A DNA stretch of 25,589 nucleotides from Candidatus Falkowbacteria bacterium (GCA_017610485.1 JAFCBY010000034.1:1-25589); one strand, 5' to 3'; numbered from the stretch's first letter, positions 1-25,589 are shown. The notes: a model not told the origin generated them from the sequence alone. Numbers and translations: made by a program.

Positions 1-140
1 TGCGGGTCTTCCTGACCCGAATCAATAAGAATGCCTTCAACAACAAAAGCCCTCGGGGGCTGGGCAAGCAAAACAAGCAATGCCACCACAATTGCGGTAG
101 TTGCAATCGCCGCAGCCGCCAACAGAAACTTTCTTCGCAT
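1..140 (-). CDS. Partial CDS (5' end only), N-terminal signal/TM anchor; secreted or membrane-anchored hypothetical protein
   Basis: ATG at 140 reads MRRKFLLAAAAIATTAIVVALLVLLAQPPRAFVVEGILIDSGQEDP and is open to the window edge; basic N-terminus followed by a hydrophobic stretch. Confidence 0.7.
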   Translation of the reverse strand, partial: MRRKFLLAAAAIATTAIVVALLVLLAQPPRAFVVEGILIDSGQEDP

Positions 141-168
141 AATCAAAAAACCCCAATAAACACATTTC

Positions 169-804
169 TTACTTGTAAAGCTCGGCGTTGAACTTTTCAA
201 GCTCTTCCCTGTTGAGAAGCTTGTGGATTGAACTGCTGTACTTTTGGACCATGTCGGCCACTTCCATCAGGCCGTCCTGTAGGTCCTGGGCGGAAAACTC
301 GATCTTGGCAGGCTTTACAACCTCCAAGCTGCTTGGCCCGTAGAAGAAGAGAAACCTCATAAGGGAGGCAAAGTCCTTTACGCTGAAGTTCATTTCAAGG
401 TAAGTGCTGTAGTAAGCTTCCTGCTTTTCGATCTGGGCTCTGTCAAGGTTGTAGAGCGTGAAATTCTTGTCCTTGTTTAAGGCCTCCTCAATGTTGGAAA
501 CCTGCTTTTTTAGGAGGTCCTCTTCAACCGCCTGCAGCTCAATAAAGGCCCTAATCCTCAGCTTGTTAAAATCGGATTCGGCAATCTTCTTCCTCTTCTG
601 GACTTCCTGGGCGATGTTCTTCTTCAAGGCATACTTTGTTGGAAAGCCCTGCTTTTCAATTACGCCGAGCTTTATCATTGCCCTCAATTCATCGGTTAGC
701 TTGTTGAAAGGGATATTCAACTGGCCGTTCAGGTCCTCTGCTGTTTTGGGGCCGTGGATCAATAACAGGGCAATTCTCTTCTGTTCCTCGCTAAACCTAG
801 GCAT
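169..804 (-). CDS. Winged-HTH (TrmB/ArsR-like) domain protein with conserved C-terminal domain of unknown function
   Basis: MPRFSEEQKRIALLLIHGPKTAEDLNGQLNIPFNKLTDELRAMIKLGVIEK fits a wHTH pattern. ATG at 804 chosen because TTTAAAAA lies 26-33 nt upstream on the minus strand. Confidence 0.7.
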   Translation of the reverse strand: MPRFSEEQKRIALLLIHGPKTAEDLNGQLNIPFNKLTDELRAMIKLGVIEKQGFPTKYALKKNIAQEVQKRKKIAESDFNKLRIRAFIELQAVEEDLLKKQVSNIEEALNKDKNFTLYNLDRAQIEKQEAYYSTYLEMNFSVKDFASLMRFLFFYGPSSLEVVKPAKIEFSAQDLQDGLMEVADMVQKYSSSIHKLLNREELEKFNAELYK

Positions 805-915
805 AGTAAAAAAATCAGCCCTGAAAAGATTTTTAAACTGCACTCAAAGAGCCAAAAGGCAGGATTCCCAAAAAAAAGATCAAATTAAAACCATTTCTTG
901 CAAATAATACAGTAC

Positions 916-1254
916 ATGTTTTCAATTCCTGTTCTCGACATTCCCGTTCCGGACGAACTTCTAAGCGGCCTTGGCGAAAAGGCGGCAGAAAATGTGGGAA
1001 CTGCGGCAATAAACCTCGCAGGAAATCCTGTTGTTTTGGTGGGCGGAATAGTTCTCGTAATTGCGGCAATACTGATTTTCCTGTTCCTGAAAAAAATAAT
1101 AATAAACAGTGTTCTTGGAATAGCGGCCTGGGCCATCCTGATGTTCGTGTTCCAAGTAGAGCTCCCTCTAGTCCCAAGTTTTGCGGTGAGTGCCATCTTC
1201 GGCCTGGCAGGAATAGGGGTTATGCTTGTCCTAAGATTCTTCGGAATGGTTTAG
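916..1254 (+). CDS. Small multi-pass membrane protein (BofA-like)
   Basis: Three hydrophobic segments; LLKKIIINSVLG...SAIFGLAGIGVMLVL pattern resembles pro-sigmaK processing inhibitor BofA-family proteins of archaea. ATG at 916. Confidence 0.6.
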   Translation: MFSIPVLDIPVPDELLSGLGEKAAENVGTAAINLAGNPVVLVGGIVLVIAAILIFLFLKKIIINSVLGIAAWAILMFVFQVELPLVPSFAVSAIFGLAGIGVMLVLRFFGMV

Positions 1255-1260
1255 CAGGTT

Positions 1261-3648
1261 TCACACAATTATGCCTGTCTTGGCACCGCATTCCCCACAC
1301 TCGCCGTCCTTTCCCAAGCCAAGAGACTTAGAGGCAAAGCCAGCCCTCTTGATCAGGACAGCGCCGCACTCCGGGCACTTCGTGGATTCCCCTTCCAAAA
1401 CATTGCCAACATACACATACTTGAGTCCGGCCTTTTTCGCAGCCCTCTTTGCCCTGTGCAATTTCTCAATTCCGGTCGGCGGCAAGTGGCTTAGCTTGTA
1501 CTGGGGCGAGAAGCGCGTGAAGTGCAAGGGAACAAGAGGGGAAAGGGATGCAACAAAGCTGCTGACATCCTCAAAGTCTTTCTGCTTATCATTGTACCCA
1601 GGCACAATCAGATTTGTCACTTCCAAATGAATTTTCTTTTTGTGCAAGTAGGCAATGTTTTCCTTGACAAAATTTATGTCTGCGTTTCCAACAATTTCCC
1701 TGTAGAATTTTACGTTCCCCTTGAGGTCAACGTTGATTGCGTCGAGGAAGGGCGCAATCTCATCAATGCATTCCAGCGTCATGTAACCATTACTGACCCA
1801 AACATTGTACAGGCCCTTCTTCCTCGCAAGCTTCATTGTCTCCAAAGCATACTCCGCAAAGATTGCTGGCTCAGTATAGGTGTATGCAATTCCCTCCACG
1901 CCAGTCGCAAGGGCCTGCTCAACAATTGCTTCGGGAGAGGTGAAAGGGACTTTGGCAATTGCCTCCTCACTGCGCTGCTGGCTCATGTTCCAATTCTGAC
2001 AATTTGCAACAGCAACAAAATTTGCTAAATAAGAGTGCTCTTTTTCAACTTCAAGATTGTAAACAGAACCCTCATAGAGAGACCTCTTTATCCAATTTAT
2101 GGGAAGCAAAAAATAATCCTCTTTTTCAATCGCCTTTTTGTTTTGGGTTTCTTTTTCGTGGTAATCTGTCTGTTCTAGGAATTTTTTTGGATTTGACACG
2201 GCTATTTTAACATAATAGAGGGTTGACTGAGAAACCGTTCTATCCTCTATCTTTTTAGTTTTAGGAGGCCTCCAAATGTAAAACCTTGGAATTTCTCCAA
2301 GATTCAGCATAAGGGCACAAAGTCCAAATGCCAAATTCTCTGAAACTGTATTCATACTAATAATGCGATTTCCTATCCAGCCATCGCCTGCAACATAGCC
2401 CCTCAAGAAGGCTTTTGTTGTTCTCTTATCTGCAGATATCAACTCAGGGGGAATAAATTTGCTTTTAGCATTATAACCAACAAGAGATTTGAACAAAATA
2501 GAAACTATTGAATTGCCGACTGTGAGATAGAGGCCTGTACGTTCAGTTTTAATACGAGAGGAAACACCAAAAATTTTTAACAAAAGTCTTTGAACTTCTT
2601 TTATGTATTTTAGTTCATGTTTCCCAAATGAAAAACGGGTATAATAAGAATTTGGCCTACTTTTCAAAGATGTAACAGAACCCTCTGCACAGTAATAGCC
2701 CAAAAGCTTTGCAAAATCCGAATCAAATTTTATAAATCGTTTTACCTCGTGTTTAGAGTGTTTGAACCTTATTTTTTTTTCTTTGATTTCAATGCCACCC
2801 CTATATTCAAATAGATGAGGAAAGCCATATTTTCTTATTTTTGAAATTAAGTACCTCAAATAAACTGGATGCATGTCAAATTTCTTTCCAAGTTCTCTGG
2901 AAGTTAAACCAGCAGAATAAAGTGAAAAGATTTCTTCGGCTTTTTTTGCATCATATTTCCAAGCATTTTTCTTGAACAATGTTGAATGCTGCTTGAAAAA
3001 CTCTGCCAAGTCAAGGGTCTTTTTTTGCTCTGAAAAAGTTTTTTTTGGAACAAGAAGCAAATCGCCTTCCTCTAATTCGACAGCAAGTCTAGTCGATATT
3101 TCTCCCGTAGGCTTTGCAACAAATATTTCGTGATTGGGAGTGCATCTAAAAGAAGGTAAATAAAACGGTTTTATTTCCAATAGCTCGCCATCATAAAAAT
3201 GCTCAAAGCCGTGGACAAGTTTGTAAAAGTCCGATGTGTGAGTAAGCACTTTAGAATGCTTAAATTTCCTAATACTAACATTTCCAAAGTTATCAAGGCC
3301 CTCAGCGGTATGGAAAAGCTCCCTTATAGGCCTAACACCGCTGCTTGAAAAGACCCTCGTTTCAGCTGGAAAGCAGTGCTTGCAGAAGAAGTTGCAGCCA
3401 AAGGTCGAAACTCCAAGGCACTGGGAGCCTGGCCTAAAGTGGTAAAGCGGCTTTTTTTCAATTGGGTCAACTGACATTGTCAAGGTTCGGCCAAAGACAA
3501 GGCTGTACAGTTTGCCGCCAACATTCTTGCGAACACCGCACTGGCCCCTTCCACCCTCAGCAATTGTACAGTTTCTCCTGCAAAGCCTGCATTTTACTTT
3601 CTTGTCCTCAAGTTTGCTGTAAAGCATTGCCTCATGCAGTTCAGGCAT
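1261..3648 (-). CDS. amrS: AmmeMemoRadiSam system radical SAM enzyme (PflA-like) containing an intein
   Basis: N-terminal CxxCxxxC...GxCGVR, DPIEKKPLYHF, GCNFFCKH|CQN motif, YTYTEP, NVDLKG, C-terminal CPECG...CGECG. Extein is 337 aa after removing the 458-aa intein. Confidence 0.93.
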   Translation of the reverse strand: MPELHEAMLYSKLEDKKVKCRLCRRNCTIAEGGRGQCGVRKNVGGKLYSLVFGRTLTMSVDPIEKKPLYHFRPGSQCLGVSTFGCNFFCKHCFPAETRVFSSSGVRPIRELFHTAEGLDNFGNVSIRKFKHSKVLTHTSDFYKLVHGFEHFYDGELLEIKPFYLPSFRCTPNHEIFVAKPTGEISTRLAVELEEGDLLLVPKKTFSEQKKTLDLAEFFKQHSTLFKKNAWKYDAKKAEEIFSLYSAGLTSRELGKKFDMHPVYLRYLISKIRKYGFPHLFEYRGGIEIKEKKIRFKHSKHEVKRFIKFDSDFAKLLGYYCAEGSVTSLKSRPNSYYTRFSFGKHELKYIKEVQRLLLKIFGVSSRIKTERTGLYLTVGNSIVSILFKSLVGYNAKSKFIPPELISADKRTTKAFLRGYVAGDGWIGNRIISMNTVSENLAFGLCALMLNLGEIPRFYIWRPPKTKKIEDRTVSQSTLYYVKIAVSNPKKFLEQTDYHEKETQNKKAIEKEDYFLLPINWIKRSLYEGSVYNLEVEKEHSYLANFVAVANCQNWNMSQQRSEEAIAKVPFTSPEAIVEQALATGVEGIAYTYTEPAIFAEYALETMKLARKKGLYNVWVSNGYMTLECIDEIAPFLDAINVDLKGNVKFYREIVGNADINFVKENIAYLHKKKIHLEVTNLIVPGYNDKQKDFEDVSSFVASLSPLVPLHFTRFSPQYKLSHLPPTGIEKLHRAKRAAKKAGLKYVYVGNVLEGESTKCPECGAVLIKRAGFASKSLGLGKDGECGECGAKTGIIV
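2002..3375 (-). mobile_element. Intein with LAGLIDADG homing endonuclease (458 aa) in amrS
   Basis: Starts CFPAETRV (block A); TPNHEIF (block B); LAGLIDADG-like motifs LLGYYCAEGS and FLRGYVAGDG; VYNLEVEKEHSYLANFVAVAN|C (blocks F/G). Visibly AT-richer than the flanks. Confidence 0.95.
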
Positions 3649-3689
3649 AAAGGATTCTTTTTATAGGAAGTTATTAACTATATTTCATT
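3649..3689. promoter_or_regulatory. Overlapping divergent TATA-like promoters (leaderless)
   Basis: TTTTTATA at 3659-3666 lies 24-31 nt before ATG 3690 (+); TTAATAA on the minus strand at 3673-3679 lies 25-31 nt before ATG 3648. Confidence 0.5.
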
Positions 3690-4523
3690 ATGCTCAATCG
3701 GAGAAAAAGAACCGTCTTGAAGCAAAGAGCTAGCGGGATAGACCAAAGCCGTACAGCAGGAGCAAATTCAAATAGGGGGCCAGGCTTGGGGCGAAACCAT
3801 TCGCCAAAAGGCCCGATAAGAAGACGAGGCCTGAGAAAAGGCCTTGGAAGCAGGCCTTTGCGGAAAGAACAAGTTCTGGCGCAAATAAAAAGAACGCAGC
3901 AAAAGCAGCAAGCCGAAAGCCAAAGGCTTGCCAGCCTGCTCAGCCAGGTCAGCGAACCAGGCTTTCAAAAGGCACTGCATTCAAAGATAGCAGAGCACCT
4001 TAGGAAAATTCCTTTCAGCGAATTTGAGAAAAAGCCCGGCCCGGAAGTTGTTAGGCCGCTGGCACTCGATCTTGTAATACTTTACGCAGGAATGACAAAA
4101 TTGCGCAGCGGCGACCTGGCAAAGCTGAAAAAACTTGCCAGGGTAGAGCTGAACCCGAAGACAGGGGCTTCAAAGAAAAACGAAAAGTTCCGCGATATAA
4201 TAGGGAAAGGAAAAGTCCTGTTCAGGGAACTGGAGGAAATGGATGCAAAGGCACACAGCCTTGCGGAAGAGAACAGGCTTCTAGAAGTATACCGGAAAAA
4301 CAGGCCTGACAAGCTCTTAGGGCGAGTAGTGATAAAGATGCCGGCAGGAAAAGAGCGCCATATCCCAAACGCTTTCGTTAGATTGCTTGTTGAAAGGGCA
4401 GCGCAGACTGCCTCAATTGCCTTGGCAGACTCCTTGGCAACGCTCAAGCTGGTTCAGGGAAAGCCACTCAAATTTAAAGGGAAGAAAATATATCTGCCCT
4501 TTACAACGCCTAAAGGAGACTGA
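3690..4523 (+). CDS. Highly basic hypothetical protein (ORFan)
   Basis: 277-aa ORF filling the gap between amrS and endoQ; Arg/Lys-rich low-complexity N-terminus; no recognisable motif. Confidence 0.65.
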   Translation: MLNRRKRTVLKQRASGIDQSRTAGANSNRGPGLGRNHSPKGPIRRRGLRKGLGSRPLRKEQVLAQIKRTQQKQQAESQRLASLLSQVSEPGFQKALHSKIAEHLRKIPFSEFEKKPGPEVVRPLALDLVILYAGMTKLRSGDLAKLKKLARVELNPKTGASKKNEKFRDIIGKGKVLFRELEEMDAKAHSLAEENRLLEVYRKNRPDKLLGRVVIKMPAGKERHIPNAFVRLLVERAAQTASIALADSLATLKLVQGKPLKFKGKKIYLPFTTPKGD

Positions 4524-4530
4524 ATTAAAG

Positions 4531-5817
4531 ATGACCGAATTCAACTGCGACCTTCACTTCCACGGCCCTTACAGCACAGGGGTTTCCAAGAACATGCTGA
4601 TTCCAATAATTGCGGAGCAGAGCAAGTTGAAGGGATTGCATGTTTGCGGCATGGCAGACATGCTGCAGGGCACCTGGTTCAAGCACCTGAAAGAGAACAT
4701 TGTGGAAAGGGAGAACGGAATCTTCGTTGACAAGAAGGAACAGGTTAACTTCATTCCACAGGTCGAGCTCCAGTGCAGCAAGAGAATTCACCACCTTGTT
4801 TTCCTGCCGGACTTTTCCGCGGCCGAGAACTTGAAGGCCTCGCTTGAGGGCAAAGCAGTCTTTGACAGCTGGGGATGCGGCAGGCCAGTTGTAAGACTTT
4901 CCCCGGAAGAGCTTGCAGGCAAGGTTTTTGACGCAGGCGGAATTATTGGGCCGGCCCACGCCTTCACACCCTACTTTTCTGTTTACGCTTTCTTTGACAG
5001 CGTGAAGGAAGCCTATGGAAGCATGGGGGAAAAGATTAGCTTTCTGGAATTGGGCTTGAGCGCTGACACAGACTTTGCTGACAAAATTCCAGAAAACAGG
5101 CAGTACCAATTTCTTACAAATTCCGACTCCCACAGCCCCTGGCCTTACAGGATTGGACGGGAGTTTACAAGAATTGAGATGAAGGAGCCCTCCTTTAAGG
5201 AGCTAAGGAAAGCACTTGAGGAAAAGGAGGGGAAGAGAATTAAGCTGAATGTGGGTCTGGACCCAAGGGAGGGAAAGTACCACATGACAGCCTGCAACGT
5301 ATGCTATTCAAAATTCTCTTTGGAGCAGGCAAATGCCTTGAACTGGAGATGCCCAAAGTGCAAGGGCAGCATTAAGAGGGGTGTTAGGGACAGGATTGAA
5401 ATGCTTTCAGACAGTTCCTCAAAGAGCCCTGATTTCAGGCCAAAGTACATGCACACCGTGCCGCTTGCCGAAATAATCCAGATTGCCTTGGACGTCAAGG
5501 GGATTAACACCAAGACTGTTCAAGGCCTGTGGCAGGATTTTGTGGAAAGATTCAAAACAGAAATAAATGTTCTTGTTGACGTGCCGGAAGAAGAGCTCAA
5601 AGAGTTTAACCCAAGGGTTGGGCAAAAGGTGGCTTCCTTCAGGAAAGGCTGGGTGCACTACATTCCAGGAGGAGGAGGAAACTACGGCAAGCCCGTGATT
5701 TGGGATTCACAGGAAGAGTTTGAAAAGAGGGGAAAGCAGCTTAGGGAAGAGACCAGGGAGAAAGAGGACTTCAAAGGGCAGAAGACGCTTGGCGAATTCC
5801 AGGAAAAAAATAAATAG
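4531..5817 (+). CDS. endoQ: Endonuclease Q family (TIGR00375; PHP domain + C4 zinc finger) with C-terminal PIP box
   Basis: DLHFH, EL..HHL, AHAFTP, ELGLSAD, NSDSHS, REGKYHxTACxxC...CPKC...GVRDRI; C-terminal QKTLGEF. ATG at 4531. Confidence 0.88.
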   Translation: MTEFNCDLHFHGPYSTGVSKNMLIPIIAEQSKLKGLHVCGMADMLQGTWFKHLKENIVERENGIFVDKKEQVNFIPQVELQCSKRIHHLVFLPDFSAAENLKASLEGKAVFDSWGCGRPVVRLSPEELAGKVFDAGGIIGPAHAFTPYFSVYAFFDSVKEAYGSMGEKISFLELGLSADTDFADKIPENRQYQFLTNSDSHSPWPYRIGREFTRIEMKEPSFKELRKALEEKEGKRIKLNVGLDPREGKYHMTACNVCYSKFSLEQANALNWRCPKCKGSIKRGVRDRIEMLSDSSSKSPDFRPKYMHTVPLAEIIQIALDVKGINTKTVQGLWQDFVERFKTEINVLVDVPEEELKEFNPRVGQKVASFRKGWVHYIPGGGGNYGKPVIWDSQEEFEKRGKQLREETREKEDFKGQKTLGEFQEKNK

Positions 5818-5838
5818 GATTGGGGAGAATAATTGTTT

Positions 5839-6444
5839 ATGAGAAGAGCCGGGAAAAGGGAGATAGTAGTAAAAAGAGTAAAGGTTAAACCGGAAGTTTT
5901 TTTCGCAGAACATTGGACTATAGCCCATTCAGAGGCAACCGCTGTTTGGAAGAGAAGAGGTGCCAGAGCCACCCTGAAGAATAAGGGTTTTTCAAGCGAG
6001 GCCGAGTTTCTTGAAGAAGCCAAGAGCAGGCTGTGGAGGCTTGCAAATAAAATTTCAAACACAGGTTATGTTGTAAAGCCGGAGGAATTGAAGGCAGTTG
6101 TAGAAGGCATGTTAAACAGAGGGTGGATTAAAAGTGGTTTGCTTGGAAGACACGTGCTAAAAGCTGCCCTTAAAATAATTTTGAACTCTGAAAAAACAAA
6201 GCATCAGGCAAGAGAAATCTTCTATACAGCTGCTAAACAATTACGGGTTGCTGACACGCATTGGAATATTTTTTGTGACGTGTACGGACTTGAAGGGACA
6301 AAAAAATCCATGAAGGCTATTTGCAACGAGTACAAATTGGCCCCATTTAAAATTAAAAGAATTACTGGGCTAGTTTCAGATGAGCTGCTGACAAAGAGGC
6401 CAGTGAAAACGTTCTTAACCGGAATTCTCAAGAGCAAAAAATAG
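5839..6444 (+). CDS. Basic hypothetical protein with C-terminal sigma70 region-4-like HTH
   Basis: WNIFCDVYGLEGTKKSMKAICNEYKLAPFKIKRI matches the hydrophobic pattern of sigma70 r4 (VLxxRFGLDG...TLxEIxxxLxIxxxRVRQI). Confidence 0.55.
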   Translation: MRRAGKREIVVKRVKVKPEVFFAEHWTIAHSEATAVWKRRGARATLKNKGFSSEAEFLEEAKSRLWRLANKISNTGYVVKPEELKAVVEGMLNRGWIKSGLLGRHVLKAALKIILNSEKTKHQAREIFYTAAKQLRVADTHWNIFCDVYGLEGTKKSMKAICNEYKLAPFKIKRITGLVSDELLTKRPVKTFLTGILKSKK

Positions 6445-6458
6445 AAAATGACTGGGCC

Positions 6459-7235
6459 TTACCTCACATAGCTCGGCCCGTCCGCAGGCATCTTTTCCTC
6501 AACTTCCTCGAACTGCCTTGCGAGCTTTTCAAATGCAGCCTCAATGTTTTTGGCTTCCCTTTCAATGCCCTGCATGTTTACCTTGAAGCCAAACTTTTTC
6601 ACAAGAAGCTCAATCAGCTTTTTGGCCGCGCCGTGATCCCCGTAGACAAGCTTTGCGTTTGTTTCGCCCATTAAACAGGCGCCCTCCAGGCCGTGCTGTT
6701 GCGCAATGCCAAGAAGCAGGCCAGCTGCGCCGCTTATCAAACCCTCTTGCTGGTCCGACTTTGCACCCAACTTCTTGAATTCCTCAAGAATCTTTTTGTT
6801 TGTTGCAGCCACAACCACGTTTGGCTGCTTTCCCATTCGCTTGTCTCCAATGTTTATTCCTGCAAGGGTGAAGACCTGCTTTACACCAAGCTTTTTCACC
6901 GCCTGGATAATTGTTTCCGCAAAGTCGTAGTGCTGCTCGCCGCTCCCTGCCCTAAAGTCAAGGCTTGGCTGCACTGGCCCGGCCAAAAAAAGCACGTGCC
7001 TTTTGCCGTGCTTGAAGGAAAACAGCTGGTCTTTTATGAGCTCTATCTCACCCTGCTTTGTGTGGACTGCCGGCGGAAAGGAATCAGAGTAAATTTCTGC
7101 CAAAAGCCCTGTTTTGAACTGCTTTAAAAAGTAGTCCACGCAGATCTTCCCCACAAGGCCAATGCCTGGCAAGCCAACAAACAGCACTGGGTTTGAGAGC
7201 TTTTCCTTTTTTGCAAATGCGATGTGTGTAGCCAT
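6459..7235 (-). CDS. Proteasome assembly chaperone family protein (PAC2)
   Basis: NPVLFVGLPGIGLVGKI, ISGAAGLLLG, GACLMGET, DHGAAK; conserved position after eIF2a. Confidence 0.92.
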   Translation of the reverse strand: MATHIAFAKKEKLSNPVLFVGLPGIGLVGKICVDYFLKQFKTGLLAEIYSDSFPPAVHTKQGEIELIKDQLFSFKHGKRHVLFLAGPVQPSLDFRAGSGEQHYDFAETIIQAVKKLGVKQVFTLAGINIGDKRMGKQPNVVVAATNKKILEEFKKLGAKSDQQEGLISGAAGLLLGIAQQHGLEGACLMGETNAKLVYGDHGAAKKLIELLVKKFGFKVNMQGIEREAKNIEAAFEKLARQFEEVEEKMPADGPSYVR

Positions 7236-7237
7236 GT

Positions 7238-8011
7238 TCACTCACTCCTTTCAAAGCTTGATTCTCCGCCAAAGGACTTTATCTCCTTTGCAAGCGTTTC
7301 AACGACTTTGTTGAGGCTTTTTTCGGCCTGCTTGAAGTCGGGGGCTGTTACTTTCAGGGCGTACTTTCCGCCCCCCTTGTAGAAGAGCTTAGTGTTCTTT
7401 GCGGCCTTTTCTGCCTTTTCAAGAGCTAGCTTTATTTTGTCTATTGCATCCGGCTTGAGAAGCTTTATTGAAAGAACCCCCTTGAGGGTTTTTTCCGGAA
7501 CCGAAACATTTTTCTTCACCAGTTCAAGCAGGGGCTGCATCAATTCCTTGTCCACACCCTTTGCCGCCATCTCCCCCTTTACCACGATTTCCAGGAACGC
7601 CTCTGCCAGCGTCTCATAATTTTCGAGCAACGGCTTTGCAACCTTTTCCCATACCTCGTCCTCTTCTTTTTTCTGCTCCTTTGCAAGGTTTTCAAGCATT
7701 TTTCTGCATCTTTTCAGCTGTTTCCATTCCTCTATCCTTGCCCTTTGGGCGTTGGACGAAACCTTTGTGAAGGAAAGGTCGATTTGTTTTCTGTCCCTGT
7801 TTATTGAGAGAACTTTTGCCGCCCTTATCTGACCCTCCTTTACGTGGTTCCTTATGTTCTTCACCCAACGAGTTGCCACCTGGCTTACGTGCACAAAGCC
7901 CTTTTCGTTGCCGTATTCCACCAGCTCGGCAAAGGCCCCGTAGTTTAGAACCTGCTTTACTTTGCAGACAACTATCTCGCCCGGCTCTGGCAACTCGTGC
8001 TCTTCGTTCAT
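7238..8011 (-). CDS. eif2a: Translation initiation factor 2 alpha subunit
   Basis: S1 domain LPEPGEIVVCKV...YGAFAEL.EY..KGFVHVSQVATRWVKNIR...QIDLS; GGGKYALKVTAPDFK; GGTGA ribosome-binding site before ATG 8011. Confidence 0.96.
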   Translation of the reverse strand: MNEEHELPEPGEIVVCKVKQVLNYGAFAELVEYGNEKGFVHVSQVATRWVKNIRNHVKEGQIRAAKVLSINRDRKQIDLSFTKVSSNAQRARIEEWKQLKRCRKMLENLAKEQKKEEDEVWEKVAKPLLENYETLAEAFLEIVVKGEMAAKGVDKELMQPLLELVKKNVSVPEKTLKGVLSIKLLKPDAIDKIKLALEKAEKAAKNTKLFYKGGGKYALKVTAPDFKQAEKSLNKVVETLAKEIKSFGGESSFERSE

Positions 8012-8019
8012 AATCTCAC

Positions 8020-8211
8020 CTAAAAGGTCTCCGTTGGCCTTGAGCGCAGGCTTATTTTTCCCGGCCCAGGCTCTGCCAGAACTTGGTCGCAGCCAAGGCA
8101 TTTCAGGGCGCGGGTTGCGCAGCTGAAGATTATCTGCTCGTTTCCGCAGCCTTCACACTTAACCCTTACGAAAAATCCGCTTGGTTCCTTTGCAAATTGC
8201 ATTCTTTTCAT
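8020..8211 (-). CDS. rps27e: 30S ribosomal protein S27e
   Basis: FVRVKCEGCGNEQIIFS...KCLGCDQVLAEPGPGK zinc ribbon; GAGGTG RBS before ATG 8211. Confidence 0.93.
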   Translation of the reverse strand: MKRMQFAKEPSGFFVRVKCEGCGNEQIIFSCATRALKCLGCDQVLAEPGPGKISLRSRPTETF

Positions 8212-8222
8212 TTTTTCACACC

Positions 8223-8777
8223 TCAATTCTTTTCGGCCAGCTTCCTCGAAACAAGCAGTGAAGCGATTTTTTCCGGAACTGGCACTGTCTTGTTTTGCTC
8301 AAAAGGACCGTACTCTTTCATGTCAGAGCCCATAAATGCAGGCACGTTCTGCAAGACCTTTACCAAAACCTTTCCAATGTTTTTGGGCGACTTCTTTGGG
8401 TTTCTTGCCTTCACGGAGAGTACCTGATCAAGGAATTGTTGATGCGTGTTCAGGACAGAAAGCAGTTGCTTCAGAGTTTCTGTTTCCTGCGACGCAAGCT
8501 TCACTGTTTCGAGCTCACCCGTTCTGCTTGCAATCAAAGCCTTGTTAAGAATCTTCTTTTCCCTTATCGCAAAAACCTCTGAAATTATCTTTTTCATGTT
8601 TGTGAAGCTCTTTGCCTTTGTACTTGAGAGATCGTTGAGGCTGTTGAGGTAAGCCTGCTTTTCTTTCTCGAAAAAACTCTGCAGCGAATCAAGAAAATCG
8701 TCTTCAACCTCTGCCAGCCGCGAACTGTTTTTTTCAAGCCGGTAAAGTTTCCTCAATTCGTCGTAATCAAGCCTCAT
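8223..8777 (-). CDS. DNA replication complex GINS subunit (Gins51/Gins15 type)
   Basis: YDELRKLYRLEK...DDF...REKKILNKA (A domain) and VKVLQNVPAFMGSDMKEYGPF...P..IA..LV (B domain); follows priS. Confidence 0.88.
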   Translation of the reverse strand: MRLDYDELRKLYRLEKNSSRLAEVEDDFLDSLQSFFEKEKQAYLNSLNDLSSTKAKSFTNMKKIISEVFAIREKKILNKALIASRTGELETVKLASQETETLKQLLSVLNTHQQFLDQVLSVKARNPKKSPKNIGKVLVKVLQNVPAFMGSDMKEYGPFEQNKTVPVPEKIASLLVSRKLAEKN

Positions 8778-10017
8778 TCTTGTCCACCAACACAGCTGAG
8801 CTCCTTCCAAGCAGGAAAATTGCCGCATTTAAGGGCAACTCCGCCTCCTCTTCCTTAAAGGGCCCGAAGCTCTCCCCAGCCAGATAAATGCGTGGTGCTT
8901 TAGTAATAAAAACCCTTACTGTTCCCTGATTTGAAAACGCTAGGGAATCATCAAACGGATTGAATTCCCTTAAGGAATCCCTGCTTAAGTCTGTTGAAAC
9001 AAAACCTGTTTCGCCGTGTAGGGTTTCAGGGACGCGAACAATCTTGTTGATGTCAACGCTTGTCTGCCTGTCAATGGGGGAGATTCCCGCAACAATGCTG
9101 TTCAAAAAGTGCTGCCAGAAAATGTCAGACTTTGATTCTGCCTTGCTGTTTACCCTGCCAAAGATTGACGGAATTACCTGCCTTTCCCTTATGGAATTCA
9201 AAATCACCGCCTTTTCCTTCAAAAGCTTTTTTGCCATGGCAACAGTGGTGTTTCCCATGACGGCAATCTTCTCTGCGTTGCCCTCTTCAAGAACCTTTGC
9301 CAACTTCCCAAGAATTCTCTGCGGCCACCCCCCACTGCTTCCGGACTGGCACCTAAAAAAAGTTGCCTCCTTCTGGAAGTGACTAAAGATGTTTAGGCCG
9401 TTTGCCGTCAAGTAGTCAATCAACTCAATCCTTGCAGCATGGGACAGCTGCCTCACCATATCATTCCTTACGTGAACGTGGTAGCCTGCCCTGCCACTGA
9501 AGTTGATTGCAATCCCTTCACTGAAGCCAAAGTCTTCCTCCAAAAACTTGAGCAAGGCAAAGACCCTGCTTTTTGCAGCTCCCAGGCACTCGGTGCAGAA
9601 CCACTCCTCCAGCTTTGTGGCAGAACCGCACTCGTCACATTTTAATTGCCGGCCCTTTCCCTTCCTGCCGCACTTTGGGCAAAGCCAGGAATCGTGGACT
9701 TGCTTGCAGTCTGTAAGCAGGTCGTCTGCGTCAAACTCGTAGACAAGGTCTCCTGCAAAGAACTCTTTTGCCTCCATTGGGCGCCTGGCCGGAAACTTGT
9801 ACAAAGCGTTTGAATAGCTTACAAAGAAGGGCACGCTGTTCCTGAGAAAGAGGTTGAACTCTTTCTGGTTCTGGAAGGCAAGATTCCTGTTTGCGATTTT
9901 CCTCCCAAAGATACCGTAGCCAAACTCCCTTGACAGAATTTCAGGTGGCCCCATTATTTCCCTGCCCTGGTAGAATTTCTGGAAGTGGGTCTTGAGAAAC
10001 TGCTCCTCACCTGTCAC
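8767..10017 (-). CDS. priS: DNA primase small (catalytic) subunit
   Basis: REFG, DLVYEFDAD, NFSGRAGYHVHV, IDRQTSVDINKIVRVPETLHGETG; GTG start overlaps the priL stop (GTGA). Confidence 0.95.
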   Translation of the reverse strand: MTGEEQFLKTHFQKFYQGREIMGPPEILSREFGYGIFGRKIANRNLAFQNQKEFNLFLRNSVPFFVSYSNALYKFPARRPMEAKEFFAGDLVYEFDADDLLTDCKQVHDSWLCPKCGRKGKGRQLKCDECGSATKLEEWFCTECLGAAKSRVFALLKFLEEDFGFSEGIAINFSGRAGYHVHVRNDMVRQLSHAARIELIDYLTANGLNIFSHFQKEATFFRCQSGSSGGWPQRILGKLAKVLEEGNAEKIAVMGNTTVAMAKKLLKEKAVILNSIRERQVIPSIFGRVNSKAESKSDIFWQHFLNSIVAGISPIDRQTSVDINKIVRVPETLHGETGFVSTDLSRDSLREFNPFDDSLAFSNQGTVRVFITKAPRIYLAGESFGPFKEEEAELPLNAAIFLLGRSSAVLVDKNEA

Positions 10018-11135
10018 TTTGAATCAGACTCCTTTTCGGTTTTCCCTTTGGCTTGGCTTGCAGCCTCCTTGCCTTCTTTTTCTACCTGGCTTGGGCTTGT
10101 ACCACCCTTGCTCTTATCTTCCCTTTCCACCTGACTTTGGCTTGTACCACCCTTGCTCTTATCTTCCCTTTCCACCTGACTTTGGCTTGTACCACCCTTG
10201 CTCTTATCTTCCCTTTCCACCTGACTTTGGCTTGTACCACAGCCTGGCGGGGCATAGTTTTGCTTCACTATCCTGTCAAGCTGATAGCTGGCCACCCTCT
10301 CCTTGAAGTTTGAGCTTTTCCTGAACAGGGCAAGCATCTGGGCCTTAGACATTCCCACGCTGTTTAGGAAGGTTGCAAGCGTAAAGTTTGCCATGTGCGG
10401 GATCTTTTGGCCTGAGGCAAGCTGGCCATACATTTGCGCAATGCAGGGCGGAAAGGCCTCGGGCGCAAGCTTTCCCTTGAAGGCGGCCTTGAAGAGCTTT
10501 TGCTCGCGGGCCTTTGCCTCCCCCTTCACGCCAAGCGCAATCTTCTTCAATTGTTGGGGAATTCCCTCAGTCTTGACTGGGAGCGAGGACAAAACTGTTG
10601 AGTAGGCCTTTTCCTTTAGGAAGCGGCAGAAGCCGTTCAGGTCCAAAAATACTTGGCCTTTGCTTACAAACTGGTTGACCAGCTTCAAAGAGGGGCCCTT
10701 GAAGGGAATTTTTAGGAATTCCTGCAGCGGCAGTGAAACAAGAAAGGCCTTGTTTTCCGAGAAGTCAAATGCAATGTCCAGGTCTGATGCAAGGGCAATC
10801 GCCTCCTGCTTCCCGTCCTTTGCCCTGTCAAGAAATTCAAGGCACGAATCCGCAACCATTGATGCAAGCTTTGTATACATCTGGGGCTGTCCTGCAAGGG
10901 AAACAATTATTTTTGCGACCGGAAAGGCGAGGGTTTCCTGGAGAAGCAAATCGCTGATTTTGAGTTCCGGCGCGTACTTCTTGCCGTCGAGCGCGTGCCT
11001 TACCATCAAATTGGCCCTTTCAACAACTTCCAGGGGCAGTTCCTCCAAGGAAAGGTTTTCCGCCAGAATTATTTTCCTGGCTGCACCTGTAAAAGGAAAA
11101 TGCTGCGCAAACAGCAGCTGGTCAAGCGTATGCAT
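10014..11135 (-). CDS. priL: DNA primase large subunit with aberrant repeat-containing C-terminus
   Basis: AQHFPF, ETLAFPVAKII, LVNQFVSKGQV, AFPPCI, HMANFTLATFL, YAPPGC; directly upstream of priS. Confidence 0.88.
   Translation of the reverse strand: MHTLDQLLFAQHFPFTGAARKIILAENLSLEELPLEVVERANLMVRHALDGKKYAPELKISDLLLQETLAFPVAKIIVSLAGQPQMYTKLASMVADSCLEFLDRAKDGKQEAIALASDLDIAFDFSENKAFLVSLPLQEFLKIPFKGPSLKLVNQFVSKGQVFLDLNGFCRFLKEKAYSTVLSSLPVKTEGIPQQLKKIALGVKGEAKAREQKLFKAAFKGKLAPEAFPPCIAQMYGQLASGQKIPHMANFTLATFLNSVGMSKAQMLALFRKSSNFKERVASYQLDRIVKQNYAPPGCGTSQSQVEREDKSKGGTSQSQVEREDKSKGGTSQSQVEREDKSKGGTSPSQVEKEGKEAASQAKGKTEKESDSK
10094..10240. repeat. 45-bp tandem repeat (about 3.3 perfect copies plus a degenerate partial copy to ~10073) encoding GTSQSQVEREDKSKG
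   Basis: Unit ttggcttgtaccacccttgctcttatcttccctttccacctgact recurs with period 45 (e.g. accacccttg at 10101 and 10191). Confidence 0.97.
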
Positions 11136-11199
11136 CTCTAAACCCCTAATATAAGACTGTATTGAAAGTAAATAAAAAGCAATTGAGAGCGGGCTTCCG

Positions 11200-11261
11200 G
11201 TAAACTTTTCTTTAAAAAAGAAAAGTTTGCAAAAGAAATGTTTTTCGCTTCGCGAAAAACA
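11200..11261. repeat. Two adjacent perfect inverted repeats (12-bp and 10-bp stems)
   Basis: aaacttttcttt (11202-11213)/aaagaaaagttt (11217-11228); tgtttttcgc (11239-11248)/gcgaaaaaca (11252-11261). Confidence 0.9.
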
Positions 11262-11394
11262 AGTCCAAAGCCCCGGGAGGGTTATAGCCTTGGAGTATTA
11301 CGCCCCCGCCAAGCAAAGATTTAACCGGAATTTTTTACCCGGAATAATGGGTTGGCATAAGCCGTAAACTGTTAAGTGGACTAAACGCTAGTGG

Positions 11395-11793
11395 CTATTC
11401 AAGAAATTCTTTTGTTGTAATTATCTTTATTTTTGTTTGCTCTTTCAATGCCTTGTCGTTCGACCAAATTGGAGCATTTGTTTTGAGCGCGAGAGCAAAA
11501 TACATTGTGTCCTTGGGGTCTGGTGAAAGCTTGAAAGCCTCCTCCATCTTTTCCTCAAATTCTTTCGCGGGATAAATATTTACCTCTGCTTTTTGTAGGA
11601 CTTCTGCAAGCAGCCTCCTAACTGCTTCCTTGCCGAGTTTTGTTTTCCGAGAAAGCAGGTCAAGGTATTTTGCTGTTTCCTCTAACAGGAACTCTGGCGC
11701 AATTAAGGTTAACTCGTCCGACATAAGCAGTTCTCTTGTGTCAGAATCCTTGATTAAAGCAGCCATTACAATGTTGGCATCAACTACAAGCAG
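11395..11793 (-). CDS. vapC: PIN-domain toxin (VapC-like), probable CTG start
   Basis: LLVVDANIVMAALIKDS...APEFLLEE...SPDPKDTMYFALAL...IWSNDKAL gives the PIN acidic tetrad. The first conserved Asp lies upstream of the first ATG (11766). Confidence 0.8.
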   Translation of the reverse strand: MLVVDANIVMAALIKDSDTRELLMSDELTLIAPEFLLEETAKYLDLLSRKTKLGKEAVRRLLAEVLQKAEVNIYPAKEFEEKMEEAFKLSPDPKDTMYFALALKTNAPIWSNDKALKEQTKIKIITTKEFLE

Positions 11794-11796
11794 CGT

Positions 11797-12030
11797 TCAT
11801 TTCACCAGTTTCTTGTAGTGATTTTCCCACAGTTCTTTCTTTATTTCTTTGCCAAGCCTGACAGCATCCTCTTCTGTCAATTCACTGTTTTTAAGCAAGG
11901 AATCCATTTTCTTCAAAAATTTTACCTTGTCATCAAAAGCCTTTCTGGCAACAGCGGACCAATTAATCTCCTCAAAAGAAACCATATCCTCCTTAAGCTT
12001 GTCTGGAACTACAACAGTAACATTTGCCAT
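11797..12030 (-). CDS. Ribbon-helix-helix antitoxin
   Basis: MANVTVVVPDKLKEDM..FEEINWSAVARKAF is a typical archaeal RHH antitoxin pattern; directly upstream of the PIN gene; GGTGA RBS. Confidence 0.85.
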   Translation of the reverse strand: MANVTVVVPDKLKEDMVSFEEINWSAVARKAFDDKVKFLKKMDSLLKNSELTEEDAVRLGKEIKKELWENHYKKLVK

Positions 12031-12052
12031 AAAAATCACCAAACAAATATAG

Positions 12053-12085
12053 TGTAAACACATTTTATAATATTAACTGTGTACA
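12053..12085. promoter_or_regulatory. TA promoter with candidate operator (imperfect inverted repeat flanking TATA)
   Basis: tgtaaacaca (12053-12062) and tgtgtaca (12078-12085) flank minus-strand TTATAAAA (12063-12070). Confidence 0.4.
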
Positions 12086-12165
12086 GGCTTTGAAGCCTTT
12101 TTGCAAGGCAATTCAAAAGAAGCGTAAGAACTCCGATCAAGAGCCTGGGGGGAGGGTTTTGAACC

Positions 12166-12891
12166 CTACAGTATCATGTGGGCCAGGAAGAACTCTATTT
12201 CGGCCGGGCCGATTTTGTAGGAAACGCGCATTGGGGCGTCGTTCTTCAGCTGGAGCAAAACTTTTTGGTCTGAGTTGGCCTCTTTGATGATGTTCTGCAG
12301 AAAGGTAAGGGAGTACTTGCTTACAACCTCGCCCTTGCTTTTTATGATGAGGTTTTTTGCCTGCTGCTTTGCAACGCTGTGCAGGGTCCCGCTGCTTCCA
12401 CGGGCCTCAATAGAGAGCTGTCCCTCTTTAACGCGGAGGACAACACTGCTTCCGAAGAGTGAGGCGTCCTTCAAGGCTTCCTTCAAAATGCGGGCGTTGA
12501 TTTCAACGCTTGCGTCAAACTCCTGGGAGGGCATCTTTATTTCCTCTTCCGAAACGTCAAGCAATGGCAGGGAAAAGCTTCTGCTGATGGCGCCCTCCAG
12601 GTTCAGCTTCATCTCGTTGTCCGAAAGTTTAATCAAAAGCGTGTCGTTTGGCAAAGCCCTTGACATTATCTTGTTCAGCTCCACTATGTCAAGGCCAACA
12701 AAGCTTGGCTCCAGCTCAAACTTGTCAAAGGCATTCTTCTGCATTAAAAAGTTTACCAGAACAACCTGACTTGGGTTAGTAGCTTTCAATGAGACCCCGT
12801 TGTCGTTGAAGCGAAAGTTTCCCTCGTTTATGAAGGAGGAGATTGCATCAATCGCTTTTTTCCAAGAGTCCACCTTTTTCAAAGTAAGCAT
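12166..12891 (-). CDS. pcn: PCNA sliding clamp, paralog 2 (divergent)
   Basis: KKAIDAISSFINEGNFRF..NGVSLKATNPSQVVLV, VGLDIVELNKIM, FSLPLLD, SKYSLTFL, NDAPMRVSY, EFFLAHM. Confidence 0.92.
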   Translation of the reverse strand: MLTLKKVDSWKKAIDAISSFINEGNFRFNDNGVSLKATNPSQVVLVNFLMQKNAFDKFELEPSFVGLDIVELNKIMSRALPNDTLLIKLSDNEMKLNLEGAISRSFSLPLLDVSEEEIKMPSQEFDASVEINARILKEALKDASLFGSSVVLRVKEGQLSIEARGSSGTLHSVAKQQAKNLIIKSKGEVVSKYSLTFLQNIIKEANSDQKVLLQLKNDAPMRVSYKIGPAEIEFFLAHMIL

Positions 12892-12957
12892 TTTCCAACC
12901 CAGTAATAATAGGCGCCAACTTATTTAAAACGGTTTGCAGACTTTGACATAACTTGA

Positions 12958-13320
12958 CTACTTCTTCAGCCCCTTCTTTTTCTTGAAGGGTAGGGCAATG
13001 TTGCCAAGAATCTCCTTGATTTTTTGGGCCTCGTATTCCTCAAACTGCTGGCCCTTCTCAATGTAGTGCGTAGTTACAATGCTGAGGGCATAGAGGAACA
13101 CTGTTACGCCGCTGAGGGCAAAGAAAACAGTAGCAAGCTTTGAAATGTCTGTTGTGGGCACAAGGTCACCATAGCCAATTGTGGTAAGTGTAGTAGCAGT
13201 AAAGTAGAAGGAATCCACCATGGACCAACCCTCCAGTATGTTGAACAGGACCGTTCCAAAACCAAGAATTATAAGCATCATCACGAAGATGTGCCCAATC
13301 TTTACCTTTGTCTGAAGCAT
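12958..13320 (-). CDS. Two-TM potassium channel family protein (KcsA/NaK-like, no RCK domain)
   Basis: TM1, WSMVDSFYF, pore helix TLTTIGYGD selectivity filter, TM2. Confidence 0.92.
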   Translation of the reverse strand: MLQTKVKIGHIFVMMLIILGFGTVLFNILEGWSMVDSFYFTATTLTTIGYGDLVPTTDISKLATVFFALSGVTVFLYALSIVTTHYIEKGQQFEEYEAQKIKEILGNIALPFKKKKGLKK

Positions 13321-13386
13321 TACAGATTAAAAAAAGAGAAAGGTGATTAATAAGCCTTAGCTTTCAATCTCCCAGGGAGAAAAGAA

Positions 13387-14130
13387 CTAGCTTTCAATCC
13401 TTGGGGCCAAAAAGTACTTTATTCTTGCAGAGCCGATTCCGTAGCTCACCTGGATTGGGGCGTTGTTCTTCATGTTGAGCTCAACAAGAGTCGTTGACTG
13501 TGCGGTTTTCAACATGTCCTGCAGGTAGTCCAACGGAAACATGCTCATTGTGTCCCCTTTCACGTTCAACTCAATCAGGTTCTTCTTGTCTTTCTCTGTA
13601 ACACTGTCCAAATTGCCCTTGCTGCTCTCTGCCTTCACCACAAAGTTGTCCCCGGAAACGCCCAAGGAAACGTGGCTGCTTACAAGGGACGCGTCCTTCA
13701 AGGCGTCCTGCAAAACAGAGGCCAAAAGCTTGACCTCTGCGTCAAACTCAATCTTTGGGTTTGGCAACTCGGCGGAAGAAATGTCAATTAATGGAAGGTT
13801 GAACTTTCTGGCGCTTGCACCCTTGAAGCTGACGTTCAGCCTGCTCTTGCTTTCATCCAATTCCAACGTTAATTCGTCGTCTGCCTTTGCCCTTGACATT
13901 ATCTGCCTTAGGTAGTCAAGGTCAAGGCCTATTTTGACCTTGCCCTCTGCGTTGAACTCCTTGAAGGCGCTTTTCTCAAGTACGAAGTCGACCATCGAAA
14001 TCTGGCTGGGGTCGGTTGCCTTTAACGCCATGCCGTTTTCGTCAATTACAAATTCTGCCTCGTCAATCAAAACAGCGATTGCCTCAATGCTCTTCTGGAA
14101 ATCAGCTGCTTTCTCTAGAACAAGCTTCAT
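13387..14130 (-). CDS. pcn: PCNA sliding clamp, paralog 1 (canonical)
   Basis: IEAIAVLIDEAEF, LKATDPSQISMVDF, IGLDLDYL, FNLPLID, SMFPLDYL, NAPIQVSY, KYFLAPRIES. Confidence 0.96.
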   Translation of the reverse strand: MKLVLEKAADFQKSIEAIAVLIDEAEFVIDENGMALKATDPSQISMVDFVLEKSAFKEFNAEGKVKIGLDLDYLRQIMSRAKADDELTLELDESKSRLNVSFKGASARKFNLPLIDISSAELPNPKIEFDAEVKLLASVLQDALKDASLVSSHVSLGVSGDNFVVKAESSKGNLDSVTEKDKKNLIELNVKGDTMSMFPLDYLQDMLKTAQSTTLVELNMKNNAPIQVSYGIGSARIKYFLAPRIES

Positions 14131-14202
14131 CAAAAACCCCCAATAGTAATTCTACTCAATAAGGTTTAAAATGCTATTCTGCAGGAGACTAAAATTAGAA
14201 AA

Positions 14203-14955
14203 TTAACAGAAATTCCCTTTCTTGAATTCTGCCGGCAGCTTTCCTGTTGAGAGAAGGCTTCCAAGGTCATCCAAGAGCCATAGCTTGACGCAGCCCACCA
14301 GGGGGATGTGGAGGAAGGACTTGCCCTGGAGGTTTTCAATTGGAACAGGGTAGAGCTCAATGCAGTCCTTTTGCGGCCTGCCATTGAGGATTTGGCCGCA
14401 GTCCTGGTCAACAGTACTGTTCTGCTCTGAGTCACCCTTTGTGAGCACATACCAGCCGTCCCCTGCATGAAGCTTTGCCACCGTCCTGTGAACAACAGGC
14501 TTTCTGAGGTGCGTGCTCCAGTAGACTACCACACTGCCCTCCTGTGTTATTTCAAGGCTTTGGCCTGAATCAAATTCTATTGACTGAATTTGCCTTCCAC
14601 TATAGGAGGGTGAGGCAAAGGAGGCAAGCTCTCTCTCCTGCAATGAGGGCATGCCAAGCTCGACAACAGGGCCGTCAAGGCCCTCGGCTGTGGTGCCATG
14701 CAGTATAATTATGTCACCCCTATGGTATAGGGGTTCCATTGAGGCGCTTACAACGATCATCATCGGGCTTTGTGTGCCAAGAAGCAGGCCAAGCCCGGTG
14801 TAAATCAGCCAGGCAAAGATAAAGGCGCTTGCAAGGTATACAACCCAGCCTATTGCCTCGTTTTCCTTTGGGTTTACCCTTGGCATTAGGTAGAGGTCAA
14901 CATAGGTGAAGGGGTCAAGCCACTTCAGTTTCTTGTGGATTTTTTTTAAGTCCAT
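14203..14955 (-). CDS. sec11: Signal peptidase I (S26, Sec11-type)
   Basis: TM followed by VVSASMEPLYHRGDII (catalytic Ser), VVHR (His) and TKGD. Confidence 0.88.
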   Translation of the reverse strand: MDLKKIHKKLKWLDPFTYVDLYLMPRVNPKENEAIGWVVYLASAFIFAWLIYTGLGLLLGTQSPMMIVVSASMEPLYHRGDIIILHGTTAEGLDGPVVELGMPSLQERELASFASPSYSGRQIQSIEFDSGQSLEITQEGSVVVYWSTHLRKPVVHRTVAKLHAGDGWYVLTKGDSEQNSTVDQDCGQILNGRPQKDCIELYPVPIENLQGKSFLHIPLVGCVKLWLLDDLGSLLSTGKLPAEFKKGNFC

Positions 14956-14956
14956 A

Positions 14957-15517
14957 TCATGGCCTCGTGCTTTCGCCCCTTGAAACCCCGCTTGCAACCA
15001 GGTGCGCAAGCCTTAGTGGCTCTGGAAGGTTTCCGTGCTTAGTTGTTTTAGACAGAACTGTTTTAATTGTTTTCCCGTCCCCTCCTGCTGCCTGGAAGAA
15101 AACCTTTCTCGCCTTGTGGATTGGACCGGCCTTTTCTATGAGCTTCAGTCTCTTGCCCTTGTCCTTAAAAGATGAGAGGGCAGACTCTATTTTTTCAAAG
15201 TTTGGCTTCTTTCTCTGCACTGCAATGCAGGGAATGCCCAGGTTTTTGTTGAGTTTGGGAAGGTCAACAAAGTTAAAGCCGGCAAAATTCAGCCCGTCGA
15301 GTATGAGGAACTTTACCTGCCCTTTAAACTTGCTTTTTTCAAGAAGCTTGGTTATTTTGTTTGTGCTGTCCAAGCCATCCACATTGACAGAGGTTGAGAG
15401 AATGCCCTCAATTCTGCCGTCAAGCCTGCTTACAACCCCTACAAGAATTGCTTTGCCTTTTTTCTTTGGCTTGAAAAAACCGTCGTCTACTGCCAGCACG
15501 CGAAAAAGGCCCTTCAT
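14957..15517 (-). CDS. DUF99 family protein (endonuclease V-like fold)
   Basis: RVLAVDDG, VDGLDST, ILDGLNFAGFNFVD, LPEPLRLAHLVA. Confidence 0.9.
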   Translation of the reverse strand: MKGLFRVLAVDDGFFKPKKKGKAILVGVVSRLDGRIEGILSTSVNVDGLDSTNKITKLLEKSKFKGQVKFLILDGLNFAGFNFVDLPKLNKNLGIPCIAVQRKKPNFEKIESALSSFKDKGKRLKLIEKAGPIHKARKVFFQAAGGDGKTIKTVLSKTTKHGNLPEPLRLAHLVASGVSRGESTRP

Positions 15518-15617
15518 AATTATAACAGCTCATTGAAGTTGCGAGCCAAATGCGAGCATGCACTGTCGAGCGCCTGAAAGGCATAAAGACAGTGCTCAGC
15601 CCAGCCGGCTGCTCGGC

Positions 15618-15890
15618 TTACTTTGCGGCCTTGAAGGCCTTTTCAAACTCTGAGAGCTGCTTGTCTATCTTTTTCAAAGCGTCTGCCACTGCCTTTTTTG
15701 CGTTCTTGCCCTTGGTCTTTACAACAATCTCTGCCTTGTCTCCAAGGGGATGGGGCAAAATATATGCCGCAAACTCAACGCTTGAGTCCTGCAGCAGTGT
15801 GTCCCTCAAAAGGTTTGGGAATGTGTGCCTTTCCCCCTGCAGGACAACCTGCAGTTCACTTGCCGAGTTCTTTTTTACTTCAACATCCAT
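15618..15890 (-). CDS. rpoL: DNA-directed RNA polymerase subunit L
   Basis: GERHTFPNLLRDTL...VEFAAYILPHPL; follows csl4. Confidence 0.93.
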   Translation of the reverse strand: MDVEVKKNSASELQVVLQGERHTFPNLLRDTLLQDSSVEFAAYILPHPLGDKAEIVVKTKGKNAKKAVADALKKIDKQLSEFEKAFKAAK

Positions 15891-15897
15891 AAACAAA

Positions 15898-16452
15898 TCA
15901 CCTAAGCAAATATCCCCTTGCAATCTTTCTTGGCTCGCTGCATCCGCAGCTCAGGCACCTTAAAGACCGGTCAAATATGTGCAGTGGCTCCCTGCACCTG
16001 CTGCAGAATGCCTTTACAACGCCGAGCTCAGGCTCGTTTGTTGAAACGTCAATGGCCTGCGGCGTCAGCTTTGTTATCCTTGCCTTGACTATGTCGCCTA
16101 TCTTGAAGCAGTCTCTCAGGCTCTCAACATAGTCACGACTTACATTTCTTACCGGCAGCATTGCGCTGCTTTGGCCAATTATCTGCTTTTCTCCCTCCGG
16201 AGGCTGGCACAAAGAAATGGTGAGGGAATTCTCCTTCACCAGAGTTACAAGGCCGTAGACAATGCTTCCCACTTTCAGGGTCTGCATTTGCTTTATTGGC
16301 TTCACCCCTATTTCCTTGGTTTTGCTGTTGATTTCAACATGCCCTGTGCTGCCACTGCATACTTCGCCCTCGCATTCGTAAGCGTTTTTTCCCGGCACAT
16401 ACTCTTCTTCAGTGCTTAGGAATTCTCCCGGCAACACCAGTTTTTCCGTCAT
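15898..16452 (-). CDS. csl4: Exosome complex RNA-binding protein Csl4
   Basis: VLPGEFL..EEYVPG, S1 domain FKIGDIVKARI, LGVVKAFCSRC...CLSCG..EPRKIA. Confidence 0.93.
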   Translation of the reverse strand: MTEKLVLPGEFLSTEEEYVPGKNAYECEGEVCSGSTGHVEINSKTKEIGVKPIKQMQTLKVGSIVYGLVTLVKENSLTISLCQPPEGEKQIIGQSSAMLPVRNVSRDYVESLRDCFKIGDIVKARITKLTPQAIDVSTNEPELGVVKAFCSRCREPLHIFDRSLRCLSCGCSEPRKIARGYLLR

Positions 16453-16550
16453 ACCAAAAAACCTTGAAAATCAGCAGAAAACAGTAACATTATTATTGTC
16501 CTGCAATATATTCTCTTAACAACAAGTTATTTAAATCATGGTGTTGCCCC

Positions 16551-17334
16551 TTGGTGCTTGAATCAGTGTTGACCTGGAAAGAAGCCTTGAAGCACCCCTT
16601 TTTCATGCTGGCTGCATCCTGCCTCATTTGCTCTGTTTCTCTCTGGATTGCCTTCATGTCATTCCCAAAAAGCGCTTCAATCCTGTCAATTGCATTTGTG
16701 ACAATTACACTCGTGCCCCTGTTCCACTCGATTTTCAAGCGCGAGGAGGAAAAGGAGGCTGAAAGGCCGAAGTTTTGCGCCTTTTTCCTGGCAAGGCATT
16801 TCAACGTGGTAAAGGTTTACGCATTCTTCTTTCTCGGCATGATTTTGACTTACGCCTTCTGGTACAGCGTTGTCCCGATTGAAACAAGGCAGCTCATGTT
16901 TGCCGAGCAGGAGACAACCCTGGGAAGCATTGACAACCTCAGAGAAACACGTGCTGTTTCCCACCCTGATTTTGTCGTTTATCTATGGCGCGGGTGCAAT
17001 TTTCCTGATTGGCTGGAATGCTTCTGTTTTGGGCGTGCTTATTGGCAAGGACATTGTTTTCTATGCCGCGAGCCACGGCGGGATAACAGCCTTGTTCATT
17101 GCAGTAAACAGGTTCCTCAGCCTGTTCCCGCACGGCATCTTCGAATCCATGGGTTACTTTGTGGGTGCGATTGCAGGCGGAATCATTGGGGCTGCCGCAA
17201 CCAAGAAAAGGCACCTGCGAGGGGAAATGGGAACGATCACCAAAGACGTGATAGTAATGGTCTTGTACGCAATCGGCCTAATGGTAATTGGGGCATTGAT
17301 TGAAGCCTATGCAATTGTGTCAGCCATTGGATAA
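16551..17334 (+). pseudogene. SpoIIM/DUF95-like membrane protein, frameshifted at ~16941-16948
   Basis: The N-half (TTG start, MVLES...FFLGM...Q) and C-half (LSFIYGAGAIFLIGWNASVLG, PHGIFE..GYF, ALIEA) lie in different frames. Confidence 0.75.
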
Positions 17335-17378
17335 AGCAGAATTGGACTGTTTTATTCCTGGACTTCTCAACCCTGGCT

Positions 17379-18350
17379 TTACTTCTTTTTCTTCTTTACC
17401 CTCTTTTTCGTCTGGGCTTTTTCTTGGGGAGTGAGAAGTGATTGCACTGCCGGCGCGTACTTCTTGAACATTTCTTCCAGGGCAGGACCTGACTTTGAGC
17501 CGCCGGCAATTGACTCAGCCAGCTTTGTTATCTCCATTGGGAACAAGAATTTTGTTGATTTACCCTCACCCAGTTTCTCCAATGCCCGGATGTAGTAGTA
17601 TGACATGGCCTTGTCGCTCAGCTGCTCGGCCGCTCTCTTCACAGTTTCGATCTCATATTCGTGGGCCTTTGCTTTCTCCATTCTTGCAAGCTTTTCCTGC
17701 TCTGCTGCCTTTTCATAGTGGATTGCATCCTGAACCGTCTTTGGAATGTCAACGTCCTTTATTTCAACGCTTTCGCACTCAATACCCCAGGAACTGCCCA
17801 TTTTTTCCAGACCCTCCTTTATTTTTGTGTTTATGGTCTTGATGTTGCTTATTACATCATCCAAGGTCATGCTTCCAAGCACGTCCCTCAAGGCGGCTAT
17901 GACATAGAGCTTTGCCGCATGCCTGTAGTCCTCAACCGCTATAACACTCTTTACTACAGACTCCTTGTCCTTCCTAATGCTCAGGTAAATCACTGCGTCA
18001 ATGCCAAGCTCGATCTTTCCCTTTGTGATGACCTGCTGTCTTGGAACGTCGATTGTTTGCGTTCTAAGGTCCACAATTGTCGGCTTTTCAATAAACGGAA
18101 ACATCAGGCACCAGCCCGGCCCCCCGACCCTTTTGACCTTTCCAAAGCGCATTATTACAGCCCTCTGGTATTCCTCAAGCTGCAGCAGAAGGTCGCCCTT
18201 CCAGGCAAGAAACAAGAAAAATACAGCGAGAACAAGCCAGAGCGCATTCTCTATAATCACATTGAAGTTTGAAACAAACGAAACGGCAAGACTGAAAATT
18301 AGGAATATTAGGAAAATGAATATGACATATTTCCAGTTTTGCGAAGCCAT
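17379..18350 (-). CDS. SPFH/band 7 (stomatin-like) membrane protein
   Basis: EYQRAVIMRFGK...GPG, VDLRTQTIDVPRQQVITK, LRDVLGSMTLDD, WGI..ESVEIKDVDIP, AEQEK.AR. Confidence 0.93.
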   Translation of the reverse strand: MASQNWKYVIFIFLIFLIFSLAVSFVSNFNVIIENALWLVLAVFFLFLAWKGDLLLQLEEYQRAVIMRFGKVKRVGGPGWCLMFPFIEKPTIVDLRTQTIDVPRQQVITKGKIELGIDAVIYLSIRKDKESVVKSVIAVEDYRHAAKLYVIAALRDVLGSMTLDDVISNIKTINTKIKEGLEKMGSSWGIECESVEIKDVDIPKTVQDAIHYEKAAEQEKLARMEKAKAHEYEIETVKRAAEQLSDKAMSYYYIRALEKLGEGKSTKFLFPMEITKLAESIAGGSKSGPALEEMFKKYAPAVQSLLTPQEKAQTKKRVKKKKK

Positions 18351-18362
18351 TTTTTTCCTCAC

Positions 18363-18394
18363 TTTTTTGTGAACTGCTCAATTTTTTGTGAACT
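18363..18394. repeat. 13-bp direct repeat in a divergent promoter region
   Basis: ttttttgtgaact at 18363-18375 and 18382-18394. Confidence 0.8.
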
Positions 18395-18462
18395 ACGTGC
18401 TTTAAATATATTTTAGTGAATCATTTATATATAACTTTGCTATTAATTGAGACGTGGCCAAA

Positions 18463-19504
18463 ATGGATAACTTGCTTGTAGTATGCGTTGACAGGGACAA
18501 CGACCTTGGCAAAAAGACAGGAATAAAGGGCCCTGTTATTGGGCGGGAAAAAAACCTTGAGGCCGCCTCCAAACTCGCCTTGGCTGACCCAGGGGAGTCA
18601 GATGGTAACAGACGGCTCGGAGGACGACCAGATAATCCCAATCCTGCAAAGCCATGCAAAGATAGTCTCAAAGGAAACCGTCATAATTAAGCAGGCGCAG
18701 CAAATTGAGTCAGCCTTCTTCACACTGAAGGAGGTCATAAAGGATCCCTATGTTGCAAGAATTGTTTTTGGAATTCCCGCCATTTTGCTTCTGCTCTTTG
18801 TTGCCGTTGGCACAATGTCCTTCCAGATAATTGCATTTGTTTTGGGCGTTTACCTCCTGCTAAAGGGCTTCGGACTGGAGGAGCCCATCCTGGACAGGTT
18901 CAGAAGCCTTGGAAACATCTCTGTCCAAAGAATAAGCTTTCCGTTCTACATAGGAAGCATTTTCGTAGGGGCCTTTGGCGTAATCACGGCCTACACTGAA
19001 TTTGCGAAAAGCCCGCTGACAGACCCGTTGCTGGACTCAGTTAGAATTGTGCAGGCCACCTACCTGTTCATTGCTTTGGCAGCCCTCATCGGAGTCGCTG
19101 GCAGGGGCATTGACGTGGTTCACCTGAAGAAAGCGTTTTTGCTGAGAAAATACATGCTTACTGGAATAAGCATTCTCCTCTTTTGGTGGATTCTGGATAC
19201 CGCAACCCTTGTTTTGCTGAGGGAGGTTGACCTAAACCTATTCCTTACAACCATCCTCGGAAGCTTCCTGGTCCTGCTCCTGGCCTTCAGGCTAAGCGAG
19301 GTCCTGGATGTGAGAGAAAAGGTAACAAGGCTGCTGGTGGGCCTCCCAATTTACACGATCGAGGGAACCTGGCTTGGCAGGGTTGAGGCAATCGACAAGA
19401 GAAAGAAAAGCATTACCTACCTGAACAGGAAGAACAGCAAGCCAATTGAAGTCGGAAAGAAGCGCTTCTCCCTGAGAAAGGGAAAGATAGTGCTAAGCGC
19501 CTGA
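18463..19504 (+). pseudogene. DUF373 family membrane protein with internal deletion/frameshift at ~18601
   Basis: [40 protein letters not shown] in one frame, then [16 protein letters not shown]...KQAQQIES in another; C-terminal PRC-barrel-like segment. Confidence 0.82.
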
Positions 19505-19545
19505 AGGGAAAACTGCTTAACGCAATTAAAAAAATTGGCTTGTTA

Positions 19546-19565
19546 GGAAACCTGTATTGGTTTCC
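19546..19565. terminator. Hairpin downstream of DUF373 (possible terminator)
   Basis: ggaaacc-tgtatt-ggtttcc, a perfect 7-bp stem. Confidence 0.3.
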
Positions 19566-19681
19566 GGCTTATTTGCTCTTCCAGTCTTACCCTAACCACT
19601 GCCAAAAAAAAGCCCAATCAACAACTATATATATACTAAAATAATCCCTCTAATAGTATATTCAATGCGGGAAAACTTTAA

Positions 19682-21280
19682 ATGGCCAAACTCGTTTGCT
19701 TGCTGATTCCATTCCTTGCAATATTCCTTGCAACACCAGCCTTTGCTCAAGCCTGCACCACAGACGCGGAATGCGAACCAAGAGGCCCGGGCTTTGAATG
19801 CAATGACTCAAGCCAATGCGAATGGATGCCGCCTATTGGAATTCCAAAACCGGAATTTGGAATTGAGGAAACATATAGAATGTATGATGTTGAAGCCAGC
19901 AGGAATTCCGGTTTGACTTACAACCCAAGCAGCCAAAGCGGCTTCTATACGCACTACGTCGACAACACCGCGCCAGGGGGATGCGATAATGGCAGTAACG
20001 GGACAGAGGCAAGCCCAAGATGCGAAATCCCAACCAGCCTGCCAGAGGGAAGCATAGTAGAAGTGCACGGCGGGCCCTACTCTGACCAGGACGGCATAGC
20101 CATTGATTCAAGCGGTACAAGCACACAGCCTGTCTTTGTGAGGGGAATTGGCAGACCGGCCGTCCTGCCGGGCGGCACAGGCGGATGGCAGAAAACGTTC
20201 AGCTTAAGAGGCAGCTACGCAATTGTTGAAAATTTTGAATTTGACGGAAGCAGGGTACGCATGACAGATCCCTCTTACCACCACCTGGCCATAAGAAATT
20301 CTGATGTGCACAGTGTAGACTCTACTGCAGTCGCCACGAATGGCCAGCACCTCGTCATATACAACAACGAAATTCATGACACAGGCAACTGGCAGGTTTA
20401 TGACCAGGATTATGACTACCACGGCATAAAGGTAAACGGCCAGAATGTCACAATAGTTGACAACAGCTTTTACCACCTTGCGGGCGACGGAATCCAGGTC
20501 AGCGGCGGCGACGGCGTTGTTGGGGAGGAGGACACCATTGACGTTGAAAACGTCTTTGTTGCAAGGAATTTGGGCTATGAGAATTCGCAGATACTCTTTG
20601 CATCAAAAACAGCAAGGAACGTTGTCTTTTCGCAGAACACAGTCTTCAACAATAGGGAAGATGACGTGCAGCACAGCGCAGGCGGACCCTTTGGCTACTG
20701 CCTTTTAAGCATGTTCAGGGCAAACAACATATGGTTTATCTTCAACACAGTCTACAACTGTGATACAGGCATTCTTGACTCAAGCAATTTGGGGCCAACC
20801 TATGCAATAGGCAACCTTATCCATGGCACAAATAGCGGCATTGGGCAGGTTGAGCACGCATACCAGAACACTGTTTTTAATTCTGGAAGAAGCTTTTTCA
20901 ACGTGGGAACTGAGGCAAACAATCTGGTTGCAAGCCCTGACGATGCAGGCCTTGACCAGCTTTTTGAAGATTTGGACGGCAACAACTTTAGATTGCAGGT
21001 AGGAAGCCCTGCAATAGATACAGGCAGCCAGCCCCAAAGCTTGGATGAAGTGCTCGACCTCTACGAGGCAACCTTTAGGGAAAGCATACGGCTTGACCTT
21101 GACAGAGTTGCAAGGCCGCAGGGAACGGAATGGGACCTAGGAGCATTTGAGTTCCAGAGCAGTTCCTGCGTTGACACAGACGCCCTTTTAGACTTCATCT
21201 CCCAATGGGCGCAGGGCAATATCACAATGCCAACACTCATTAGTAGAATAGCCGCCTGGAAAGCAGGAACAGGGTGCTAA
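19682..21280 (+). CDS. Secreted right-handed parallel beta-helix (pectin-lyase-like) protein
   Basis: Signal peptide; repeated I.NN.IH, DGIQ, N..Y.N motifs; choice-of-anchor-Q-like FRLQVGSPAIDTG...RPQG..WDLGAFE; short C-terminal helical module ending WKAGTGC. Confidence 0.8.
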   Translation: MAKLVCLLIPFLAIFLATPAFAQACTTDAECEPRGPGFECNDSSQCEWMPPIGIPKPEFGIEETYRMYDVEASRNSGLTYNPSSQSGFYTHYVDNTAPGGCDNGSNGTEASPRCEIPTSLPEGSIVEVHGGPYSDQDGIAIDSSGTSTQPVFVRGIGRPAVLPGGTGGWQKTFSLRGSYAIVENFEFDGSRVRMTDPSYHHLAIRNSDVHSVDSTAVATNGQHLVIYNNEIHDTGNWQVYDQDYDYHGIKVNGQNVTIVDNSFYHLAGDGIQVSGGDGVVGEEDTIDVENVFVARNLGYENSQILFASKTARNVVFSQNTVFNNREDDVQHSAGGPFGYCLLSMFRANNIWFIFNTVYNCDTGILDSSNLGPTYAIGNLIHGTNSGIGQVEHAYQNTVFNSGRSFFNVGTEANNLVASPDDAGLDQLFEDLDGNNFRLQVGSPAIDTGSQPQSLDEVLDLYEATFRESIRLDLDRVARPQGTEWDLGAFEFQSSSCVDTDALLDFISQWAQGNITMPTLISRIAAWKAGTGC

Positions 21281-21396
21281 AAAAAAGCAACCGACTCTGG
21301 TACAAAACTCAGTCATTCATGTGTTTGGCTGAGAAGTTGCGCAGGGTTGCCCTGCTGAATGCTGCTGTTATGATGCGTTCTACTAGTCGTTGTCTT

Positions 21397-21770
21397 ATGG
21401 CGCCAAACTTGCGTTTGTCTTTGGAAAAGGCATTAGAATACGTTGGCTTTGCAAAGAAAAACCTTGAAATGGACTTGTACGAAACTGCGATAATGCTTGC
21501 ATACAACCCATGTTTCATGCGGCAAGGGCAATTGCCTTCAAGGACGGCGTTGTCGAAAGAAGCCATTTTGCATTGATTAAATACTTGGTTGAAAAGCACG
21601 GCAAGGAACTGAACAAGGGAATGCTGAACAAGCTTGACTTTTACAGAAAAATAAGGCACTCTTTGAACTATGGGCTTGACAGCAAGGCCAACGAAGAGCA
21701 AGCGGAAAAGGCCATAGAGTTTGCGGAAAAGTTTCTTGAAGAGGCAACTGAATTCCTGGAGGGAGTGTGA
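21397..21770 (+). pseudogene. HEPN domain protein, frameshifted at ~21508 (5' end uncertain)
   Basis: SLEKALEYV..AKKNLE..LYE.AI..AYN in one frame continues as MFHAARA...ERSH...RKIRH..YG (Rx4-6H) in another. Confidence 0.78.
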
Positions 21771-22090
21771 GTAAAGGGTCAAACTTTTCTTGAATTGCAG
21801 TCTGTTTCCAAGCACTTTGGCGGAGTGCACGCCCTGTAAGACGTTTCCTTCAAGCTGAAGAAGGACAAGACTTTGGGATTGGTTGGGGGAAAACGGCTAT
21901 GGAAAGACAATTTTGCTGAATGCTATCACGAAAAGGGTTGAGCCTGACAGGGGCGAAATACAGTTTAAGGAAAAAAGGATTGGCAAACCGCCTGCGTACA
22001 GGATTGCAAGGCTTGGGGGTTGGAAGAATCTTCCAGTTTTGTTTGACGGGCCGTTTGCTGAATTGACTGCAAGGCCTTCGTCCTGCAATT
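21767..22090 (+). pseudogene. Degraded LivG/LivF-like ABC ATPase fragment
   Basis: Reconstructed FLELQSVSKHFGGVHAL*DVSF...LGLVGENGYGKT...EPDRGEIQF...RIARLGVGRIFQ, with an in-frame TAA (21837) and +1 shifts in homopolymer runs at ~21788, ~21888 and ~22018. Confidence 0.82.
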
Positions 22091-22187
22091 GGAAAATTGC
22101 CGGCATTGGAATCAACAAAAAGAGGGCCAGCCTCAATGCTGTCGCTTCCAAGGACCGCTGGCAAAGTCAAAGGGCGGGCTTAGGCGA

Positions 22188-23618
22188 CTAAGAAATCGCT
22201 TTTTTGGCGATGTCTGCCGAACTTGGCTTTGGCAAAAAGCTGAGGATCTTTTTCAAGGAGAGAAGAAGCTTGCTTGTCTTGTGGCCCTTGACAAAGGCGT
22301 GCTGCAAAACATCGTTCAGGGTGGAAACAGGAATAACCCTAATCTTCTTGAGCTCTGATTCAGGCAGTACAATGTCTGCCTGGTTTACCCTTGGGATGAC
22401 AACCTCCTTGAATCCGGCCTTGATTGCGGCCTGAATCTTGCTGCTCACACCCCCAATCGGCAAAACCTCACCCCTTACTGAAAGGGAACCGGTCATTGCA
22501 AGGCTTTGCTTTATCGGAATTTGCTCTGCCGCACTTATGACGGCAGTGGCAACGCTTACCGAAGCTGAATCTCCCTCAACGCCCTCGTAGGTCTGCAAAA
22601 ACTGGATGTGGAGGTCGTGCCTGCTCACGTCCTTTCCCGAAACCTTTTTGATCAAAGCGCTTACATTCTGCACGGCTTCCTTGGCAATCTCGCCCAGCTT
22701 TCCTGTCGCAATTATCCTGCCCTCGCTTCTGCTTGCAGCAGGAGCCATTTCAGCTTCAATAGGCAAAATCATTCCAGCTGAGCCGTCACTGCTTACTGCA
22801 AGGCCGTTGACCCTTCCAACAACGTTTCCCTCTGTAAGATAAACCTCATACTCTTTCTTCAAGTCAAGGAACTTGTCAACCATTTGCTGTTCAAGGGTTC
22901 TTGCAGAAAACTTGGCCTGGGTCAGGTCCTCCGGCTGGACCAAAGCATGGCCCTTTTCCTTTGCAATGTCCCCGGCAGCGCGAATCAGGCCGCCAAGGTC
23001 ACGAAGTTTCAAAGTAAGCCTGTTCTTTCTATCCGCGCGCCTTCTTGCCTCAAAGATTATTTGGTCAGCAGCCTCCTTTGTAAAATGCGGGATTTTCCCG
23101 TCCTTCTTGACCTCCTGGGCAATGAACTGGACAATCTTGGCCCTATTTGCCTCATTGTCAGGCATGTCAACATTCATATAAATCTCATAGCCATAGCCCC
23201 GAATCCTGCTTCTAAGTGCGGGGTGCACTTTTTTCAGGTCAGCGTAATTGCCGCTTGCAACAAGGACAAAGTCGCATGGAACAGGAGCAGTTCGGGTCAT
23301 GGCACCAGAGCTAAGCTCGCTTTGGCCAGTAATAGGATACTTTTTTTCTTGCATTGCAGTCAAGAGCTCCTGCTGTGCTTTTTGGGTTAGGGTGGCAATC
23401 TCGTCCAGGAAAAGGACGCCGCCGGAAGCCCTGTGAATCATTCCAGGCTCAACCCTTAAATGTGCGGGCGTACCAAGGCCGCCCGAGTTGTGAACCAGGA
23501 TATCCTCGACAAAGAGGTTGCCTGTCTCTGTTGTCACGTTGTAGACATAGCCCTTGAACGGCCTTGTGGAAACGGAGGAAACCCTTTGGGAAAGGGCTTT
23601 GAAATTCTTTTCTTCCAT
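22188..23618 (-). CDS. lonB: Split LonB protease, C-terminal half, preceded by a 44-aa C-intein (IntC)
   Basis: After HN: [15 protein letters not shown], Walker [18 protein letters not shown], protease domain with EGDSAS (Ser) and [10 protein letters not shown] (Lys). Confidence 0.95.
23487..23618 (-). other. C-terminal half of split intein (IntC, 44 aa)
   Basis: [23 protein letters not shown]|S gives blocks F and G with the canonical His-Asn terminus and Ser+1. Confidence 0.93.
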
Positions 23619-23640
23619 TAAGGAGACTAATGTTGGAAAT

Positions 23641-23660
23641 GCTTTAAATGCTTTGGCTTT
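23641..23660 (-). promoter_or_regulatory. BRE/TATA-like promoter for IntC-lonC (leaderless)
   Basis: Minus strand reads AAAGCCAAAG CATTTAAAGC; TTTAAA lies 25-30 nt upstream of ATG 23618. Confidence 0.55.
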
Positions 23661-23700
23661 GGTTAGGCGATGATGAGGTTAGCATCCAAAAATTAAGGAA

Positions 23701-24804
23701 TTAGAAACCAAAATCATAGCCTTTTAGATTCAGCTCTTTTATTATTTGGAGCATTTCCTTTTGAATGCTTTTGTTGACTGGCACACCCTTGTCTTTCCTT
23801 TCAAGCCATGCAAGGTACTCTTTCTCGCCAGCAGTGTAAATTCTCTCCTGGTTAGGCATTTTCTTTGCAGCCCTCAAGTCCCTTAGGATGTCACCGGCCC
23901 TCTTTTTGAAGTCTTCAAGAACAGTGAAAGCGGAAACATCAATGGCTATAAAGAAGTGCCCCACATTTACACCGGTTATGTTCTTGAGAAATGCCGCTCC
24001 GGAAAGAGCAGCTGAAAGAATCTCCACAACCGTACAATAACCATAACCCTTGTGGCCACCAGTGCCCTCCCCGATTCCGCCCAAGGGAAGCAAGCTTGCA
24101 TTTCCCTTTAACATTTCCTCAAGAATTTCATCCGGGTTTGTCATTGAATTCCCATCCGAACCAACAACAAGGCCCTTTGGCACCCTTTTGCTGGCCCTGG
24201 CAGCTATCTCAACCGTACCTCTTTGAATTATTGGGGTTGCACAGTCCAAAACAAAAGGAAAATCTTCATCAGTTGGCATGCCAAACGAAAGTGGGTTGGT
24301 TCCCAACATGTTTTCTGCACCAAATGTTGGTGCAACTGCAGGGCGTGCACTTGTTCCGGAAATACCAATCATTCCCAGATCAGCTGCCATCATCGCATAA
24401 TAACCCGCTATCCCGTAATGGGTTGAGTTTCTTACAGCAACCATTCCCATGCCATACCCTTTGGCCTTTTCAATTGCAAGCTGCATTGATTTTTTCGAAA
24501 CCACCATGCCCATCCCAGTGTGGCAATCAACAACAGCGGTTGTAGGGCTTTCTTTGACAATTTCAAACTTGGTTACAGGCTTCTGCATGCCATTCCTAAT
24601 CCGGTCATAATAAATCGGTTTGAGGCGGCTTATCCCATGGGAGTCAATTCCCCTCTTATCTGCAGTAATTAAAACCTCAGCGCATGCTTTTGCATCCTCT
24701 TCCGGCACGCCCACTGCCTTAAACACATCCGCCATAAAGCGCTCCATTAAGTCGAAATCAACCCAGGCACAGTCTTCATACAGTGCAGCCTCCTTTGAAG
24801 ACAT
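23701..24804 (-). CDS. Ldh_2 family NAD(P)-dependent oxidoreductase (malate/L-lactate/sulfolactate dehydrogenase-like)
   Basis: ADKRGIDSHG, VAVRNSTHYG.AGYY, GTNPLSFG.P, LDCAT, GGHKGYG, GHFFIAID, YTAGEKE. Confidence 0.95.
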   Translation of the reverse strand: MSSKEAALYEDCAWVDFDLMERFMADVFKAVGVPEEDAKACAEVLITADKRGIDSHGISRLKPIYYDRIRNGMQKPVTKFEIVKESPTTAVVDCHTGMGMVVSKKSMQLAIEKAKGYGMGMVAVRNSTHYGIAGYYAMMAADLGMIGISGTSARPAVAPTFGAENMLGTNPLSFGMPTDEDFPFVLDCATPIIQRGTVEIAARASKRVPKGLVVGSDGNSMTNPDEILEEMLKGNASLLPLGGIGEGTGGHKGYGYCTVVEILSAALSGAAFLKNITGVNVGHFFIAIDVSAFTVLEDFKKRAGDILRDLRAAKKMPNQERIYTAGEKEYLAWLERKDKGVPVNKSIQKEMLQIIKELNLKGYDFGF

Positions 24805-24829
24805 CGTAGAATAGATATCTAAAAAAACA

Positions 24830-24837
24830 TTTATTAA
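24830..24837 (-). promoter_or_regulatory. TATA-like box for the Ldh_2 gene
   Basis: TTAATAAA lies 26-33 nt upstream of ATG 24804. Confidence 0.5.
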
Positions 24838-24895
24838 CCATTGACCTTGGATTAAGCGTGCAATGGCTTAAACCGAACAGCACACAAGCCGTAGG

Positions 24896-24914
24896 AAAAA
24901 ATTCCAATATTGGA
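24896..24914 (-). terminator. Candidate terminator after lonN-IntN
   Basis: Perfect palindrome tccaatattgga (24903-24914) followed on the minus strand by a T6 run (24896-24901). Confidence 0.4.
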
Positions 24915-24928
24915 GGTGGTGAGGCTTT

Positions 24929-25589
24929 TTAGCCGAAAACCTTTGCAAGCTCAAGCTTGGCTATTTTAATTAGCTCGTCGCCTTTGGAAAGCTTTTCAGC
25001 TTCCCTGTCGCCTTTCTTAGTTATGACACTGTGCTCAGGAGTCAAAGTAACCTTTGATTCGCCAACAGAGACCTCAACCACTTCGTCATCGTAAGGCCTT
25101 CTGTTCATTGAATAGATTCTTGACTTGACAATCTCTTTCTTGTCATTAACACCGTAAACAAAGACTGCTTCTTCTCTTGGGAAAACCATTGCCTCATAGC
25201 CTTCATCGTGCTTTTCCACCAATTTAGGATATTTCAAGGACATTTCTTTCCATAAGTTTTCAAAAGAAATCTTTCCCTCAACACCATCACGACAAACAAC
25301 AAAGCTTGATTCGACAAAACTTTGAAGCGGGTCATGTCTAACGTCCCCGAGAAGCGCACCAGCCCTTGCCCCGGTCGCCTCGAGGAATGGGGCGGTCTTC
25401 TTTGTGGCGTTGTCAATCAGGAGCTTTGGCGTATGTTTTGTTCCACGTGGCTTCATCTGCATTCCGAGGCCGAATGCAACCATCAGCAGCCCGTTTAGGA
25501 GAAGCAGTGCTGCAAAGATTACGTCAGAGTAAAAGCCCATCTGCCACAGGATTAATGACAGGAAGAACAGGCCAAGCGGAAGAAGAAAG
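24929..25589 (-). CDS. lonB: Split LonB protease, N-terminal half (5' partial), ending in a 130-aa N-intein (IntN)
   Basis: Frame is open to the window edge; two TM helices (LonB membrane anchor), PKLLIDNA...APFLEATGARAGALLGDVRHDPLQ, then intein sequence and TAA. Confidence 0.93.
   Translation of the reverse strand, partial: FLLPLGLFFLSLILWQMGFYSDVIFAALLLLNGLLMVAFGLGMQMKPRGTKHTPKLLIDNATKKTAPFLEATGARAGALLGDVRHDPLQSFVESSFVVCRDGVEGKISFENLWKEMSLKYPKLVEKHDEGYEAMVFPREEAVFVYGVNDKKEIVKSRIYSMNRRPYDDEVVEVSVGESKVTLTPEHSVITKKGDREAEKLSKGDELIKIAKLELAKVFG
24932..25321 (-). other. N-terminal half of split intein (IntN, 130 aa)
   Basis: SFVESSFVV (block A, Ser1), VTLTPEHSVIT (block B TxxH), EAEKLSKGDELI (typical end of the N-terminal HINT segment), then stop. 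Confidence 0.88.

Follow-up and report, generated by a model that had tools for sequence, protein, structure and literature searches.

The stretch of 25,589 nt analysed here (the window) is one entire contig, C7, and carries a gene for the protease LonB in two pieces. ORF1, LonN–IntN (24929..25588, minus strand), is 5′-open, with the sequence ...GDVRHDPLQ/SFVESSFVVCRDG...TLTPEH...AKVFG, closing with a stop codon at 24929–24931. It comprises the in-window part of the LonB N-extein (25322..25589, minus strand), with a transmembrane (TM) segment and the end GDVRHDPLQ, and the intein N-part, IntN (24932..25321, minus strand), 130 aa with Ser1, block A (SFVESSFVVCRDG) and block B (TLTPEH). ORF2, IntC–LonC (22188..23618, minus strand; 476 aa), opens with its own ATG at 23618 and encodes the 44-aa intein C-part, IntC (23487..23618, minus strand), with blocks F and G, followed by the LonB C-extein (22188..23486, minus strand), 432 aa plus the stop codon. 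The C-extein starts with Ser+1 (SGGLGTPAH) and contains Walker B (VLFLDE, residues 68–73 of ORF2), the AAA+ lid (Pfam LonB_AAA-LID) and the Lon_C domain (Pfam, 2.6e-35) with the Ser-Lys dyad, whose serine lies in GDSAS. The N-extein is supported by the ORFs, the LonB model and synteny with the related contig L061, IntN by motifs, a profile match and dN/dS, IntC by motifs, conservation, dN/dS and a complex model, and the C-extein by Pfam, TIGR00764 and dN/dS. A preliminary description of this DNA had reported two same-strand ORFs broken at HDPLQ/SGG, and both the ORF calls and the motifs agree with it.

The N-half extends onto contig C40 through a 33-nt overlap, and this join is backed by gap-free synteny with L061, which comes from a related metagenome. 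C40 supplies the start codon, the first ~120 residues of the N-extein and Walker A (GLPGTGKS), which had been expected in the N-half outside the window; the completed N-half is 339 aa long. Walker A on the N-half and Walker B on the C-half are located on separate polypeptides.

The N-half is followed by a 3′ flank of 78 nt with an oligo-T run (24851..24928, minus strand), which is common to relatives and, as indicated by DNA homology and repeats, forms the left arm of a palindromic MITE-like element. This element is cut off at its apex in the present genome and complete in L061 (fold z −8.55), and copies of the inner part occur on contigs C144, C17, C119 and C51. DNA homology to L061 ends at 24851 and restarts at 23688, leaving a genome-specific cassette of 1162 bp (23689..24850, minus strand) with a complete gene for an Ldh_2-family 2-hydroxyacid dehydrogenase (23701..24804, minus strand; 367 aa; Pfam 8e-121). 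Both halves had been placed correctly in the preliminary description, in which the dehydrogenase gene went unmentioned; as this gene separates them, the halves are not adjacent. The conserved region upstream of the C-half (23619..23688, minus strand), defined by comparison with relatives, begins where homology to L061 and G005 restarts and contains a TATA-like ATTTAAA at 23643–23649, 24 nt from the ATG. A TATA-like box precedes the C-half ATG by 22–26 nt, most often 24, in 11 of 11 genomes examined, from several families. We infer that this box is a promoter, and its position suggests that the C-half may have an independent transcript, leaderless or with a short leader. No Rfam family matched within 21500–25589.

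Identity and predicted interaction of the intein halves

The first intein residue, immediately after HDPLQ, is the nucleophile Ser1, replaced by Cys in 5 relatives and kept as Ser in 8. The Ser1 and Cys1 types of IntN do not follow family boundaries, a pattern suggestive of horizontal spread. Residues T94, P95, E96 and H97 of block B (TPEH) are invariant among 11 IntN sequences, and the C-terminal end reads ...LVHN/SGG, with HN kept in 12 of 13 relatives and SN in the other (G039). Conservation of Ser/Cys1, block B TxxH, the terminal Asn and Ser+1 holds across the compared N-part and C-part sequences. IntC is nearly invariant over 13 genomes; the His just ahead of VYNV is changed to Tyr in the present genome alone. 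An intein-less LonB from the same genus has a continuous GDVRHDPLQSGGLGTP across the junction, indicating that the two exteins abut exactly at the break.

Searches with intein models gave a divided answer: both halves stayed below the 35.8-bit cut-off of the Pfam intein model PF14890 (N-half 16.9, C-half 13.4), and the N-half of G005 fell short in TIGR01445 (24.2 versus a cut-off of 24.5), while one-piece homologues exceeded the intein-model cut-offs (56.8 and 100.4 bits). Intein models expect a single chain, so that half-domains are penalised in score, and the intein call therefore rests on motifs, on alignment to the one-piece homologues that pass and on a profile match to a solved intein. 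The latter is the Methanocaldococcus jannaschii KlbA mini-intein (2jmz), which among solved structures comes nearest to IntN in profile searches (E 6.3e-07 across 83 positions, block B among them); it is a one-piece intein in a different host protein, and its likeness to IntN is remote. The IntN profile also weakly matches the NrdJ-1 split intein.

The end of IntN corresponds to the start of the LAGLIDADG motif in the one-piece intein of G038, which places the break between blocks B and F, as had been proposed. The proposal of a 174-aa mini-intein (130 + 44 aa) without an endonuclease was likewise sustained: the halves are as described, and a search of both intergenic spacers of the locus for an endonuclease remnant found none, the Ldh_2 gene being present there instead. 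G038 is a 99%-complete single-contig genome in which the one-piece intein sits in the only LonB gene matched, so this intein must splice for LonB to work. In a hand alignment to the Mtu RecA intein, the usual Asp and His of block F are presumably both Asn in the split sequences, and the corresponding positions of the G038 intein are presumably Asn and Thr. Asn residues at these places in block F would depart from the textbook intein.

Prediction of the IntN–IntC complex gave a score of 0.86, with 0.00 for the best control; 55 of 80 solved complexes attain this mark, as do 3 of 110 mismatched pairs. The intein halves are thus predicted to bind each other. Strong predicted binding would also fit a non-covalent docking pair, in which the two LonB chains stay unligated and function together through the reassembled HINT domain, and the presumed Asn pair at the block F Asp and His positions, taken from the hand alignment, favours such a pair. 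It also has a precedent in phage ribonucleotide reductase, where a mobile-element-derived docking domain is reported to assemble a broken enzyme (PMC3045599). We regard docking as improbable, since Ser/Cys1, the Thr and His of block B, the terminal Asn and Ser+1 are kept across many families and would be needless for docking alone, and since a HINT domain of 174 aa between Walker A and Walker B in the AAA+ fold would probably upset the hexamer. Moreover, one-piece homologues with Asn/Thr at the block F Asp/His positions must splice.

Conservation of the split and selection on the single LonB of the assembly

The host is a small DPANN archaeon, and we scanned 215 genomes of its phylum, Iainarchaeota/Diapherotrites. 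An IntC-headed ORF was found in ~45 of the 215 genomes, from ~20 families, with frames of 463–665 aa, too short for the N-half, apart from four frames of <463 aa, two or three of which are at contig ends. Seven genomes have a one-piece intein at the same site (frames 857–1158 aa), and the remaining genomes have no intein. The same split is present in the genus (G003, G005, G006), in the family (G013, G015, G021, G022) and in other families (G031, G033, G034, G039 and others), so that its conservation within the phylum, a point left open in the preliminary description, is established.

Linkage of the halves is kept in most genomes examined: they share a strand and are separated by intervening genes. 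They lie on different contigs in two genomes, G015 and G039; the separation in G015 is probably a mere contig break, and in G039 each half is adjoined by other genes, without an endonuclease.

Relaxed selection on the halves, with dN/dS near 1, was looked for, and values of 0.10–0.16 were obtained instead. Relative to the two nearest genomes, dN/dS was 0.11–0.16 for IntN, 0.10–0.14 for IntC and 0.05–0.12 for the exteins (C-extein 0.05–0.10), ratios that are rough, given that dS to the nearest genomes is 0.75–1.2 for the intein and still larger for the exteins. Purifying selection acts on both intein halves, and the split is a heritable, selected state rather than an isolated lesion.

The C-half alone scored 639.7 bits against the NCBIfam LonB model TIGR00764 (cut-off 516.6). 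Three pieces cover this model once, at positions 5–115 (C40), 113–196 and 167–605 (C7) with short boundary overlaps, and over them all LonB features are present, i.e. Walker A, the TM insertion, Walker B and the Ser-Lys protease domain. The best PDB relative of the LonB family is T. onnurineus LonB (3k1j). The possibility of an intact lon elsewhere in the genome had been raised; a second LonB was not found in the present assembly (88% complete, 155 contigs), and within this assembly the split LonB is the organism's only LonB. A Lon_C-like gene on contig C112, considered as a second Lon, was rejected, as it encodes a 799-aa membrane protein without an ATPase.

These data bear on whether lonB is dead, an insertion having broken a former one-piece intein and put its halves out of use. 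A foreign gene within the intein, the missing homing endonuclease and the His-to-Tyr substitution in IntC that is unique to the present genome would fit such a loss. However, both ORFs are intact and full length, dN/dS is low (0.05–0.16) over exteins and intein halves alike, the stop, the start and the upstream box are common to ~45 genomes, and no other LonB was found to take over, which makes a dead gene very unlikely.

Replacement of the endonuclease by a dehydrogenase cassette

In relatives (L061, G005, G006, G013, G021 and G033), a free-standing ORF with two LAGLIDADG motifs lies between the halves; in G003, the LAGLIDADG gene at this place is frameshifted. The free-standing endonuclease resembles the endonuclease domain of a second Lon intein (25–31% identity) and showed no similarity by BLASTP or profile to the endonuclease domain of the one-piece intein of G038. 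The endonuclease module of L061 spans 1625 bp at the place taken by the 1162-bp cassette here, and the assembly together with the L061 homology shows that the module was cleanly replaced by the Ldh_2 cassette in the present genome.

The Ldh_2 gene brings ~40 nt of its own upstream region, with a TATA-like TTAATAAA. All of its NCBIfam matches are below cut-off. A search of four genomes of the genus and of G015 did not recover the gene. Orthologues with 81% identity occur in an ordinary TrkH–Ldh_2 context and have the upstream sequence in common; relatives with 81% and 78% identity have ordinary surroundings and are not flanked by Lon halves. The GC content is 0.46 for the insert and 0.46 and 0.50 for its flanks.

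Ldh_2 could also have come to lie between two pieces of Lon through a chimeric contig. The assembly, a bin from a metagenome, has 155 contigs, one contig end falls within the N-half, and Ldh_2 between the halves is seen in no other genome. A search for reads of the present organism in one marine metagenome found only distant relatives, in short pieces of 85–95% identity. Such an assembly artefact is nevertheless extremely unlikely: the split itself recurs in many independent assemblies, in a chimera, a first misjoin would have to be followed by a second leading back to this locus with unchanged orientation, and the insert consists of one gene only, which brings ~40 nt of native upstream sequence and resembles the flanks in composition.

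Proposed assembly of LonB and relation to known inteins

Taken together, we estimate a probability of about 85% that the locus encodes a naturally split class-1-type mini-intein at HDPLQ/SGG of the organism's only LonB, that this intein is trans-spliced and that its endonuclease has been replaced by Ldh_2. It is highly probable that the two parts of LonB are joined post-translationally. A membrane-anchored N-half, with Walker A, the TM segment and IntN, and a soluble C-half, with IntC, Walker B, the lid and the protease domain, would be separate gene products, probably transcribed from separate promoters. IntN and IntC would co-fold into a single HINT domain, and trans-splicing would proceed through Ser1, the Thr and His of block B, the terminal His-Asn and Ser+1, releasing the intein pieces and yielding a normal LonB chain with the junction ...HDPLQSGGLGTP.... 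The ancestor would have been a fractured gene of three genes, LonN–IntN, a free-standing LAGLIDADG endonuclease and IntC–LonC, a layout that persists in the nearest relatives; the Ldh_2 gene with its own upstream region would then have taken the place of the endonuclease module. Loss of this module implies that the element no longer homes by itself and that the split is fixed.

One-piece Lon inteins include Pab Lon and Pfu Lon of Pyrococcus (PMC3906313), and ten LonB inteins have been listed in Euryarchaeota (Novikova et al. 2016; PMC4760082). The host protein is the same, and the Lon inteins of Thermococcales may occupy the site found here, as the preliminary description stated. The seven one-piece inteins of the phylum sit at exactly HDPLQ/SGG, with ends that align with IntN and IntC. 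They differ from the present intein in being single polypeptides that splice in cis, with an internal endonuclease domain present or formerly present, whereas here two polypeptides are involved.

Natural two-gene inteins are found in Nanoarchaeum equitans PolB and cyanobacterial DnaE, where trans-splicing rebuilds an essential enzyme. As in these, the LonB intein is broken at the endonuclease insertion point into a long N-part and a short C-part (130 + 44 aa); unlike them, its host is a protease, not a polymerase, and its halves are mostly still linked, with genes between them.

In the fractured genes of Dassa, London, Stoddard, Schueler-Furman and Pietrokovski (2009; NAR 37:2560; PMC2677866), as here, the coding region of a conserved enzyme is split in two by a split intein at a single locus. 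A free-standing endonuclease between the halves, also typical of fractured genes, is absent from the present locus and found in relatives. Further differences are the cellular archaeal protease as host, the LAGLIDADG type of the relatives' endonuclease and the metabolic gene that replaces the endonuclease in the present genome; the text of Dassa et al. is without Lon, protease, LAGLIDADG or archaea (PMC2677866). Among open-access papers and preprints, no paper was found on a split Lon or LonB intein or on split inteins tied to DPANN LonB. The preliminary description, too, knew of no such intein; its impression of uniqueness calls for correction, as public protein data contain a large family with 189 N-half clusters, of which the present intein is one member. 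The N-halves are annotated there only as 'ATP-binding protein' or 'Lon-like protease', and genomes with a split LonB risk being wrongly scored as lacking an intact Lon.

Natural split intein families are few and form the basis of widely used protein-ligation tools. The LonB split intein is found in a housekeeping protease, not a DNA enzyme, and is widespread in a DPANN phylum; because it uses Ser1 and Ser+1, its chemistry should be independent of cysteine. A more far-reaching interpretation, which we consider possible and rather doubtful, is that the gap in a split intein can serve as an acceptor site for cellular genes, and that a host dehydrogenase with its own promoter became fixed there after endonuclease loss. 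A selfish element might thereby have lost its mobility and become indispensable to assembly of the only LonB, in a step that joins a membrane-anchored part to a soluble one and could govern the time and place of protease production, with all stages in the origin and fixation of split inteins, from one-piece intein through three-gene layout, decayed endonuclease and replaced endonuclease to unlinked halves, appearing in the family. Related genomes show one intein in one-piece, three-gene, broken-endonuclease and unlinked states, to which the present locus adds the replaced endonuclease, and these several states make the 2009 gene-breaking model of split-intein origin testable in one gene family.

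Division of lonB at the right end of the window

The window comprises one complete contig (C7, 25,589 bp) of a 1.25-Mb bin that consists of 155 contigs and is 88% complete. The right end of the window is occupied by a minus-strand array of three genes in head-to-tail order. The first (24929..25588) lacks a 5' end within the window and codes for the transmembrane stretch of LonB up to GDVRHDPLQ, followed by the 130 residues of the intein N-part (IntN) and a stop; IntN begins with Ser, and its blocks A and B read SFVESSFVVCRDG and TLTPEH. The second (23701..24804) is a complete gene for an Ldh_2-family dehydrogenase (Pfam 8e-121). The third (22188..23618) starts with ATG and encodes the 44 residues of the intein C-part (IntC), then SGGLGTPAH, Walker B, the LonB lid and the Lon_C protease domain, with 639.7 bits against the NCBIfam LonB model (cut-off 516.6). 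The preliminary description had placed the break between HDPLQ and SGGLGTPAH, giving two same-strand ORFs; their coordinates, the stop and the ATG are as claimed and both halves are present, but the intervening Ldh_2 gene was absent from that account.

The missing start of the first gene is supplied by contig C40, which overlaps the last 33 bases of the window and carries the start codon and Walker A (GLPGTGKS), a motif that had been expected off the window in the N-half, opposite Walker B on the C-half. The joined N-half measures 339 aa, and a related metagenome contig, L061, aligns across the join without gaps. No second LonB, whose existence the preliminary description had left to be checked, was found in the 88%-complete bin, where the LonB family model is covered once, by the three pieces. 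The sole other Lon_C-like gene was rejected as a candidate, being without ATPase. Removal of the 130 and 44 residues would restore a normal LonB, because the LonB of G004, a member of the same genus, has no intein and contains GDVRHDPLQSGGLGTP unbroken at the site.

Conservation of the intein halves and predicted trans-splicing

We consider it most probable (roughly 0.85) that protein trans-splicing rebuilds the genome's only LonB, in which case IntN and IntC would splice in trans and leave a whole LonB chain. In alignments with relatives the first intein residue is Ser or Cys, T-P-E-H in IntN is invariant, IntC is nearly so, and Ser+1, the first C-extein residue, is conserved; the terminal HN is kept except in one genome (G039). 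There, IntC (L054) ends in LVSN in place of LVHN, replacing the penultimate His, and the halves are on separate contigs, neither half being flanked by an endonuclease gene. At IntC codon 23 (window 23550-23552) the window has Tyr and the other split sequences compared have His (FKG-H/Y-VYNV), even the nearest split relative (91%); the one-piece intein at the same site in G038 has Pro. Judging from a hand alignment, Asn presumably takes the place of both the Asp and the His that are usual in block F in this split family, and in the one-piece form of G038 we take the corresponding residues to be Asn (for Asp) and Thr (for His). This one-piece form must splice, because LonB function requires it.

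IntN stops exactly where the LAGLIDADG domain of G038 begins, the start of the endonuclease domain being the usual split-intein breakpoint, as the preliminary description had proposed for this break. A profile search with IntN retrieved, at E 6.3e-07, the mini-intein of Mja KlbA, whose structure is solved, and gave a weak match to the NrdJ-1 split intein. IntN and IntC, each with a few extein residues, were predicted to form one complex with a score of 0.86 (best control, 0.00), a mark that 55 of 80 solved complexes attained, against 3 of 110 mismatched pairs. Docking of the halves without ligation is improbable, as all splice-site residues are kept.

That lonB is a dead gene appears very unlikely: the reading frames are intact, there is no substitute LonB, and the halves are under purifying selection. 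Rather than the dN/dS near 1 of relaxed selection, for which a check had been proposed, comparison with the two nearest genomes gave 0.11-0.16 for IntN, 0.10-0.14 for IntC and 0.05-0.12 for the exteins, rough ratios given the high dS. A TATA-like A/T box lies 22-26 nt (mostly 24) upstream of the C-half ATG in 11/11 genomes examined, from which we infer that the C-half may have its own promoter and a leaderless or short-leader mRNA.

Distribution, spread and related inteins

Of the six other genomes of the genus, three have lonB divided in the same way, as do genomes from other genera of the family and from other families. Across 215 genomes of the phylum, about 45, in about 20 families, have an IntC-headed ORF in a frame too short for the N-half, which answers the question of the preliminary description whether the split is conserved; seven carry an intein at this LonB site within one frame of 857-1158 aa, and the remainder have none there (tallied by hand among the matches listed, with 54 weaker matches outside them). 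Public protein data hold 189 clusters of LonN+IntN proteins of 330-380 aa, whose annotation goes no further than 'ATP-binding protein [Candidatus Diapherotrites archaeon]' or 'Lon-like protease'. Misassembly is the least probable explanation, since the split itself is present in many independent assemblies, although the placement of Ldh_2 is unique to this contig.

The Ser1 and Cys1 types of IntN do not track family assignments, and IntN dN is 0.64 to G013 of the same family vs 0.37 to G031 of another, with the exteins the opposite way round. This discord, together with patchy presence within genera, suggests from sequence comparison that the split intein may have spread horizontally.

Several individual records stand out. 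G122 contains both a split-type and a one-piece-type match (contigs C43 and C44), which could reflect two strains or contamination. In G096 (contig C80) the frame that holds the intein is 857 aa long, a length compatible with a one-piece mini-intein that lacks an endonuclease. The G005 record JAFCCG010000016.1 (L060) is titled 'Chloroflexi bacterium', yet its LonB is archaeal and its split intein is the one also present in a record entitled Candidatus Iainarchaeum; the Chloroflexi title is probably wrong.

Other inteins were also seen. A 795-aa radical-SAM protein (window 1261-3648, minus strand) contains a one-piece intein with a LAGLIDADG_3 domain (Intein_splicing 3.5e-11, LAGLIDADG_3 9e-15), so the contig holds a canonical and a split intein. 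In G031 and G023, the C-extein is interrupted after about 70 residues by a second Lon intein, likewise divided over two ORFs, with stop/start overlaps of 1 nt (L049 1481-1485) and 4 nt (L050 5075-5078), respectively; endonuclease and HTH domains remain on the first ORF, and LonB is in three pieces. The G023 N-half (L050 1-2268) also has its Walker A loop interrupted (GLPGTGK|C...) by a one-piece LAGLIDADG intein, giving one lonB with three inteins, one cis and two split.

Replacement of the endonuclease gene

In relatives, the N-half is followed by a 340-400-aa ORF with two LAGLIDADG motifs and no Pfam match, which is 25-31% identical to the endonuclease domain of a second Lon intein and has a further match to the endonuclease portion of an RtcB model that includes an intein. 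The order in L061, the nearest relative found (N-half identity 91%), is RNase Z-like, N-half, endonuclease, 85-aa ORF, C-half. L061 and the window are homologous at the DNA level up to 24851, 78 nt past the N-half stop, and again from 23688, 70 nt short of the C-half ATG; the interval is 1625 bp with the endonuclease in L061 vs 1162 bp with Ldh_2 in the window. Ldh_2 came with ~40 nt of its own upstream sequence, common to an 81%-identical orthologue that adjoins TrkH in another organism; four genomes of the genus yielded no Ldh_2.

The left breakpoint is the apex of a palindromic, MITE-like element of ~165 nt that lies just after the N-half stop in relatives and is complete in L061 (2158-2345; fold z -8.55); only its left arm (24851-24928, minus strand) remains in the window, cut by the Ldh_2 cassette. 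Its inner ~60-nt hairpin recurs on at least four other contigs of the bin (C144:9570-9690, C17:12880-13000, C119:1335-1455 and C51:20965-21085). In relatives, a DUF373 gene abuts the C-half end convergently (Pfam 1.8e-84 in G005); in the window (region 18539-22191) it lies at 18539-19501, separated from the C-half by 2.7 kb that encode a beta-helix protein, an 86-aa HEPN ORF and a 102-aa ABC-ATPase fragment. This displacement is the second local rearrangement next to lonB.

The layout in relatives (N-half, endonuclease, C-half) corresponds to the 'fractured genes' described by Dassa et al. 2009 (PMC2677866), a paper that, according to its abstract, deals with enzymes of DNA synthesis and repair, most of them from phage; the words Lon, protease, LAGLIDADG and archaea do not occur in it. 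Known one-piece LonB inteins include Pab Lon and Pfu Lon (PMC3906313), and Novikova et al. 2016 (PMC4760082) list ten LonB inteins in Euryarchaeota. Our literature search found no description of a split Lon intein, in agreement with the preliminary description, which knew of none. The lonB element is a natural split intein and thus of a kind already known; what is unusual is its derived state here, with the endonuclease replaced by a metabolic gene. As the endonuclease gene between the halves is frameshifted in G003 and replaced here, the window genome stands at a later stage: the endonuclease has been lost, its slot is taken by a cellular gene and the split is fixed.
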